Origin: an uncultured candidate division Zixibacteria bacterium
GTDB taxonomy: Bacteria > Zixibacteria > MSB-5A5 > UBA10806 > 4484-95
Assembly: GCA_963668625.2 (NCBI GenBank)
Contig: CAXXKA010000001.1
Coordinates: 612,582 to 676,581, forward strand
Direction: 5' to 3'
Length of the DNA: 64,000 bases
In this document: positions 1 through 64,000 of the stretch, piece after piece
Position numbering within the stretch: position 1 is the first letter of the stretch
Layout of the letters: each line of letters starts with the position of its first letter
Made by a program: the position numbers and the translations under genes
The notes under the pieces: generated by a model
What the model was told of the DNA's origin: nothing
Database searches by the model: none
Seen by the model: only the letters and a program-made list of their open reading frames with translations

Positions 1-1
1 C

Positions 2-190
2 ACTAACGCTTATATACACGAGACCTATCATGTCGGACAGATAAATTATCTGCTGTCATTAACGGCAGGCATGCAGTCGATGAAAGCCAAGTTGAGTATC
101 GGCTCGGGGACTCGCAAGAAAAAAGCCAGTACAGGCAAAACAGGGGTGTTTTCTCTTTCCGGATTACGTTCCATACTCACCGTAAAATAA
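2..190 (+). CDS. 3' end of a DinB/YfiT-like protein (start outside window)
   Basis: Frame 2 is open from the window edge to TAA at 188-190 and contains HETYHVGQI, the DinB H-x3-H-x-GQ motif; a terminator follows. Confidence 0.6.
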   Translation, partial: TNAYIHETYHVGQINYLLSLTAGMQSMKAKLSIGSGTRKKKASTGKTGVFSLSGLRSILTVK

Positions 191-223
191 ACAGGTGGTT
201 TCACAGCGGGGGCATTAGGCGTT

Positions 224-268
224 GCCCGGCCGGCCGGAACCCTCTACCGGCCGACCGGCGTTTTTTTC
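224..268 (+). terminator. Intrinsic terminator after the DinB-like gene
   Basis: GC-rich inverted repeat CCGGCCGGCCGG...CCGGCCGACCGG followed by a T8 tract. Confidence 0.75.
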
Positions 269-286
269 ATCTCAACACTTTCATAT

Positions 287-323
287 AAAATAAGCAGGGA
301 TTCAAAACGTCGAATCCCTGCTT
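287..323 (-). terminator. Hairpin terminator, U-tract on the minus strand
   Basis: Perfect 12-bp stem AAGCAGGGATTC/GAATCCCTGCTT; minus strand continues ATTTT. Confidence 0.55.
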
Positions 324-450
324 GATTGATATTAAAAATACCGGTTTACCAGGTGTGTGTGTATAAAGCGAATCGTAATTTATTAATTGCGTCGCCGGGT
401 GGAGGGAGGTCTTTATTTATCCTCTCCCGGAGACATGCCGCATGAAATCA

Positions 451-510
451 GGTGTCAGGAATGGATTCCTTACACCACCGTCATCCAACAAGGAATTTTT
501 CAACAATCCC
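451..510. repeat. REP-like hairpin GGTGTCAGGAAT-GG-ATTCCTTACACC plus tail; related copy at 27969-28016
   Basis: Hairpin at 451-476; 463-510 aligns ungapped to 27969-28016 at 38/48 nt. Confidence 0.6.
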
Positions 511-579
511 TATGGTGTCGATGAAAACATAATCGAAAAATAGTCTTGCAAAAAAGAAATTTTGTAAGCGAAAGAAAAT

Positions 580-834
580 CACTAGTGTCCGGTCTTTTCA
601 TCTCGTTGCGAAGCGCTGCTTCGCAACGTGGCTTGTTTGCCGGCAGAATGCGCATTCTACATGATTCAAGAAGGTTTCCAAGCAGCGCTTGGAAACCAGA
701 AAACCAAGCCTAACATCGGCAGGATATGTCAGGATGAATGATACGCTGAATAAAATAATTATATCGGAAAATATTTTTCATTAACAATTCCAAGGAGAAA
801 TTTAAAATTTAACGAAAAACACCGGACACTAGTG
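580..834. mobile_element. MITE, 255 bp, non-autonomous, carrying a REP doublet
   Basis: Perfect 14-bp TIRs CACTAGTGTCCGGT/ACCGGACACTAGTG; 9-bp TSD AAAGAAAAT at 571-579 and 835-843; inverted near-complete second copy at 14795-15034. Confidence 0.9.
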
Positions 835-905
835 AAAGAAAATATATGTTTAACATATGCTTCGCTTTAAACCTACACGCAAGGCAAACCGGTGGTTTCT
901 AATAT

Positions 906-939
906 CAAAAAAATAGGGACATTCGATTGAACGTCCCTA
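906..939 (-). terminator. Terminator of the acyl-CoA dehydrogenase operon
   Basis: Stem TAGGGACGTTC/GAATGTCCCTA followed by a T-run on the minus strand, about 30 nt after the stop. Confidence 0.75.
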
Positions 940-967
940 CAACAATTTATTACTGTTTACAGTTTTT

Positions 968-2161
968 CTAGCGAAGCATCATACCGGCGATAACCAGTCT
1001 TTGAACCTCCGAGGTACCCTCGTAGATTTCGATTACGCGCTGATCGCGGTAGAGTTTCTCGATAGGCGAGAACTCGCCGATATAGCCGTAACCACCATGT
1101 ATCTGCATGGCGTGATTAACGCAGAAATTCGAAACCTCGGTGGCAAACAGCTTAGCCTGGGCGGCCTCGAGTGAGTATTTGACACCGGCATCTTTCATCT
1201 GAGCGGATTTGTATGTCATCAAGCGAGCAGCCTCGACCTGGCAGGACATATCGGCAATCTTCCATTGGGTGGCCTGGAATTTCGAGATAGGCGTACCGAA
1301 ACAGATACGTTTCTTCGAGTACTCGATAGATTCCTCCATCGCGCGCTGGGCGATACCCAGACCCTGAGCGGCTACGCCGATACGGGCGGAGTCGAGGGTG
1401 TTCATAGCGATACGGAAACCCTTACCTTTATCACCTAAGAGATTCTCTTTGGGAACGCGCAGATTATCGAACCAGATACGGCCGGTTGTGGCAGCACGCA
1501 TACCCATTTTCTTTTTCAGGGTAGCTGTTTTGATTCCATCCACGAGTTTGCCATCCTTGCGGGCCTCGACGATAATCGCCGACACCTTGCGCGAGGCTTT
1601 ACCCTCGCCTTCCGATTCGGGATCGACTATGCGGCAGAACAACACGAACAGGTCGGCAACATCGCCATGCATGATAAATATTTTCTCGCCGTTAATTACG
1701 TACTCATCACCCTCCAGCACCGCGGTTGTGCTCTGGTTAGCGGCATCCGAGCCTGCATCGGGCTCGGTAAGACAGAATGACGGAATAATCTCGCCATTGA
1801 CACATCGGGAGACATATTTTTTCTTCTGCTCATCGCTACCGAAATGCACGATAGGGTAGGTTGCCAGTTCGCCCACGGCATTAAGCAGGCAAGCAGCCGG
1901 ATCCCAGTAGCAGAGCTCCTCGATTAAGGTGATATATTCGATATTGGAACGACCGCCGCCGCCCAATTCTTTCGGCGTGTTGAATCCTATGAATCCCTCT
2001 TTAGCGAGCTGTTTGTAAAGCTCCAAACCGAAACGATCGGGGTCATCGCGATGGTCTAATTCTTTGCTTACGGGGACTATGTATTTCTGTGCGAATTCGG
2101 CAACCTGGTCACGTACAGCCTGCTGCCGATCATCAATATTGTACCTTGGCTTCATTTCCAC
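968..2161 (-). CDS. Acyl-CoA dehydrogenase (short/branched-chain type)
   Basis: FCLTEPDAGSD, NGEKIFI, KKMGMRA, MQIHGGYG and IYEGTSEVQR motifs. Confidence 0.95.
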   Translation of the reverse strand: MEMKPRYNIDDRQQAVRDQVAEFAQKYIVPVSKELDHRDDPDRFGLELYKQLAKEGFIGFNTPKELGGGGRSNIEYITLIEELCYWDPAACLLNAVGELATYPIVHFGSDEQKKKYVSRCVNGEIIPSFCLTEPDAGSDAANQSTTAVLEGDEYVINGEKIFIMHGDVADLFVLFCRIVDPESEGEGKASRKVSAIIVEARKDGKLVDGIKTATLKKKMGMRAATTGRIWFDNLRVPKENLLGDKGKGFRIAMNTLDSARIGVAAQGLGIAQRAMEESIEYSKKRICFGTPISKFQATQWKIADMSCQVEAARLMTYKSAQMKDAGVKYSLEAAQAKLFATEVSNFCVNHAMQIHGGYGYIGEFSPIEKLYRDQRVIEIYEGTSEVQRLVIAGMMLR

Positions 2162-2172
2162 TCCTTGTATGT

Positions 2173-2586
2173 TTAAAGAAGCTTTTCCTTTCGTTCTTTC
2201 AAATTATCTTTAAGATATTCAACAATTTCTTTGCTGGTTGCGCCCGGAGTAAACACTTTCCCGATGCCCATGGCGGCAAGTTTCTCGGCATCAGATTCGG
2301 CGATGATACCGCCGCCAAATAAAAGTTTATCATCCGCGCCCTGCTCTTTGAGCCCATTTAGAATAGCCGGGAACAGGGTCATATGTGCGCCGGATAGAAT
2401 CGATAAGCCGATCGCGTCGACATCCTCCTGAATAGCCGCGGCAATCACTTGTTCGGGGGTCTGGCGTAAGCCGGTGTAAATCACCTCGAAACCGGCATCA
2501 CGGAGCGCGGCCGCTACAACTTTTACCCCGCGATCATGGCCATCAAGGCCGGGTTTGGCGAGTAGTATTCTCCATTTTCTTGTCAT
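2173..2586 (-). CDS. Cobalamin-binding small subunit of an acyl-CoA (methylmalonyl/isobutyryl-CoA) mutase
   Basis: [11 protein letters not shown] (DxHxxG), SILSGAH and GGGII motifs. Confidence 0.93.
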
Positions 2587-2749
2587 AGCACCCTCTGATA
2601 AAATAGTTTCAGAGTCCTGGTCCGGTTAGCTCGTAAAGGTCATATAAAAACGAGCTTTTAATAAATTTGATCAGTTATAATAACAGAAATCCAAATGAAA
2701 TGCAACTTTTATGTAATTATCTATTTGGGGCAAAATTAGTTAAAACGAG

Positions 2750-3172
2750 CTATTCATCGCCGCGAATATCGTATTCGCCTTCCTCGCCTTTAACCCGGAT
2801 ATTTTGAGTTCCGTTTACAGTCAGGACAACCGTTCTCTCGAAATAAGGATTCTCTGGTTCGGCCGGGTGGCGGGCCGCTGACTCGAATGTGATCGAGACG
2901 TCATCGCCGCCGGGGAAATCATAGCCGCCATCAAGGAAATTCTCGATCGAACGTCGGCCATGAGCAGGCACCAGGTAATTTACCATTCTCGATTCACGAG
3001 TAGCTCCACGTTGTTGAATGATATAGGTTATATAAATCGATTGATATTGCAAGGAATTCTGGAAAGTAATGACGCCGCTCTGAAGATAGTCCGGTGCGGA
3101 TGGCTTATCCTCCGAACAGCTTAGCGATAATAACGCCACAATAAAGACCAGTAAGACAATAACGCGATTCAT
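2750..3172 (-). CDS. Hypothetical lipoprotein
   Basis: Signal peptide ending in the lipobox LSLS-C; beta-rich mature region. Confidence 0.65.
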   Translation of the reverse strand: MNRVIVLLVFIVALLSLSCSEDKPSAPDYLQSGVITFQNSLQYQSIYITYIIQQRGATRESRMVNYLVPAHGRRSIENFLDGGYDFPGGDDVSITFESAARHPAEPENPYFERTVVLTVNGTQNIRVKGEEGEYDIRGDE

Positions 3173-3297
3173 GATACAAATATATAATTTTTTAACAAAC
3201 TATGCAATAATTAATTAGTATAATTGACAGGGCTTACTATTTGATTATATACTGGTTTGAAATAGTCGATAATACATTGTGAGGTAAAGAGGTAAAT

Positions 3298-4173
3298 ATG
3301 TTTGAAAATAAATCGATTCCCCTTTTCCAGGTGGATTCTTTCACCGGTAAGCCCTTTTCAGGAAATCCGGCGGGCGTGTGCGTATTAGAGGAGCCACTGG
3401 AGGATGATGTTATGCAAAAGATAGCTTCCGAGATGAACCTTTCGGAGACTGCTTTTGCGGTTAAAATAACTGCCGGGGCGATGATTGACGCATTGAAATT
3501 CAATTTAAGATGGTTCACGCCGAAATGTGAGGTTGATCTCTGTGGTCATGCTACGCTGGCGACCGCCAAAGTTCTTCATGAGATTTACCAACTTAAAAAC
3601 GATACTATAACGTTTTCATCGCTTTCCGGAGAATTAACCGCTCAACGAAAACGCAATATACATGTACTCGATTTCCCGGCCGGGGATATCGAGCGAGTGG
3701 ATGTGCCCGACTATATTATCAACGCCTTGAACCTGCCAGACTATGAACTGGATACGGAAATTCATGAGGCTGTAATGTGTAAACGCTCGAAAAAACTACT
3801 TATCCGGTTTAATGATACCGAAGCGATTCGTCAGATAAATCCACATTTCAGCGATCTTATACAGGCTGAGGCCTCTTTCGGCAGCCGGGGCATAATAGTC
3901 ACCTCGGCAGGGGATAGGCCATACGATTTTACCTCCCGTTTCTTTGCTCCCATGATGGGTATCGATGAGGATCCGGTAACGGGGGCTGCGCACACGGTAC
4001 TGGGTACATACTGGTACAAGATGCTCAATAAAAAACGTATGAATGCTTTTCAGGCCTCTAAAAGAGGCGGTGAACTCATAGTAGAGTTCCGTGAGCACCC
4101 CAAAGGCCATTACAATCGAGTGTTGATTTCCGGTCAAGCGGTTATCGTTATGGAAGGTGTTCTAAAATTTTAA
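3298..4173 (+). CDS. PhzF-family isomerase/epimerase
   Basis: VDSF...GNPAGV, NLSETAF, LRWFTP-EVDLCGHATLA and EDPVTG motifs. Confidence 0.93.
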   Translation: MFENKSIPLFQVDSFTGKPFSGNPAGVCVLEEPLEDDVMQKIASEMNLSETAFAVKITAGAMIDALKFNLRWFTPKCEVDLCGHATLATAKVLHEIYQLKNDTITFSSLSGELTAQRKRNIHVLDFPAGDIERVDVPDYIINALNLPDYELDTEIHEAVMCKRSKKLLIRFNDTEAIRQINPHFSDLIQAEASFGSRGIIVTSAGDRPYDFTSRFFAPMMGIDEDPVTGAAHTVLGTYWYKMLNKKRMNAFQASKRGGELIVEFREHPKGHYNRVLISGQAVIVMEGVLKF

Positions 4174-4366
4174 GATATCGAGGGTTCTCCCGTTAGATTC
4201 AGTTTTGACCGGTTGCGGAGCGATATCACCTGATGCCATAATTTCTATTTTACGAGGTGACGAACAGATCAGCGGAGTCTGTCTTAACTCGCCATAAATG
4301 TAAAAGATAAGTTTTATCTGAAAAGAATAAACCGATTATTTAATATTGGCTCGAACCTTATCATGG

Positions 4367-4402
4367 CTGTCTTTGCGAGTAGCCGAAGCGGACGGAATCC
4401 CA
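4367..4402. repeat. Degenerate REP-like element (TGTCwTTGCGAG...AATCC type)
   Basis: CTGTCTTTGCGAGTAGCCGAAGCGGACGGAATCCC; a decayed relative appears on the opposite strand near 27836-27868. Confidence 0.4.
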
Positions 4403-4476
4403 TTGGGAGCCCGAACGGGACAACCCGTTTGTTTATAAAACATCCTCCAGCAGTGATCTGTCCCTCCAGCTTGAAA

Positions 4477-5235
4477 TCAGTTAATAATCAGCTGATCACA
4501 TTTGGTGAAAAATTTCTTGATCGCCAGATACAGACCCAGTATGGATGATATCGAAACCGAGGCTAAGAGCATATAGCCGACTATTATCTGTAACAATACC
4601 GCCGAAAGCGGGTTCGCTCCCGCTAGAATCATGCCGGTCATAGCTCCGGGCAGGGCCACGATGCCGGCGGTTTTCATGAAATTGAGTATCGGTGTCATAC
4701 CGGCAATAACCGCCTCCTGTTGAAATTTACGAGTGGCAATTTTCCAGCTTTTACCCAATGCCAACGAGGTCTCTATAGCCAGGCGATTCGATCTGATATC
4801 GGTATCGATACGATTGATTGTCAGGGTGGCGGCGTTCATCGAGTTGGATATGATCATACCTGCCAGAGGTATCACGAATCGCGCCTGCAAATCGATAATG
4901 CGAAGTACCAGCATCAAGCCAATCGTCGAAAACGAGGCAACACTGATAGCTATCAATGAAATAATGAATATTCCATTGAGCTTTTTCACCCGTCCCGCTA
5001 CCGTATGAGCGCCCATGGTGATCATCACGCAAAGAGCCAGGAGAATGAGCCAGATCGATTCAATGGCGAAAATATATTCCAGGGCATATCCAACGGCAAC
5101 GAGCTGTATGAATACCCGTACCGAGCCGAGTGTCATCTCTTTTTGAACGGGAATACGCCATACCCGGCTGATTACGATAGCCACTCCGACAAGTACCAGC
5201 GCAACTAATACATCGATGAAATCCGGGCTGTTCAC
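4477..5235 (-). CDS. fetB: FetB/YbbM (UPF0014) ABC permease
   Basis: R-x2-IQL-AVG, IPLAGMIISNSM and GIVALPGAMTGMILAG motifs. Confidence 0.88.
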   Translation of the reverse strand: MNSPDFIDVLVALVLVGVAIVISRVWRIPVQKEMTLGSVRVFIQLVAVGYALEYIFAIESIWLILLALCVMITMGAHTVAGRVKKLNGIFIISLIAISVASFSTIGLMLVLRIIDLQARFVIPLAGMIISNSMNAATLTINRIDTDIRSNRLAIETSLALGKSWKIATRKFQQEAVIAGMTPILNFMKTAGIVALPGAMTGMILAGANPLSAVLLQIIVGYMLLASVSISSILGLYLAIKKFFTKCDQLIIN

Positions 5236-5942
5236 TGAAGTTTCCTTTCCTTGTACAGCTTGCCCATCTCTGTCCGGGGAGAATTTACGACCTGCTCGGA
5301 ATCGCCAGATTCGATCAGTTTACCTTTAACCATAAGAAGCGACCGGCCGCCCATACGAATTGCCTGCTGGGGATTGTGGGTGATAAATATTACCGTGAAT
5401 TTACTCTGGTCGACAATTTCGCGCACCAGTTTTTCGATAGCTTCGGTAGCGGTCGGATCGAGAGCCGAGGTCGGTTCATCCAGCAGGAGGATATCGGGGT
5501 TTAGCGCCAACAAGCGCGCTAAAGCAACTCGTTGCTGTTCACCGATGGATAGGTTGTCGATAGGAGTATCCAGGAAATCCCCGGTGAGATGAACTGCCTC
5601 GATATGTTCCTTCATCTGCGATTCGGATAGCCTATCGTCAGCGTAAAGCAGATTATCCCTGACTGTCTCGGAGAAAAGGTATGGTGTTTGAAAAAGATAA
5701 CCGACACGCCGTCTGATCTCTGATGGTTTAAATTCGCATTGGTTTTTTCCGCGAATAAGTATACTCCCGCCAGAGGGTTCATCTAGACGGTTTAACAGCC
5801 TTAGTAGTGATGATTTACCTGCCCCTGATGGCCCTAAAATATTGTATATATGATGATCCTCGAAGGCGAACGTGAAATTATCGATAATAGTTTTGTCTTT
5901 GATTTTGCGGGTCAGGTTTTCTGTTTGGATAATAACACTCAT
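5232..5942 (-). CDS. fetA: FetA/YbbL-like ABC ATP-binding protein
   Basis: GPSGAGKS, LSIGEQQR and LLLDEPTSALD; overlaps fetB by 4 nt. Confidence 0.85.
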   Translation of the reverse strand: MSVIIQTENLTRKIKDKTIIDNFTFAFEDHHIYNILGPSGAGKSSLLRLLNRLDEPSGGSILIRGKNQCEFKPSEIRRRVGYLFQTPYLFSETVRDNLLYADDRLSESQMKEHIEAVHLTGDFLDTPIDNLSIGEQQRVALARLLALNPDILLLDEPTSALDPTATEAIEKLVREIVDQSKFTVIFITHNPQQAIRMGGRSLLMVKGKLIESGDSEQVVNSPRTEMGKLYKERKLQ

Positions 5943-6302
5943 TACTCTTAATATAGCGAAATTTTTGATCGAAAGCTATTAATAAAAAGAGGGCCGCATT
6001 TTTCTGCGGCCCGGGCGCGTATTATAAAGGAAGGTTAAAGGCGATTAATTTTCTTATCAGTTTCGCATGTTTGACACGGTATCCAATCTGATGGTTTAAG
6101 AATTTTGTATATACATTGTATCAGAGGGGAAATGAAATAGGCTATTTTATTTATAATAGATGAGGGGGATTGATTTATGTGGTTTGAGTATGTCCTTGTG
6201 CCCCAACTGGCAGGCTTGCAAATAAAAACAGGCAGACAAGAAGGGGCTGTCTTAAAAGCCGTTATGACTTTATGATCCAATGAACATATGCCGGCAACAT
6301 AT

Positions 6303-6334
6303 AAAAAAGCAGGGACGTTTGTTCACATCCCTGC
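6303..6334 (-). terminator. glyA terminator
   Basis: Stem GCAGGGATGT/ACGTCCCTGC followed by T6 on the minus strand. Confidence 0.75.
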
Positions 6335-6365
6335 CTGATATTTTAGTCAATCTAGATAATCGTAT

Positions 6366-7622
6366 TTATCCGTTACCGTTTCTGATTTCGGAGTAAAGCG
6401 GGAATTTTTCGCATAACTGACCGACATCATCCCGGACTTTTTGCAATACTTTCGTATCACCGAGGTTTTTAACAACCTGGATAATGAATCCGGCGACATC
6501 GTCCATATCGCTTTCCACCATACCGCGAGTAGTGATAGCCGGGGTTCCGATTCGGATACCGGAGGTTACGAACGGTTTCTCGGGATCGAACGGTACGGTA
6601 TTTTTGTTGACCGTAATACCGGCTGTCTCGAGATTTTCCTCGACCTCTTTACCTGTGATACCCTGCTTCACGAAACTCACCAGCATCAGATGGTTATCCG
6701 TACCACCGGAAACGATATGCAGTCCGGCATCCATCAGATGTTTAGCCAGGGCTTTAGCGTTGGCGACTACTCGTTTCTGGTATTCCTTGAACTCAGGCTG
6801 CAGAGCCTCATGGAAAGCAACTGCTTTTGCCGCGATTATGTGCATGAGCGGGCCGCCCTGTATACCGGGCATGACCGTACGATTGATATCTTTCCAATAT
6901 TTCTTTTTGCACATGATCAAACCACCGCGTGGGCCGCGAAGGGTTTTGTGCGTGGTGCTGGTTACGAAATCCGCGACCGGCACCGGCGAGGGATGTTCAC
7001 CGGCAACTATTAATCCGGCGATATGAGCGATATCTACCATCAGGTACGCGCCAACCTCATCGGCGATGGCGCGGAATTTATCGAATTCCAGCGTTCTCGG
7101 GTAGGCCGAGGCGCCGGCGATGATCATTTTGGGTTTATGCTCTTTTGCAATTTCTCGCAGTTCGTCATAGTCGATCATCTCGGTTTCTTTATTCACGTTA
7201 TAGGGAACGATATTATAAAGCTTGCCCGAAAAATTAATCGGATGGCCATGGGTCAGATGGCCGCCGTGAGCCAGGTTCATACCCAGTACGGTATCTCCCG
7301 GCTGAAGCATTGCCATGTAAACCGCCATATTGGCCTGTGATCCCGAGTGCGGCTGGACATTGACATGTTCACAGCCAAAAAGTTCTTTGCATCTCTCGCG
7401 AGCGGTAATCTCGGCCTCATCGACGAAAGTACATCCGCCGTAATATCTGGCCTTGGGGTAACCCTCGGCATACTTGTTTGTCATTACCGAACCCATCGCC
7501 TCCATAACCGCACGGGAGGTAAAATTCTCCGAGGCTATCAGTTCGAGGCCGCCGTGTTGACGTTTGGCCTCGTTGCGTATGGCCTCATAAATCACGGGGT
7601 CGGTTTTCTTCAAATTTTGCAT
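6366..7622 (-). CDS. glyA: Serine hydroxymethyltransferase
   Basis: [23 protein letters not shown] and [12 protein letters not shown] (PLP lysine). Confidence 0.99.
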
Positions 7623-7627
7623 TTATC

Positions 7628-8068
7628 TTATCCTTTTTCGTAATCGGATATTTTATCCACTCGGCGGGCATGACGTCCGCCCTCGAATTTCGTATTTAAG
7701 AAAGCATCCACTATCGCCTGAATTTTAGCCTCAGGCGTGTACATCTCCGAAAGCACCAGGACATTGGCATTATTATGAGCTCGCGCCAATTCGGACATTT
7801 CCTCGTTAATAGCGAATCCCGCCCGGATACCTTCTACCTTGTTGGCGGCTATCATCATGCCGTTGCCCGAGCCACAGATTATTATGCCGCTCTCAACCTT
7901 GCCGCTTGCAACCGCCTCGGCGGCTTTGATACCGTGATCGGGGTAGTCGGCGCTTTGCTCCGAGCTGCAACCGAAGTCCTCGGTTTCGATCCCTCTAGCG
8001 TTCAGGTAGCCCTTTATCTGCTCTTTATACTTGTAGCCTCTATGGTCTGATCCAAGTGATATTTTCAT
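7628..8068 (-). CDS. rpiB: Ribose-5-phosphate isomerase B
   Basis: SDHRG, DYPD, ICGSGNG, ANKV, ARAHNNANV and FEGGRHARR motifs. Confidence 0.96.
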   Translation of the reverse strand: MKISLGSDHRGYKYKEQIKGYLNARGIETEDFGCSSEQSADYPDHGIKAAEAVASGKVESGIIICGSGNGMMIAANKVEGIRAGFAINEEMSELARAHNNANVLVLSEMYTPEAKIQAIVDAFLNTKFEGGRHARRVDKISDYEKG

Positions 8069-8988
8069 TTTACGTATGTCAACCAGTTATATTTATCCTC
8101 GAAACCATCCTCGAAAATAGAGAAGTAGGCTTTCTGGAGTTTCTCCGTTATGGGGCCTCGCTTGCCGCTGCCTATAGTTATTCCGTCAATTTTGGATATC
8201 GGCGAAACCTCTGCCGCCGATCCGGTGAAAAATACCTCATCGGCGATATAGAGAGCCTCGCGCGGAATCGACTCCTCGATAACTTTGATTCCCATATCAG
8301 TAGCCAGGCGAATGATGGTATTGCGTGTTATGCCGGGTAAAATCGATGAGCCGAATGTTGGCGTCACCAGCGCGCCGTCACGAACAAGGAATATGTTCTC
8401 GCCGGAACCCTCCGAGACATGGCCGTAAACATCCAGAGCGATTCCCTCGACATAACCGTGATTCAAAGCCTCTAACTTGATGAGCTGGCTGTTCATGTAG
8501 TTGGCAGTGGCTTTGGCCATATCGGGCATGGTGCCGGGCGCGTTTCTACGCCAGGAGGAGACACATACCGAGACGCCGTTTTCCAATGCCTCCGGGCCGA
8601 GATACTTACCCCAGGGCCAAACAGCGATAGCAACCTTAACCGGCACGCCGGTAGGATCAACGCCCAGGCTCTCATAACCTCGATACACCAGAGGTCTGAT
8701 ATAGCAGGAATCAACTTTGTTTATATTAATCAGCTCGATAGTAGCCTTGTTTATTTCTTCCTCGGTGAAAGGCACCTCCATGCGGTAGATTTTGCTCGAA
8801 TTAAACAGCCTGTGGGTGTGTTCCTGAAGGCGGAAGATTGCCGGGCCTTTGGGGGTGTTATAGCATCTGGCGCCCTCGAACAGCCCCGAACCGTAGTGGA
8901 TAACATGAGATAGAATATGAATCTGAGCTTCATCCCAGTTTACGAATTCACCATCCATCCAGATTTTTTCAGTTTTATTAAAAGGCAT
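8065..8988 (-). CDS. ilvE: Branched-chain amino acid aminotransferase
   Basis: HYGSGLFEG, EGSGENIF, ILPGITR and ADEVFFTG; start set at ATG 8988 behind the SD GGAGG. Confidence 0.96.
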   Translation of the reverse strand: MPFNKTEKIWMDGEFVNWDEAQIHILSHVIHYGSGLFEGARCYNTPKGPAIFRLQEHTHRLFNSSKIYRMEVPFTEEEINKATIELININKVDSCYIRPLVYRGYESLGVDPTGVPVKVAIAVWPWGKYLGPEALENGVSVCVSSWRRNAPGTMPDMAKATANYMNSQLIKLEALNHGYVEGIALDVYGHVSEGSGENIFLVRDGALVTPTFGSSILPGITRNTIIRLATDMGIKVIEESIPREALYIADEVFFTGSAAEVSPISKIDGITIGSGKRGPITEKLQKAYFSIFEDGFEDKYNWLTYVK

Positions 8989-9180
8989 AAACCCTCCATA
9001 GCATAGTTTTAGATTTTCAATCAGGCCAATATAATAAAGTCCGACGATTATATGCAACCAAAATCCGGTATTTAATCCGATATGAAAATCATTGATATTT
9101 AAGGGGATGAGAGGTTATAATGGATTAAGGTTACTGTCGGCTTAAACGACATGATTATACTGAAAGCAAAGAGGTTAAGT

Positions 9181-9957
9181 ATGAATACCGGAAGTATAAT
9201 ATCAAATTCTATTAAAATAATGATGTTATCGGTCATGATAGCGGCTTGCTGCTGTGGCCCGAATATATCATCGGAAAACTACTCTGAAAGCAAAAGCAAA
9301 GCTATCAGGCTGGTTGATGATGGGAGATGCGATAAAGCCGTTAAGTTATGCCGCAAGTTGTTGGAGATAAACGAGAAGGATGCCGAAATATACCGTCTGG
9401 CAGCAGCTTGTTTCGCAAAAATAAACCAGCCCGATAGCGCGGTTTTTTACTATCAGGGAGCTATAGTATTCAATCCCTCGGATCGCCAGGCTTATGAACG
9501 TATAGCCGATATTTATTACGATAAAACCGACTATCACACCGCTATGACCTGGTATGATAAAGCATTGCAGATTAGCTATATCAGCCCCGAAAGCTATGTC
9601 AGGTTAGCGAAAATACATCAGAACTGGAGCGAATATGCTTTTGCCGGAAGATATTACGGTTATGCCCTGGCGGCCGATCCTGACAATGTTGAAGCGCTTT
9701 ATGGCCTCGGCACGATACAACTTCAAACCGGTGACACCACGGCGGCAATTAGCTCTTTGAGCAAAGCGGCGGAATCGGGTAAACATGCCGGCGCCGCCTA
9801 TAAGCTGGGGGTTATTAATCAACAGATGAAAGACTACAGTAAGGCTATCGGCTGGCTGGAGAAATGTATCGAGTTCAGCGATGACCAATCGTTGAAAGAT
9901 AAAGCCTACCAGTTCAAGATGGAGATCGTGATGCGGATGAGGGACGGGCAGCAGTAA
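9181..9957 (+). CDS. TPR-repeat protein, probable lipoprotein (start uncertain, 9151-9222)
   Basis: Hydrophobic N-terminus ending AAC; several TPR helical pairs. Confidence 0.75.
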   Translation: MNTGSIISNSIKIMMLSVMIAACCCGPNISSENYSESKSKAIRLVDDGRCDKAVKLCRKLLEINEKDAEIYRLAAACFAKINQPDSAVFYYQGAIVFNPSDRQAYERIADIYYDKTDYHTAMTWYDKALQISYISPESYVRLAKIHQNWSEYAFAGRYYGYALAADPDNVEALYGLGTIQLQTGDTTAAISSLSKAAESGKHAGAAYKLGVINQQMKDYSKAIGWLEKCIEFSDDQSLKDKAYQFKMEIVMRMRDGQQ

Positions 9958-10332
9958 GCGGAAATGATCGTTGCTTAACAAAATATCTATTTTAATCCTG
10001 AAGGTCTAAGTCACCTGTCATTGGCTTGAAAATACTGATTCAGAAGCTAAACGTATTCTATAAACCTTGTTTTGATATAGTCATGGCGATAAAATCAAAT
10101 CGAAACGGAGTTTCTTGAATGCCGGCATACCGAACGGAGCGATTGTTGAAACAGCTTTTCATGAGTCGCTGGGCGGACGAAGTCTTTTGTTTATCCTTTC
10201 CCGACGATATACTGCATGTATGCAGCAGGAAGAAAGTAACTATGTTATCAAAAGCTTGAGCCTCAGTCATTCGGATTGTATTGTTATTTTGACAAACATT
10301 CAACAATCAACACGAACAAACAGGAGGCTCAA

Positions 10333-11391
10333 ATGCCATGTTACAACAAAATCGAGCGTGAAGCCAACACTATTTACGTTGGTATTGACGTTCATAAGCG
10401 GAGTTGGCATGTAACAATGCGAACAACTGAGCAAGAGTTATGGAAAGGCAGTATTGCAGCTGATTGGGAAGTATTGAAAAAAGTATTGGGGCGTTATTCC
10501 GATTGTGACATTTCGGTAGTTTACGAAGCCGGTTTTAGTGGTTTCTGGTTATATGACAAACTGGTAGCCTGGGGAGCGTCATGTATAGTGACTCCGCCGA
10601 GTTTGATTCCTTCTGAATACGGCAATCGGGTCAAAACTGATCGCCTCGACAGTGCCAAGCTTGCTTTACTACTTTCCCGTAGTATGCTCAAGGCAGTATG
10701 GGTACCTGATGTCGAAGCGCGTGGTCATCGCCAGGTATTGCGTCGCCGTCGCCAGTTGGTCAGCGACCGGGTCCGTATTCAATGCCGTATCAAGAGTGAG
10801 TTAGCCTGTTTCGGTCTATCTCTGCCGACAATTAGCGGCAAGTGGACGGAGACATTCGAACAGCATTTATGGCAGTTGCGTTTTAGTGATCGCTGGCAGA
10901 CAGAGAGTTTTCAGAGGTTACTGACACAGTATCGGCTGGTGAGTGAATTGATTACTCAACAGACACGGTTATTGAAAGAATTGTCAAAACTGGATCGTTA
11001 TCGGGAAGCGGTTGAGCGTCTACGTAGTGTTCCGGGCATCGGCTTGTTAACGGCGATGGAACTATTATTGGAGTTAGGGGACTTCAGCCGATTTAGTCGA
11101 GGAAGCCAATTGGCCGCCTACGTGGGCTTGACTCCAAGCCAATATTCCTCCGGTGACAAGGTTCGACTAGGACGAATCACCAGGATCGGCAAACCGCAGT
11201 TACGGTCGAATCTGATCGAAGCCTCCTGGATTTTGATCAGGAAGGATCCGGCCCAGGCTCAGCGTTATCAACAGCTCAAGTGGCGGTGTGGTTCCAAACG
11301 AGCCATTGTGGCCAGTGCCCGCCGTCTACTGTTAATCGTACGGCGTCTGATGCTTGACCATCAGAGCTATCGAATCCAAACCGCAGCATAA
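10333..11391 (+). CDS. IS110-family DEDD recombinase/transposase
   Basis: VGIDVHK, VYEAG, KTDRLD (RuvC-like DEDD), SVPGIG and GLTPSQYSSG (catalytic Ser); SD AGGAGG before ATG 10333. Confidence 0.96.
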   Translation: MPCYNKIEREANTIYVGIDVHKRSWHVTMRTTEQELWKGSIAADWEVLKKVLGRYSDCDISVVYEAGFSGFWLYDKLVAWGASCIVTPPSLIPSEYGNRVKTDRLDSAKLALLLSRSMLKAVWVPDVEARGHRQVLRRRRQLVSDRVRIQCRIKSELACFGLSLPTISGKWTETFEQHLWQLRFSDRWQTESFQRLLTQYRLVSELITQQTRLLKELSKLDRYREAVERLRSVPGIGLLTAMELLLELGDFSRFSRGSQLAAYVGLTPSQYSSGDKVRLGRITRIGKPQLRSNLIEASWILIRKDPAQAQRYQQLKWRCGSKRAIVASARRLLLIVRRLMLDHQSYRIQTAA

Positions 11392-11420
11392 AAAAGAGAT
11401 AATTAGTTTACAATATCTGA

Positions 11421-11565
11421 GTTTGGAGAATGGCGAAGGAATCCTTGTGGCTTAACAACAGACCGCGCAGGAAAGGGTGTTATCTCCCCTGGTAATAATC
11501 TCGGATTGATTAATTGTGGCTGTGTTTGAGGGCCAGACCACGAATAGCAGGGTGACTATTATCGG
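11421..11565 (+). ncRNA. Predicted bridge/seek RNA of the IS110 element (target- and donor-binding loops)
   Basis: Two repeated modules TTGTGGCT-x-CAGACC(G/A)CG-[8 nt ending AG]-GGTG, each closed by an outer stem; guides match the reconstructed target and donor junctions. Confidence 0.75.
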
Positions 11566-11767
11566 CAATGTCTAACAGTGGCAGCATGTTGTAGTTTAAA
11601 CATGGGTATTCTGCGTTTTATTAAGAAAAGGAGAAATCGATATAACAATACTAACCGAACAATATCACTTGACATGATACATAGCAGGATTCCTACCACC
11701 TCAGCGAAATCGAAACGGAGTTTCTTAATACTGGCCTTACCAGGCGGAGTATTTTAACGAGATTAAC

Positions 11768-11797
11768 ATCATGCCGGGCTGTTACACCCGGCATGAT
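11768..11797. terminator. Hairpin terminator after the S8 protease gene
   Basis: Perfect 11-bp stem ATCATGCCGGG/CCCGGCATGAT. Confidence 0.65.
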
Positions 11798-11808
11798 TAT
11801 TAGATATG

Positions 11809-13335
11809 CTACTGAATGGTATAAGAATCGCTTGTCTCGTGGTTGGAGGCGGAATTGTAATACCAGCCGTCTTTGGTGACATCGGTAACAGTAGCCGTGA
11901 ATGACATCCCGCGCGATGCGCCGGAAATCCCGAAAGTAACCGTACCGCTAGCGTTTGTATATCCGCTGAAATAGTAATTGGAACCGCCGTGGTGGTATAA
12001 TGTCATATCTACATAGGCGTTACTGACCGGGGTGGAATGATCCTCAGTGTGAATATTAACGTAAATATACAAAATGTAGTACCATCCCCAGCGTTGCTGG
12101 CTGAACGATATAGAGTTGACATGCATCGTATCGGCGCCGGCGCCACCGCCGCCGTAATCATCACCGTTGGTTGTGCCGAGCGTAGCGTTTTCGGCATCCA
12201 CCAGGCCGTACCCCTGCTGGGTAGCGGGCAGGCTGATATCCTCGGCGGTGTTATGCAGCAGTGTTCTGATTTGTACATTGGTATAGCCTGAATGAGCCTC
12301 CCAGGCCAGCGCGGCCGAACCGGCTACCATCGGGCAGGCCATGGAGGTGCCGCTTAAGGTAGCGTAGGTGTTTCCGGCATAGGTAGAGTAGATACTCGAT
12401 CCGGGAGCAATTAGCTCGATTTCATTGCCGTAATCGGAGTAGTCAGCTATATCATCGGATGAGGTCGAGGCCGAAATGGCCATCACCGAGGTTAAGGCGG
12501 CAGGGTAATCGACAGCTGAACCGTAGCCGTTTCCGGCGGCAGCCACCAGGAGTATGCCCTCATCATAGCAATCCTCCATCGCCACATCCTCAGCATATGA
12601 ATAGCCGCCCCCATAGCTCATGGAGATAACTTTGATATTGTTGTAAGGATCGGCATCGTAATGCGTATCGATACACCAGTCGGCTGCCTCGAGAATATAG
12701 TTCAGGTAAGGATCACTATAGCCTACGCGTAAAGCCCAGAGATCAGCCTCGGGCGCGACACCGACAACACCGATAGCGTTGTCATCCGCGCCGATAATAC
12801 CGGCGCAATGCGTGCCGTGACCACTGGCATCATCCCAGGCAGTCGTGTCGGCGGTATAGAAATTATATCCACCGGCCCAGGTCAAATCGGGGTGATCCTG
12901 ATCGCCGCCCGAATCGATAATCGCGACATCGATACCATCCCCGGTATATGCAGAATTATCATGCACGTACTCGGCATCGATTCTATCGACTCCCCAATCC
13001 AGGGTTTGGACGTTAAAGCGACGGATCATGTTCTCTTCGACGAATTTAATCCCTGGTTTTGAGGTCAGGGTGGATACGGCATCCTGGGGAATAGAGGCGA
13101 ACACGATTGGGAAATGTTTGTATTGATGTTTTACTTTACCGTTAACCGCCGCGATAGAACTGGTAGCCCCCTTTTCCTCAATGCCGATTAAGACATTAAC
13201 TTGCCCCGGTTCGACCGCGTGCTTCATTATGTAATCATTATTGCTTTCCGTATCGGTGGGCATATCTTTCGAACAACTAAAGACCATCATGAGGACGGCC
13301 AGCCCAGCCAGTAACAATAAAAGTTTGTTTCTCAT
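11809..13335 (-). CDS. Subtilisin-like S8 serine protease lipoprotein (I9 propeptide, C-terminal beta domain)
   Basis: Lipobox VFS-C; catalytic triad IIDSG, HGTHCAG and GTSMACP. Confidence 0.95.
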   Translation of the reverse strand: MRNKLLLLLAGLAVLMMVFSCSKDMPTDTESNNDYIMKHAVEPGQVNVLIGIEEKGATSSIAAVNGKVKHQYKHFPIVFASIPQDAVSTLTSKPGIKFVEENMIRRFNVQTLDWGVDRIDAEYVHDNSAYTGDGIDVAIIDSGGDQDHPDLTWAGGYNFYTADTTAWDDASGHGTHCAGIIGADDNAIGVVGVAPEADLWALRVGYSDPYLNYILEAADWCIDTHYDADPYNNIKVISMSYGGGYSYAEDVAMEDCYDEGILLVAAAGNGYGSAVDYPAALTSVMAISASTSSDDIADYSDYGNEIELIAPGSSIYSTYAGNTYATLSGTSMACPMVAGSAALAWEAHSGYTNVQIRTLLHNTAEDISLPATQQGYGLVDAENATLGTTNGDDYGGGGAGADTMHVNSISFSQQRWGWYYILYIYVNIHTEDHSTPVSNAYVDMTLYHHGGSNYYFSGYTNASGTVTFGISGASRGMSFTATVTDVTKDGWYYNSASNHETSDSYTIQ

Positions 13336-13693
13336 TCTCCCGCGCTCCTTTGTTTAAAATTTGGCGAAAATTACAGGGTTTTATCCTCTCATAAACCTCC
13401 TTTTGATGGTAAGTCAATAAACCTGTACAACTTATATTGCCATGACGGCATATTTATAGCCCTGCGATTTTTACAATGATGCTGTATTCGTGATGGTGAA
13501 ATTTATTGAATGAAAATATAATACTAAAATTATCCCAAAACAAGGAAAAAATTACCGTATTACTATGTTTGACATCATCTTAATAGGATACATTTAAATT
13601 AATAGTAAAAATGATCCGAAATACAGTTGAATTGTTATATTCATGTTCCGTGTTAATTTACAGGCTTAGACAGATATAGGAAGGAGAGAAGTT

Positions 13694-14791
13694 ATGAAAT
13701 TTATAGCGCCTTTTTGTATATTGCTGTTAGTTACATTAAATTCAACCGCCAAAGCGCAATTATTGCAATACCCCGAAAGCGTCGTTTATGATCAGGCTAA
13801 TAATCGCTATCTGGTATCCAACTGGGATAGTGGACATTTGGTGCAAATAGATAGCCTCGGGGAACAAAGCTATTTCGTACCCTCGGCCCAATGCTATGCC
13901 GGATTGTGGATTGTCGGGGACGAGGTGTACGCCGCCGCGAAAAGTCAGGGAGTAAGAGGCTACAATCTTTTTACCGGCGAGCAGGTAATGAACCTGGCCA
14001 TCCCCGGGACGCTACTGTTAAATGATATCGTTTCGGATGATACTGGCAACCTCTATCTTTCGGATCCACAGGCTCATAAGATTATCAGGGTTAATATCTC
14101 TACACACGAAATATCGACGTTTGTAGAAAGCGGTATCAATGTGCCTAACGGCTTGTGTTTTGATCGGGCACATAATCGGTTGATAGTGGTTTCATCTCGT
14201 GCCAACTCACCTGTTCAGGCAATCAGCCTCGAGGATTCCTCGGTTACGACGATTATCAACACCACCATAGATATCATGGATGGAATAACGCGGGATGAGA
14301 CCGGCAACTATTATATATCGAACTGGGGCGACAGCAGAGTTTATCGCTACGATAGTTTGTTTACTATACCACCGGAGGTGTTTTCTACTCATGATGAGCA
14401 GCCAGCCGATATTTTCTATAACAGAACAAACAGTATGCTGGCGGTGCCAATATTTTACAACCATCGCGTTGATTTCATTGATGTTACGCAGTCTGGGATT
14501 GCCTATGATGATTCTCATCCGTTACCTGCAGCCAGCATATTAAACCAAAATTACCCCAATCCGTTCAATACCGAAACCAGCATCAGTTTTTCACTGAGCG
14601 TACCCGGTCATGTCAATCTCGATATCTACGACATACTCGGAAGAAAGGTTACCACTCTTGTTAGTCAATATAAACCGGCAGGCGAATATACTATCAACTG
14701 GCAGGCGGAAAATTATGTTACTGGGATATATATGGCCAGACTCAGTACCTGTAATAATACGCAAAGTATAAATCTGTCATTACTAAAATAA
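13694..14791 (+). CDS. Secreted SMP-30/gluconolactonase-like beta-propeller with T9SS-type C-terminal sorting domain
   Basis: Signal peptide; PES, LND, PNG, DGI and PADI blade motifs; QNYPNPFN...IYDILGRKV domain. Confidence 0.85.
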   Translation: MKFIAPFCILLLVTLNSTAKAQLLQYPESVVYDQANNRYLVSNWDSGHLVQIDSLGEQSYFVPSAQCYAGLWIVGDEVYAAAKSQGVRGYNLFTGEQVMNLAIPGTLLLNDIVSDDTGNLYLSDPQAHKIIRVNISTHEISTFVESGINVPNGLCFDRAHNRLIVVSSRANSPVQAISLEDSSVTTIINTTIDIMDGITRDETGNYYISNWGDSRVYRYDSLFTIPPEVFSTHDEQPADIFYNRTNSMLAVPIFYNHRVDFIDVTQSGIAYDDSHPLPAASILNQNYPNPFNTETSISFSLSVPGHVNLDIYDILGRKVTTLVSQYKPAGEYTINWQAENYVTGIYMARLSTCNNTQSINLSLLK

Positions 14792-14794
14792 TAT
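14708..14794 (+). repeat. 87-bp direct repeat, copy 1 (3' end of the CTD gene); copy 2 at 15030-15116
   Basis: 83/87 nt identical. Confidence 0.9.
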
Positions 14795-15034
14795 CACTAG
14801 TGTCCGGTGTTTTTCGTTAAATTTTAAATTTCTCCTTGGAATTGTTAATGAAAAATATTTTCCGATATAATTATTTTATTCAGCGTATCATTCATCCTGA
14901 CATATCCTGCCGATGTTAGGCTTGGTTTTCTGGTTTCCAAGCGCTGCTTGGAAACCTTCTTGAATCATGTAGAATGCGCATTCTGCCGGCAAACAAGCCA
15001 CGTTGCGAAGCAGCGCTTCGCAACGAGATGAAAA
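14795..15034 (-). mobile_element. Second MITE copy, inverted, missing one TIR
   Basis: Reverse complement of 595-834; ends at GATGAAAA and lacks the terminal GACCGGACACTAGTG. Confidence 0.9.
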
Positions 15035-15116
15035 TTATATTACTGGGATATACATGGCCAGACTCAGGACCTGTAATAATACGCAAAGTATAAATCTGTC
15101 ATTATTAAAATAATAT
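15030..15116 (+). repeat. 87-bp direct repeat, copy 2 (orphan CTD gene tail)
   Basis: Matches 14708-14794 with 4 substitutions; GAAAA microhomology at the MITE junction. Confidence 0.9.
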
Positions 15117-15221
15117 ATTTTTCAATTTAATTTTCAAAATATAAAACTATAGCCTTCGCATTTACGTATAGAATATATCAACCGCCGATTTGTGCTATTA
15201 AACATAAAAAGGAGGAATTTT

Positions 15222-16433
15222 ATGCGTAATATTATGCTTACGTTTATCGTTATTCTTATGACCGTAGTTATTTCTTCAGCAACAATCATTCATGTTCCCT
15301 CGGAATACTCGACCATTCAAGAAGCACTTGATGTCTCGTTTATCGATGATACCGTTATGGTGGCTGCAGGTACTTATTATGAAAATATTATCTGGCCGTT
15401 TTTTAATGGGATAAAATTGCTTGGTGAAAATAGGGATATTACAATCATTGATGGTGGCGGATTGGCCAGTGTAATTCGTTTCGATGAGCCATATGTTATC
15501 GACACTGCAACCGCAATTCGTGGGTTTACTATTACGAATGGCAGCGCCCAATCGGCCTGGCCGCAGTCGCTGGGCGGGGGAATATGTATATACAACGCCA
15601 GTCCGATCCTGGAACAACTTAATATTGTTGGCAACTCCGCGGATGAATCCGGCGGAGGAATCTTTATCCGGGGGCCTGGCTCCGAGCCGATAATAAGAAA
15701 TACATTGATATATGATAACACCGCGACTTCCTGTGGTGGGTTGGATTGTAGCGGAGGATCGGCGTTATTCGATCATGTCACGGTTGTCGGTAACGATCCC
15801 GGTGGGATGTATTTCGATACAAGAGGCTACCCTCAAGTTAATAATTCCATTATTTCCTCTAACTCTATCTTTGATATCCGCATACGCGGCACCTCGCTTG
15901 AGCCAACTACCATAGCCATGGGCTTTAATGATATAACCGGTGATATTCAATTGATCCATTACGGCATTATAGACTACCAGGGTGTATTAATTAATGATGA
16001 TCCGCTTTTCGTTGATTCTGAGGATGGTGATTTTCATCTGACTGTCGATTCACCCTGTATCGATGCCGGTGATCCTGATGATCCATACGATCCTGATGCT
16101 ACGATAACTGATTTGGGAGCGTTTTATTTCAACCAGCAAACATCAATTGAGAATATTATAGCACTGCCTGAGGAAATTAGCATTCTGCAGAACTATCCTA
16201 ATCCATTCAACGTAGCCACAACTATCAGTTTAACGATACCCGAAACGCAGCAGGTGCGAATAGATATTTACGATGTACTTGGCCGTCAGGTTGGCTTGCT
16301 TGTTGATGATATCATGCAGGCGGGGGATTACAATTTAAAATGGCAAGCTGAGGATTATGTCTCCGGGGTTTATTTTGCCAGGTTGAAGACCGGCGGCCAA
16401 TCGAATATAATCAGGATGGCTTTAATTAAATAG
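15222..16433 (+). CDS. Secreted right-handed beta-helix protein with T9SS-type CTD
   Basis: Signal peptide; TIQEA...DTV-VAAGTYYENI, GGG repeats, DFHL-SPCIDAG and QNYPNPFN; SD AGGAGG. Confidence 0.85.
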   Translation: MRNIMLTFIVILMTVVISSATIIHVPSEYSTIQEALDVSFIDDTVMVAAGTYYENIIWPFFNGIKLLGENRDITIIDGGGLASVIRFDEPYVIDTATAIRGFTITNGSAQSAWPQSLGGGICIYNASPILEQLNIVGNSADESGGGIFIRGPGSEPIIRNTLIYDNTATSCGGLDCSGGSALFDHVTVVGNDPGGMYFDTRGYPQVNNSIISSNSIFDIRIRGTSLEPTTIAMGFNDITGDIQLIHYGIIDYQGVLINDDPLFVDSEDGDFHLTVDSPCIDAGDPDDPYDPDATITDLGAFYFNQQTSIENIIALPEEISILQNYPNPFNVATTISLTIPETQQVRIDIYDVLGRQVGLLVDDIMQAGDYNLKWQAEDYVSGVYFARLKTGGQSNIIRMALIK

Positions 16434-16582
16434 CAGGTGCATCTTACTTGACATATTGTAAGGGGAGAGCTTGTCTCTGCCCGGGTTTGGCTGACATCGG
16501 CGGATAATCTATTATATTTAAGTATATGGATGTTCTATAACCTGAGGACATTACCAACTCCGGCCTTTCAGGCATTTTCCGC

Positions 16583-16670
16583 TTGACAAATGCGGCAGAC
16601 TTTATTAATAACAAGCCCAATATGTGTTCCGGATAGGCAAATAATACAGCCCGGCATGGGCTTTTTTTTT
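16583..16670 (+). promoter_or_regulatory. pyr promoter and PyrR-type attenuator
   Basis: TTGACA at 16583; TCCGGATAGGC (16628-38) resembles the PyrR site UCCNGNGAGGY; hairpin AGCCC/GGGCT followed by a T-run. Confidence 0.65.
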
Positions 16671-16680
16671 AGGATTTTTT

Positions 16681-17229
16681 ATGCCTCTGACAACAATAAT
16701 GGACAATAAGGGAATAGCCCGCTCGCTCGAGCGAATCGCTTATGAGATTTTGGAAAGCAACCAGGGAGCCGAGAAACTTGGGATTATCGGCATACGAACC
16801 AGGGGAGCATTTTTAGCCGAGCGACTGGTGAAACTGATAAAGCGAATCGAGAAAGTAGCCGTGCCCGTGGGGGCGGTTGATATTACCATGTATAGGGATG
16901 ATGTTCAGATCCGGCTCGAACAGCCGATTATCCAGCAAACAGATATCGAGTTTTCCATAGATGATATGAATCTGGTGCTGGTTGATGATGTTCTTTATAC
17001 CGGTAGAACCGTCCGGGCCGCCTTAAACGAGATATCGGATTACGGCCGTCCCAAGCGTATACAACTGGCGGTACTGGTAGACAGGGGACATCGCGAATTG
17101 CCGATACGCGCCGATTTCGTAGGCCTTCAATTGCAAACATTCCAGGATGAGAATGTTACGGTTAATGTTACCGAAAAAGATGATGAGGATAGTGTAGTAC
17201 TTCAACAGGCAGATGGAGGGCAGGGGTGA
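16681..17229 (+). CDS. pyrR: Pyrimidine operon attenuation protein / uracil PRTase
   Basis: GIRTRG, DITMYRDD, LVDDVLYTGRT and DRGHRELPIRADFVG motifs. Confidence 0.97.
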   Translation: MPLTTIMDNKGIARSLERIAYEILESNQGAEKLGIIGIRTRGAFLAERLVKLIKRIEKVAVPVGAVDITMYRDDVQIRLEQPIIQQTDIEFSIDDMNLVLVDDVLYTGRTVRAALNEISDYGRPKRIQLAVLVDRGHRELPIRADFVGLQLQTFQDENVTVNVTEKDDEDSVVLQQADGGQG

Positions 17230-18158
17230 AATTAAAGTCGCCTCATTTAATCGGGCTGGAGCATGTTCCGGCAGATGAAATTAATCTCATACTCGACACG
17301 GCGGTTACTCTGAAAGAGATACTGGATCGGCCCATAAAGAAAGTCCCGACATTAAGGCATATAACGGTATTAAACCTGTTTTTCGAACCCTCAACCAGGA
17401 CGAAGATCTCATTCGAGCTGGCCGAGAAAAGGCTCTCCGCCGACTCAATCGGTTTTGCTAAGGCCTCATCCTCGGTTGTTAAGGGGGAGACATTGCTGGA
17501 TACGATCTGGAATATCGAGGCGATGAAAATCGACATGATCGTAATGCGTCACGGGGTTTCCGGTTCGCCGCTTTTTGTCTCGCAAAACTGCGATTCCAAA
17601 GTGATTAATGCCGGTGATGGCACCCATGAGCACCCGACACAGGGACTCCTGGATATTTTTACCATGCGCGAGAAATATGGCAGCTTGAAAGATTTACGAG
17701 TTGTTCTTGTTGGCGATATCAAGCATTCCCGGGTTGCTCGTTCCAATATCTGGGGCTTAAAACATCTGGGTGCGAACGTAGCGATCTGTGGGCCATCTAC
17801 GCTGTTACCGTTCGAGGTGGAGATGATGGGTGTTGATGTTTACACGCGTATCGAGGAAGCGCTTGATGGCGCGGATGTCGTAAATATTCTACGTCTGCAG
17901 AAAGAACGGCAATCTTCCGGGCTTTTACCCTCACTTCGCGAATACTCCAACCTGTTTTGTGTCACTAAAGACAGGCTTAAATTGATGAACAAGAATTTCA
18001 CGGTGATGCATCCCGGGCCGATGAATCGCGGCGTGGAGATTGCCTCGGAGGTAGCTGATGGCGAGGATTCGGTGATATTACCACAGGTAACCAACGGGGT
18101 CGCTGTCAGGATGGCGGTTTTATATCTGCTTAGTGGAGGAGTTGGCAAAATTGAGTGA
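17226..18158 (+). CDS. pyrB: Aspartate carbamoyltransferase catalytic subunit
   Basis: FFEPSTRT, NAGDG-HEHPTQ, HSRVARSN, RLQKER and MHPGP motifs. Confidence 0.98.
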   Translation: MKLKSPHLIGLEHVPADEINLILDTAVTLKEILDRPIKKVPTLRHITVLNLFFEPSTRTKISFELAEKRLSADSIGFAKASSSVVKGETLLDTIWNIEAMKIDMIVMRHGVSGSPLFVSQNCDSKVINAGDGTHEHPTQGLLDIFTMREKYGSLKDLRVVLVGDIKHSRVARSNIWGLKHLGANVAICGPSTLLPFEVEMMGVDVYTRIEEALDGADVVNILRLQKERQSSGLLPSLREYSNLFCVTKDRLKLMNKNFTVMHPGPMNRGVEIASEVADGEDSVILPQVTNGVAVRMAVLYLLSGGVGKIE

Positions 18159-19428
18159 TCTGGTTATAACAGGCGGAACGATCGTTGATCCTGTCGATGA
18201 TTATTACGGGCCGGGCGCTATCGTAGTTAGGCGCGGCAAGATAGAACAAGTCATTAAAGATAAATCCCAACCCGAGGGCAATCTGGATGCCACCGGTATG
18301 CTGGTCGTTCCGGGACTGGTAGATATCCACGTGCATTTCCGTGAACCGGGATTCGAGCATAAAGAGACAATAGAGACCGGGGCGAATGCCGCCGCCGCCG
18401 GAGGATTTACCTCTGTGGCCTGCATGCCCAACACCGATCCGGTGCTGGATAATCAGGGATCGATTAAATTTATTGTTGAAAAAGCTAAAAGCGCCTCAAT
18501 CAATGTCTACCCGATTGGTTGTTTAACGAAGGGCCAGAAGGGCGAGCAACTTGCCGAGATGGGCGATATGATTCAATCCGGGGCAGTGGCTTTCAGTGAT
18601 GATGGCCATGGCGTGCAAAATGGCCTTATAATGCGTCGCGCGATGGAATATTGTAAGATGCTGGGCGTAAAACCGATCTCGCATTGCGAGTATTCCGACC
18701 TGGCCGATAACGGCGTAGCGAACGAGAGTTTTATTACCGGCAAGCTGGGCTTGAAAGGTATCACCCGTGCGGCCGAGGAACTGATGATAGCTCGCGATAT
18801 CATGTTAGCCGAGATTACCGGTGCTCCTGTACATATCGCGCATGTCTCGACAGCGGGGGGGGCCGAGTTGATCAAGAACGCTAAGAAACGTAAATTACCG
18901 GTCACAGCCGAGACCTGCCCGCATTATTTTACGTTAAACGATGAAATGCTGGAAAATTACGATACGAATCTTAAAGTCAACCCGCCTCTTCGCACCAAAA
19001 AGGATGTGGCGGCTATCAAGAAAGCTATCAAGGCCGGTATATTCGATTGTATGGTTACCGATCACGCGCCGCATGCCTATGATGAGAAACAGCTCGAGTT
19101 TGATTACGCGCCGTTCGGTTTGATAGGGCTCGAGACCTCTCTGGGATTGGTTGCCACGAACCTGGTTCATGCCGGCGTTATCGATTGGCTTGAGGCCGTA
19201 AAAATAATGTCTTACAATCCAGCCTGCATTTTAAATCTTCCGGCGGGAACGTTGAATACCGGCGAGGCTGCTGATATCACTTTGATTGACCCCGATATGG
19301 AATGGACCGTAACAAAGGATGATTTCCATTCTATGTCAAAGAATTCTCCTTATATTGGAATGAATTTAACGGGACGAGTATATAGTACCGTATGTAATGG
19401 AAAAGTTGTATATCAATTAAACAAATAG
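18151..19428 (+). CDS. pyrC: Dihydroorotase (ORF open from 18133; TTG at 18151 preferred by SD spacing)
   Basis: DIHVHFREPG, MPNT, KVNPPLR and TDHAPH motifs. Confidence 0.96.
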   Translation: MSDLVITGGTIVDPVDDYYGPGAIVVRRGKIEQVIKDKSQPEGNLDATGMLVVPGLVDIHVHFREPGFEHKETIETGANAAAAGGFTSVACMPNTDPVLDNQGSIKFIVEKAKSASINVYPIGCLTKGQKGEQLAEMGDMIQSGAVAFSDDGHGVQNGLIMRRAMEYCKMLGVKPISHCEYSDLADNGVANESFITGKLGLKGITRAAEELMIARDIMLAEITGAPVHIAHVSTAGGAELIKNAKKRKLPVTAETCPHYFTLNDEMLENYDTNLKVNPPLRTKKDVAAIKKAIKAGIFDCMVTDHAPHAYDEKQLEFDYAPFGLIGLETSLGLVATNLVHAGVIDWLEAVKIMSYNPACILNLPAGTLNTGEAADITLIDPDMEWTVTKDDFHSMSKNSPYIGMNLTGRVYSTVCNGKVVYQLNK

Positions 19429-19462
19429 AATATTTAAAGATATTCTCGTTTGGTTATTGTGC

Positions 19463-20590
19463 ATGTTTAACTATCAGGTATTTTATAAAATCGCGCTTAT
19501 TCTGTTGTATATCTTAGCCTCGATTCTAATCGTCGCCTCGATCAAATCACCATCACTGATAAACGATAGGGCCGGGGTAATATCACTGACAGAGTTCAAA
19601 GGTCATAAACCATTTCAATACCGGGTTTTAATGCCGTTGGTTATACGCGGAATCGAGTATATTACTCCTCAAGCTTTTATCGACATGATACAGTCAAAGG
19701 TCTGTGTGGCGTTGGAAAATAAAGCAGATCAAACTCAACTCGAATCCCGAAAGGAGAAACTTCTCTCAATAGCTAACAATCCATTCAGGGCGTGTTTGTT
19801 TTTTGGAATAAATATAGTTTTGATTTTCGCCTTTTTCATAATATTGCGAAAGCTGCTCTTTGCAACTTCGTATTTCAAATCATGGGTATACGATTTGTTG
19901 CCTTTAAGCTTCGTTTTAATAATGCCAATATTTTATGGATACCCGAATTACATATATGATTTCATGCATCTCATGTTATTCACTCTTGGCCTATATGCCA
20001 TGTATAAAGAGAAATGGCTGCTATATATATTAATTCTACCTCTGGCTATTTTGAATAAAGAAACTGCTATCATGCTTACCGTAATATTTGCTTTCGTTTA
20101 TTACAAGAAGCTGCCGCGAGCTTTGTTTAGAAAAATGCTTATTTATCAAGTGATGATGTTTATCGTGCTTAAATTAGGGCTGTATCTGATATTTATGGAA
20201 AATCCCGGCTCAGTTGTTGAATATCATATACAATGGAATCTGAAGCATCTCTCATATTGGCATCATTATTTCAGATTCGAACCTATCGGCAAAGGGATAT
20301 TTTTGCCTTTCTACATTCCAATACCGTGGCCGATCGGCTTGAACTTGCCGTTTCTCGGGATTACCGCCATATTGGTAATTTACGACTGGATTAACAAGCC
20401 GCCTTTTTTTCGCAAGGCAACGATATATTTTCCCCTGACATTGGTGCTTGCCCTTACAATGGGCTTGATTCCCGAGCTTCGCGCATATTATGATATGGCG
20501 CCTATCGTGTTCATTTTAGCGGCGATGGGATTCAATGATGTGATTCGAGATGTGAAAAGAAAATTCGAGGGAGGCTATAATGCCGGTTAA
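19463..20590 (+). CDS. Polytopic membrane protein of unknown function (possibly GT-C-like)
   Basis: About 9-10 hydrophobic segments; PFQYRVL, YIYD and LNKETA motifs; overlaps the next gene. Confidence 0.6.
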   Translation: MFNYQVFYKIALILLYILASILIVASIKSPSLINDRAGVISLTEFKGHKPFQYRVLMPLVIRGIEYITPQAFIDMIQSKVCVALENKADQTQLESRKEKLLSIANNPFRACLFFGINIVLIFAFFIILRKLLFATSYFKSWVYDLLPLSFVLIMPIFYGYPNYIYDFMHLMLFTLGLYAMYKEKWLLYILILPLAILNKETAIMLTVIFAFVYYKKLPRALFRKMLIYQVMMFIVLKLGLYLIFMENPGSVVEYHIQWNLKHLSYWHHYFRFEPIGKGIFLPFYIPIPWPIGLNLPFLGITAILVIYDWINKPPFFRKATIYFPLTLVLALTMGLIPELRAYYDMAPIVFILAAMGFNDVIRDVKRKFEGGYNAG

Positions 20591-20999
20591 AACATATGAT
20601 TTTACGGTCAACTCCAAAGGTTATTGCCATCTGGAGGATATCACCTCGCAGGTTGAAAGCTATCTTTATGATTCCGGCTTACGTGATGGTCTTTGCTGTG
20701 TAGCGGTTGGCGGTTCAACCGCAGCTATAAGTACGATCGAGTACGAGCCGGGGCTGCTTAAGGATATCCCGGAGTTTTTCGAGAAGCTGTTCCCCTCGGA
20801 TAAATCGTACCATCATGATGAAACCTGGCATGATGGTAACGGTTTTTCGCACATGCGTTCGTTTTTACTGAAAACCTCGCACACCATACCGTTTTCGGCC
20901 GGGAGGTTGCTCCTCGGAACCTGGCAGCAAATAGTTTTAGCCGACTTCGACAATAAATCCCGAAACCGTAAGGTGATCGTCCAGATTATTGGCGAATAG
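20580..20999 (+). CDS. yjbQ: UPF0047 YjbQ family protein
   Basis: GSTAAI..IEYEPGL, DGNGFSH and LGTWQQI motifs. Confidence 0.92.
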   Translation: MPVKTYDFTVNSKGYCHLEDITSQVESYLYDSGLRDGLCCVAVGGSTAAISTIEYEPGLLKDIPEFFEKLFPSDKSYHHDETWHDGNGFSHMRSFLLKTSHTIPFSAGRLLLGTWQQIVLADFDNKSRNRKVIVQIIGE

Positions 21000-21071
21000 G
21001 TAGATAACATTAGCTATATCAAGAAGATATAGGGATAGATAAAATATGTACTTGAAAGTTGAGGCATTCTA

Positions 21072-22052
21072 ATGGATATAATGAGCAAGCTGAATTTTAA
21101 AACAATCGAGTGGAAAGACGATTTCGTACGCTTAATCGATCAGACCAAGCTGCCCGGCGAGCTAACGTTTTACGATTGCCATGAGCTTGCCGATTTCATT
21201 GATGCTTTCAAACGTTTGGTGGTACGTGGCGCGCCGGCTATCGGAGTTACTGCCGCCTATGCTATGGCCGTCGCCTCGATCAAGGGCTGGGATATGACAA
21301 AAACCGCCGGGGAACTGATTGACGCCCGGCCAACTGCCGTTAATCTTAGCTGGGCGGTAAAACGCATGATGGCGCTGGTGGAATCAGGCAAGGGCGATAC
21401 TATATCTCTTATGGCAGAGGCTAAAGTTATCCACGATGAGGATGCCCGGATGTGCGAGAGCATGGGGGAGATCGGCGATAAGCTGATTAAGCCCGGTATG
21501 AGAATACTAACCCACTGCAATGCCGGGGCGCTGGCGACCGGCGGAATCGGAACTGCGCTGGCAGTTATATATGTATCGCATTTCAACGATAAGGGAATCT
21601 CGGTCTGGGTGGATGAAACCCGGCCGCTTCTTCAAGGCGCCAGATTAACCGCCTGGGAATTACAAAGAGCCGGCGTGCCCTGCAAGCTGATAACCGATAA
21701 CATGGCTGCCTCCCTGATGGCTTCCAGACAGGTGGATTGCGTGATAACCGGAGCCGACCGGATAGCGGCCAACTATGATGTCGCCAACAAAATCGGGACA
21801 TACAGCCTGGCGGTAAATTGCAATTATCATGGTATACCGTTTTATGTGGCCGCGCCAGGCTCCACATTCGATTATGAATGCCCGGATGGCAGATCGATCG
21901 AGATTGAGATGCGAGTCGGGGAGGAGATTACCACGATTGCCGGCAACCGCATTGCTCCGGAGGGCATTGACACATACAGCCCGGCATTCGATATCACCCC
22001 GCACGAGCTTGTAACGGCGATATTTACCGAGAAAGAGATGATAAAGCCGTAG
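21072..22052 (+). CDS. mtnA: S-methyl-5-thioribose-1-phosphate isomerase
   Basis: VRGAPAIG, RPTAVNL, THCNAGALAT, ETRPLLQGARLT and ANKIGT motifs. Confidence 0.96.
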   Translation: MDIMSKLNFKTIEWKDDFVRLIDQTKLPGELTFYDCHELADFIDAFKRLVVRGAPAIGVTAAYAMAVASIKGWDMTKTAGELIDARPTAVNLSWAVKRMMALVESGKGDTISLMAEAKVIHDEDARMCESMGEIGDKLIKPGMRILTHCNAGALATGGIGTALAVIYVSHFNDKGISVWVDETRPLLQGARLTAWELQRAGVPCKLITDNMAASLMASRQVDCVITGADRIAANYDVANKIGTYSLAVNCNYHGIPFYVAAPGSTFDYECPDGRSIEIEMRVGEEITTIAGNRIAPEGIDTYSPAFDITPHELVTAIFTEKEMIKP

Positions 22053-22180
22053 ATACAGGCATCAGTCTTTCCTCTCCATTAGCAGCTTTCGAATTTGGTT
22101 AGTCAAGTCCACTTGGGACTTGACTAACCCACGCAAAGAATTATTAGGGATAATTTCATGGTTTTGCAGACTATATCCAC

Positions 22181-22306
22181 CCTGGTTCCAGAACGCCAGC
22201 CGCACTAATTGATTCCAAAGTGCCGCCTTGAAATCCTGCCTGCGCTTGCAGTGAAACTGTATTGCGCAATCAGGCGGCATTACGAAGCAGCGCTTCGTAA
22301 CGAGGG
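22181..22306 (-). repeat. REP/REPIN-like element
   Basis: Minus strand CCCTCGTTACGAAGCGCTGCTTCGTAATGCCGC...GCGCAATACAG; homologous to 62039-62140 and to the MITE interior. Confidence 0.75.
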
Positions 22307-22591
22307 AGGAGGGATGGTTCGTAATGAGGGGATATAGATTATTAATAATATTATTATAGCAATCTATTATCACGATTATATTGCTAAATAATGATGAAAA
22401 ACATATATTGCGGCGTTCGGCGAAACCGCTGTTTAAGAAAAAACGTTTTGGCCGATACACTAAAAAGTTGATAAAGCTCTTGACAATAATGATTTTGCTT
22501 TTAAATTAAGTGGTTTGTTACAAACTGGGAATCCCGTGTACCCCTGTTTGACGAGCATGATAAAAATGATAGTTAATAATAAGGAGATGTG

Positions 22592-23020
22592 ATGAAGACG
22601 TTTGTACCCCGTCCACTCGAACATCAGCGTAAATGGTATATCATTGATGCTGAGAATAAGGTGTTGGGACGGTTGGCGTCGGAAGTTGCTCGACGGATCA
22701 GAGGCAAAGATTCACCGCTTTTCACGCCATATTTCGATATGGGCGCCTCGGTGATCGTTGTTAATGCCGAGAAGGTTAAAGTCACCGGAAAGAAAGCTAA
22801 CCAGAAGCATTATTACTGGCATTCCGGTTATCCCGGCGGTCTGAAATCAACGACATTTGAAAAAATGATCGTCAAACATCCGGATAGAGTAATTAAACAC
22901 GCTGTAAAGGGAATGCTTCCGAAAAACCGATTGGGACGGAAGCTTAACAAGAGACTATTTATCTACGCCGGTCCGGAGCATCCGCATAAAGCGCAGAGCC
23001 CCGTACCGATGGAAATTTAG
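22592..23020 (+). CDS. rplM: 50S ribosomal protein L13
   Basis: KWYIIDAE..LGRLA, YYWHSGYPGG and GMLPKN motifs; TTGACA at 22480. Confidence 0.98.
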   Translation: MKTFVPRPLEHQRKWYIIDAENKVLGRLASEVARRIRGKDSPLFTPYFDMGASVIVVNAEKVKVTGKKANQKHYYWHSGYPGGLKSTTFEKMIVKHPDRVIKHAVKGMLPKNRLGRKLNKRLFIYAGPEHPHKAQSPVPMEI

Positions 23021-23034
23021 TTACGGAGGATCAG

Positions 23035-23427
23035 TTGGCTGAGGAATATTTCCTGGCGAGCGGAACGCGCAAACAGGCTATTGCACAGGTAAGGATAAAA
23101 AATGGATCCGGTGCCGTTATAGTTAACGGTATCGAGGTTCTCAAATATCTCTGCCGTAAGAACCTGGTTACCCACGCCCTCGAACCATTGGAAGAGGCGA
23201 AATTATCGGGTAAGATGGATATAGTTGCCAAAGTTAGAGGCGGCGGTTTATCCGGCCAGGCCGGGGCGATTCGTATGGCATTGGCAAGGGCGTTAATAAA
23301 ATATGATGCCCAGCTTCGCGGACCCCTCAAAAAAGAGGGTTTCTTAACACGCGATGCCCGTATGGTTGAACGCAAAAAATACGGACAGGCCAAGGCTCGG
23401 AAACGCTTCCAGTTCTCGAAACGTTAA
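23035..23427 (+). CDS. rpsI: 30S ribosomal protein S9
   Basis: GGGLSGQAGA, TRDARMVERKKYG and QFSKR C-terminus. Confidence 0.98.
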   Translation: MAEEYFLASGTRKQAIAQVRIKNGSGAVIVNGIEVLKYLCRKNLVTHALEPLEEAKLSGKMDIVAKVRGGGLSGQAGAIRMALARALIKYDAQLRGPLKKEGFLTRDARMVERKKYGQAKARKRFQFSKR

Positions 23428-23444
23428 ACAGAGTATTCTATTAA

Positions 23445-23530
23445 TAACACACATCGGTGGACTATTGGCGGGGTCCCCTTATGGGGCCGCCATTGGGGTG
23501 AAGCCGGTGGAAGATAAAAACCAATTCCAA
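23445..23530 (+). promoter_or_regulatory. rpsB leader RNA (S2 autogenous operator / t44-like)
   Basis: ACACACATC...GGCGG-CCCC-TTAT-GGGG-CCGCC...GGGGTG...GGA...AACC immediately 5' of rpsB. Confidence 0.65.
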
Positions 23531-23547
23531 CCATAGGAGTAGTTTTA

Positions 23548-24324
23548 ATGCAACAAGTTGATATCAAGGACCTGCTTGAGGCTGGTGTACATTTCGGACA
23601 TCAAACCAGGCGCTGGAATCCGAAGATGAAGAAATTCATCTTTACCGCCCGCAATGGTATTTATATTATCGATCTTAAAAAGACCCTCGGTTCGCTGAAA
23701 AAAGCTCAGGCTAAAATCCGCGAGGTCGTTTCGAAAAACGAGAGAGTTTTATTCGTCGGTACCAAAAAACAGGCTAAAGGCGTAATTAAGGATGAGTCCA
23801 AAAGGAGCAACCAATATTACGTGATCGAGCGCTGGCTGGGCGGCACGATGACCAATTTCCAGACAATCAAAGGCAATATCAAGCGGCTGAAAACCCTTGA
23901 GAAGATGAAAGAGGAAGGCCACTATCAGAATATCACCAAGAAGGAAAGTCTTCAGCTCGAAAAAGAGCGTACCCGTCTCGAGAAATTCTTGAGTGGTATT
24001 AAAGAGATGTACAAATTACCGGGCTTGCTTATCGTGGTTGATGCTAAGAAAGAGCGGATCGCGGTGGCCGAGGCAAACAAGCTTAAAATCCCGGTAATAG
24101 CCGTTATCGATACCAATACTGATCCCGATCCGATAGATTTCCCTATCGCTGCCAATGACGACGCGATCAAATCCATCAGCGTCATCGTAAGGGCATTGTC
24201 CGAAACGATCTTGGAATCGAACGCCGAATTTAACGATGAGGTGGTCGAAGAGGAGCCGGTTAAGGAAACTCAGGCAAGCGAAAAAGAGGAATCTAAAGAA
24301 GATAGTGTTACGGAGGATAAGTAA
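23548..24324 (+). CDS. rpsB: 30S ribosomal protein S2
   Basis: LLEAGVHFGHQTRRWNPKM, RWLGG and ANDDAIKS motifs. Confidence 0.99.
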   Translation: MQQVDIKDLLEAGVHFGHQTRRWNPKMKKFIFTARNGIYIIDLKKTLGSLKKAQAKIREVVSKNERVLFVGTKKQAKGVIKDESKRSNQYYVIERWLGGTMTNFQTIKGNIKRLKTLEKMKEEGHYQNITKKESLQLEKERTRLEKFLSGIKEMYKLPGLLIVVDAKKERIAVAEANKLKIPVIAVIDTNTDPDPIDFPIAANDDAIKSISVIVRALSETILESNAEFNDEVVEEEPVKETQASEKEESKEDSVTEDK

Positions 24325-24917
24325 TGGAAATCACTGCAGCAATGGTTAGAGAACTTCGTGAAAAAACAGGTGTCGGTATGATGGACTGTAAAAAGGCCTT
24401 ATCCGAAACCGATGGCGATATGGAGAAAGCTGTTACCAAGCTTCGCGAGGCAGGCCTGGCTAAAGCGGCCAAGAAAGCCGGTCGCGAGGCTAAAGAGGGT
24501 ATTATTTACTCATATATTCACCCCGGCGATAAACTGGGCGTGATGGTCGAGGTCAACTGCGAAACCGATTTCGTAGCTCGCACGGATGACTATAAAGCCC
24601 TGTGTAAAGATATCGCTATGCAGATAGCCGCCGCCAATCCTCTGGTAGTACGCCGTGAGGAGCTGCCCGAGGAGAAAATCAACGAGGAAAAAGAAATCTA
24701 CCGTCAGCAGGGCCTTAAAGAGGGTAAACCTGATAATATCGTTGAAAAGATTGTCAACGGCCGCGTGGAGAAATATTACCAGGAAGTCGTACTTCTGGAA
24801 CAAGCTTTCATTAAAGACCAGGATAAAACAGTAAAAGATGTATTAACCGAGGCTATTGCCAGGCTCGGCGAGAATATGTCGATTAAGCGTTTTGCCAGAT
24901 TCCGACTTGGAGAATAA
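24324..24917 (+). CDS. tsf: Elongation factor Ts (short form)
   Basis: [16 protein letters not shown] and [11 protein letters not shown] motifs. Confidence 0.98.
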
Positions 24918-24918
24918 T

Positions 24919-25671
24919 ATGCCTTCCGGTCAAGAGGCAAAATCCGACTTGCTGCCCGAAGGCGAGCTTAAATTTAAACGAGTGCTTTTAAAGCTTTCGG
25001 GTGAGGTTTTAATGGGCGATCGAGAGGCGGGTCTGGATGACGGAATGGTCAGCCATGTCTGCAGTCAGGTCGCTGATTTACGAAAATTAGGCGTTGAGGT
25101 TGGTTTAGTTATTGGCGGCGGAAATATCTTTCGCGGTTTGACCGCTGCCGCCGCCGGTATGGATCGTGTTGGCGCTGATTTCATGGGAATGCTGGCCACG
25201 ATCATCAACTCACTGGCGCTTCAGGATTATTTGGAGCATATGGGGCATTATACTCGTGTGATGTCCGCTATCGAGATGCCGAAAGTCTGCGAGCCGTTTA
25301 TCCGTAGACGAGCCGTTCGCCATCTGGAAAAAGGTCGTATAGTGATATTCGCCGGTGGAACGGGTAATCCGTATTTCACCACCGATACGGCTGCCGCCCT
25401 GCGTGCCGCCGAAATCGGCGCGGAGGTGGTCATAAAAGGCACCAAGGTTGATGGCGTATACGACAAGGATCCGATGAGCAACCCCGATGCCGTTATGTAT
25501 ACCGATCTTGATTACAGCACCGTCCTCGAGAAAAACCTTCGCGTAATGGACACCTCGGCGGCCTCGTTATGCCGCGACAACAAAATACCGATTATTGTGT
25601 TTAATCTATATAAAGACGGTAATTTGAAAAAAATTGTCCTTGGGGAAAAAATAGGTACCATTGTAAGTTGA
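24919..25671 (+). CDS. pyrH: UMP kinase
   Basis: [17 protein letters not shown] and [13 protein letters not shown] 24919 directly after the tsf stop. Confidence 0.98.
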
Positions 25672-25680
25672 GGTATTGTT

Positions 25681-26238
25681 ATGCTAAAAGAGATCAATAA
25701 AGACGTGGAAAGCAGAATGCAGAAGGCTATCGATGCCGTGAACAGGGAACTGGCACAGGTTAGAACCGGCAAAGCTACTCCGAAAATCCTCGATGGCATC
25801 AGGGTCGAATACTACGGAACCCCAACAGCTTTGAATCAGGTTGCCTCGATTAGCAGCCCCGACCCTAAACTTCTGGTTGTGCAACCCTGGGAACAGACAA
25901 TAATTCCCGATATTGTCAAAGCTATTCAGAAAGCCGATCTCGGATTGAATCCCATCGCCGAAGGGAATCTCGTGCGGCTGCCCATTCCGCCTTTAACCGA
26001 GGAACGCCGCCAGGATATGGTGAAGCTGGTGAAGAAGCTGGGCGAGGATGGCAAAGTAGCGGTCAGGAACGTTCGCCGTGACGCCAATGACAAACTCAAA
26101 AAAGCCGAGAAGAATTCGGAGATCACCGAGGATGACCTGAAATTAGGTCAGAAACAGGTTCAGGATCATACCGATAACTTCACCCAATTGATCGACGAGA
26201 TCGTTAACTCTAAAGAAAAAGAGCTGATGGAAATTTAG
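25681..26238 (+). CDS. frr: Ribosome recycling factor
   Basis: RTGKA, YYG, PPLTEERR and VRNVRRD motifs. Confidence 0.98.
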   Translation: MLKEINKDVESRMQKAIDAVNRELAQVRTGKATPKILDGIRVEYYGTPTALNQVASISSPDPKLLVVQPWEQTIIPDIVKAIQKADLGLNPIAEGNLVRLPIPPLTEERRQDMVKLVKKLGEDGKVAVRNVRRDANDKLKKAEKNSEITEDDLKLGQKQVQDHTDNFTQLIDEIVNSKEKELMEI

Positions 26239-26241
26239 TTG

Positions 26242-27006
26242 ATGTCAGTCGTTGATGAGTTAAGAAATCAGGTTGAGGCAGACGGCAACATACCTGCTCA
26301 TATAGCAATCATCATGGATGGCAACGGACGCTGGGCCTGTAATCGTGGCTTGCCGAGAACGGCAGGACATGAGCAGGGAGTAAAGTCCGTTAAGAAAATA
26401 GTCCGTGCCGCCGGTAATATCAACCTCCAGTACCTGACTCTGTATACCTTCTCCACGGAAAACTGGAAGCGCCCCAAGCACGAGGTCTCGGCTATCATGA
26501 GACTTCTGGCAAGAACCACTCGCAACGAGCTTAACGAGCTTCTAGAGAACAATGTCAAGCTCATTACCACCGGCGATATCGAGGCGCTTTCTCCCGGAAG
26601 ACGAGATATACTCAAGGATGCTAAAAAGCGTACTGCCGGTAATACCGGCTTGACTCTAAATCTGGCTCTTAACTATTCGGGACGATTCGAGATAATGCAG
26701 GCGGTGAAAAATATCGCGCTGGATGTCGAAGCGAAAAAAATCAAACCCACCGAGTTGAACGAGCAGTCATTCGTAAAATACCTTCAAACGAACGGCCTGC
26801 CCGATCCTGATTTTCTGATCAGGACCTCTGGCGAGCTTCGTATTTCCAATTTCCTTCTCTGGCAGATGGCTTACACCGAGATCTATGTCACGGATGTGCT
26901 CTGGCCCGATTTCGGCGAGGAGGATTTTTTCAAAGCTATACTCGACTATCAACGTCGGGACAGACGTTTTGGCAAGGTTAAAACTACCGAACCATCCGGG
27001 GAATAA
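26242..27006 (+). CDS. uppS: Undecaprenyl diphosphate synthase
   Basis: HIAIIMDGNGRWA, FSTENWKRP and RTSGELRISNFLLWQ motifs. Confidence 0.97.
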   Translation: MSVVDELRNQVEADGNIPAHIAIIMDGNGRWACNRGLPRTAGHEQGVKSVKKIVRAAGNINLQYLTLYTFSTENWKRPKHEVSAIMRLLARTTRNELNELLENNVKLITTGDIEALSPGRRDILKDAKKRTAGNTGLTLNLALNYSGRFEIMQAVKNIALDVEAKKIKPTELNEQSFVKYLQTNGLPDPDFLIRTSGELRISNFLLWQMAYTEIYVTDVLWPDFGEEDFFKAILDYQRRDRRFGKVKTTEPSGE

Positions 27007-27011
27007 CTGGT

Positions 27012-27824
27012 TTGGCCGGCAACCTTATCCTCAGAGTAATCGTAGCCGTTATCGGCATTCCCGCGCTGGTTTTCATATGTTTACAGGGTGGCTATTATCT
27101 GCTCGCTTTTTGTGTGCTCCTGGTTGGAGTAGGTGGTTATGAACTGGGGGCGATGACCCGTCAGAGAGGCTACCGCACCCGCATGTTTTTCTCGGTATTA
27201 ATCCCCATCATTTTCGTGCTTGCGGCATTTTATGGCTATGATTTGCTGAATGTCGTGATAGCCTCATTGTTCATACATGTAATCTTGATTATCTTCGATT
27301 ACTCCATCATTAGCGAGGCTGACCTGGGGCAGTTTTTGGGGGAGATGTTTGCCCGGTTGCTGCCGGTATTCTACCTTGGATTGCTGGCCTCGTATATAAT
27401 ACTGCTCGATAAGATTTCCGAACTTGGGGGTTTGTTATTGATATTCGCGTTCGTAGTCACCTGGACAATCGATACGTTCGCTTATTTCGGCGGGAAATCG
27501 TTCGGCAAACATAAACTCTCGCCCGTATTGTCGCCTGGAAAAACCCGCGAGGGATTCGTGTTCGGCCTGCTCGGGGCTGTTTTGGCCGGGATATTATGCA
27601 AAATGACCTTTCTCGATCTGGAATGGTCGAAAGTCATAGTCATGTCGATCGTATCCGGTTTGATCGGCCAGATAGGCGACCTGTTCGAGTCAGCGATAAA
27701 ACGTCATTGTAAAGTAAAAGACTCCTCTAATATCTTGCCGGGGCATGGCGGGATTCTCGACCGTTTCGACTCTTTTTTATTCACCATGCCGGTAATTTAC
27801 TTGATCCTCGTTTACTGGAAATAG
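27012..27824 (+). CDS. cdsA: Phosphatidate cytidylyltransferase
   Basis: SPGKT-EG and GDLFESAIKR...KDS..LPGHGGILDRFDS motifs. Confidence 0.96.
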   Translation: MAGNLILRVIVAVIGIPALVFICLQGGYYLLAFCVLLVGVGGYELGAMTRQRGYRTRMFFSVLIPIIFVLAAFYGYDLLNVVIASLFIHVILIIFDYSIISEADLGQFLGEMFARLLPVFYLGLLASYIILLDKISELGGLLLIFAFVVTWTIDTFAYFGGKSFGKHKLSPVLSPGKTREGFVFGLLGAVLAGILCKMTFLDLEWSKVIVMSIVSGLIGQIGDLFESAIKRHCKVKDSSNILPGHGGILDRFDSFLFTMPVIYLILVYWK

Positions 27825-28118
27825 TATAAGTTCACAGATTGCCACACTCCTTTTAGTCGCTAGCAATAAAAACCATAATAAACGGTTGCAAGCTAACAAA
27901 TAAGCGATTCCCACTGATTCCGTTCAATTCTATATTTGGGTAAAATATAATCTTTTGACACAACCTGAGGATTCCTAGCGCCGACGTCATCTAACATGAA
28001 CTTTTTCAACAAGCCCAGCGCTATGCAACATGAATGAAAAGCCTGCTAGTAGTGTTGATATTTCCGTTGAAGTCAGAGAGTTCTTGATTTACCCGCTTAC
28101 TGATAGTATAAATATTTC

Positions 28119-29027
28119 ATGAGTTACATTCGAACATTCGACTATTTTTTCGTATTACGGCCGCTGCTTCATATCCCGGTATGGACTGTTTTAATACTTG
28201 GCTATTACTCGATACATTTATCACACGGCTACAAATGGAATCTGCTGTTATCTCTCCTATTGGGCAGTTTCGTTTTCGGCGGCGTTTTTCTTATCAACCA
28301 GATATACGATATCGAATCCGATCGCATTAATGGTAAACTTCACTTTTTACCGGATGGCCATATTAAACCGGGCGTCGCCTGGCTGATGTTTATCGTTTTG
28401 AATACTACCTCTATTGTTGGAGGATTTTTCGTTTCGCTCGAGGTAGGGGTGCTGATTATCGCTGTGATGATACTCGGAATGCTCTATTCTGTACCGCCGA
28501 TCTCACTGAAAAACCGACCCTGGGCGGCGGCGCTCTCTAATGGTCTGGGACATGGTTCGCTGGTTTTCATGGTCGGCTATTACGCCGGCGGAGGAGCTTC
28601 GATTAAAGGCGTCATTCATTCGCTGCCGTACTTTTTCGCGGTAGTCGCCGTTTATATCGGCACGACATTGCCGGATATCGAGGGGGACAGGCGGACCGGG
28701 AAAAGAACGATCGGTGTAAAATACGGTGAAGCTCATTCGATTCATATTATCGTTTTATGCTATATAGCGGCAATAGCTTTCGGTTTTCTCCTGGCTGATA
28801 AGCCTTTCCTTTATGCTGCCCTGGCCGCCTTACCATTCTACTTGTGGTGCTATCTCAAACCATCCTCAGCCGCGGCCGTACTGGCCGTTAAGGTCTCGAT
28901 TCTGACCTTATCGCTGGTCGCCTCATTCGTGATGCCTTTGTACCTGTTTTTTCTGGTAATTCTGGTATACCTGACAAGGATATATTACAGGGCCAGGTTT
29001 AATATGGAATATCCATCTATAAAATAA
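28119..29027 (+). CDS. UbiA-family prenyltransferase
   Basis: NQIYDIESDRIN, YS.PP..LK and PDIEGD...GKRT motifs; multiple TM segments. Confidence 0.88.
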   Translation: MSYIRTFDYFFVLRPLLHIPVWTVLILGYYSIHLSHGYKWNLLLSLLLGSFVFGGVFLINQIYDIESDRINGKLHFLPDGHIKPGVAWLMFIVLNTTSIVGGFFVSLEVGVLIIAVMILGMLYSVPPISLKNRPWAAALSNGLGHGSLVFMVGYYAGGGASIKGVIHSLPYFFAVVAVYIGTTLPDIEGDRRTGKRTIGVKYGEAHSIHIIVLCYIAAIAFGFLLADKPFLYAALAALPFYLWCYLKPSSAAAVLAVKVSILTLSLVASFVMPLYLFFLVILVYLTRIYYRARFNMEYPSIK

Positions 29028-29055
29028 TTCAGAGGTTCTGCCGATTGATAGAGTA

Positions 29056-29517
29056 ATGGTATTAAAAAAGATAATAATTCCGGCTCTATTCATCCTGGTG
29101 ATTGCCTGTGGTCGCCCGATATATCAGGATAGCTCCGGGCTATCGCAGAGACACAGGCAGGACCTGGTTTCGATAGCCGGCAGCTATTTGGGAACGCCGT
29201 ACAAATATGGCGGGACCAACTCGAAAGGTTTCGACTGCTCGGGCCTGGTTTATAAAGTGTATAGGCGGGCTATTAACTGGAATGTACCTCGTACTACCGC
29301 CCAACAATACCAGGCGAGCGATAAGGTAAACTCCTCCAATGCCAGGCCGGGAGATCTTGTCTTTTTCCGGATCAACGGCGGCCGGATCGATCATGTTGGC
29401 ATGATGATAAGCAATTATCAATTCATCCATGCCTCGAAATCGAGGGGAGTTATCATATCGGATTTCAGCAACGATTATTATCGGGATAGATTCGCCAGCA
29501 TTCGCCGTTTCAGATAG
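29056..29517 (+). CDS. NlpC/P60 (C40) peptidoglycan endopeptidase lipoprotein
   Basis: Lipobox VIA-C; LGTPYKYGG, GFDCSG, HVG and FIHAS motifs. Confidence 0.93.
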   Translation: MVLKKIIIPALFILVIACGRPIYQDSSGLSQRHRQDLVSIAGSYLGTPYKYGGTNSKGFDCSGLVYKVYRRAINWNVPRTTAQQYQASDKVNSSNARPGDLVFFRINGGRIDHVGMMISNYQFIHASKSRGVIISDFSNDYYRDRFASIRRFR

Positions 29518-29519
29518 TG

Positions 29520-30359
29520 TTATTCATCAAATTCGATCAACCAGATATCGCCATATGGAATATCTTTTTTCTTGTATAGCTCTCCCGCTCGTAAAAACAC
29601 CAGGTATTTGCTATCGGGGGAAAAAACGGCGGCGTAGTCGTGCCTTGGAGGTTCGACATCATCTTTGGGGATGGAGTAATATTTCTGTGTTTGATTATCA
29701 TAGACTACTAAAATCGATTTCCTGCCATCATAAAGGAAAGCCACAAAACGACCATCGGGAGAGACGCGTTGCAAAAATGATGACTCTTTTCCGAATGTCA
29801 GTTGCGTAAGCGAATCCCCGATACACTGGTATATCATTCGTATGTTAAGATTGTTAACATCCGCAGCCGTGTAATACAGGGCTTTGCCCGATTTGATACC
29901 ATAAAACGTTTTTTCATTCTGGTGGGATGGCAGCGAATCGGCGGGAAGATATTCGGGTTCGGGAAATTCCGGTTGGCCCGAAAGGATGTACATCTTACCG
30001 GTTTTGAAATCCATCGAGTAGTATTCCTCGGAGACATATTTCTGTACGCTGTCTCCCTCATCCTCCTCGATTTCAAGCAGACGGTTAAACATTATTCGAT
30101 CGCTTCTCGAATTAAAACACGGCCTATAATCCCGTTTCAGGTCGGACAATTGCCTGATCGTGGCAATTTCGCTTATATCGATAAACTGATATATGAATCT
30201 GTCAATATCGACAGCCTGGATTTGATCGATCTCCTCTCCGAGCTCCTTCTCGACGTCCTGGGGATCAGGGCTGCAGGAGATCAGGCTGAGAATGAGTAAT
30301 GAGATTGCGAAAAATAGAGAAGACTTTATCATAATATATTTTAAGTCTTTTTGTTTCAT
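29520..30359 (-). CDS. Lipoprotein with TolB-like (PD40) repeats
   Basis: Lipobox LIS-C; SPDGRFVAF and FSPDSKYLVF repeats. Confidence 0.65.
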   Translation of the reverse strand: MKQKDLKYIMIKSSLFFAISLLILSLISCSPDPQDVEKELGEEIDQIQAVDIDRFIYQFIDISEIATIRQLSDLKRDYRPCFNSRSDRIMFNRLLEIEEDEGDSVQKYVSEEYYSMDFKTGKMYILSGQPEFPEPEYLPADSLPSHQNEKTFYGIKSGKALYYTAADVNNLNIRMIYQCIGDSLTQLTFGKESSFLQRVSPDGRFVAFLYDGRKSILVVYDNQTQKYYSIPKDDVEPPRHDYAAVFSPDSKYLVFLRAGELYKKKDIPYGDIWLIEFDE

Positions 30360-30485
30360 TAAGTCAATCGATATAATGCTTATTCAGATTTTTCCTTGAC
30401 TATATACCAAGGTTCGGCTATTAAAACTTATTGTGTCATATTAGAGGTCAGTACGCTAATAATATTACTGGTAAATAGTTAACAA

Positions 30486-31373
30486 ATGAAGCTGGAGGTG
30501 GCGTTGAAAAGAGTAGCGGCCTTTGCCATGATTTTCGTACTACTGATAGTTATACTTCTGGTATATTTAAGTATATCACGTAAACAGGATACAAGCCGAT
30601 TGGTGCTTTCCGGTATGGTTGAGGCCGGCGAGAATAACCTGGCATTTCGAATTCCAGGGCAGCTTACCGCAGTTAATTTCAGCGAGGGTGAGCATGTCGA
30701 TAGCGGCGCGGTGACAGCCGAACTGGATAAAACCGAACTGATCAAAGTGCTCGATCAAGCCCGCAAAACCTACCAGGCAGCCGAGGCAAGTATCAAGCAG
30801 CTCGAGGTTTCGCTCGAAACGGTCGAACGTAATCTCGAAAAAATAGGCTCGCTAATATCCTCCGGGGCGGCGACACAAAATCAGTATGATGATTTATACG
30901 ATCAGAAGCGCCAGGTAGAGGCTCAGTTAAATTTTGCTCGAAGGAACGAAGAAGCGCTTCAATCCTCAGTGGAATTAGCCGAGGTAAGGTTAAGCTACGC
31001 TGAAATAATCAGCCACACATCCGGGACCGTGCTTGATCGAATGTACGAGCCGGGTGAGGTGATAATGGCCGGCTCGCCGATACTGACAATTGCCGATCTG
31101 GAGGATCTTACGGTACGGATTTATGTCCCCGAGGTCTCGTTGGGTAAGATCATACTAGGCCAGACCGTTTCAATCGAGGTCGATTCGCATCCGGGGAAAA
31201 CTTTTCCCGGCACGGTTTCATATATATCCGATAAAGCCGAGTTCACTCCCAAGAATGTCCAGACCAAGGAGGAGCGGGTCAAGCAGGTTTTCGGCGTCGA
31301 TATCGAAACCACGAGTCATGATGGCGTAATTAAACCGGGCATGCCCTGTGATGTAATAATAGCGGTGGAATAG
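30486..31373 (+). CDS. HlyD/YbhG-like membrane fusion protein
   Basis: N-terminal TM, coiled coil, AEFTPKNVQT..ER and KPGMP motifs. Confidence 0.9.
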   Translation: MKLEVALKRVAAFAMIFVLLIVILLVYLSISRKQDTSRLVLSGMVEAGENNLAFRIPGQLTAVNFSEGEHVDSGAVTAELDKTELIKVLDQARKTYQAAEASIKQLEVSLETVERNLEKIGSLISSGAATQNQYDDLYDQKRQVEAQLNFARRNEEALQSSVELAEVRLSYAEIISHTSGTVLDRMYEPGEVIMAGSPILTIADLEDLTVRIYVPEVSLGKIILGQTVSIEVDSHPGKTFPGTVSYISDKAEFTPKNVQTKEERVKQVFGVDIETTSHDGVIKPGMPCDVIIAVE

Positions 31374-31386
31374 TAATAATCGAAAT

Positions 31387-32298
31387 ATGTCTGTAGTTGA
31401 AATAGAGAATTTAAAAAAGTCGTTCGATGATATAAAAGCGCTCGATGGTATCAACCTGAGTATCGAATTGGGTGAGGTATTCTGCGTTTTAGGGCCTGAT
31501 GGCGCCGGCAAGACAACTCTTCTGCGGATGCTGGCCGGTGTTATGAGCCCCGATTCGGGCGAGATATCTATTTTCGGCGATGATATCGTGGCTGATATCG
31601 AGGCGGCCAAGCATTCGATCGGCTATCTCTCGCAGAGATTTTCACTGTACCCCGATCTATCGGTTGCCGAAAATATCGATTTCTACTCGAGGTTGTTCGG
31701 AATTAAAAAGAGAGAGGGCGAAGAGCGCAAAAAACGCCTGCTCGAGTTCTCTCGTCTGGGGCCATATGCCGATCGCCGCGCGAAAAACTTATCCGGAGGT
31801 ATGAAACAGAAGCTGGCGTTATCCTGCGCCTTGATTCATACGCCCAAGCTGCTGATCCTTGATGAGCCCACCACCGGCGTCGATCCGATCTCGAGGCGCG
31901 AGTTCTGGAAAATACTTTACGATTTGCTGGCCGATGGTTTAACGATCATATTCGCCTCGCCCTATATGGATGAGGCCGAGCGAGCCAATAGAATAGCCTT
32001 GCTGTATAGCGGTAAGGTGATAACCTGCGAGTCTCCCGATTCGCTAAAAAGCAAATACGCTTACGAATTGGCGGAGCTTATCAGCGATGATAACCGGCTG
32101 GCCCGGGAGATTCTTCAGGATAAATACGGTAAGGATGATGTCGTATTTTTCGGGGATAAACTTCATATAAAAGTTGCGAGCTACGAACGAACCAGAATTG
32201 ACATAGAGGCTATGCTGGCCAAGCGTAACATAGGAATAGTCTCATTGGAGCGGATCGAGCCGGGCATGGAGGATATTTTCATAGATGCCATCACCTGA
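31387..32298 (+). CDS. ABC ATP-binding protein (YbhF N-half-like)
   Basis: GPDGAGKT, LSGGMKQK and DEPTTGVDP; degenerate H-loop (SPYMDE). Confidence 0.9.
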   Translation: MSVVEIENLKKSFDDIKALDGINLSIELGEVFCVLGPDGAGKTTLLRMLAGVMSPDSGEISIFGDDIVADIEAAKHSIGYLSQRFSLYPDLSVAENIDFYSRLFGIKKREGEERKKRLLEFSRLGPYADRRAKNLSGGMKQKLALSCALIHTPKLLILDEPTTGVDPISRREFWKILYDLLADGLTIIFASPYMDEAERANRIALLYSGKVITCESPDSLKSKYAYELAELISDDNRLAREILQDKYGKDDVVFFGDKLHIKVASYERTRIDIEAMLAKRNIGIVSLERIEPGMEDIFIDAIT

Positions 32299-33214
32299 AT
32301 ATTCAGTCGAGGTCGAGCATCTGACCAAATCATTCGGCGATTTCATCGCGGTTGATGATATCTCGTTTAAAGTTGAAAAAGGCGAGGTGTTCGGCTTTTT
32401 AGGCCCAAACGGGGCCGGCAAGTCTACCACTATCAGAATGCTGTGCGGAATTATCCCTCAGAGTTCCGGCATGGGTACCGTTAGTGGTTTTAGTTTGGGC
32501 AAACAAAGCTCTAAAGTGAAATCGGTGATCGGTTATATGTCACAGAAATTCTCGCTATACGAGGATTTGACGGTGTGGGAAAATCTGGATTTCTACTCCG
32601 GAGTTTACCCGATCCCGTTAGGGAAACGTCATGAGAGAATGCGGCAGGCTCTGGAGACAGCCGGGCTGAAGTCGCGCCGGGACGATCTTACCGGTACATT
32701 ACCCGGAGGGCTCAAGCAACGACTGGCTCTGGTGTGTTCATTGATGCATCACCCCGGTATATTATTTTTGGATGAGCCGACCGCCGGTGTCGATCCGCTA
32801 TCCCGCCGTAATTTCTGGGAGCTTATATATCAACTCTCCGAATCGGGGGTGACAGTTTTCGTTACCACTCATTACATGGATGAGGCCGAGCATTGTGATA
32901 GGATAGCCCTTATCGATGCGGGCAAGCTGATACAGGTAGGCACGCCCGAGGAGCTGAAATCGAACTGTAAACGTATACTCGAAATCGAATGTTCCGATTG
33001 GTTGAAAGCATTCGAGATACTACGAGAGAACGAGGAACTCGTGGGGGAGGCCTCGCTTTTCGGCACGCGCATTCATATCATGCCAATCGAGGGGGGAGAG
33101 CGAAGGATCGAAGGCTTGATGAGCCAATCCGATTGCAAGTTGCTTTCCAAACGTGATGTTACGCCCTCGCTCGAGGATGTCTTTGTCTCGCTTTTGAAAC
33201 CGGAGCTACGATGA
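32285..33214 (+). CDS. ABC ATP-binding protein (YbhF C-half-like)
   Basis: GPNGAGKS, DEPTAGVDP and TTHYMDEA motifs. Confidence 0.9.
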   Translation: MPSPEYSVEVEHLTKSFGDFIAVDDISFKVEKGEVFGFLGPNGAGKSTTIRMLCGIIPQSSGMGTVSGFSLGKQSSKVKSVIGYMSQKFSLYEDLTVWENLDFYSGVYPIPLGKRHERMRQALETAGLKSRRDDLTGTLPGGLKQRLALVCSLMHHPGILFLDEPTAGVDPLSRRNFWELIYQLSESGVTVFVTTHYMDEAEHCDRIALIDAGKLIQVGTPEELKSNCKRILEIECSDWLKAFEILRENEELVGEASLFGTRIHIMPIEGGERRIEGLMSQSDCKLLSKRDVTPSLEDVFVSLLKPELR

Positions 33215-34338
33215 GATTCGGCGCGGTATTCATAAAAGAGGCGATAATGATTTCCCGGGATAAGCGGGCGCTGTTTTTGATATTCATTTTCCCGGTGTTC
33301 ATGTTATTTCTATACACTTACGGGGTCTCGTTCGATATCGAGGAAATAAACGTGGCAGTTCTGGACTACAGCCAGAGCGCGACCTCAAGAAACATAATAC
33401 ATAAGTTTAACTCATCGCGTTATCTTGATGTTAGATATAATGTAAGAAGTTATGATGATATCGAGAAATTGCTCGTAAGCAGTAATATCATTTTAGCCTT
33501 TATTTTTCCACCGGAACTTGAAAAAGACATTCAAACCGGACAAAAAGCCTCGGTACAGGTAATCGCAAACGGCTCGGATGCCAATACCGCCAGCGTTGCC
33601 CTGGGGTATCAGGCGGCGATATTCAGTTCTTACGGTATCGAGCTTATGCAGGCTAATTTAAACACCGCCGGTATGCAGCATTTAGCTATCCCTAAAGTAA
33701 CCGAGAGAACGCGTCTGTGGTATAACCCCGAATTGAATTCTACCTATTTTATCGCGCCGGGCGTTATCGCTATTGTCTCGATGTTGCTGGGATCGCTTTT
33801 GACCGCCACCTCTCTGGTGCGTGAGAAAGAATCGGGCACTATCGAGATGTTGGCCTCGACACCGATCAAGCCGATTGACCTTGTTCTTGGCAAGGTCGCG
33901 CCATATATCATAATAGCTTTCATTGATGTCATAATAGTCGTGCTGCTGGCGCATTTCGGGCTTAAGGTGCCGATTGTTGGCAGCGTGCCACTGTTACTGC
34001 TTGGCGCGTTTTTATTTCTGATCTGTGCCCTGGGAATCGGCCTGTTCGCCTCCTCGGTTACCGGCACCATAAGCGCCGCGCAATTCGTGGTGGTTTTAAT
34101 GAGCCTGTTGCCCTCTATACTTCTTTCGGGATTCATATTCCCGATCGAGAGCATGCCAAAAGCGGTTCAGGCGATTACTTATATAGTACCCGCCCGCTAT
34201 TTCATCGTGATTTTAAGAGGCATATTTTTGAAAGGCATTGGCTTTAATATATTATGGCCGCAGTATTTGTTTTTAGCGGTGTTCGGTTCGATGATAACGT
34301 TTTTATCGATTAAAAAAATAAAGAAGAAGTTAGACTGA
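33211..34338 (+). CDS. ABC-2 permease (YbhS-like)
   Basis: WYNPEL, VREKESGTIE and LSGFIFPIESMP motifs. Confidence 0.9.
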   Translation: MRFGAVFIKEAIMISRDKRALFLIFIFPVFMLFLYTYGVSFDIEEINVAVLDYSQSATSRNIIHKFNSSRYLDVRYNVRSYDDIEKLLVSSNIILAFIFPPELEKDIQTGQKASVQVIANGSDANTASVALGYQAAIFSSYGIELMQANLNTAGMQHLAIPKVTERTRLWYNPELNSTYFIAPGVIAIVSMLLGSLLTATSLVREKESGTIEMLASTPIKPIDLVLGKVAPYIIIAFIDVIIVVLLAHFGLKVPIVGSVPLLLLGAFLFLICALGIGLFASSVTGTISAAQFVVVLMSLLPSILLSGFIFPIESMPKAVQAITYIVPARYFIVILRGIFLKGIGFNILWPQYLFLAVFGSMITFLSIKKIKKKLD

Positions 34339-35462
34339 TGTTTCGTCGGATATTTTTTCTCATTAAAAAGGAATTAGTTCAGAGCCTTCGAGACAAACGC
34401 TCGGTGGCTATGCTGATTATAGCTCCTACCATACAGCTACTCGTGTTCGGCTATGTAGCAACAACCGATTTGAAACGCTCCTCGACCGTGATTTGTGATT
34501 ATGATAAATCGCCGACCAGCCGGGAGTATATCAAATCGCTTACCTCCTCGGGATATTTTAAAGACAAGTACTACTGCCAATCGCAGGATGAGATGGAGTA
34601 TTACATAGAATCGGGACAGGCTATTGCCGGAATCATGATTCCAGCGGGATTTCAAAGCGATATCAAGCGCGGCAGGGAGGTAGTGATTGGGATTGCCCTG
34701 GATGCGACTAATTCCAATACGGCGACAATTCTGAGTGGATATATAAGCTTTATTAATACCTCGTTTTCGAATAGTTTATCGGCGAAATACGGTTCACTGA
34801 GTTCATCCGGAGATATCGTTCCTCTGGATGTGAAGCCCCGGGTATGGTTCAACCCGGATTTGAAATCGGTTAATTTCATGGTTCCGGGGGTAATGGCCAT
34901 GTTAACGTTGATACTTCTGTTGAATATAACCTCGTTATCCATCGTGAGGGAAAGGGAACTGGGAACGGCCGAGCAGATAGTAGTGACACCGATAAGGTCT
35001 ATCGAGTTAATAATCGGTAAAATATTCCCGGCCGTATTTTTCGGATATCTGACCACAACTCTGGTACTGGTGGTTGGAATGATCTGGTTTGGAATTGACT
35101 TTAAAGGGTCGGTTATTCTTCTATATGTATTCGCGGGGATGTTCTTTTTCTGTGCTATATCTCTGGGGCTTTTGATATCGACTTATTCTCAAACCGGTGA
35201 TCAGGCGATGTGGGCAAACCAGTTTATTATGATGCCGAATGTACTGTTATCGGGATTCATTTATCCTATTGACAACATGCCGGAAATAATCCAATATATA
35301 ACATATATTTTACCGATGCGATACTATCTGGTGATAATACGTGGAATCTTCCTTCGGGGAGCGGGTTTTGCCGAGTTATGGCCTCAGGCGGCCGCTTTAT
35401 TCGTATGGGGCAGTCTGATAGTACTAATCGCATCACTAAGGTTGCGTAAACATATTGTTTAA
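34338..35462 (+). CDS. ABC-2 permease (YbhR-like)
   Basis: WFNPDL, VRERELGT and LSGFIYPI motifs. Confidence 0.9.
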   Translation: MFRRIFFLIKKELVQSLRDKRSVAMLIIAPTIQLLVFGYVATTDLKRSSTVICDYDKSPTSREYIKSLTSSGYFKDKYYCQSQDEMEYYIESGQAIAGIMIPAGFQSDIKRGREVVIGIALDATNSNTATILSGYISFINTSFSNSLSAKYGSLSSSGDIVPLDVKPRVWFNPDLKSVNFMVPGVMAMLTLILLLNITSLSIVRERELGTAEQIVVTPIRSIELIIGKIFPAVFFGYLTTTLVLVVGMIWFGIDFKGSVILLYVFAGMFFFCAISLGLLISTYSQTGDQAMWANQFIMMPNVLLSGFIYPIDNMPEIIQYITYILPMRYYLVIIRGIFLRGAGFAELWPQAAALFVWGSLIVLIASLRLRKHIV

Positions 35463-35509
35463 TTTTAGGGAATAAAATATATACTGAGACGTAAAAGATA
35501 ATAAGGAAT

Positions 35510-35755
35510 ATGGACGAAGAAAAAACAGGATGGTTTGGTAAGTTTTATGGTTGGTTATCTTATCTGGTAGCTCTGACGTTCCTGGTTTTAGGTTCAGGGA
35601 TACTTCTGAAGATACTGTTACCCGAGCCATTCCCGTTAACCGTGACACAAAGATGGGTTCTGGGGGGTATCATCCTTGTCTATGGTATTGCCAGGATCGT
35701 AAGTTTATATGTTAAAGGAAAAAAGGAGAAAAACAAAGAGGCTTTATCGGACTGA
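35510..35755 (+). CDS. Small two-TM membrane protein
   Basis: SD AAGGA; two hydrophobic helices; G.I..YG..R pattern. Confidence 0.6.
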   Translation: MDEEKTGWFGKFYGWLSYLVALTFLVLGSGILLKILLPEPFPLTVTQRWVLGGIILVYGIARIVSLYVKGKKEKNKEALSD

Positions 35756-35877
35756 TCGTAATCGTATCTTAAGAAAAAAAGCCTTGACTACGGATATGTA
35801 AATTGTATTATAAGTGTTCAGTTTTTTAGAACCTGAATCAGGTTTGGGAGATTGGATAAGGCCTACGGGAGGATAGA

Positions 35878-37557
35878 GTGGCAAAGAAAATAGTAGTAAT
35901 ATTCCTGTTGGCTTTTGCGGCCAATGTGGTATTCGCTGCCTCATCACAAAAGCTAGCTGAAAACGTTAACGAACTCATTGCTCAGAAAAACTTTACCGAA
36001 GCTAACCGCCAGGTCGATTCGGCCCTGGTCGTTTCACCTACGGATCATCACCTGCTCACCAGCAAAGGCGAAATACTACTTGCCCAGGAGAAATATGCCG
36101 AGGCTTTGGGGTATTTCGAAAGCGCTCTGGAGGAGAAAGACAAGCATGAGGATGCTTTATACGGCGCCGGTGTTTGTGCTTTAAAGGTCGGTGAGGCCGA
36201 GAAAGCGCTGGAGTATTTCGAACGAGGCGTAAAACGAAAAAAACGCAAAGAGGATTTCCTTTACGGCAAAGCCATGGCCCAAAAAGATTTAGGGCAGTTG
36301 GCGGAAGCCTCGAAAACCATCAGAACCGCAATTAAAGATAATGAGAACAGCCCGAAACTACACCGGGCTTTCGGCGATATCAATTTCCAGAAAGAGGTCT
36401 GGTCTTTTGCCATCCAGGGTTACACCAAATCCCTCGAACTGGATTCCACCCAGACCGGTTTGTACTACCAGATAGCCCGGGCTAACTTCATGTCCCGTCA
36501 GTTTACCGAGGCCGTGAAATGGTATAAAGATTATCTGAAAATCCATACAAAAGATATTAAAGCCTGGAAAGAGCTTTACGATATTTGTTCACATGCTAAT
36601 CTCACCAGCGAGACGATATTTTGCGCCACCAAGCTGGCCGAACTCGAACCCGAAAACGGCGAGTGGTGGTACATCCTCGGTGATCTGCATTTCAATATCA
36701 GGCAGTACGAGCAAGCCGGCGAGGCTCTGGAGAAATCGGTTGCTCTCGAGTATAACGTAGCCGAATCGTATCGCCGACTGGCTAAAGTTTATCAGTTGAG
36801 AAAAGAATATTACAAAGCCGACAGCGCATATACTCGTTATGAAAACGAGATGGGCGAGCCCGATGATCCGGCATACTGGTTCGATAAAGGCAAAGTCATG
36901 ATCAAGATCGGGCAGAATGATCCCAAGCTGTTCGGCAGCGCCATTAAATCATTCGATAAAGCGATAAGCCTCGATTCGACCGTTTCCGATTACTGGGAGT
37001 ACAGTGGCTTAGCCAGGTATTATAATAAAGATTATGCCGGCGCCATCCCGTATTTTATCAAGCGCCTCAAGATTGGCGGGGAGAATGTCAACGCTCTTCG
37101 TAACCTGGCGTTCTGTTATCTCAAAACCGAAAAATACGAAAAAGCCGCCGAAACGCTCGAACGCGCTATCTCCATGAAACCGGAGGACGCGCAGATGAGA
37201 AAGATGATCGGCAAGATTTATATATTCCTGGGTAGTCGGGAGCAGAAAGCGGTGGATCATTTCCTGGTCGCCTTGCAGGATACCACGGGTTCGCTCAAAA
37301 AAGCAGAGGTTTGTGAACTTCGAGGTGATTTAGGTTATTGCTATGTCGCCCTGGCGCAGCCGAAAAAGGCTATCGCGCAGCTCGAGATAGCAGTCAAATG
37401 CATGCCTAAGGATGTCGATGTGCTTTTTAATCTGGCTACGGCTTATTATATGAATCAACAACGGGATGAAGCCAATGAGTGGGCTACTAAAGTTCTGGAA
37501 CTCGACCCGAATCACAAAGGCGCGGATGAGTTGGAGAAGAGAACTAGGACCAGGTAA
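35878..37557 (+). CDS. Secreted multi-TPR protein heading the Ton-motor operon
   Basis: Signal peptide ending VFA; more than 10 TPR repeats; TTGACT promoter element at 35784. Confidence 0.85.
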   Translation: MAKKIVVIFLLAFAANVVFAASSQKLAENVNELIAQKNFTEANRQVDSALVVSPTDHHLLTSKGEILLAQEKYAEALGYFESALEEKDKHEDALYGAGVCALKVGEAEKALEYFERGVKRKKRKEDFLYGKAMAQKDLGQLAEASKTIRTAIKDNENSPKLHRAFGDINFQKEVWSFAIQGYTKSLELDSTQTGLYYQIARANFMSRQFTEAVKWYKDYLKIHTKDIKAWKELYDICSHANLTSETIFCATKLAELEPENGEWWYILGDLHFNIRQYEQAGEALEKSVALEYNVAESYRRLAKVYQLRKEYYKADSAYTRYENEMGEPDDPAYWFDKGKVMIKIGQNDPKLFGSAIKSFDKAISLDSTVSDYWEYSGLARYYNKDYAGAIPYFIKRLKIGGENVNALRNLAFCYLKTEKYEKAAETLERAISMKPEDAQMRKMIGKIYIFLGSREQKAVDHFLVALQDTTGSLKKAEVCELRGDLGYCYVALAQPKKAIAQLEIAVKCMPKDVDVLFNLATAYYMNQQRDEANEWATKVLELDPNHKGADELEKRTRTR

Positions 37558-37609
37558 CTATAGAATCGTAGATATTTTAGATAGTTAAAAATATTTGATG
37601 GGAGTTTAG

Positions 37610-38308
37610 ATGGCAAAAGGAAAACAGATAGATCCCGAGGAGCTTCGGTACAACTATCTCGGGTTCGAGTACGCGCCGGGAAAGTTGAAAGATTTCTGGA
37701 AATCTGAAGACGAGAAAAAAGCTTTCGTAGATAAGATCAAGTCCCGTCTTAAAGGTCAGCACTCGATCGAGCGCGATACCTCAATGGTAAACGCCAGGGA
37801 GATGAATGTCGCCGACAGGTGGGTTATTTCCATCGCGTCCCTGGTGATGGTAATTTCTTTGTTTCTGCCTTATTATCGTTTTGAGGCGTTTGGCGGTCAC
37901 GTAAGCGGCAGCACGTTGTCATATCTGGCCAATCTCGGCTACGTATCCAATTTCGTAGCCTGGGGCAACCTGATAGTAAAGCTGACGTTTTTCATGACTG
38001 TATTAATGGCGTTGGTCAGTCCGATTATCGGTATACTTAATATCGTAGCCTTGAATACCGGGTTGAATAAACCTAATTACTTCTCCCGACTGAAATTTTA
38101 CGGTAAGTTGAATTTATATGCGATTGTTTTATACCTGGTGATGTTTGTCCTGATCGCTCTGGGGCAGTCCAACCCGTTCGGTTCGCTGGGCATTCCCGCA
38201 CTGGGTGAAAACCTTAGCCTTGGTACATTAATAGGACTTTCAAGTTTTAGCATGTGGTTTAATCTGGGCATGCATTTCGTTGGAAGTATCCCGGCATCGG
38301 AACTATAA
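37610..38308 (+). CDS. Hypothetical membrane protein (~4 TM, soluble N-terminus)
   Basis: SD GGAG; hydrophobic segments; located between the TPR gene and exbB. Confidence 0.7.
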   Translation: MAKGKQIDPEELRYNYLGFEYAPGKLKDFWKSEDEKKAFVDKIKSRLKGQHSIERDTSMVNAREMNVADRWVISIASLVMVISLFLPYYRFEAFGGHVSGSTLSYLANLGYVSNFVAWGNLIVKLTFFMTVLMALVSPIIGILNIVALNTGLNKPNYFSRLKFYGKLNLYAIVLYLVMFVLIALGQSNPFGSLGIPALGENLSLGTLIGLSSFSMWFNLGMHFVGSIPASEL

Positions 38309-38341
38309 AAATAAACATAAAAAAAACTTAGGAGGACTTAA

Positions 38342-39073
38342 GTGAAACAATCTGTATTTTTCTTCATCCTGCTGATCGTTGCGATCGCTACAGGTTATAT
38401 TATTTGGGCTTTCATGCTGCCGGAATATCTGAGAGAGGGCGGCCCGCTCGTTGCCGGGTTAATTGCCATGTTAATTCTTCTTATTGGATTTATCGTGGAA
38501 CGCTGGCTGACCTTGCGTATCGCGCGTGGTAAAGCTTCTGTCCAGGCTTTCTTCAAGAAAGTCATCACCATGCTCAACTCCAACGATTACGAGGGAGCTA
38601 TCGCCGCTTGCGACAAACAGCGCGGTAGTGTTGCCAATATCATCCGCGCCGGTATCGAACGTTACAACGCCGTCAAGGATGATCCGAACCTGAATACTGA
38701 AAAGAAAATCGAAGAGACTCAGCGTGCTATCGACGAGGCCAATGCTCTCGAGGTTCCGCTTCTGGAAAGAAACCTCATTGCTCTGTCGACCATCGCCTCA
38801 ATCGCCACCATGTGGGGCCTTCTGGGTACCACTATCGGTATGATCAGGGCGTTCTCGGCTACCGGTCATCGTAAGGGCGGCGTCATTGACGCTCAGCAGT
38901 TGGCTGTTGGTATTTCCGAGGCTCTGGTAAACACCGCCGGCGGTCTGACCAACGCTATTGTCGGTATTATCGCTTATAACGTGTTCGTGAACAAAGTTGA
39001 TACTTTCAACTATACAATCGATGAAGCATCTTACGAAGTGATGCAATTAATCAAAGGAAAAGAGGAAGCTTAA
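38342..39073 (+). CDS. exbB: MotA/TolQ/ExbB proton channel
   Basis: GLLGTTIGMI.AF and GISEALVNTA.G motifs. Confidence 0.92.
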   Translation: MKQSVFFFILLIVAIATGYIIWAFMLPEYLREGGPLVAGLIAMLILLIGFIVERWLTLRIARGKASVQAFFKKVITMLNSNDYEGAIAACDKQRGSVANIIRAGIERYNAVKDDPNLNTEKKIEETQRAIDEANALEVPLLERNLIALSTIASIATMWGLLGTTIGMIRAFSATGHRKGGVIDAQQLAVGISEALVNTAGGLTNAIVGIIAYNVFVNKVDTFNYTIDEASYEVMQLIKGKEEA

Positions 39074-39540
39074 TGGCTGGTAGGAGAATCGGCGTAATAA
39101 TAGATATGACTCCTATGGTCGATATCGCTTTTCTCCTTTTGATCTTCTACATGGCGACTACTCAGTTCAAGCCGCCGGAGAAGGAAAGCGTTTCACTACC
39201 TCGATCCTCATCCGAGATTAAGGTACCCGATAAGGGTATCATCAATATTACGGTGAATAAATACGACAATATATATGTCGAATATATCACCAAGGATACG
39301 CTGACCGGAGAGATCATTCGTGAGTCTCCGGAAGTTGACCTGCGAAGCTTGAACTACAACCTGACCACCGCCCGTGTGAAACTGGGCAACCCGGAGATCA
39401 TCGTTAAAGCGGATCGAGAATGTAGTTACGGAGTTATGCGAGAGGTGATGAGTACACTTCAGGAAGTTGGTATTGACCATTTCTCATTAATGACGGATTT
39501 GAGAATTCAGCAACAAGCTGAGGAAGAACCGTCATCATAA
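39073..39540 (+). CDS. exbD: ExbD/TolR family protein
   Basis: DMTPMVDIAFLLLIF and KAD...YG motifs. Confidence 0.9.
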   Translation: MAGRRIGVIIDMTPMVDIAFLLLIFYMATTQFKPPEKESVSLPRSSSEIKVPDKGIINITVNKYDNIYVEYITKDTLTGEIIRESPEVDLRSLNYNLTTARVKLGNPEIIVKADRECSYGVMREVMSTLQEVGIDHFSLMTDLRIQQQAEEEPSS

Positions 39541-39555
39541 AGGAGGTGAATTCTT

Positions 39556-40167
39556 ATGGGAGCTGTTGACACTCCACAACGCGAACCAAAACAAAAAAAG
39601 GGCAAAGGCGGCGGTAAGCTTAAACGCCCGAAACATCGTATCGGCGTAAAGATCGATATGACTCCGATGGTTGATATTGCGTTCCTGCTTCTGATCTTCT
39701 ACATGGTTACCACGGTTTTTTCAATGCCACAGTCCATGGAATTGAATTTACCTCCCAAACCCAAAGAAGATGATCCACCACCGGTACCTGTCGCTAAATC
39801 GAAACTGATGGAGATCATGGTTGACGCCTCCGGAAACATTTTCTGGCTACACACCCCCAAAGGGCAGCCGGATATGGAGCTTCCGGAGTATATCAAGTTG
39901 AATAGTCTTCGGTCATTCGTTGCCGATAAAATTTACGAAGAACCCAAGATGGTTATCGTATTGCGAATCGACCCCGAAAGTCGTTATGAGATGATGGTGA
40001 GTATCATCGACGACCTTCAGTTGATTGAAAGAGAGATTAAAGTCGAAAACCCGGATTGGTCACTGAGGTTTAGCCTTCAGGACATGACCCAGTGGGAATT
40101 CGAACTTATGGAGCGCGCCAAAGCCCAGATGGGCATGGGTGGTTCTGGTGAGGGGGAAACCTCATGA
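39556..40167 (+). CDS. exbD: ExbD/TolR family protein (second)
   Basis: DMTPMVDIAFLLLIFYM with a basic N-terminus. Confidence 0.9.
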   Translation: MGAVDTPQREPKQKKGKGGGKLKRPKHRIGVKIDMTPMVDIAFLLLIFYMVTTVFSMPQSMELNLPPKPKEDDPPPVPVAKSKLMEIMVDASGNIFWLHTPKGQPDMELPEYIKLNSLRSFVADKIYEEPKMVIVLRIDPESRYEMMVSIIDDLQLIEREIKVENPDWSLRFSLQDMTQWEFELMERAKAQMGMGGSGEGETS

Positions 40168-40901
40168 ATAGAACCCTTGCATTATTGGCAGGTTACGGCG
40201 CATTCGAGTTAAAACGGGCTTATCGTAAGAATATGGCTATTGGCATTCTGGCAGCCTGTGCTTTGCATCTGGTAATAATCGGCGGCGTGATCGTTATCAA
40301 TAAGATCAATTCCAAACCGCCGGTGGCTGTCGGTACGATTGTCTTGAAATCACAGGCGGATTTAGGCGCACCACCCACGTTATCGGCTAAAGAGATGCCG
40401 GTTCGTGTGGCCGCACCCGAAAGGGCCGCGCCATCGGTAGGTGTACCTACGCCGGTTCCTGATGAGGAAGCGCCGGAAGAGGTAGAGGTCGCCACGCTGG
40501 ATGATCTGGCGGCAATGGCCGCACCCGAGCCGGTTATGGATCTGGATGAGATGAATGATGCTGATATCATTATCGAAGATCTCGAGGATCTGCTGCCATC
40601 GCCGGATGAATTCGTTGCTTACGAGGAAGCGCCGGAGAAAATCGAAACTCCTCAGCTTAAATACCCGGAGATGGCTCGCCGAGCCAGTATCGAGGGCGTC
40701 GTCTTTATCAACGTACTGGTCGATAAAGAGGGTAAAGTTCGCGATACTAAAATCGTCAAAGAGTCCGGCGCCAATGCCGGGTTCGAGGATGCAGCCAAGG
40801 AGCAGGCGCTGGGAACACTGTGGAAACCCGCAATTTCCAACGGTCAGCCGGTGGCTGTCTGGGTAACTTACAAAGTAGTATTCAAACTTAGAGGCAATTG
40901 A
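40164..40901 (+). CDS. tonB: Energy transducer TonB
   Basis: YGAFELKR.Y, TM helix containing His, Pro/Glu linker, YPEMARR...G.V and WKPA C-domain. Confidence 0.88.
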   Translation: MNRTLALLAGYGAFELKRAYRKNMAIGILAACALHLVIIGGVIVINKINSKPPVAVGTIVLKSQADLGAPPTLSAKEMPVRVAAPERAAPSVGVPTPVPDEEAPEEVEVATLDDLAAMAAPEPVMDLDEMNDADIIIEDLEDLLPSPDEFVAYEEAPEKIETPQLKYPEMARRASIEGVVFINVLVDKEGKVRDTKIVKESGANAGFEDAAKEQALGTLWKPAISNGQPVAVWVTYKVVFKLRGN

Positions 40902-40926
40902 TTTGCTCTAAGCTGATTATCGATTA

Positions 40927-40958
40927 AAAGCCCGGCTTCCCCTTGCCGGGCTTTTTTT
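40927..40958 (+). terminator. Terminator after tonB
   Basis: Stem AGCCCGGC/GCCGGGCT followed by a T-run. Confidence 0.8.
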
Positions 40959-41092
40959 ATGGAATAAATCGAAATACCCCGGCGTATCTATTATAGAAAA
41001 CGAGAAAAAACATTCAGTCCGCGTGGCGCGGAAATTGAAAATTGAAATTATTCGATTGTTATATAAGTATGCTTAACCGGGAGGGTAAGGAT

Positions 41093-41656
41093 ATGGCTGG
41101 ATTCGATATTCAAAAAAGAGTGATCCCAACAAAAAATAAAACGTCTGGTAAAGTAAAATTCAAAGCCAAACGAACGGGAGTCAGAATTGATATGACGCCG
41201 ATGGTGGATATCGCATTTCTGCTGCTGATTTTCTACATGGTAACAACCGTTTTCTCTATGCCGCAATCACTGGAGTTGAATTTGCCGCCTAAAAGTGATG
41301 ACAAAATCGTTATCAGACAAAGCAGACTTCTTGAACTATGGGTGAACGACAGGGGAGAGCTATTCTGGTACCAACAGCGAAACGCGGACAACAGAATGGA
41401 AATGCCGGAAATGATTACCATGAATGATCTTCAGGATTTATTGATAGAGAAGAATAGCAGTGTGGAAAAACTCGTTACGGTGCTGAAAATCGATCCGGAG
41501 TGTCGCTACGAGGCGATGGTTCGCATTATCGATGATATTCAAATAGTCGAACGGATATTCAAGCAGATGGACCCCGGCTGGTCGTATAGATTCACTATTG
41601 ATGATATCTCCGAGTGGGAGATAGAACAGATGGGAAAAACGATTGCCTCAATGTAA
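41093..41656 (+). CDS. exbD: ExbD/TolR family protein (third; paralog of 39556-40167)
   Basis: IDMTPMVDIAFLLLIFYMVTTVFSMPQS.ELNLPPK shared with the second ExbD. Confidence 0.88.
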   Translation: MAGFDIQKRVIPTKNKTSGKVKFKAKRTGVRIDMTPMVDIAFLLLIFYMVTTVFSMPQSLELNLPPKSDDKIVIRQSRLLELWVNDRGELFWYQQRNADNRMEMPEMITMNDLQDLLIEKNSSVEKLVTVLKIDPECRYEAMVRIIDDIQIVERIFKQMDPGWSYRFTIDDISEWEIEQMGKTIASM

Positions 41657-41675
41657 CAATATATAGGAGGTTGTT

Positions 41676-42416
41676 ATGAAAAGAAAATCGAGAAATTTCG
41701 CCCGTTATGGTATGCTGGAGCTTAAGCGAAGCTACCGTAAAAACTTGTCCATTGGAATTTTCCTGGCCTGCCTGTTCAGTTTCAGCGCGGTCGGTGGCGC
41801 AATGATATTGAGTGATTCGGGGATGGAAGAGACTGAGTATTCGGAAAGGCCAATCGTGTTAGTAAATCCTGATACCTTGGATATCGAGTACCCGCCGCCA
41901 CCGCTACCTCCTGAAAGAGGAGAAGCGGTGGATATCCCCAAACCCGAGGATTTGAATATCGGGCCGCCTGTTGGCGTCGAGGACGAAGGAATTATTGATG
42001 AGGAAGAATTTGTCACCAACGATCAGCTGAAGTTTATTGATTCATATGAACCTACTACTAGTCTGGAAAGCCTCGAGGGAAAAGATATCCGGTTCGTAAA
42101 CGAGGAGGATGCGTTACCCTTGCCGGATAAGTTTGTTGCCTACGAGGAGGGGCCGGAGATTATCCAGAGGTCCATGCCGGCTTATCCCGAGATGGCGCGC
42201 CGTGCGGGTGTAACAGGTGATGTCTGGGTGAACGTGCTGGTTGACCAGAATGGCAAGGTTCGTGATGTTAAGATCGTGAATTGCAGCAATCGCGGCCTCG
42301 GGTTCGAAAAATCGGCTATGGAATCGGCGTACCAGAGCATGTGGAAACCGGCTATTTCGAACAATCAGCCGGTAGCGGTCTGGATCACCTATAAGATTTC
42401 GTTCAAACTCGCTTAG
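41676..42416 (+). CDS. tonB: Energy transducer TonB (second paralog)
   Basis: YG..ELKRSYRKN, YPEMARRAG and WKPAISN.QPVAVW motifs. Confidence 0.85.
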   Translation: MKRKSRNFARYGMLELKRSYRKNLSIGIFLACLFSFSAVGGAMILSDSGMEETEYSERPIVLVNPDTLDIEYPPPPLPPERGEAVDIPKPEDLNIGPPVGVEDEGIIDEEEFVTNDQLKFIDSYEPTTSLESLEGKDIRFVNEEDALPLPDKFVAYEEGPEIIQRSMPAYPEMARRAGVTGDVWVNVLVDQNGKVRDVKIVNCSNRGLGFEKSAMESAYQSMWKPAISNNQPVAVWITYKISFKLA

Positions 42417-42452
42417 CTATAGAGAATTATATTGTTTCGCTCCTTCCGTTTA

Positions 42453-42490
42453 GCCCGATCAGGTAATGCCTGATCGGGCATACCTTTTTG
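42453..42490 (+). terminator. Terminator after the second tonB
   Basis: Perfect 11-bp stem GCCCGATCAGG/CCTGATCGGGC with a T-rich tail. Confidence 0.7.
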
Positions 42491-42630
42491 TCAATATATA
42501 AATAAGAAACCGTAATTCGTAATATTACGTATATATGTGTAACTTCCCGTTCAATAATGTGTCTAATTTGTTGAACCGGGTAAATAGAATTAATTTGCAA
42601 TTTGAGGATAGCGGTAGTAAAATCACAGTT

Positions 42631-43329
42631 ATGAAAAAAACACTGATATCTTTAGCTTTGCTTTTACTGATATCCGGTACAATATCGAATAAAGCCCACG
42701 CCCAGCAGATGGAATTCAATGTTGGGTTCGCTTTTGACAACCCTAACGATGAACCTTTGCCTGCTTTATCGGGAGGTTTCGGATACAATTTCAGCGCCTG
42801 TTTATGGCTCAAAGAGAAATACGGACTGGCGGTAGGCGCGATGGGAACAAAGCATGAGTTCGATGCCGGTTCCCGTAATAACAGATCGTATCGCCTGAAT
42901 GCCGAAAGAGATGTCCTTTTCATCGAGGGCCGGTATAAAATGCACCAGACAAAAAGATGGGAATTTATCGGCCTGGCGGGTTACACATTCAACAATAATA
43001 TTCATGGAGGTGATAGTACCGGAGGCTATGTAGAATTTCAGGATAGCTCGAGTTTTGATAGCGAAAATATCGGTTATAAGGGTAGTGGTTATTGGCTCGG
43101 ATTATCGGTGCATCGCGCGATTCAGTCATTTCACCAGGGGTATTTCATGTTCGCGTCCGTGAGGTATATGATCGTAAAATACCGCACCAACCAATACTAC
43201 TATATCGAACCCGGAGAGGGTTCCCAGCATGATCTTTTGATCTACAGTGAAAGGGATTCGAATATCGATACCAACTCGCTGTCGATTCATCTAGGTGTCG
43301 TGCTCAGATTTGATTTCGATAATTTTTGA
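42631..43329 (+). CDS. Secreted protein, probable small outer-membrane beta-barrel
   Basis: Signal peptide ending AHA; amphipathic Gly/aromatic strands; terminal strand ending in F. Confidence 0.6.
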   Translation: MKKTLISLALLLLISGTISNKAHAQQMEFNVGFAFDNPNDEPLPALSGGFGYNFSACLWLKEKYGLAVGAMGTKHEFDAGSRNNRSYRLNAERDVLFIEGRYKMHQTKRWEFIGLAGYTFNNNIHGGDSTGGYVEFQDSSSFDSENIGYKGSGYWLGLSVHRAIQSFHQGYFMFASVRYMIVKYRTNQYYYIEPGEGSQHDLLIYSERDSNIDTNSLSIHLGVVLRFDFDNF

Positions 43330-43432
43330 ATATATGCGCACCCAACGTGTATACATGTATGAAAAGAAAACTCTTGAAACAAAACTGACTAGAGTACGTT
43401 ATACTTAATGTCGACAGAGGAAAGGATGTTTT

Positions 43433-44173
43433 ATGGAAGATGAAGTACAAGTTCAAAGCAATCCCGAGGTAGTAGCGGGACCAGGTTTCATTACAAACTT
43501 CGTCAACATCTTCGTGAATCCGCATAAAACTTTCATTGCGCTCGATCGAAAACCATCATGGTTAATCCCGGTAATCATCATGACACTTCTTACCCTGACG
43601 TTAACTTATCTTACGTTTCCGATTATCATGCAGAACCAGATGGAGAATATCAGGAATAATCCGAACATCCCTGCCGATCGGCTCGAGGCCATAGAGCAAC
43701 AGATGGCCGAGGCCGGGAATGCTCAAATGTATATTGGTGTTGGCACGCAGTTAATAGTGATACCAATAGTATATTTGATATTAGCTGGTATATTCTTTTT
43801 CGTTGGTTCGGTACTATTAGGCGGTAATGCACCATTCGTAAAGGTACTGGCGGTTTACGCCTGGTCATCGTTGATTGGCATTATCGGAATTATCGTTAAA
43901 ACGCCTTTAGTATTCATTAAAGAGAAAATCAATGTTCCAATCTCGCCGGCCTTGATATTGCCGGGGGATGCCGTGGATTCGGTGTTATACAGGATATTGT
44001 CCCAGTTTGATTTTTTCACGATCTGGCAATTGGCGGTTTTCGCTTACGGTTTTAGTATAGTTTATAGATTCAGTACGGGTAAGGCATTTACTACGGTGGG
44101 GGTACTCTGGGCAATCTGGATTGTGATTGTCGTAGTTGGATGGAATTTATTCAAAGGTTTCGGAATGATGTAA
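43433..44173 (+). CDS. Yip1-family membrane protein (YknW-like)
   Basis: P.KTF..L...P.W..P motif, 5 TMs and DFFTIW. Confidence 0.85.
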   Translation: MEDEVQVQSNPEVVAGPGFITNFVNIFVNPHKTFIALDRKPSWLIPVIIMTLLTLTLTYLTFPIIMQNQMENIRNNPNIPADRLEAIEQQMAEAGNAQMYIGVGTQLIVIPIVYLILAGIFFFVGSVLLGGNAPFVKVLAVYAWSSLIGIIGIIVKTPLVFIKEKINVPISPALILPGDAVDSVLYRILSQFDFFTIWQLAVFAYGFSIVYRFSTGKAFTTVGVLWAIWIVIVVVGWNLFKGFGMM

Positions 44174-44188
44174 TAGAAGGAGAAACTT

Positions 44189-45487
44189 ATGCGCCAAACC
44201 TTAGTAATTGGTATTACTTTTCTTTTCACGATTCTACTGGTAGTGCCCGGCACTGCTGAAACTCTAACACTTGATAAATGCATCGAGACCGCCCTGCAGC
44301 GAAACTACGGTGTGATCTCCGCGCAGAACACCTATGACGCCTCGAAATGGGATGTCTATTCCGCCTGGGGAAATATGCTGCCATCAATGTCGATTTCGGC
44401 CAGTAGGAACAGATCCTGGTCTGAGGCTATTGATCTGGATGCCGGAGCTACCTCAACCAGTTATGTCGGACACTCTGGCAGTATATCATTTAGCGGATCG
44501 TACAGCGGTTTGGGGCTTGGTCATTATGCCTCTATTAAGCAGAACAAAGCTAAGAAGAAATCTAATTACTTCAGTCTTGTCGATACTCAAGTTGAATTAG
44601 TACTTTCCGTTAAAGAAGCGTACTATAATGTAGTTAAAACCAAAATGTTAGTTGATGTTCAGGTTGATGCCGTTCGGCGTGGCGAAGAACAACTCAAGGT
44701 TGCCGAAAGCAGGTATGAATTAGGCTCGGCCTCCCTATCGGATGTTTTAAAAGCTAAGGTTCAGTATGGTAATGATAAACTCGATTTGATATCAGCCCGA
44801 AATAATTACGATATAGCCCGAGCGAATCTTAACTACACTATGGGTATTGATGTTTCCGAGGAGTTTGACGTTGTTGAGCAGTTTCCCGAAGATGAAACGG
44901 GTATCACATATAATGAGGCATTAAGCGAAGCTTTATCCAGCAACGCGTCACTATTGAAATCACGAAGTGATCTTGTCGCGGCGAAAGCTAATCACTGGTC
45001 GGCTCGTACCGCGTTTTTGCCTTCTCTGGGTTATAGCGTGAGTCATTCGACAAGCATTGCCAAGGATGTTCCCGGTGAACTTCTTTCATTCAGCGACAAC
45101 AATAATGGTTGGAGTTTCAGGTTATCCTTATCATTCAACATATTCAACGGCTTAAGCGATTATGCCAGTGTATATTCGGCAGGCAAAAGTGTTAGCACCT
45201 CGCGCGAGAATGTCAAAAACACCAAAAACTCCGTTGGTCTCGAAGTCAAGCAGGCGTACCTCGATGTTCAACAGAACATCGAAAAACTGAAATTGAACGA
45301 GGAATCGGTTGCCGCCGCTCAGGAGGACTTGAACATAGTTCGCGAAAAATACAAACTGGGCGCCGCTACCATTATCGAGGTTCTGGATGCCGAGGTTTCT
45401 TTCAAACAAGCACAGGTCAACCAGGTTGAGGCTCAATTCGATTACAATTTAGCGCTTTCCAGCCTGGAGAAAGTAATGGGCAGGTAA
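44189..45487 (+). CDS. TolC-family outer membrane efflux protein
   Basis: LTLD.CI..AL, two OEP repeats (YELG...DVL..., YKLG...EVLDA). Confidence 0.9.
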   Translation: MRQTLVIGITFLFTILLVVPGTAETLTLDKCIETALQRNYGVISAQNTYDASKWDVYSAWGNMLPSMSISASRNRSWSEAIDLDAGATSTSYVGHSGSISFSGSYSGLGLGHYASIKQNKAKKKSNYFSLVDTQVELVLSVKEAYYNVVKTKMLVDVQVDAVRRGEEQLKVAESRYELGSASLSDVLKAKVQYGNDKLDLISARNNYDIARANLNYTMGIDVSEEFDVVEQFPEDETGITYNEALSEALSSNASLLKSRSDLVAAKANHWSARTAFLPSLGYSVSHSTSIAKDVPGELLSFSDNNNGWSFRLSLSFNIFNGLSDYASVYSAGKSVSTSRENVKNTKNSVGLEVKQAYLDVQQNIEKLKLNEESVAAAQEDLNIVREKYKLGAATIIEVLDAEVSFKQAQVNQVEAQFDYNLALSSLEKVMGR

Positions 45488-45496
45488 GGGGGAATT

Positions 45497-46738
45497 TTGA
45501 AGAAAAGAAATAAAATATTCCTGATTATCGGTGCGGCTGTGGTGCTGGTGGCTTTCGTCATACTGGCTGTCGTGCAAAATCAGGAAAAGCTGATACCGGT
45601 TACGGTCGAGGAGGTCGAGCAGGGCAAGATAATCTCACTGGTCACCGCCAACGGCACCGTTGAGGCCGAAACGAAAGTTAATATTTCGGCGGATGTCATG
45701 GGACGTATCACGAATCTGCCGATTGTCGAAGGCGAATATGTTAAAAAAGGCGACCTTCTTCTTCAACTCGAAACCACTCAGGCTAGGGCCGATCTGGCCC
45801 AGATGGATGCGCTTCTAGCCTCGGCCAGAGTATCGCTCGAAGAGGCGGAGATAAATTTCAACCGTCAGAAAAAGCTGTTCGACAGGAATTTGATATCCGA
45901 AGCCGAGTATGATCTGGCGCGAACTCAGTTAGACAGGGCCAATGCTAATATTCAGCAGGCCGAGGCTAACCGCGACAGAGCGGCCGATCAGCTAGATAAA
46001 TGTACTATTAAAGCTCCGATGGCCGGTACTATCACGACCTTGAACTCAGAGGAGGGAGAGAACGTAATTATCGGCACGATGAACAACCTGGGTACTGTTA
46101 TAATGGTGATCTCGGACCTGTCGAAGATCGTAGTAAAAGTTGATGTCGACGAGACCGATATTGCCAGATTGAAACTCGATCAGAAGGTAGAGATATTCCT
46201 CGATGCTTTCCCGGATACCTCATTTGCCGGTACGGTTACCGAAATCGGAAACGCCGCCAAACTGACAGGGACATCGAGCGAGTTGGTTACCAATTTCGAG
46301 GTAACCGTACTTATTACCGAGGATATTCCGAATATCAAGCCGGGCATGAACGCCACGGTCGATATCACTACGGATGTTCGCGATAATGTCATCAAGATAC
46401 CGATTCAGGCCGTGGTAATGCGCGATGCTGATCATGCTAAAGAGAATGAAAAGGGTAACAACTCCTCGGAAGCCGTCGCCTCCGAAAACGGCGATATGAA
46501 AAACAAGGATGATGACGAAGAGGAAGAGGAGATCGAAGGCGTTTTCATTGTCGAGGATAAAGAGGTTAAATTCGTTCCGGTCACAACCGGAATCGCCGAC
46601 CAGCAGAATATCGAAATTACGAACGGGCTGGAGATCGGCGCTAAAGTAGTTACCGGATCGTATAAAACTTTGAGATCGCTAAAGCATGGCGATAAGGTTA
46701 AGCCGAACGAGAAAAAGTTCGACAAATTCGGTTCTTAA
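45497..46738 (+). CDS. MacA-like periplasmic adaptor
   Basis: VEGE.VKKGDLL, APMAG, VDETDI and KPGM motifs. Confidence 0.92.
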   Translation: MKKRNKIFLIIGAAVVLVAFVILAVVQNQEKLIPVTVEEVEQGKIISLVTANGTVEAETKVNISADVMGRITNLPIVEGEYVKKGDLLLQLETTQARADLAQMDALLASARVSLEEAEINFNRQKKLFDRNLISEAEYDLARTQLDRANANIQQAEANRDRAADQLDKCTIKAPMAGTITTLNSEEGENVIIGTMNNLGTVIMVISDLSKIVVKVDVDETDIARLKLDQKVEIFLDAFPDTSFAGTVTEIGNAAKLTGTSSELVTNFEVTVLITEDIPNIKPGMNATVDITTDVRDNVIKIPIQAVVMRDADHAKENEKGNNSSEAVASENGDMKNKDDDEEEEEIEGVFIVEDKEVKFVPVTTGIADQQNIEITNGLEIGAKVVTGSYKTLRSLKHGDKVKPNEKKFDKFGS

Positions 46739-46772
46739 GTCAGGATAAAGTAGATCCTTCAAGGAGATACAA

Positions 46773-47462
46773 TTGTTAATTAAAACTCACGAAATCAAGA
46801 AAAAGTACGTTATGGGCAAAGAGGTGGTCCATGCTCTTCGCGGCGTCAATATATATATCGAAAAGGGGGAGTATGTCGCGATTATGGGGCCGTCCGGCTC
46901 GGGCAAGTCTACCTTAATGAATCTGATCGGCTGTCTCGATACTCCCAGCGAAGGAGAGTACTACCTGAATAACAGGCGGGTGTCATCGCTAAACGATGAC
47001 GAACTGGCGTATATTCGTAATAAAGAAATTGGTTTCGTATTCCAGACATTTAATCTTCTGGCACGGGCATCGGCTTTACGTAACGTTGAACTACCGCTGA
47101 TTTATAACGGGACTAAAGGCGAAAACCGTCTGGAGAAGGCCCGCCTGGCGCTGGAGCACGTCGGATTGTCCGATAGGATGAATCATAAACCGAACGAGCT
47201 ATCCGGCGGACAACGTCAGAGGGTGGCAATCGCCCGGGCGCTGGTGAACAATCCCTCGCTGATACTCGCGGATGAGCCAACCGGTAATCTCGATACCAAA
47301 ACAGGCGATGAGATCATGGAACTGCTGGAACAACTGCATCAGCAGGGTAATACCATCGTTGTTGTCACGCACGAGAACGATATCGCCGCCAAGGCTCAAC
47401 GAGTAATATATATCCGCGACGGATTGGTAGAAAAGGAAGAGGATAATACGATAACGGCTTAA
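46773..47462 (+). CDS. MacB/LolD-type ABC ATP-binding protein
   Basis: [25 protein letters not shown] and ADEPTGNLD motifs. Confidence 0.95.
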
Positions 47463-47478
47463 AGCAAAGCTGGTTGAT

Positions 47479-48696
47479 ATGCGTTTACATGAAGGTTCAT
47501 TCGTTGCTTTACGGGCTATATTAGCCAATAAGCTAAGATCGATTCTCACCCTTATAGGGATGATTATCGGCGTGGCTACGGTTATCGCCGTTGTTTCGGT
47601 AATAAACGGGATGAATAATTATGTCTCGAGTAAAATCAACTCGATGGGCTCCTCGACTTTCATCGTTGACCGTTACGGACTGGTCACCAGTGATGAGCAA
47701 TGGCGCGAGGTTCGGGGTCGTAAACCGATTACCATTGATGATATGTACGCCGTTGAAAGGTACTGTGAGGATTGTTTACTGGTCGGCGGAACCTCGTATA
47801 CTCGTCGAAACGTAAAGTATAAGGCTGATTATCTCGAGGATGTGACCATTGTCGGTTCCACCTCGAATTATGTCGAGGTTTCGGACATCGATATCGAATT
47901 CGGCCGTGTATTTCTTGATATTGATAATGAGCACAGGCGAGCGGTATGTCTTCTCGGCCCGGATATCGCCGAAAGATTATTTAAAGGCGAAGACCCGCTT
48001 AACAAGATGGTGAAAATCGGCAATTACTATTTTACCGCTGTCGGGGTCGCTAAAAAACGAGGCTCGTTCCTGGGCAACAACCAGGATGACTGGGTGGCTA
48101 TACCGCTTGAGACTTTCCAGAAATATTATGGCCGTCACAGATCGATTGATCTTCACGTCAAAGCTACATCGGCCTCATATATGGAGGAAGCCCAGGATCA
48201 GGTTCGGGTTATTTTAAGGAGCCGGCGGGGAGATCGTTATCATGATGATGATAGCTTCGGTATTTTCACGGCGGAGTCACTGATGGAGCTTTACAATAAT
48301 TTCACGAGTACGGCCTGGATCGTATTGGTTGGCGTATCGAGCATTTCGCTGGTAGTGGGGGGAATAGTTATTATGAATATCATGCTGGTATCTGTCACCG
48401 AACGAACCCGGGAGATAGGTATCCGCAAAGCAATAGGCGCGAAAAAGAGCGACATATTATGGCAGTTTTTAATCGAATCGGTAATTCTATCGTTAATAGG
48501 CGGGGCGTTAGGGGTAACGCTGGGAGCTGTGCTTGCCGGAATAGTCGGGGCGGCCAGCCCGTTACCTGCCAAGGTTGAACTATGGGCGGTATTGACCGGC
48601 CTGGGTATCTCCTCATCGGTTGGATTGTTTTTCGGCGTATTTCCAGCGATGAAAGCGGCTAAGCTCGATCCGGTGGAATGCCTTCATTATGAATAG
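47479..48696 (+). CDS. MacB-type ABC permease
   Basis: RS.LT.IG and GGIVIMNIMLVSVTERTREIGIRKAIGA motifs. Confidence 0.93.
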   Translation: MRLHEGSFVALRAILANKLRSILTLIGMIIGVATVIAVVSVINGMNNYVSSKINSMGSSTFIVDRYGLVTSDEQWREVRGRKPITIDDMYAVERYCEDCLLVGGTSYTRRNVKYKADYLEDVTIVGSTSNYVEVSDIDIEFGRVFLDIDNEHRRAVCLLGPDIAERLFKGEDPLNKMVKIGNYYFTAVGVAKKRGSFLGNNQDDWVAIPLETFQKYYGRHRSIDLHVKATSASYMEEAQDQVRVILRSRRGDRYHDDDSFGIFTAESLMELYNNFTSTAWIVLVGVSSISLVVGGIVIMNIMLVSVTERTREIGIRKAIGAKKSDILWQFLIESVILSLIGGALGVTLGAVLAGIVGAASPLPAKVELWAVLTGLGISSSVGLFFGVFPAMKAAKLDPVECLHYE

Positions 48697-48707
48697 AAAG
48701 TAAAAAC

Positions 48708-49952
48708 ATGCTGAAACTGAACGAATTCGGCGAAAGCCTCAAAATGGCCCTCGGCACTCTCAAGGCCCACAAGATGAGATCGTTTCTTACGATTCTTGGC
48801 GTACTCATCGGGGTTACCTCTATTATAGGTATGGTTTCGCTTATCGAGGGCTTGAACGATTCGATGGCTCAGCAGATAGAGGGTATGGGATCAAGCGTTA
48901 TTTATGTATCCAAATACAAGCCGGGTATACAAACCGGTCGCCGCAGTTCCTCGGAGCGGAACCGGCCCTGGATTACTTTCGAGGATGCCAAAGCAATCGA
49001 GAAATATTGCCCGGCAATAGAGGCTGTCTCGCCTCAGAATTATTTTACTCAATCAGGCGGCAATGTAGCTAAATTCAAATCTTATACGGCCAAGAATTTC
49101 CGCTTTTTCGGAACGCTTCCCGGTTATGAGCTGGTAAACAGCGCTTTCGTGGAAAGTGGACGATTTCTAACTGACACCGATATCAAATACCGGGCATTCG
49201 TGGCCGTTATCGGTCAAGAGGTAAGGAATAACTTATTTCCGGGCATCGATCCTATCGGCAAAGAGATAATGGTCAATGATGATAAATTCACGGTCATCGG
49301 TGTAATGGAAGAACGTCAAACCGTAATGGGCAGCGACGAGAATAATTTTATCCTGATATCTTATGGCGCTTTCGAGAAAACCCATCCCGAGGAGAAAGCT
49401 CTGTGGCTGGCATGCAAGGCTCGCGGGCCGGAATTGATGCAGGAAGCTCAGGATCAGATAACCGACTTGATGCGTCGCCGCCACGGATTGAAATATCATG
49501 ATGAGAACGATTTCGCGGTATTTACTCAGGAAAGCCTGATGGAAATATGGGAGCAGCTTACCCAGGCTATCTGGTTGGTTATGATTATTATCTCATCTAT
49601 CGGTTTGATGGTTGGCGGTGTTGGCGTGATGAATATCATGCTGGTATCGGTGACCGAGCGTACGAAGGAAATAGGCATAAGAAAAGCCGTGGGGGCAAAA
49701 AGATCCAGCATACTCTGGCAATTCCTCATCGAGGCAATGGTACTGTCCGCATTCGGAGGTGTTCTGGGTATACTGATAGGAATAGGTCTTTCCCAAATGA
49801 TTGCCGCTGTCTCGCCGTTACCGGCGGTCGTATCAATTCCCTGGGTAGTGATCGGTTTTTGCTTTTCGGTAGGAGTTGCTCTGGTTTTCGGTATTTACCC
49901 GGCCGCTCGCGCCTCCAGGCTCGATCCGATCGAGTGTTTGCACTACGAATAA
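48708..49952 (+). CDS. MacB-type ABC permease (second)
   Basis: RSFLTILG and GGVGVMNIMLVSVTERTKEIG motifs. Confidence 0.93.
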   Translation: MLKLNEFGESLKMALGTLKAHKMRSFLTILGVLIGVTSIIGMVSLIEGLNDSMAQQIEGMGSSVIYVSKYKPGIQTGRRSSSERNRPWITFEDAKAIEKYCPAIEAVSPQNYFTQSGGNVAKFKSYTAKNFRFFGTLPGYELVNSAFVESGRFLTDTDIKYRAFVAVIGQEVRNNLFPGIDPIGKEIMVNDDKFTVIGVMEERQTVMGSDENNFILISYGAFEKTHPEEKALWLACKARGPELMQEAQDQITDLMRRRHGLKYHDENDFAVFTQESLMEIWEQLTQAIWLVMIIISSIGLMVGGVGVMNIMLVSVTERTKEIGIRKAVGAKRSSILWQFLIEAMVLSAFGGVLGILIGIGLSQMIAAVSPLPAVVSIPWVVIGFCFSVGVALVFGIYPAARASRLDPIECLHYE

Positions 49953-50098
49953 AAGAAACATTGGAATTTTTTCGTAAGTTTATAGTATAAATATATAACG
50001 AGCATATTAAATATGCTCCGATATTTGAAATTGGGCTTTAAATATCAATTTTACAGCCGATTGAATTATTAAAACGAAATATTTGGAGGCTTTAGAAT

Positions 50099-51394
50099 AT
50101 GAGAATAAAACTGGCATTGATAATGGTTTTTATTATAGCTGCTCTTGCCTGGGGGCAGGTAGGTATTCGTCCGGCGGCTTTTAATGTCGATTTTGCCTCG
50201 TTTGCATCAGACAGCGCCGGCTATAATTCGTTCGAAGCATACTACCAGGTTTACTCGGCCCATTTACTGCATGTACGCGAGGAAGGCAAATACGTTGCCA
50301 ATTACTCGGTTACAGCGATCATTAAGGATGGCAAGAAACAGATCGATGCCAAAGAGATCGAGGAAACTGTCTATGCCGAAAGCTATGAGGAAGCGCATAA
50401 TCCCAAAAACTATATTATCAACTCGTTCAAGTTTTATTTAGAGCCGGGTAAATATAAAATAGAGGTTACCCTTAACGATCTTAACGCCTCATCCTCGATA
50501 CCGCTTAAAACCGAGATGACTCTACCCGAGTACGCTAATGATCGACCGATGATTTCACAAATAATGTTTGCCAGACAGATACACGAAATAGATGAGCCAA
50601 CAGGATTCGATAAAAACTACTGGCGAGTGATTCCCTCATGCTCCCGTCGTTTTGGCGATGGTATCAACTGGGTGAAATTTTATTACGAACTGTATAATGG
50701 CAGGTTGATTCATCAAACTGAATTTACATTTGCCTATGAAATACGTGATCGTAAAAATAAGGTAAAAAGCTCTTTTTCGGTTACCAAACCCAATAACGAG
50801 GTCAACGCTTTCGTCGACTCGATTCAACTTTCAGACCTTAAGCCCGGCAACTACGATCTCGTTGTTTATACTCGTGATAGCAACGGCGAATTAGTCAGTC
50901 GAATCGGCAGTTTCGCGGTGCATTGGACTGCTCTGGAGCTTGTGGAGAATGATTTCAACAGCGCTTTACAACAGCTAAGGTATATAGCTAACTCCCGGGA
51001 GATAGATTTGTTGAAAAAAACTCCCGAGGAGGAGCGGACGAATGCCTGGAATAAGTTCTGGAAATCGAAAGATCCCAGCCCGGATACCGATATTAATGAA
51101 CTTAAAAATGAATATTATCGCCGGATTGCCTACTCCAATCGTACCTACGATATGCCCAATAAAGAGGGCTGGCGAACCGATATGGGGATGATACATGTGA
51201 TAAACGGCAACCCGGACGATATCGAACGTCACCCGTTTGATATCGAGACAAAACCCTATGAAATCTGGTACTATTATAATCCCCGCAGACGCTTTCTTTT
51301 TATTGACGTGAACGGCTACGGAGAGTATGTTCTGCAATACCCTTATGACGGGGATGTGAATAAACGAATAAATATCTATGGAGGAGGTCCATGA
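50099..51394 (+). CDS. Secreted GWxTD-domain protein
   Basis: Signal peptide; FW...DPSPDT..NE...EYYRR..Y.N, GWRTDMG...G.PD and EIWYY motifs. Confidence 0.88.
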   Translation: MRIKLALIMVFIIAALAWGQVGIRPAAFNVDFASFASDSAGYNSFEAYYQVYSAHLLHVREEGKYVANYSVTAIIKDGKKQIDAKEIEETVYAESYEEAHNPKNYIINSFKFYLEPGKYKIEVTLNDLNASSSIPLKTEMTLPEYANDRPMISQIMFARQIHEIDEPTGFDKNYWRVIPSCSRRFGDGINWVKFYYELYNGRLIHQTEFTFAYEIRDRKNKVKSSFSVTKPNNEVNAFVDSIQLSDLKPGNYDLVVYTRDSNGELVSRIGSFAVHWTALELVENDFNSALQQLRYIANSREIDLLKKTPEEERTNAWNKFWKSKDPSPDTDINELKNEYYRRIAYSNRTYDMPNKEGWRTDMGMIHVINGNPDDIERHPFDIETKPYEIWYYYNPRRRFLFIDVNGYGEYVLQYPYDGDVNKRINIYGGGP

Positions 51395-52794
51395 GCAAGT
51401 ATCTGGCAGTCATATTAACTATCGTAATGGTCGGAACAGGGGCTGCTAATCTTCTCTATACGCATAGCTCCGGCGATCTTATGATCTCCGGTGACTATGC
51501 TTGTTTCAAGTATTCCGAGCAAACAGAGTACGTACATACGGAAATTTATTACAGCTTGCTGCGAAAGCAGTTCTCATTTCAGCCCGATAGCGCCGGTTAT
51601 TATGCCAAATTGAATATGTTCGTTGAAATAAAAAACGATTCCGGCATTGTTGTAGATTCCAGCAACTGGATGATCGGCAATTGGATCGAGACGATAGCTG
51701 AAGCGGAAGTATCGAATTATCTGATAAACGATATGCTTTCCGCCCAGCTCAAACCCGGCTCTTATTTTATCACCCTCAAAGCCGAGGATATCAACTCGGA
51801 TTATACGGGTGAACTGGTTATCGATGTCAAGGTACCATCATACCCCGATGATGATCTGAGTATAAGTCAGATCGAACTTGTTTACTCGATAGATAAACCT
51901 GACAGTGGTAATTTCGATAAAGCCGGCAAAAAGCTTATTCCCAACACCAGGGGGGTGTTATCTCGGGATGATAATTTTCTTTATTTCTATGCCGAGGCAT
52001 ACAACCTGAGCACGGATAGCGAAACATACTCGGTGAATATCCGGGTAATAGATGGTAATGGGATGATCTATAAAAAACTCCCTCCTATGACTCAGATGGT
52101 ATCTGCTAAGTCGGAGGTAGTGCTAAACGGTTTTAATATCTCGGAGTTCCCGGTTGGACAGTATCGTCTCCAACTGGAGCTGGTGTCCGGCGAACAGGCC
52201 GTGACCACCGAGAAAGCTTTCGATATCATACCCGGAAAGTATGATTGGCTGGTCGCCCAGGAGAAACGCGAACTTTCGGATTTTCCGGAGGCATTTCAGA
52301 TTACTACCGAGGCGGAGGTTAAAAATTTCCGCAACCAGATACTCTATATCGCCAGTCGCGAGGAACTCAGGCAGTATGATGAATTGCCGCTGGATGCGAA
52401 GAGCAGGTTTGCCGAGGCTTTCTGGCAGCGTCGGGATCCCTCGCCGGATACTCCTATCAACGAATATAAATTGGAGCATTATCAACGCATAAGATATGCC
52501 AACGAGGCTTATTCCACATTCCGTTCGGAGAACTCTGAAAAGAACGGTTGGAAAACGGATCGAGGCCGTGTCTATATAGAATATGGACCGCCCGATGATA
52601 TAGAAAACCATCCATCCTCACTGGAGGAATTGCCCTGGGTGCAGTGGTTTTACGATGATGTTGATGGCGGTTCGGAATTCATTTTTATCGATGATGCCGG
52701 TTATGATGATTACCGTTTAATTCATTCCACAGCCAGGGGAGAGCATAAAAACGATAATTGGTCGGATTTAATCAGGCCGACTTCAGCGTATTAA
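51391..52794 (+). CDS. Secreted GWxTD-domain protein (second)
   Basis: FWQRRDPSPDT..NE and GWKTDRGRVYIEYGPPD motifs; 4-nt overlap with the upstream gene. Confidence 0.88.
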   Translation: MSKYLAVILTIVMVGTGAANLLYTHSSGDLMISGDYACFKYSEQTEYVHTEIYYSLLRKQFSFQPDSAGYYAKLNMFVEIKNDSGIVVDSSNWMIGNWIETIAEAEVSNYLINDMLSAQLKPGSYFITLKAEDINSDYTGELVIDVKVPSYPDDDLSISQIELVYSIDKPDSGNFDKAGKKLIPNTRGVLSRDDNFLYFYAEAYNLSTDSETYSVNIRVIDGNGMIYKKLPPMTQMVSAKSEVVLNGFNISEFPVGQYRLQLELVSGEQAVTTEKAFDIIPGKYDWLVAQEKRELSDFPEAFQITTEAEVKNFRNQILYIASREELRQYDELPLDAKSRFAEAFWQRRDPSPDTPINEYKLEHYQRIRYANEAYSTFRSENSEKNGWKTDRGRVYIEYGPPDDIENHPSSLEELPWVQWFYDDVDGGSEFIFIDDAGYDDYRLIHSTARGEHKNDNWSDLIRPTSAY

Positions 52795-52841
52795 GTGTTT
52801 ATCTGTACTGACTGTAGGAAGTTGAAGAAATTTAATTAGAT

Positions 52842-52869
52842 GCCTTCGGGAATAAACCGAAGGTTTTTT
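52842..52869 (+). terminator. Terminator after the GWxTD pair
   Basis: Stem CCTTCGG/CCGAAGG followed by a T-run. Confidence 0.7.
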
Positions 52870-53169
52870 ATGGATAAAAATAGCTTCCAAATAATTGGAA
52901 TATTGCTATCATATATATTGTAATCTACTGAAATGCAACATATTGTGTTCTCATGGGCGGGTGAAACGAAAAGCTATCCATCAACTGGCGCCCCCCCGGT
53001 AAGGTACCAATGTTTTACGAGCCGTTGATATGCATAAACTTCTGAAAAGCAGAATATATTAATGACGGTTAATTATTTCAGAAAACAGGATTAATCTTGA
53101 CGAACACGATATTATTTTAACATTATCTTAAGTTGACTACCGAATTGTATTTGTTTATAATTGCCCATC

Positions 53170-53904
53170 ATGATTAAAACCGTAAATCTTTCAAAGTCAT
53201 TTCACGATAAAAAACGCGGTGAAATTAAAGCCGTTAATAATGCCTCTTTCGAGGTATATCCCGGCGAAATATTCGGCCTTCTGGGCCTTAACGGCGCCGG
53301 TAAGACCACTACGTTAAGGCTATTAGCGGGTATACTCGAACCCGATTCCGGTATTGCCTTAATTGATAATATCGATGTAGTTAAAAGTCCGGAGGAGGCT
53401 AAAAGCCACCTGGGATTCATGACCGGCTCCACCGGCTTATATGGCAGGCTCAAAGCATTCGAGATGATTCATTATTTCGGCCGACTGTATGGCATGTCAA
53501 AGGCCGAGACCACTAAAAGAGCCGATGAATTGATCGATATACTCAAACTGAGAGACTTCGCCGAGGTTAAATGCGACAAGCTTTCCACCGGTAACAAGCA
53601 GAAAGTCTCGATTGCCCGAACGCTCATTCATGACCCGAAGGTGATTATTCTGGATGAGCCGACCTCGGGGCTGGATGTTATCACCAGTAGAGCGCTGGTG
53701 GACTTTGTCAACAAAGAGAAAGCCCGTCAGAAAACGATAATTTTTTCAACCCATGTCATGCACGAGGCCCAGAAATTATGCGATAGAATCGGTATTATTC
53801 ATAAAGGCATGATTGTGGCTATCGGCACGCCCGATGAGTTAAATACAAACGCCGGTTGTGACGATCTGGATGATACGTTCGTGAAATTAGTGGAGAGTGT
53901 GTAA
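53170..53904 (+). CDS. natA: NatA-like ABC ATP-binding protein
   Basis: GLNGAGKT, GLYGRL, LSTG.KQKV.IAR...HDP and DEPT.GLDV motifs. Confidence 0.8.
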   Translation: MIKTVNLSKSFHDKKRGEIKAVNNASFEVYPGEIFGLLGLNGAGKTTTLRLLAGILEPDSGIALIDNIDVVKSPEEAKSHLGFMTGSTGLYGRLKAFEMIHYFGRLYGMSKAETTKRADELIDILKLRDFAEVKCDKLSTGNKQKVSIARTLIHDPKVIILDEPTSGLDVITSRALVDFVNKEKARQKTIIFSTHVMHEAQKLCDRIGIIHKGMIVAIGTPDELNTNAGCDDLDDTFVKLVESV

Positions 53905-55094
53905 TGCGGTATATCAAGATAGTATACTTCAAAGAGTTGCTGGATACGATTAGAGACCGTCGCACGATTATTTCGATGATCGTAGTACCGGTTTTCGTCT
54001 TTCCACTTTTAACTCTGGGATTCGCCTCGTTTACCTCTAAAATGGTGGCTAAATCCGCCGAGGAAATTCAACCGGTGGCGGTAATCGGTGCCCAATATTC
54101 CCCCGAGCTTTACGCTTTGGCAGATATCTCGGAGAAGATAAATATAGTAGATATCAATCCCGATTCGATCGAATCCTCAATTAACGATAAGCTGGTACGA
54201 GCGGTTTTGATAATCCCAGAGCACTTTTCCGAACGGATAATTAGCAATGATTCGACCTCGGTTACGATAGTATCCAACGATGCCGATACGAAATCGAATT
54301 TCGCCGCGATAAATGTTCGAAAACTGGTAATGCAATATCAGGAAACGGTAGTTAATAATCGACTGGTAGAACGGGGCGTTGATCCGGCGATTACCGAATC
54401 TTTCGTTGTCGAGGAAAAAAATGTCTCCGAGGAAAAGATGGGCTCTTATTTGCTTTCGATGTTTATCCCGTATATTATCATAATACTGAGTATGGTTGGG
54501 GCAATGTACACCGCTATTGATCTAACCGCCGGCGAAAAGGAGAGAGGTACGCTCGAGACTATACTCGTGAGCCCGATTCCGCGCTGGCAACTGGCAACAG
54601 GCAAATTCCTGACGATTCTGACAACCTCGATCGTCTCTACGGTTATGGTGTTGGGCAGCATGTCGGCAACAATGTTTTTGGGGTTGATGTCCTCGCCGGG
54701 GATGGATGAGTTCGCTAAATTCGAGATCACGCCTTTGATGATCTTTATAATTTTTCTAATGATGATTCCCACCGCCTGCTTGCTTTCCGCCGTGATAATG
54801 TCCATAGCCATGTTCGCTAAATCGCATAAAGAGGCTCAAAGCTATGTATCCCCGCTGATGTTTATAGTGATATTACCCTCGATGGTCTCATTCATGCCGG
54901 GCGTGGAATTGAATATTCAACTGGCGTTCGTTCCATTAGTCAATATTTGTCTCAGTATCAAGGAAGCCATGATGGGCAGTGTCAACTGGCTGTATATAGC
55001 GATTATTTTCATCTCGACTGTCATCTATGCGGCGTTTGCCATATTCGTGACACACAGATTATACGAAAAAGAGAGCGTACTATTCAGAACGTAG
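53904..55094 (+). CDS. natB: NatB-like ABC permease
   Basis: KEL.D..RDRRT, AIDLTAGEKERGTLE and AKS.KEAQ motifs. Confidence 0.8.
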   Translation: MRYIKIVYFKELLDTIRDRRTIISMIVVPVFVFPLLTLGFASFTSKMVAKSAEEIQPVAVIGAQYSPELYALADISEKINIVDINPDSIESSINDKLVRAVLIIPEHFSERIISNDSTSVTIVSNDADTKSNFAAINVRKLVMQYQETVVNNRLVERGVDPAITESFVVEEKNVSEEKMGSYLLSMFIPYIIIILSMVGAMYTAIDLTAGEKERGTLETILVSPIPRWQLATGKFLTILTTSIVSTVMVLGSMSATMFLGLMSSPGMDEFAKFEITPLMIFIIFLMMIPTACLLSAVIMSIAMFAKSHKEAQSYVSPLMFIVILPSMVSFMPGVELNIQLAFVPLVNICLSIKEAMMGSVNWLYIAIIFISTVIYAAFAIFVTHRLYEKESVLFRT

Positions 55095-55103
55095 GTTCCT
55101 TTT

Positions 55104-56873
55104 ATGACTGACGAAAACGATAAAACAAGAGGCTATAAAAACTACTCTTTCGAGCGTTTGCTGATCGAGGCATCCCATATCTTAAACCAGGATCTCGAGT
55201 TGGCCGCTTTGTTGAAAAATATCCTGCGTATCCTCACCGATTATCTCGAGGCGGAGGCATCTGCCATTCTCATAATGTCTAATACCGAGCATCTATCCGA
55301 GCTTTTCACGTTCGTAACAAACAAGGATATCGTACATAGCGTTGATGTCAAGGAAGAGGAGAAGGGCATTGCTCGTCTGGTGTTCGAATCCAAGAAGCCG
55401 GTTATCGAAAACAGTTGTAAGCTCGATAAGGGATTGAAAGATTCTTTAGACAAGAAAATCGGCATTGATGTCAGAAATATCATGGCCGCACCTATCATGC
55501 GTAAGGGAAAACAACATGGCGTAATCGAGGTGTTCAACAAACTCGATGGCTCCGATTTCGATGATAGTGACCTGGAGATAATGAACGCCCTGGGAGAGCA
55601 AATCGCCCTGGCGATTGCCAACGCCAAGTTGATACATCGTTCCCGCAGGAGAACAGCCGAGGCCAAAAGCTTGATCGAGATCGGTAAACTTCTTTCGGGT
55701 ACGCTCGAACTGGAGGAGTTATTACAAGTCATAGTCGAACAAGCGAGCAAACTTATCAATGTAGATATAGCCACGATATACATAGTCGATCCGCATGATG
55801 TATCGATTAAGGACATCGTAACCCGTGGCGTGCCGGATGATTTGAAATCCAGGTTGCCAATGAAAATCGGCGAGGGGATATGCGGCCAGGTGGCTAAAAC
55901 CGGCGAGACAGCGGTTATAAATGATGTCACCAGAAACCCGCAGTATATATCCCTGTGTGGGGAGATTAAAAGCGAGGCTGCTTTGCCGTTAAAATCGCAA
56001 GGCAAGGTTATCGGTGTTTTCGATGTCGAATCCGAGAAGCTAAACGCTTACAGCCCGGATGATATCGAGTTGTTGGAAACATTGGCCAGCCAGGCGGCGG
56101 TATCGATCGAACGAGCGATGCTCTACCAGCAGGCTATCGAGCAGAAAGCTTTCGAGGATGAGTTAGCGATTGCCAGGCGTATTCAAAAAACTTTTCTGCC
56201 TAAAGTCAATCCCCAGTTGCCCGGATTCGATATCGCCGGCGTGAATATTCCCTCCGAGGCGGTTGGCGGTGACTACTACGATTTCATCAATATCGTCGAA
56301 AATCAAATAGGCGTTGCCATCGGTGATGTTTCTGGGAAGGGAATAGGGGCCGCCTTGATCATGGCCGCCTTTCGCGCCTCGCTAAAAGCCGAGATACGAA
56401 ACAACTATGCTATCCGCACGATTTTCGGTAAAGTGAACTCGCTTCTATTCGAATCAATCGAGAGAGCGAATTACGTAACCGCGGTTTACGGAGTACTCGA
56501 TACCAAGAATAGGGTGTTCACATTTTCGAATGCCGGCCATAATCCGCCATTACTTTTGAAAAGCAACGGCGAGGTGATAGAATTGTATGAGGGGGGGCTG
56601 GTGCTGGGCATGTTCCCCGATTCTATTTACGAGGAGCGGCCGATATATATAGATCGCGGAGATATACTTCTATTTTACACCGATGGCGTAACCGAGGCAC
56701 AGGATATAGATGATCGAGAGTTCGGAACCGAAAGGTTAAAAAAACTCGTTTTAGAATTAAGGGAAAATAACGCCAATGAAATAATCATTTCAATTATCGA
56801 TGCTGTGAGGAAATATAAAGGCCTGAACCAGCCGCTTGATGACCTGACGATGATTTTGATTAAATGCCTGTGA
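55104..56873 (+). CDS. GAF-GAF-PP2C (RsbU/SpoIIE-like) phosphatase
   Basis: Two GAF domains; VGGDYYD, GDVSGKG, NAGH, YTDGVTE and DDLT motifs. Confidence 0.92.
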   Translation: MTDENDKTRGYKNYSFERLLIEASHILNQDLELAALLKNILRILTDYLEAEASAILIMSNTEHLSELFTFVTNKDIVHSVDVKEEEKGIARLVFESKKPVIENSCKLDKGLKDSLDKKIGIDVRNIMAAPIMRKGKQHGVIEVFNKLDGSDFDDSDLEIMNALGEQIALAIANAKLIHRSRRRTAEAKSLIEIGKLLSGTLELEELLQVIVEQASKLINVDIATIYIVDPHDVSIKDIVTRGVPDDLKSRLPMKIGEGICGQVAKTGETAVINDVTRNPQYISLCGEIKSEAALPLKSQGKVIGVFDVESEKLNAYSPDDIELLETLASQAAVSIERAMLYQQAIEQKAFEDELAIARRIQKTFLPKVNPQLPGFDIAGVNIPSEAVGGDYYDFINIVENQIGVAIGDVSGKGIGAALIMAAFRASLKAEIRNNYAIRTIFGKVNSLLFESIERANYVTAVYGVLDTKNRVFTFSNAGHNPPLLLKSNGEVIELYEGGLVLGMFPDSIYEERPIYIDRGDILLFYTDGVTEAQDIDDREFGTERLKKLVLELRENNANEIIISIIDAVRKYKGLNQPLDDLTMILIKCL

Positions 56874-56898
56874 TTTTATTCCTGGAAAGGATATTATA

Positions 56899-57903
56899 AT
56901 GAGATTTCGTTGTTTATATTTCTGCATCATTTTGTTTTTGTTGGTAGTAAATATATCATCAGGGGAAATTATGACATCATCAGAATTTCTTCAAAAAGCC
57001 GATTCGGTGTTTAAGGCCCGCGATTTCGAGCAGGCAATGACTTTATATACACAGGCCTCGAAAAACGCGGAGCAGGAGGGGGATACCAGCGTTCTGGTCG
57101 AATCATACTCGCAAATCGCCAGATGCCACTTGAAGAATGAAGATCATGAAAAATGCGCCGAATGGCTTGAAAAGGCTAAAGCTCTGGCCTCTGCCGATTA
57201 TCCAACCGGATGGTCGCGTTACCTGGGTGTACGGGGACGGTTGGAATGGCAGAAAGCCGCGCGTGAGGCCGGGGAACCTGATCCGGTGGTGGATAAAGCC
57301 CGTGAAACTTTTGAAGAAATGTACGATTACTGTATGGCGCACGATTTGTACGAGCGGGCTATCGATGCCGCGCATATGGTAGCTATCGTAGGAAATCTCG
57401 AACAACGTCTGGCCTGGGGTAAAAAGGGTATCGAAGCTGCTGAAAAAGGCGATATTAATGGCTGGTTACCGGCGCTATGGAATAATCACGGTTGGAATTT
57501 AGACGATGCCGGTCGTCACGAGGAAGCGCTTGCGGCGCTTAAAAAAGCCCGCGAGTATCATTATAAAGCTGGAAATGAGCTTTCCAAACTAATTGCAGAC
57601 TGGTCGGTTGGCTATGCTTTTCGGATGGTTGGCGACCTGGATTCGGCAAAAACCTGGATGTTAAAGGTTAGCCGCCAGGCTAATATGCTGTATGAAACCG
57701 ATAAATCCGGTACGAACGCGGAATGGGTTGGATATTCGAGCAAAGAACTAGGCGAAATCGCTCTGGCTGAAAACAACAAGCCCTTGGCACTGGAGATGTT
57801 TACCCGGGCCGAGAGAAACTTGAAACAGGCGGGAATGCCCGATTGGGATAAAAAAGGGTATAATGAACTGCTTGAAAAGATAAATAGTTTGCACTCCGAG
57901 TAA
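56899..57903 (+). CDS. Secreted TPR-like helical-repeat protein
   Basis: Signal peptide; helical repeats including AIDAAHMVA and LWNNHGW. Confidence 0.7.
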   Translation: MRFRCLYFCIILFLLVVNISSGEIMTSSEFLQKADSVFKARDFEQAMTLYTQASKNAEQEGDTSVLVESYSQIARCHLKNEDHEKCAEWLEKAKALASADYPTGWSRYLGVRGRLEWQKAAREAGEPDPVVDKARETFEEMYDYCMAHDLYERAIDAAHMVAIVGNLEQRLAWGKKGIEAAEKGDINGWLPALWNNHGWNLDDAGRHEEALAALKKAREYHYKAGNELSKLIADWSVGYAFRMVGDLDSAKTWMLKVSRQANMLYETDKSGTNAEWVGYSSKELGEIALAENNKPLALEMFTRAERNLKQAGMPDWDKKGYNELLEKINSLHSE

Positions 57904-58109
57904 TAATTTATCCTGTTATATATATTCACACTGTATGATTATTATCATTATTAATTCTTATATTATCCAAGTAATTATAGGTTTTTTAGGGTTTGTTATG
58001 TTAGATATTATAACAATATGATTTTTCCCATATATCCACTAAATTGTCATGAAAATGTAACCTTCTGAATTATAGTAGGTTAGATTATTAGTGAAATGGT
58101 TTATATTAG

Positions 58110-58125
58110 TGGCATGAATGTTGCA
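58110..58125 (+). promoter_or_regulatory. Sigma-54 (-24/-12) promoter
   Basis: TGGCATGAATGTTGCA, i.e. TGGCA-N6-TTGCA with exact GG-N10-GC spacing. Confidence 0.7.
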
Positions 58126-58134
58126 ATTATGTAA

Positions 58135-58206
58135 AACTGAAGTTTGTTTCTCTCCCCTCAGTTACTTTGGGTAAGGGCCGTCAGAATTGGCGGCTCTTAT
58201 TGCTTT
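58135..58206 (+). ncRNA. Candidate sigma-54-dependent small RNA
   Basis: Stem AACTGA/TCAGTT with a CTCTCCCC loop, then a 12-bp hairpin TAAGGGCCGTCA/TGGCGGCTCTTA and a T-rich tail; no ORF. Confidence 0.5.
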
Positions 58207-58316
58207 AATGGAGTTAATTTAAATAATGAAGGTAATTAAGCAGATAATAAAACCTGAATGTTTATTCTGATTTAATAAGTATATAAATGTGCATAACCGG
58301 GTTTGTTTAATTGAGT

Positions 58317-58345
58317 TTGACATGAGATTGTTTTGTTAGTATTAT
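58317..58345 (+). promoter_or_regulatory. Sigma-70 promoter for the C5-epimerase-like gene
   Basis: TTGACA-17 nt-TATTAT. Confidence 0.65.
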
Positions 58346-58375
58346 TTAATCAATATATATATTTAGGAGGTTTTA

Positions 58376-59329
58376 GTGAATTATGTTAATGCAAGAGCAT
58401 CAGTGTTTAGTTTATTGTTAGTAGCGGGTTTATTATTAATTCCTTTAAGCTGTGCTGAAAACAGTCCGGTTGATCCAGAAACTGTAGATATTGAATGTAA
58501 TACAGGAAACTATAATATTGCTAGTATTGAATTTGATGAAAGATATCATTATTTTGCGACAAATATACCATTAGATTTTAATTTTCCTCATGATACTAAT
58601 GGAATTGTCCTAACTGAAATTGATGGCGTTTATTACTATCATCCATATACTATAATACGTCGTGGTTTGATGTATATATCCGGGTATTATAATACTGGGG
58701 ATTCTGCGTATCTTGATCTGGCTCGTACTTACTCTAATAAACTATTGGAATTAGCAACGAGAGCCAATGGAGGCATATATATGAAATATAACTTTAATTG
58801 GCGATTACACACACCATTTAGTGATTTTATGATGGCTCCCTGGTATTCGGGGGTTGCCCAGGGATTGGCATTAAATTTCTACTCGAAGTATTACGAGGTA
58901 ACAGGCGATCAATATATCAAGGCGATTGCAGACAGTGTTTTTAACACTTTTACATTTATCGATACATCCGCCGCTATATGGACTGCTGCTGTTGATTTGA
59001 ATGGGTATTACTGGGTTGAGGAGTATCCATTCAAACCGTTTGATCATGTGTTTGGTGGCTATACTAATGCTATTCTTGGATTGTTTAATTATTATCAGAT
59101 ATCAGATAACTCACTCTGTGAAAAGCTCTTAAGGGCGTCTCTACTTACGATCAACGATCATTTTGACGAGTATCGTAATCCCGGTGATGTTGCATATTAT
59201 TGTTTATTGCATAAAGTACAATACGGTGAATATCAGGATTTGTATGTGAGGCGATTAAGGTTTTTAGCTCTGATTGCTGATGATATTACATTTGATATGT
59301 ATGCGGATTCCTTAGCCGCTGACTATTAA
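58376..59329 (+). CDS. D-glucuronyl C5-epimerase C-terminal-domain-like lipoprotein
   Basis: Lipobox PLS-C; PWYSGVAQG, WVEEYP and HVFGG...LGL..Y motifs; SD AGGAGG; visibly AT-rich. Confidence 0.75.
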   Translation: MNYVNARASVFSLLLVAGLLLIPLSCAENSPVDPETVDIECNTGNYNIASIEFDERYHYFATNIPLDFNFPHDTNGIVLTEIDGVYYYHPYTIIRRGLMYISGYYNTGDSAYLDLARTYSNKLLELATRANGGIYMKYNFNWRLHTPFSDFMMAPWYSGVAQGLALNFYSKYYEVTGDQYIKAIADSVFNTFTFIDTSAAIWTAAVDLNGYYWVEEYPFKPFDHVFGGYTNAILGLFNYYQISDNSLCEKLLRASLLTINDHFDEYRNPGDVAYYCLLHKVQYGEYQDLYVRRLRFLALIADDITFDMYADSLAADY

Positions 59330-59469
59330 TACCAGAAAACTTGTCTATTTAATCGTAGGTTTATATTGTATAAACTATGGTAGATAATATACGTAAACAG
59401 CCGATATATTTAATAAAATAAGTTATTGACTTATGGGAAATAAACGATTAAACTGATGAGCTATAGTAT

Positions 59470-59546
59470 GGGCCCATAGCTCAGTTGGTTAGAGCAACTG
59501 ACTCATAATCAGTGGGTCCCAGGTTCGAGTCCTGGTGGGCCCACCA
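59470..59546 (+). tRNA. tRNA with CAT anticodon, most like tRNA-Ile2 (lysidine)
   Basis: GGGCCCA acceptor stem, CTGA-CT-CAT-AA-TCAG anticodon arm, GGTTCGAGTCC T-arm and encoded CCA; TTGACT-17-TAAACT upstream. Confidence 0.92.
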
Positions 59547-59550
59547 ATGA

Positions 59551-59627
59551 GGGCAATTAGCTCAGTTGGTTAGAGCGTTCGGTTCACATCCGAGAGGCCA
59601 CTGGTTCAAATCCAGTATTGCCCACCA
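59551..59627 (+). tRNA. tRNA-Val (CAC)
   Basis: GGGCAAT/ATTGCCC acceptor stem, anticodon loop TT-CAC-AT, GGTTCAAATCC T-arm and encoded CCA. Confidence 0.93.
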
Positions 59628-59723
59628 TTGAAAACAAAAACGGCAGGAAAGAGAGGCGGATGAATCCTTTATGTCTCATAAAAAAAAACTATTCATCCCC
59701 GTTGTTAATAAAAAGCTATGTTA

Positions 59724-59752
59724 TGGTGTGTCTGTGTGGCACACCTTTTTTT
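59724..59752 (+). terminator. Terminator/attenuator between the tRNAs and the zinc-ribbon gene
   Basis: Stem GGTGTGTC/GGCACACC followed by a T-run. Confidence 0.7.
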
Positions 59753-59768
59753 GTTTGAGGGATAATTT

Positions 59769-60479
59769 ATGCAGGAAGTCTTAAACTCACTATTGAATTT
59801 ACAGGAAATTGATGAGGATCTCGGCGAGTTGGATAGATCTAAAGTCTATCTCCCCGAAATGATTCAAAACATCAATAAGGAAATCGAGGAGTTCGAAAGG
59901 GAACTACTTGAAAATCGAGAGACATTCAACGAATCGAAAACCAGGCAAGCGCAGTTAGAGCTAGAAATCAAGACTGACAAGACCGATCTCGAAAAGTATC
60001 AGGAGCAGATGAAAGTTATCAAAACCAACAAAGAGTATGATGCTTTAGTCGCCGAGATCGACGAGAAAAAACAACGGATCAGCGACAGCGAGGATGAGGT
60101 GTTGAAACTCATGAACGTAATCGATGAGGCCACCGAGAAAATCGAGGAACTGGAGAAAAAACTGGTCGAGACTAAAGCCAGCAACGAAACCCAGTTGGAT
60201 CATCTGAGGGCCGAGTTGGAAGCGTTGGAAATGAAAATCAACGAAAAAAAGAAGGAACGTCTGGGTGTGGCCAAAACGGTTGACCGCAGAGCCTTGACCA
60301 CCTACGAGCGTATACGTAAAGGCAAAGGCGGCCTGGCAGTAGTGCCGCTTCGCAAACGTGCCTGTGGTGGATGTTTCAAGCAAATTCCACCGCAGATGGT
60401 TCAACAGATTCGTCGCGGCGACCGCCTGTATACCTGTGATAGTTGCGGTCGTATATTAATTTGGATCGATGAGGATTAA
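59769..60479 (+). CDS. Coiled-coil C4-type zinc-ribbon protein (DUF164/zf-RING_7)
   Basis: LQEID, long coiled coil, NKEY.AL..E, YERIR and CGGC...CDSCGRIL motifs. Confidence 0.9.
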   Translation: MQEVLNSLLNLQEIDEDLGELDRSKVYLPEMIQNINKEIEEFERELLENRETFNESKTRQAQLELEIKTDKTDLEKYQEQMKVIKTNKEYDALVAEIDEKKQRISDSEDEVLKLMNVIDEATEKIEELEKKLVETKASNETQLDHLRAELEALEMKINEKKKERLGVAKTVDRRALTTYERIRKGKGGLAVVPLRKRACGGCFKQIPPQMVQQIRRGDRLYTCDSCGRILIWIDED

Positions 60480-60557
60480 GAACTTTAATAATTAGACGAT
60501 ATAGATTACACGCCGGCATTATGCCGGTTTTTTTTCAGTAAGAATATGAGGAGATGA

Positions 60558-62018
<1,461 letters not shown>

Positions 62019-62038
62019 TCCCGCTGGGATGCAATTTT

Positions 62039-62140
62039 CCCTCGTTACGAAGCGCTGCTTCGTAACGCCGCTTGCCAGCGCAATACAGATATTACTGCCA
62101 AATCAAACAAGGTTCTAAAACGGCGCTTCGGAACCAGAGG
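62039..62140 (+). repeat. REP/REPIN-like element
   Basis: CTCGTTACGAAGCGCTGCTTCGTAACG plus a degenerate second palindrome ending GGAACCAG. Confidence 0.75.
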
Positions 62141-62495
62141 GAAAATAGGACATCTGCCGGCCACAACGAATCGCCGACATATACAGTATAATAGTTATAG
62201 CTAATACTGAATGTCATCTCTACGGAGGTCCCGTAGGGATGCCTTATGGTACAGAGATACAGTACGGCCTTTTTGTTCGACCAAGCTGATTATCCATGTG
62301 GTTTGCGATTGTAATATCCTGCGCGGGTTAGTCCCTATCCAGGCAGGCAATCCCCGAGTAGGATTGACCTGCATTTAGCAATATTTTATAATAAACCTTG
62401 TAAGATTTTGATAGTATCGTAAATTATATTATTGAGTCTGTGTTAATTTTTAGGCTATATTGAAAACTTTAATAATCTAAAACTCCGGGGGAGTT

Positions 62496-62968
62496 ATGTC
62501 TTATCACAAATCAGTTTTATCGTTAGTATTGGTTTTTATACTCACCGCAACAGCATCCGCCACAATTATCAACATCCCTGATAATTACACCACAATACAG
62601 GAGGGCATAGATAGCAGCTCTGATGGCGATACGGTTTTAGTGCAGCCGGGGATTTATGTGGAGAATATCAATTTCAACGGGCATAATATCGTGCTGGGTT
62701 CGTTGTTTTTGACTATGAGGGATACAAGCTATATTGAGCAGACTGTTATTGATGGGGGATACTTCGGGTAGTGTGGTGACTTTTGAGAACGGTGAAGATA
62801 GCACAACGGTAATTACCGGTTTTACAATTACAAATGGCAAAGCCCATCTTGGAGGCGGGATACATTGCAACAACTCAAGTGTAGTTATAACTGATAATTA
62901 TATCACATTTAATATAGCCAGAGGAAGATGGGAAGGCGAGTACTATTATACTGGTAAAGGGGGAGGTA
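62496..62968 (+). pseudogene. Disrupted secreted beta-helix protein (paralog of 15222-16433)
   Basis: TIQEGID...DTVLVQPGIYVENI continues as DTSGSVVTFENGE...GFTITNG only after removing one G from the G-run near 62754; truncated by IS3 at 62969. Confidence 0.8.
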
Positions 62969-63043
62969 TGAGGTTTCCCCCAAAAACTGGACAATTGTTT
63001 AAGGTGGTATTAAATTAGTAGAAATGTCCAGAAAGGGTAATTG

Positions 63044-63328
63044 ATGAAGCGAAGTCGATACAGCGGGGAGCTTAAAGCAAAAGTAGCCATAGAGGCCATT
63101 CGCGGTCAGAAGACCGTTAATCAGATAGCCTCGGAATACGAAGTACACCCTAATCAGGTTGGTATGTGGAAGAAGCAGGCTTTACAGTCTCTCCCGGAAG
63201 CCTTTTCTAACGGCAAGGCCAAGTTGCGGGAGGATGAGCAAGCCAGGATGGATGCTCTCTATCAGGAGATTGGTAAGCTTCAGGTGGAGTTGGCATTTCT
63301 AAAAAAAAGGAGCGGGCGTCTCGCCTGA
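63044..63328 (+). CDS. IS3 transposase OrfA (HTH)
   Basis: KAKVAIEA...T..QIA..YEVHPNQV..WK and LYQEIGKL motifs. Confidence 0.9.
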   Translation: MKRSRYSGELKAKVAIEAIRGQKTVNQIASEYEVHPNQVGMWKKQALQSLPEAFSNGKAKLREDEQARMDALYQEIGKLQVELAFLKKRSGRLA

Positions 63329-64000
63329 GGATTTGAGGAATCTGGTGGAACGATCAAACCCGGACATTTCAATTAGCCGTCAGTGCCAGCTTTTGGGGCT
63401 TCCCCGTTCAAGCTACTACTACCGGCTTACTGGGGAAAGCGATTTGAACCTGACACTTATGCGTCTGCTTGACGATCAATATACCAGGACCCCGTTTTAC
63501 GGCAGTCCTAAGATGACACTCTGTCTAAAGTCTCAGGGATATGATATAAATCACAAGCGGGTTGAACGTCTGATGAGGATTATGGGTCTTCAAGCTGTTT
63601 ACCCTAAACCAAATACGAGCAAGCCTTGTCCGTCTAACAAGATATATCCGTATCTTTTACGCGATGTCCTGATTGATCATGTTGACCAGGTCTGGAGCGC
63701 CGATATCACGTATATTCGTCTTAGCCGGGGCTTTCTCTATCTGGCGGCAGTGATTGATTGGTTCTCGCGTTACGTTCTTGCCTGGCGTTTGTCCAATACT
63801 CTTGAGAGCTCTTTCTGCGTGGAGGCATTGGAGGAATCGTTGGATGGCAAACAGCCGGAGATATTCAACAGCGATCAGGGAACACAGTTACCGACAAGGA
63901 TTTCACCGGTGTACTGCAAGACAAGCGGATCGCTATCAGCATGGACGGTCGCGGTCGGTATCTTGACAATATTTTTGTCGAGCGTCTGTGGAGATCGGTC
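63303..64000 (+). pseudogene. IS3 transposase OrfB (DDE) with an internal frameshift
   Basis: ISRQCQLL, WSADITY, DWFSR and FNSDQG in one frame; TDKDF...SMDGRG...DNIFVERLWRSV in another after about 63889. Confidence 0.8.

Follow-up and report, generated by a model that had tools for sequence, protein, structure and literature searches.

An insertion sequence of IS1111-type layout, with a predicted guide RNA, in the hairpin loop of a dispersed repeat of a Zixibacteria genome

According to PMC11187229, ISEc11 of the IS1111 family forms a circle whose abutted ends make an active promoter, and an RNA is produced from its essential 3′ non-coding region. Circle formation and a junction promoter that drives the gene are described there for other family members as well. 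In the seekRNAs of IS1111 elements, the top-strand match is located 5′ of the bottom-strand match (PMC11187229). ISEc11 uses a short linear target. ISPa11 lands in a multi-copy extragenic hairpin (PMC11187229), and ISPpu9 and ISPpu10 are described as inserting in repetitive extragenic palindromes. IS621, a member of the IS110 group, is outlined in PMC11208160 as having a DEDD/Ser recombinase, a two-loop RNA with the core in its guides and a split promoter that is assembled from the joined ends. The IS621 RNA is encoded in the left end with the left target guide first, and the core is CT. Its left guides pair with the bottom strand and its right guides with the top strand, all of them including the core (PMC11208160).

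The window, a 64,000-nt stretch of a Zixibacteria contig, holds an intact insertion sequence of the RNA-guided IS110/IS1111 kind that appears from its nucleotide sequence to have been active recently (Table 1). The element has the same layout as ISEc11, with a guide RNA downstream of the gene and a top-strand match 5′ of a bottom-strand match, but its target is the hairpin loop of a repeat, and it is known from sequence alone. The multi-copy hairpin target resembles those of ISPa11, ISPpu9 and ISPpu10, although the host phylum, the target sequence and the repeat family differ in this comparison, which was made by description only. The element shares the recombinase type with IS621 and, as predicted, a two-loop RNA with core-containing guides and a split promoter. 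It departs from IS621 in that the RNA follows the gene with the opposite order of guides, the core is AG and the sub-terminal repeats have considerable length.

In all probability, the element is an active IS110-family insertion sequence with an IS1111-type layout, in which the left end is short, the inverted repeats are sub-terminal and the guide RNA follows the gene. If it works as ISEc11 and IS621 do, a complex of the recombinase and the RNA would excise the element as a circle in which the ends are abutted at one AG. The circle would assemble TTGACA-17-TATGTT, which would drive the recombinase gene and the downstream RNA. The RNA would then bridge the circle junction and an empty hairpin loop, and strand exchange at AG would result in insertion without further duplication.

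Table 1. Coordinates of the element, its predicted parts and its flanks in the window
Feature	Coordinates	Strand	Remarks
Left part of the host ~145-bp dispersed repeat	10146..10236	+	Last part formed by the target hairpin's left arm and the core AG (10235–10236)
Insertion sequence	10237..11687	+	1,451 bp with the right-hand AG counted; delimited by five copies, unoccupied sites and relatives' ends
Left sub-terminal inverted repeat CTATGTTATCA	10240..10250	+	Holds the −10 half TATGTT (10241–10246)
TTGAGCCTC	10256..10264	+	Pairs with GAGGCTCAA (10324–10332); covers the Shine-Dalgarno AGGAGG (10322–10327)
Second internal inverted repeat, left arm	10270..10292	+	Partner 11637–11659
Transposase gene	10333..11391	+	352 aa from the ATG 5 nt after AGGAGG; Pfam, NCBIfam and invariant catalytic residues
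Predicted bridge/seek RNA with two stem-enclosed internal loops	11425..11565	+	~140 nt; comparative structure
Right target guide AAGGAAUCCUU	11436..11446	+	About 11436–11445 complementary to top strand A-AG-GATTCCT; U11446 extra
Left target guide CAGGAAAG	11468..11475	+	Top strand of the left target arm and core
Candidate right donor guide UUAAU	11510..11514	+	5′ side of the donor loop; weak, read by eye
Left donor guide AUAGCAG	11544..11551	+	11544–11550, last 7 nt of the element with core; G11551, first flank base
Second internal inverted repeat, right arm	11637..11659	+	
TTGACA, −35 half of the junction promoter	11669..11674	+	At least 5/6 in 51/70 relatives at the same offset
Right sub-terminal inverted repeat TGATACATAG	11675..11684	+	
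Host repeat, right arm (GATTCCTACCACC...) of its target hairpin	11688..11705	+	

The left junction of the element consists of GAAGAA (10229–10234), AG and TAACTATGTTATCA (10237–10250), and the right junction consists of TTGACA, TGATACATAGC (11675–11685), AG (11686–11687) and GATTCCT (11688–11694). An earlier note on this DNA had read both junction strings at these positions, where they are indeed found. Its interval of 10229–11694 holds for the junctions but is too wide as the extent of the element: eight bases on the left and seven on the right are flank. AG is present on both sides, and the element can be placed equally at 10235–11685 or 10237–11687. An alternative boundary at the word AGCAGGA, which is shared by 10224–10230 and 11684–11690, was rejected because the other four genomic copies lack the left-hand word.

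Five full copies are found in the genome, namely the window copy and those at C6:580650 (+), C5:25761 (−), C4:59085 (+) and C8:130521 (+). They are identical over 1,451 bp except for a single SNP at position 11481, which is T in the window copy and C in the other four copies as well as in contigs of three sequencing runs. The variable base pairs with G11432 in the target loop's outer stem, where T gives a G-U pair and the C of the other four copies a G-C pair. The alignment of the other copies, a check proposed by the earlier note, returned the same two junctions in five of five: the left one reads ...GAAAG|TAACTATG... and the right one ...CATAGCAG|GATT.... The shared GAAAG is ambiguous between element and flank when copies of one genome are compared, and this ambiguity is settled by unoccupied paralogous sites. 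These sites read CAGGAA-AG-GATTCC or CAGGAA-TG-GATTCC. The element is therefore TAAC...CATAGCAG with AG on either side. All five insertions are located at ...GAA-AG | GATT..., and the unoccupied sites contain one AG, with no duplication beyond the short shared core.

The ends are also shared by relatives with unrelated flanks, which start directly after AG with TAA (rarely TCA, CAA or TGA) followed by CTATG. This left end is found in nearly all of the loci listed (L164 has AT for AG); the left starts after AG read TAACTATG, and the right ends read CATAG-N-AG. The previously proposed AG core and boundaries are thus backed by the five copies, the unoccupied sites and the family-wide ends. The predicted empty target is matched by paralogous unoccupied hairpins of the form ...GGAA-AG-GATTCC..., one of them with GCAGCAGGAAGAAA-AGGATTCC; the empty allele of the exact locus is not among them. 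CTATGTTATCA and TGATACATAG form an inverted repeat of 10–11 bp with one indel, 3 and 1 nt from the core. This repeat around the core is longer than the 6 bp first quoted and is conserved in relatives (CTATG... / ...CATAG).

In assembled contigs of three sequencing runs, the element forms a separate contig of 1,451–1,485 bp with a word depth above that of its flanks. Neither a circle-junction contig nor an empty-site contig was present in these assemblies, which is evidence neither way on circles. A search for a close copy in 40 related genomes found none, with one 35% match in G009.

Coordinate-joined ends contain TTGACA-17-TATGTT, which matches 10 of 12 consensus positions and is the only hit by the promoter criteria, although the consensus may not be that of the host phylum. 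The 17-nt spacer is composed of 11 nt (11675–11685), AG and TAAC. A consensus scan of the integrated stretch (10100–11800) found no plus-strand promoter-like site. The circle-junction promoter of the earlier note is thereby predicted in the joined form only. Both halves are conserved: the right-end hexamer at the same offset is TTGACT in 42 instances, and of 67 left-end hexamers in relatives, 65 satisfy the −10 criterion and 63 read TATGTT or TATGAT.

A stem in the leader is formed by TTGAGCCTC and GAGGCTCAA, which are complementary at nine of nine positions (MFE −25.5 kcal/mol), and hides the ribosome-binding site. The stem is kept with compensatory changes in relatives (AAGACTC/GAGTCTT in L128, GATGTCT/AGGCATC in L136 and ATGAGC/GCTCAT in L166). 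With no plus-strand promoter-like site and a paired ribosome-binding site, the integrated copy should be nearly silent. The second internal inverted repeat spans 23 nt with 83% complementarity and is the longest inverted pair in the element. It is weaker in relatives, where 14 of 64 loci reach a score of 9 (vs 1.4% of non-cognate pairs). This repeat could be a DNA site or could mediate 5′–3′ pairing of a full-length transcript. In several relatives (L159, L164, L169–L171, L178, L181 and L186), left-end positions ~55–69 could pair with the donor loop's 3′ strand, AGACUGGCUUGGA, which may mean that the mRNA leader pairs with the guide RNA. The complementarity is weak (12/64 vs 4.9%), belongs mostly to one clade and is absent from the window element.

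The transposase gene is preceded by 96 nt and followed by 296 nt of non-coding sequence. The region after the gene is predicted from comparative structure to encode a bridge/seek RNA with guides that match the target and the right end. In an alignment of 70 distinct RNA regions, the four-helix structure pairs 83.4% of cells, compared with 31–45% when the 3′ partners are slid. Changes on both sides are observed in 22 of 26 pairs, and none of 500 shuffles reaches any of these measures. Two helices are at 67%, which is due in part to a one-column shift of the alignment in the sub-clade of the window copy. RNAalifold, run on the tool's own alignment, predicted the target loop's outer stem and the donor loop's inner hairpin, with compensatory changes in 13 of 14 pairs. 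The MFE fold of the non-coding region, in which the two target guides are paired together because the target is palindromic, was rejected in favour of the comparative structure. A search of positions 9000–13000 against Rfam 15 gave no match up to E = 1, although Rfam may hold no model of an IS1111-type guide RNA.

The target loop and the left donor guide fit the two-loop scheme. Over 10 nt, the right target guide is the reverse complement of A-AG-GATTCCT; it is one base out of register with most relatives, and the same offset is observed in L167 and L175. Matches of GCAGGAA and GAAAGG together read CAGGAAAG, the left target guide. This guide matches the left flanks of the C5, C6 and C8 copies at eight of eight positions, that of the window copy at six and that of the C4 copy at five. 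The two target guides and the left donor guide each include AG. The candidate right donor guide, a weak assignment made by eye, pairs with AG-TAA at four of five positions and places A opposite the core G. Its counterparts in relatives (UUAC, UGAC, UUGC and UCAU), also weak and read by eye from the alignment, track TAA, TCA, CAA and TGA. The top-strand match is located 5′ of the bottom-strand match.

The guides were compared with flanks and ends in 88 loci, which consist of the window locus, seven loci from genome_contigs (52–77% protein identity) and 80 from metagenome_contigs. Loci without motif-findable ends were dropped, and 13 of the 88 lack the donor-guide motif, mostly with the contig end reached. 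In the left donor guide ATAG-N-AG, the variable base is that of the right end in all 67 loci with both motifs (C in 29, G in 30 and T in 8). For the right target guide, the 11 nt that follow GGCG were compared with the right flank, and an offset of 0 or 1 was permitted in cognate and non-cognate pairs alike. Cognate pairs have a mean of 6.48 of 8 (n = 62), compared with 3.68 for 2,910 non-cognate pairs with dissimilar flanks; with wobble pairs excluded, the means fall to 6.03 and 2.45. For the left target guide, the 8 nt that precede the outer stem were scored against the left flank, with a cognate mean of 4.51 of 6 (n = 59) vs 1.44. For each of the two target guides, none of 2,000 permutations reaches the observed sum, a count that overstates independence because the relatives are phylogenetically related. 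The flanks comprise 60 distinct right-flank 8-mers and 45 distinct left-flank 6-mers. Moreover, in 53 of 68 loci the donor-loop base that follows the core is identical to the base with which the right flank starts (shuffle mean 26.1, 0/2,000). This position resembles the handshake guides described in PMC13626964.

The host repeat is a MITE-like sequence of ~145 bp. Its terminal inverted repeats measure 12 bp (TTGTTGAAAAAG / CTTTTTCAACAA), and it has a conserved stem in its interior as well as a terminal hairpin. The consensus loop of the hairpin is CAGGAA-AG-GATTCCTG, and this loop is the insertion site. The part of the repeat left of the element matches about 60 other places in the genome (blastn), and a profile search (nhmmer) gave about 188 hits with a median length of 130 bp in the 4.3-Mb genome. 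Four of the five element copies are located inside this repeat. Intact copies of the repeat gave sub-threshold, chance-level rows only when compared with Rfam. When both strands of the near-palindrome are counted, 72 genome sites differ from the guide-predicted 16-mer by no more than two mismatches. The commonest loop variant among these sites has TG for AG (CAGGAATGGATTCCTG, 15 counts on both strands), and TG loops carry none of the five insertions. The terminal words of the repeat are also observed beside the elements of relatives in other MAGs (L039, L113, L126 and L185).

A further reading, which we consider rather doubtful, treats the element and the MITE-like repeat as a nested pair of parasites. 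Spread of the repeat would create landing pads, and TG loops may be immune alleles, since they are the commonest variant among the sites with at most two mismatches and yet are free of insertions. Two layers that do not appear in the family descriptions consulted, namely the conserved stem over the ribosome-binding site and the second internal inverted repeat, whose arms flank the junction, could together make expression dependent on the circle beyond the split promoter.

The element belongs to the IS110 family. A plus-strand ORF spans 10276–11391 in the ORF list, and the start of the transposase was read as ATG 10333. The protein matches PF01548 (DEDD_Tnp_IS110, the RuvC-like DEDD domain; 3.8e-16) and PF02371 (Transposase_20, the C-terminal domain; 2.5e-27) of Pfam as well as the NCBIfam equivalog NF033542, 'IS110 family RNA-guided transposase' (238 bits, cutoff 140). 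In an alignment of 28 homologues with 57–100% identity to the query, the D19, E65, D103, D106, S272 and S273 residues are invariant, and the Ser loop reads GLTPSQYSSG. The profile of this alignment matches the solved transposases of ISCro4 (E 7e-18) and IS621 (chain 8wt6; E 6.8e-16). In the alignment with ISCro4 chain 9t56, GvD is placed on GID, yEaG on mEAt, KTDrrD on KTDAVD and YSSG on YESG. A single-sequence search also lined up the KTDxxD and ESG motifs with the IS621 transposase. Retention of the DEDD residues as well as of the catalytic Ser, which the earlier note had claimed, is confirmed by the invariant D19, E65, D103, D106 and S273 residues and their alignment to the GID, EA, KTDxxD and ESG positions of ISCro4. 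The nearest relatives are found in Zixiibacteriota and Ignavibacteria MAGs.

Within the family, the IS1111 group is defined by sub-terminal inverted repeats of ~7–17 bp, a longer 3′ non-coding region and a 330–350 aa transposase of the IS1111 clade. The sequence displays the architectural features of the group, and we infer the circle and its promoter activity. The IS1111-type label assigned previously stands for the architecture (inverted repeats, 3′ non-coding region and guide order) and does not rest on the protein clade. The 352-aa transposase aligns with that of ISEc11 over residues 183–329 only (~35% identity), and the nearest named plasmid elements have ISSso6- and ISEc45-type transposases with 34–36% identity over 83–86% of the protein. 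These relationships would fit a reading in which the mechanism is the same and the formal place of the element is in the IS110 group, or in a clade of its own that has a 3′ non-coding region, instead of the IS1111 group. ISSso6 and ISEc45 are likewise set apart from the ISEc11/IS1111A/ISPa11 block in the matrix order of the source data of PMC11187229, and a 3′ non-coding region is described for some IS110-type elements in that paper. The supplements of two papers contain tree-order and sequence sheets only, with no explicit group label for ISSso6 or ISEc45. However, the element does have sub-terminal inverted repeats of 10–11 bp, a long right end and the guide order of the IS1111 group. ISSso6 itself, the best named plasmid match (36% identity over residues 12–315), has a 14-bp sub-terminal inverted repeat, TTTGACA just inside its right end and a 3′ non-coding region of ~270 nt, in a layout like that observed here, although its protein has 375 aa and its ends are different. 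We regard placement outside the IS1111 group as unlikely.

Other readings concern the mechanism itself. AG flanks all five copies, as would be expected if staggered cuts had produced it as an ordinary 2-bp target-site duplication and it were not the crossover core of donor and target, and one genome alone cannot separate the two. Relatives whose flanks are unrelated nevertheless have AG before the left end, the left guides for target and donor both end in AG in the RNA alignment, and the commonest unoccupied loop variant, with TG, holds no copy; an ordinary duplication is very improbable. The guides track right and left flanks that mostly differ from this hairpin, which argues against target choice by a protein that reads the hairpin, with the RNA matches as by-products of a palindromic target. 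Pairing of both guides with each other in the MFE folds and the ease of finding short self-matches, given that the target is a near-palindrome, count for such a protein, to which we assign the faintest of chances. It is extremely unlikely that the copies are fossils and the split promoter a coincidence: a single base separates the five copies, the reading frame is unbroken and relatives conserve the −35 and −10 positions, although no expression or circle was seen.

Under the preferred reading, RNA-guided recombination at an AG core, the element is a well-resolved but ordinary example of a known mechanism, which it leaves unchanged, and an additional member of the family. Beyond the earlier note, the analysis contributes the guide RNA, four further copies and the repeat that serves as the target. 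The result is a cleanly delimited natural bridge-RNA system from an uncultured lineage, with an AG core and a known multi-copy target. Its relatives, with their differing guides and flanks (62 right and 59 left), constitute a natural data set on guide reprogramming in IS1111-type elements and also inform on the handshake-like one-base position. For genome annotation, the ends of the five copies are fixed, and breaks in short-read assemblies are explained.

A solo right-end fragment is located at C6:578611–578689, ~2 kb upstream of the C6 copy, as a 79-bp match with 97% identity. The fragment is preceded by an intact target-like hairpin, GGGAAAGGATTCCC, and followed by a right target arm. In the window, AAATCGAAACGGAGTTTCTT... 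is observed on both sides of the repeat with its element (10097–10117 and 11706–11725). It is part of a further small family of repeats, for which there are weak hits at C1:363206, C5:108116 and C4:194347.

What the first reader, a model, noticed from the sequence alone, without database searches (positions are those of the whole stretch)
11421..11565. Natural bridge RNA: two repeated guide loops matching target and donor
Seen: two modules of the form outer stem-[guide]-UUGUGGCU-x-CAGACC(G/A)CG-[guide ending AG]-GGUG-outer stem. Loop 1 (outer stem GGAGA-UGGC/GUUAUCUCC): AGGAAUCCU (11437-45) is the exact 9/9 complement of core plus right flank AG-GATTCCT; CAGGAAAG (11468-75) matches left flank plus core GAAGAAAG at 6/8 plus one G-T wobble. 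Loop 2 (outer stem GGUAAUAAUC/GACUAUUAUC): AAUAGCAG (11543-50) matches the IS right end CATAGCAG at 7/8; UGAUUAAU (11507-14) only partly complements the left end AGTAACTA. Known: IS110 bridge/seek RNAs program recombination. Here the RNA lies 3' of the gene and the right-side guide comes first, the reverse of IS621. Inference: a reprogrammable RNA-guided recombinase with an AG core whose two loops look like products of a tandem duplication. I cannot tell whether this member has been described.
Basis: partly seen in the sequence, partly recalled or inferred. Interest (0 to 1): 0.88.

Follow-up and report, generated by a model that had tools for sequence, protein, structure and literature searches.

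The report
IS1111-type insertion sequence bridge RNA
This is the guide ("bridge" or "seek") RNA of a small mobile element of the IS110/IS1111 family, an RNA-guided DNA recombination system first described in 2024, so it is a clean natural example of a known kind and not a new mechanism.

Summary
Window 10237-11687 is a 1451-bp IS110-family insertion sequence. It has five near-identical copies in this genome. Each sits in the loop of a REP-like hairpin (empty site CAGGAA-AG-GATTCC, core AG). The non-coding region 3' of the transposase gene (about 11425-11564) has two look-alike internal-loop modules. Loop 1 carries a guide complementary to core plus right flank (9/9) and a guide identical to left flank plus core (8/8 in 3 of 5 copies). 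Loop 2 carries a guide matching the IS right end (7/8) and a weak guide for the left end.

A covariance model finds the same RNA just 3' of the transposase gene in 57 related loci. All 30 stem pairs show compensatory changes.

Guides covary with each element's own flanks:
- Right-target guide at least 8/10 in 36 of 47 cognate loci, against 19 of 2114 non-cognate pairs.
- Left-target guide at least 6/7 in 17 of 26, against 9 of 632.

The 3' position and the reversed guide order are the published IS1111 layout (Durrant 2024; Siddiquee 2024). NCBIfam already names the protein an "IS110 family RNA-guided transposase". Expression could not be tested. Verdict: real, a new member of a known kind, modest interest.

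The parts
10156..10236 (+). Left part of a REP-like repeated element that hosts the insertion. It ends with left target plus core GAAGAA-AG (10229-10236).
   Evidence: 34 further matches at 80-91% identity elsewhere in the genome; flanks of the other copies and empty sites.
10237..11687 (+). Insertion sequence, 1451 bp counting one copy of the AG core (core copies at 10235-36 and 11686-87).
   Evidence: five copies, identical except T/C at 11481, each with different flanks outside these limits.
10240..10250 (+). Left subterminal inverted repeat CTATGTTATCA, preceded by the 3-nt extension TAA. TATGTT (10241-46) is the -10 half of the promoter formed when the ends are joined.
   Evidence: ends compared.: -35/17 nt/-10 at the same position in 20 of 26 related loci.
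10256..10332 (+). Conserved long-range inverted repeat TTGAGCCTC (10256-64) ... GAGGCTCAA (10324-32). It encloses the ribosome-binding site AGGAGG (10322-27) just before the start codon.
   Evidence: Read. The same arms are present in L021-L027. Function not tested.
10333..11391 (+). Transposase/recombinase gene, 352 aa, with the motif GLTPSQYSSG (residues 265-274).
   Evidence: PF01548 (E 3.8e-16) and PF02371 (E 2.5e-27). NF033542 'IS110 family RNA-guided transposase', 238 bits against a cut-off of 140; conserved columns.
11425..11487 (+). Target-binding loop module. Outer stem GGAG-A-AUGGC (11425-34) pairs with GUUAU-CUCC (11479-87). Inner hairpin 11447-11466.
11436..11446 (+). Right-target guide AAGGAAUCCUU, complementary to the top strand of core plus right flank.
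   Evidence: family covariation.
11468..11475 (+). Left-target guide CAGGAAAG, the same sequence as top-strand left flank plus core, so it pairs with the bottom strand.
   Evidence: family covariation.
11493..11564 (+). Donor-binding loop module. Outer stem 11493-99/11558-64 and 11501-02/11554-55. Inner hairpin 11516-11541.
11504..11515 (+). Right-donor guide region GAUUGAUUAAUU. It pairs only with the A of the core and with TAA of the left end; the G of the core faces an A.
11543..11550 (+). Left-donor guide AAUAGCAG, matching the IS right end CATAGCAG at 7/8.
11669..11687 (+). Right end of the IS: TTGACA (11669-74, the -35 half of the junction promoter), right subterminal repeat TGATACATAG (11675-84), extension C, core AG.
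11688..11700 (+). Right target GATTCCT and the continuation of the REP-like hairpin.

Best explanation
Window 10237-11687 is an active or recently active IS110-family insertion sequence of the IS1111 type. Its 3' non-coding region encodes a two-loop bridge RNA of about 140 nt, equivalent to the 'long seekRNA' of Siddiquee et al.

Proposed cycle, by analogy with IS621 and ISEc11:
1. The element excises as a circle.
2. Joining the ends builds a promoter (TTGACA, 17 nt, TATGTT). It transcribes the transposase gene and, on the same transcript, the RNA.
3. The RNA is bound by the DEDD/Ser recombinase.
4. The donor loop holds the circle junction. [quoted passage not shown]
5. The target loop holds the loop of a REP-like hairpin. 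[quoted passage not shown]
6. Strands are exchanged at the shared AG.

Shown here: element limits, target site, conserved RNA structure on the + strand, guide-flank covariation, and the conserved junction-promoter halves.

Inferred: that the RNA is made, processed and bound by the protein, and the chemistry of strand exchange.
For: Element:
- Five copies differ at one base.
- Junctions are identical, with AG at both ends.
- Uninterrupted target exists in unoccupied repeats.
- The genome holds 12 exact and 102 sites within 2 mismatches of the 15-nt target, against 1 for the reversed-pattern control.

Protein:
- PF01548 plus PF02371.
- NF033542 at 238 bits.
- The SG of GLTPSQYSSG aligns with the SG of the ISCro4 transposase, PDB 9t56.

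RNA structure:
- A2: 93.4% of cells paired, 20 of 30 pairs with changes on both sides, 0 of 500 shuffles as high, slid controls 32-55%.
- Model R1 hits the + strand just 3' of the transposase gene in 58 of 96 sources: the window, 7 of 7 close relatives, 50 of 80 metagenome loci and 0 of 8 distant Solirubrobacterales loci.
- In the own genome R1 finds exactly the five copies.
- A3 (58 sequences, fitted to the model): 91.8% paired, and 30 of 30 pairs change on both sides.
- G-U pairs occur in the stems. The window copy's T11481 makes a G-U where the other four copies have G-C. This fits an RNA read from the + strand.

Guides:
- At right junctions located with the left-donor guide, the cognate right-target guide matches at least 8/10 in 36 of 47 loci, against 19 of 2114 non-cognate pairs.
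- At left junctions located from the subterminal repeat alone, the cognate left-target guide matches at least 6/7 in 17 of 26, against 9 of 632.
- The right-donor guide matches the first 4 nt of the left end at least 3/4 in 22 of 26, against 109 of 570.
- Left-donor guide variants (AAUAGGAG, AAUAGAAG, GAUAAAAG, AAUAGCGG, AAUGGCAG) find their own exact copy at the IS right end in 10 loci.

Promoter: junction-promoter halves score at least 9 of 12 in 23 of 26 loci, and sit at the identical position in 20.
Against: - There is no evidence of transcription, processing or protein binding in this organism.
- Thermodynamic folding is no better than shuffles (z 0.26 and 0.16). Large internal loops would give this, but folding energy therefore adds no support.
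- No Rfam 15 family matches.
- The window copy itself sits in an imperfect site (left guide 6/8). One copy (L004) has 5/8 and one (L005) has 7/9 on the right.
- The right-donor guide is weak in the window: 4 of 5 over core plus 3 nt, with the G of the core mismatched.
- 11 of 47 loci scored below 8/10. At least L025 and L103 are mis-called junctions, because a better candidate junction is listed for each.
- 21 of 47 loci gave no left junction by my rule.
- A3 is fitted to the model, so its pair counts lean towards the structure.
- Related sequences are not independent.
Confidence: 0.88

Rival explanations
1. Only the first module (11425-11487) is the working RNA, a short 'seekRNA' that chooses the target. 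The IS ends would be recognised mainly by the protein through the subterminal inverted repeats. The second module would then be a scaffold or processing element rather than a true donor guide.
For: - Siddiquee et al. report that an 82-nt seekRNA holding only the target matches was sufficient for ISEc11 movement, and that the role of the long RNA is open (PMC11187229, passages).
- The right-donor guide pairs with only about core plus 3-4 nt. Both core positions are complementary in only 4 of 26 loci.
- The left-donor guide and the IS right end are nearly invariant in the family, so most loci cannot show covariation.
Against: - Where the left-donor guide does vary, the IS right end carries the same variant in 10 loci.
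- The right-donor guide follows the first bases of the left end (TAA, TTC, TTAC, GTAT, TCC): at least 3/4 in 22 of 26 cognate loci against 109 of 570 non-cognate pairs.
- The module's stems keep pairing with compensatory changes.
- Donor loops are shown to be functional and programmable in IS621 (PMC11208160, passage).
Confidence: 0.08
2. The conserved 3' region acts as DNA, not as an RNA. It could be internal transposase-binding sites or a decoy copy of the target.
For: No transcript has been seen. The region contains DNA copies of both target halves and of the right end.
Against: - Stems keep pairing through G-U pairs, which would be A-C mismatches on the other strand.
- All 58 model hits are on the transposase strand.
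- The two target halves are presented on opposite senses and separated by a hairpin, as in characterised bridge and seek RNAs.
- NCR-derived RNA co-purifies with IS1111 transposases in the literature (PMC11187229 abstract).
Confidence: 0.03
3. The matches are chance resemblances in an AT-rich untranslated region.
For: The guides are short (8-10 nt), and the target is a partly palindromic, abundant repeat.
Against: Non-cognate guides reach the same scores in about 1% of pairs, against 65-77% for cognate pairs.
Confidence: 0.01

Closest known systems
IS1111-group elements with seekRNA / bridge RNA in the right end (ISEc11, ISPa11, ISKpn4; Siddiquee et al. 2024, PMC11187229; Durrant et al. 2024, PMC11208160)
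   Same: - The long non-coding region lies 3' of the transposase gene.
- The top-strand match lies 5' of the bottom-strand match.
- Subterminal inverted repeats are present.
- The GL-P----SG motif is present.
- A promoter is formed at the circle junction.
- Insertion is site-specific, into a repeated palindromic sequence.
- The RNA length (about 140 nt) is close to the 145-170 nt 'long seekRNA'.
   Different: - Only about 36% amino-acid identity to the nearest named plasmid-borne relative found (ISSso6 family).
- The left terminal extension is 3 nt (TAA), not the 6-7 bp quoted for IS1111.
- The subterminal repeat is 10-11 nt with one indel.
- Both loops are simple, mirror-like internal loops, whereas Durrant et al. 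note a multi-loop donor site in many IS1111 members.
- The host is an uncultured bacterium. Nearest homologues are in Ignavibacteria and Zixibacteria MAGs.
IS621 bridge RNA and recombinase (IS110 group; PDB 8wt6)
   Same: - Two pseudo-symmetric internal loops with four guides.
- A 2-nt core shared by target and donor.
- A DEDD plus Ser recombinase.
- A REP-type target.
- A junction promoter.
   Different: - The RNA is 3' of the gene, not 5'.
- Guide order within each loop is reversed.
- The core is AG, not CT.
- The protein aligns to IS621 only over the Tnp domain (E 4.9e-9).
- The right-donor guide usually pairs with only one of the two core bases in this family (19 of 26 loci). In IS621 the core is stated to be included in all four pairings.
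ISPpu9 of Pseudomonas putida with the downstream Ssr9 small RNA (NAR 2025, PMC12288879; abstract seen in the search listing only)
   Same: An IS110-family element inserted in REP sequences, with a small-RNA gene downstream of the transposase gene and several copies per genome.
   Different: Not compared by sequence here. ISPpu9 also has solo copies of the RNA gene, whereas model R1 finds none outside the five IS copies in this genome.

Membership tests
IS110 family (DEDD transposase) | N-terminal DEDD/RuvC-like domain (PF01548) and C-terminal Transposase_20 domain (PF02371) | tested here: met
   E 3.8e-16 and 2.5e-27, both above the gathering scores. NF033542 at 238 bits against a cut-off of 140.
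IS110 family (DEDD transposase) | Catalytic D, E, D, D and the Ser-Gly of the Tnp loop (IS621: D11, E60, D102, D105, S241) | tested here: inconclusive
   D19, E65, D103, D106 and S273-G274 are invariant in A1, with spacing like IS621. The SG aligns to the SG of ISCro4. The N-terminal domain was not aligned to a solved structure, so the DEDD assignment rests on position only.
IS1111 group | Longer non-coding region downstream of the transposase gene | tested here: met
   The left end is 96 nt (10237-10332) and the right end is 296 nt (11392-11687).
IS1111 group | Subterminal inverted repeats of about 11-13 bp | tested here: met
   CTATGTTATCA (10240-50) against the reverse complement of TGATACATAG (11675-84): 10 matching bases with one indel. 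The repeat is conserved in relatives.
IS1111 group | Asymmetric terminal extensions, 7 (or 6) bp left and 3 bp right (quoted) | tested here: not met
   The right extension CAG (3 bp) fits. The left extension is TAA (3 bp), or AGTAA (5 bp) if the core is counted on the left. Neither is 6-7 bp.
IS1111 group | GL-P----S(t)G motif in the C-terminal domain | tested here: met
   GLTPSQYSSG at residues 265-274, with the motif positions invariant in A1.
IS1111 group | In the RNA, the top-strand match lies 5' of the bottom-strand match | tested here: met
   11437-45 is complementary to the top strand. 11468-75 is identical to the top strand, so it pairs with the bottom strand.
IS1111 group | Transposase clusters with IS1111 members in a phylogeny of ISfinder entries | not testable with these tools
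   No ISfinder sequences are available here. The nearest named relative found is the ISSso6 family at 36% identity. Siddiquee et al. note that some IS110-type elements also have a 3' NCR, so group assignment is probable, not proven.
Bridge RNA (Durrant et al. 2024) | Two internal loops, each with a left and a right guide for target or donor | tested here: met
Bridge RNA (Durrant et al. 2024) | [quoted passage not shown] | tested here: inconclusive
   Met for three guides in the window. The right-donor guide has A opposite the G of the core. Across the family both core bases pair in only 4 of 26 loci.
Bridge RNA (Durrant et al. 2024) | Guides covary with target and donor across orthologues | tested here: met
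   36 of 47 against 19 of 2114; 17 of 26 against 9 of 632; 22 of 26 against 109 of 570.
Bridge RNA (Durrant et al. 2024) | The RNA is expressed, binds the recombinase, and changing the guides retargets recombination | not testable with these tools
   This needs bench work.

The most novel reading that the evidence does not exclude
This clade contains at least 58 elements in uncultured bacteria. It may be a distinct IS1111-like subgroup with three properties: (1) the donor loop is a simple mirror image of the target loop; (2) the inner hairpins of the two loops co-evolve within each element; (3) the right-donor guide is deliberately short (core plus 3-4 nt) and usually mismatched at one core base. 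That would imply a donor-recognition or directionality rule different from IS621, for example ends read mainly by the left-donor guide plus protein contacts with the subterminal repeats. It would also offer a compact AG-core scaffold for engineering.
Probability: 0.25. Interest if true: 0.45.

Novelty: new member of a known kind. Interest (0 to 1): 0.28.

Why it matters
The first-stage reader recovered a complete bridge-RNA system (boundaries, core and all four guides) from raw sequence, and every part of it checks out.

For biology, this adds a well-delimited, multi-copy, apparently active IS1111-type element from an uncultured lineage. It comes with a family of 57 related loci whose guides and natural targets can be read off directly. 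That is useful raw material for anyone mining new programmable recombinases or studying how these elements colonise REP-like repeats.

It opens no new question. The mechanism, the 3' location and the reversed guide order are in print, and annotation pipelines already name the protein an RNA-guided transposase.

Tried and rejected
- Rfam 15 scan of 9900-12000 at E up to 10: only three chance-level hits to eukaryotic families.
- Single-sequence folding: z-scores 0.26 and 0.16, uninformative.
- Promoter/terminator scan of the linear element: no + strand promoter and no terminator. A promoter dedicated to the RNA was therefore not found.
- RNA evidence: no RNA holder listed. Three DNA runs of one sample and study hold the stretch.
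- Laying those contigs: no joint, so neither a circle junction nor an empty site was seen at this locus. Contigs drop rare forms, so this says nothing either way. They showed T>C at 11481, which matches the other four genome copies.
- Unbiased scan of the whole upstream 420 nt for the left-target guide: a weaker signal (7/7 in 15 of 45 loci against 63 of 1920). I replaced it with the junction-anchored test.
- I first thought the window's right-target guide was shifted by 1 nt relative to its relatives. Many family members have the same '...CUU-GUGG' form (L117, L141, L107, L137, L111, L150, L139), so it is a common variant and not an anomaly.
- Model R1 on an E. coli plasmid copy of an ISSso6-family element (L177): only 12 bits, E 0.023 on 2.7 kb, just 3' of the gene. 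Too weak to use.
- Protein structure, complex prediction and the large protein searches were not run. They could not change the verdict.
- Supplements are closed. Durrant et al. Supplementary Table 5 and Siddiquee et al. Supplementary Figs 6-7 may list a catalogued relative or a long-seekRNA fold that bears on 'has this member been described'.

Full report
**What is there.** The finding lies in the 296-nt non-coding stretch between the stop codon of a 352-aa ORF (10333-11391, + strand) and a sequence boundary at 11687. The ORF carries both Pfam domains of IS110-family transposases: PF01548 at E 3.8e-16 and PF02371 at E 2.5e-27. It scores 238 bits against NCBIfam NF033542, 'IS110 family RNA-guided transposase', whose cut-off is 140. 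Against solved structures it matches only the Tnp domains of the ISCro4 (9t56) and IS621 (8wt6) transposases, at E about 4e-9. The Ser-Gly of its GLTPSQYSSG motif aligns with theirs.

**Limits of the element and its target.** A search of the window's own genome (4.3 Mb, 10 contigs) with 10150-11760 found five full copies, one 79-nt right-end fragment and 34 matches to the left flank alone. The five copies share 1451 bp and differ only at 11481: T in the window copy, C in the other four. Outside that block the flanks differ.
- All copies read ...AG|TAACTATG on the left and CATAGCAG|GATT on the right, so AG is the only sequence common to both junctions.
- The left flank is a REP-like repeat ending in a hairpin. 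Unoccupied copies carry the uninterrupted site, for example CAGGAAAGGATTCC in L010. Others vary by one base in the hairpin loop (10 of 14 loci gave an anchored copy, and 4 had no anchor match).
- The genome holds 12 exact copies of the 15-nt site and 102 within two mismatches, against 1 for the reversed-pattern control.

All are at the stated coordinates.
- AGGAAUCCU (11437-45) is the exact complement of AG+GATTCCT in 4 of 5 copies and 7/9 in L005.
- CAGGAAAG (11468-75) equals left flank plus core 8/8 in three copies, 6/8 in the window copy and 5/8 in L004.
- AAUAGCAG (11543-50) matches the right end CATAGCAG at 7/8.

**Structure.** Folding energy is uninformative (z 0.26 and 0.16), although the 161-nt minimum-energy fold does give two stem-loop modules.

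Seven relatives at 52-77% protein identity were found in genome contigs: uncultured bacteria, Ignavibacteria and Zixibacteria MAGs. Six of them plus the window were aligned as A2; L026 was left out because an inserted hairpin disturbs its 3' stem.

A hand-drawn structure of 30 pairs describes two modules. Each has an outer stem with one bulged base, a G, a 5' guide, an inner hairpin GUGG...CCACG, a 3' guide ending in AG, a 3-nt linker, and the return strand of the outer stem. On A2, 93.4% of cells pair and 20 of 30 pairs change on both sides. No shuffle of 500 reaches this, and sliding the partner by 1-3 columns gives 32-55%.

A covariance model built from A2 (R1) was run on 96 sources. It hit the + strand within about 100 nt of the transposase stop codon in 58 of them: the window, 7 of 7 close relatives and 50 of 80 metagenome loci at 34-63% identity. 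It hit 0 of 8 Solirubrobacterales loci at about 30% identity. I did not examine why 30 metagenome loci lack a hit. Many are short contigs.

In the own genome R1 finds exactly the five IS copies. On the 58-row alignment (A3, fitted to the model, so biased towards it) 91.8% of cells pair and all 30 pairs show changes on both sides.

G-U pairs occur in the stems. The one polymorphism among the five copies converts a G-C pair into G-U. This favours an RNA read from the + strand over a DNA-level signal.

**Guides follow their own flanks.** Guide columns were taken from A3.
- Right-target guide: the IS right end was located in each locus only by the left-donor guide (last 7 nt, at most 1 mismatch, best then nearest). 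The 10 nt of core plus flank were then compared with the reverse complement of the right-target guide. Cognate pairs score at least 8/10 in 36 of 47 loci, against 19 of 2114 non-cognate pairs. Of the 11 low scorers, L025 and L103 are junctions mis-called by my rule, since one search lists a better candidate for each. The others I did not resolve.
- Left-target guide: the left end was located only from the subterminal inverted repeat and the core, which succeeded in 26 of 47 loci (14 had no repeat candidate, 7 had no core). The guide matches at least 6/7 in 17 of 26, against 9 of 632, and 7/7 in 9 of 26, against 0 of 632.
- Right-donor guide: it follows the first four bases of the left end (TAAC, TTCC, TTAC, TCAC, GTAT and others) at least 3/4 in 22 of 26 loci, against 109 of 570. 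Both core bases pair in only 4 of 26 loci, and one of the two in 19.
- Left-donor guide: it is nearly invariant, as is the right end. Where it varies, the right end carries the same variant exactly in 10 loci. This is partly circular, because the guide was used to find the end. The flank that follows then matches the independent right-target guide.

**Other parts of the element.**
- The ends carry subterminal inverted repeats: CTATGTTATCA at 10240-50 and TGATACATAG at 11675-84.
- TTGACA (11669-74) lies 13 nt from the right end, and TATGTT (10241-46) lies 4 nt inside the left end. Joining the ends would therefore give a -35/17-nt/-10 promoter. The same geometry holds in 20 of 26 relatives, and 23 of 26 score at least 9 of 12.
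- No promoter or terminator was found in the linear element. The RNA is therefore most simply made on the transposase transcript from the junction promoter or from read-through, and then trimmed. This is inference. It matches what Siddiquee et al. propose for IS1111 long seekRNAs and what is shown for IS621 (passages of PMC13626964).

**Comparison with what is known.**
- Durrant et al. 2024 (PMC11208160; passages read) define the four guides and state that IS1111-group elements have long right ends, long subterminal repeats and a predicted bridge RNA in the right end.
- Siddiquee et al. 2024 (PMC11187229; abstract, sections 6, 9 and 13, and passages) show that in IS1111 members the NCR is downstream, the RNA co-purifies with the transposase, and the top-strand match lies 5' of the bottom-strand match, reversed relative to IS110. 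They also show that a junction promoter forms and that the C-terminal motif is GL-P----S(t)G.
- The window element meets all of these. Its left terminal extension (3 nt, or 5 if the core is counted on the left) does not meet the quoted 6-7 bp, and I could not place the protein in an ISfinder phylogeny. I therefore call it IS1111-type with good but not complete support.
- The nearest named relative in the plasmid collection is an ISSso6-family transposase at 36% identity.
- The likeness of the two modules is real in the window: alignment score 7.5 against -7.2 +/- 3.6 for shuffles, with 1 of 1000 as high. The inner stems of the two loops are slightly more alike within an element than between elements (2.34 against 1.93 of 4 pairs, 0 of 5000 permutations, relatedness not controlled).
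- Pseudo-symmetric target and donor loops are already described for IS621. The likeness fits a common origin of the two loops, or one protein reading both. It is not specific evidence for a recent tandem duplication.

**Verdict.** The element is a new member of a known kind. What differs from the best-studied systems is minor: an AG core, two simple mirror-like loops where many IS1111 members are said to have a multi-loop donor site, a short left extension, and a right-donor guide that usually pairs with only one core base. None of this was tested functionally, and no RNA data could be found.

Noticed in passing
window 10156-10236 and 11688-11706; L007-L020: The insertion site belongs to a highly conserved repeated element of about 100-130 nt. 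There are at least 34 further copies at 80-91% identity. It ends in a hairpin whose loop is the IS target, and 102 target-like sites lie within 2 mismatches in the genome. Rfam gave no match over the window copy. Whether it is a REP, a MITE or a small-RNA gene is open.
   Followed up: partly
L006 (G000:C6:578611-578689), about 2 kb upstream of the full copy L002: A solo remnant of the last ~66 nt of the IS right end, followed by a normal right target. It is preceded by another target-like hairpin (CCGTCGGGAAAGGATTCCCAACGG). The same junction appears as a 90-nt contig in run X1. It could be a deletion product or an aberrant recombination product.
   Followed up: partly
window 10256-10264 and 10324-10332: Conserved inverted repeat TTGAGCCTC / GAGGCTCAA in the left end. 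It would pair across the ribosome-binding site AGGAGG (10322-27) of the transposase gene. The arms are kept in L021-L027 while the sequence between them varies. This suggests translational control of the transposase.
   Followed up: no
window 11481: The only difference among the five IS copies. T in the window copy makes G-U and C in the other four makes G-C, in the outer stem of the target loop.
   Followed up: yes
L026 2001-2995: The transposase gene of this Zixibacteria relative is split by a frameshift near 2190. It also has an extra hairpin inserted in the 3' strand of the donor-loop outer stem. The guides still match its flanks at 8/10.
   Followed up: partly
A3, right-donor guide columns; 26 loci: In this family the right-donor guide is complementary to both core bases in only 4 of 26 loci and to exactly one in 19. 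The published IS621 description has the core in all four pairings.
   Followed up: partly
L177 2078-2196 (E. coli plasmid CP065623.1): Weak R1 match (12 bits) just 3' of an ISSso6-family transposase gene, including CGAAUAUCAG where the model has CGAAUAGCAG. This hints that the donor-loop 3' guide region is similar in distant IS1111-like elements.
   Followed up: no
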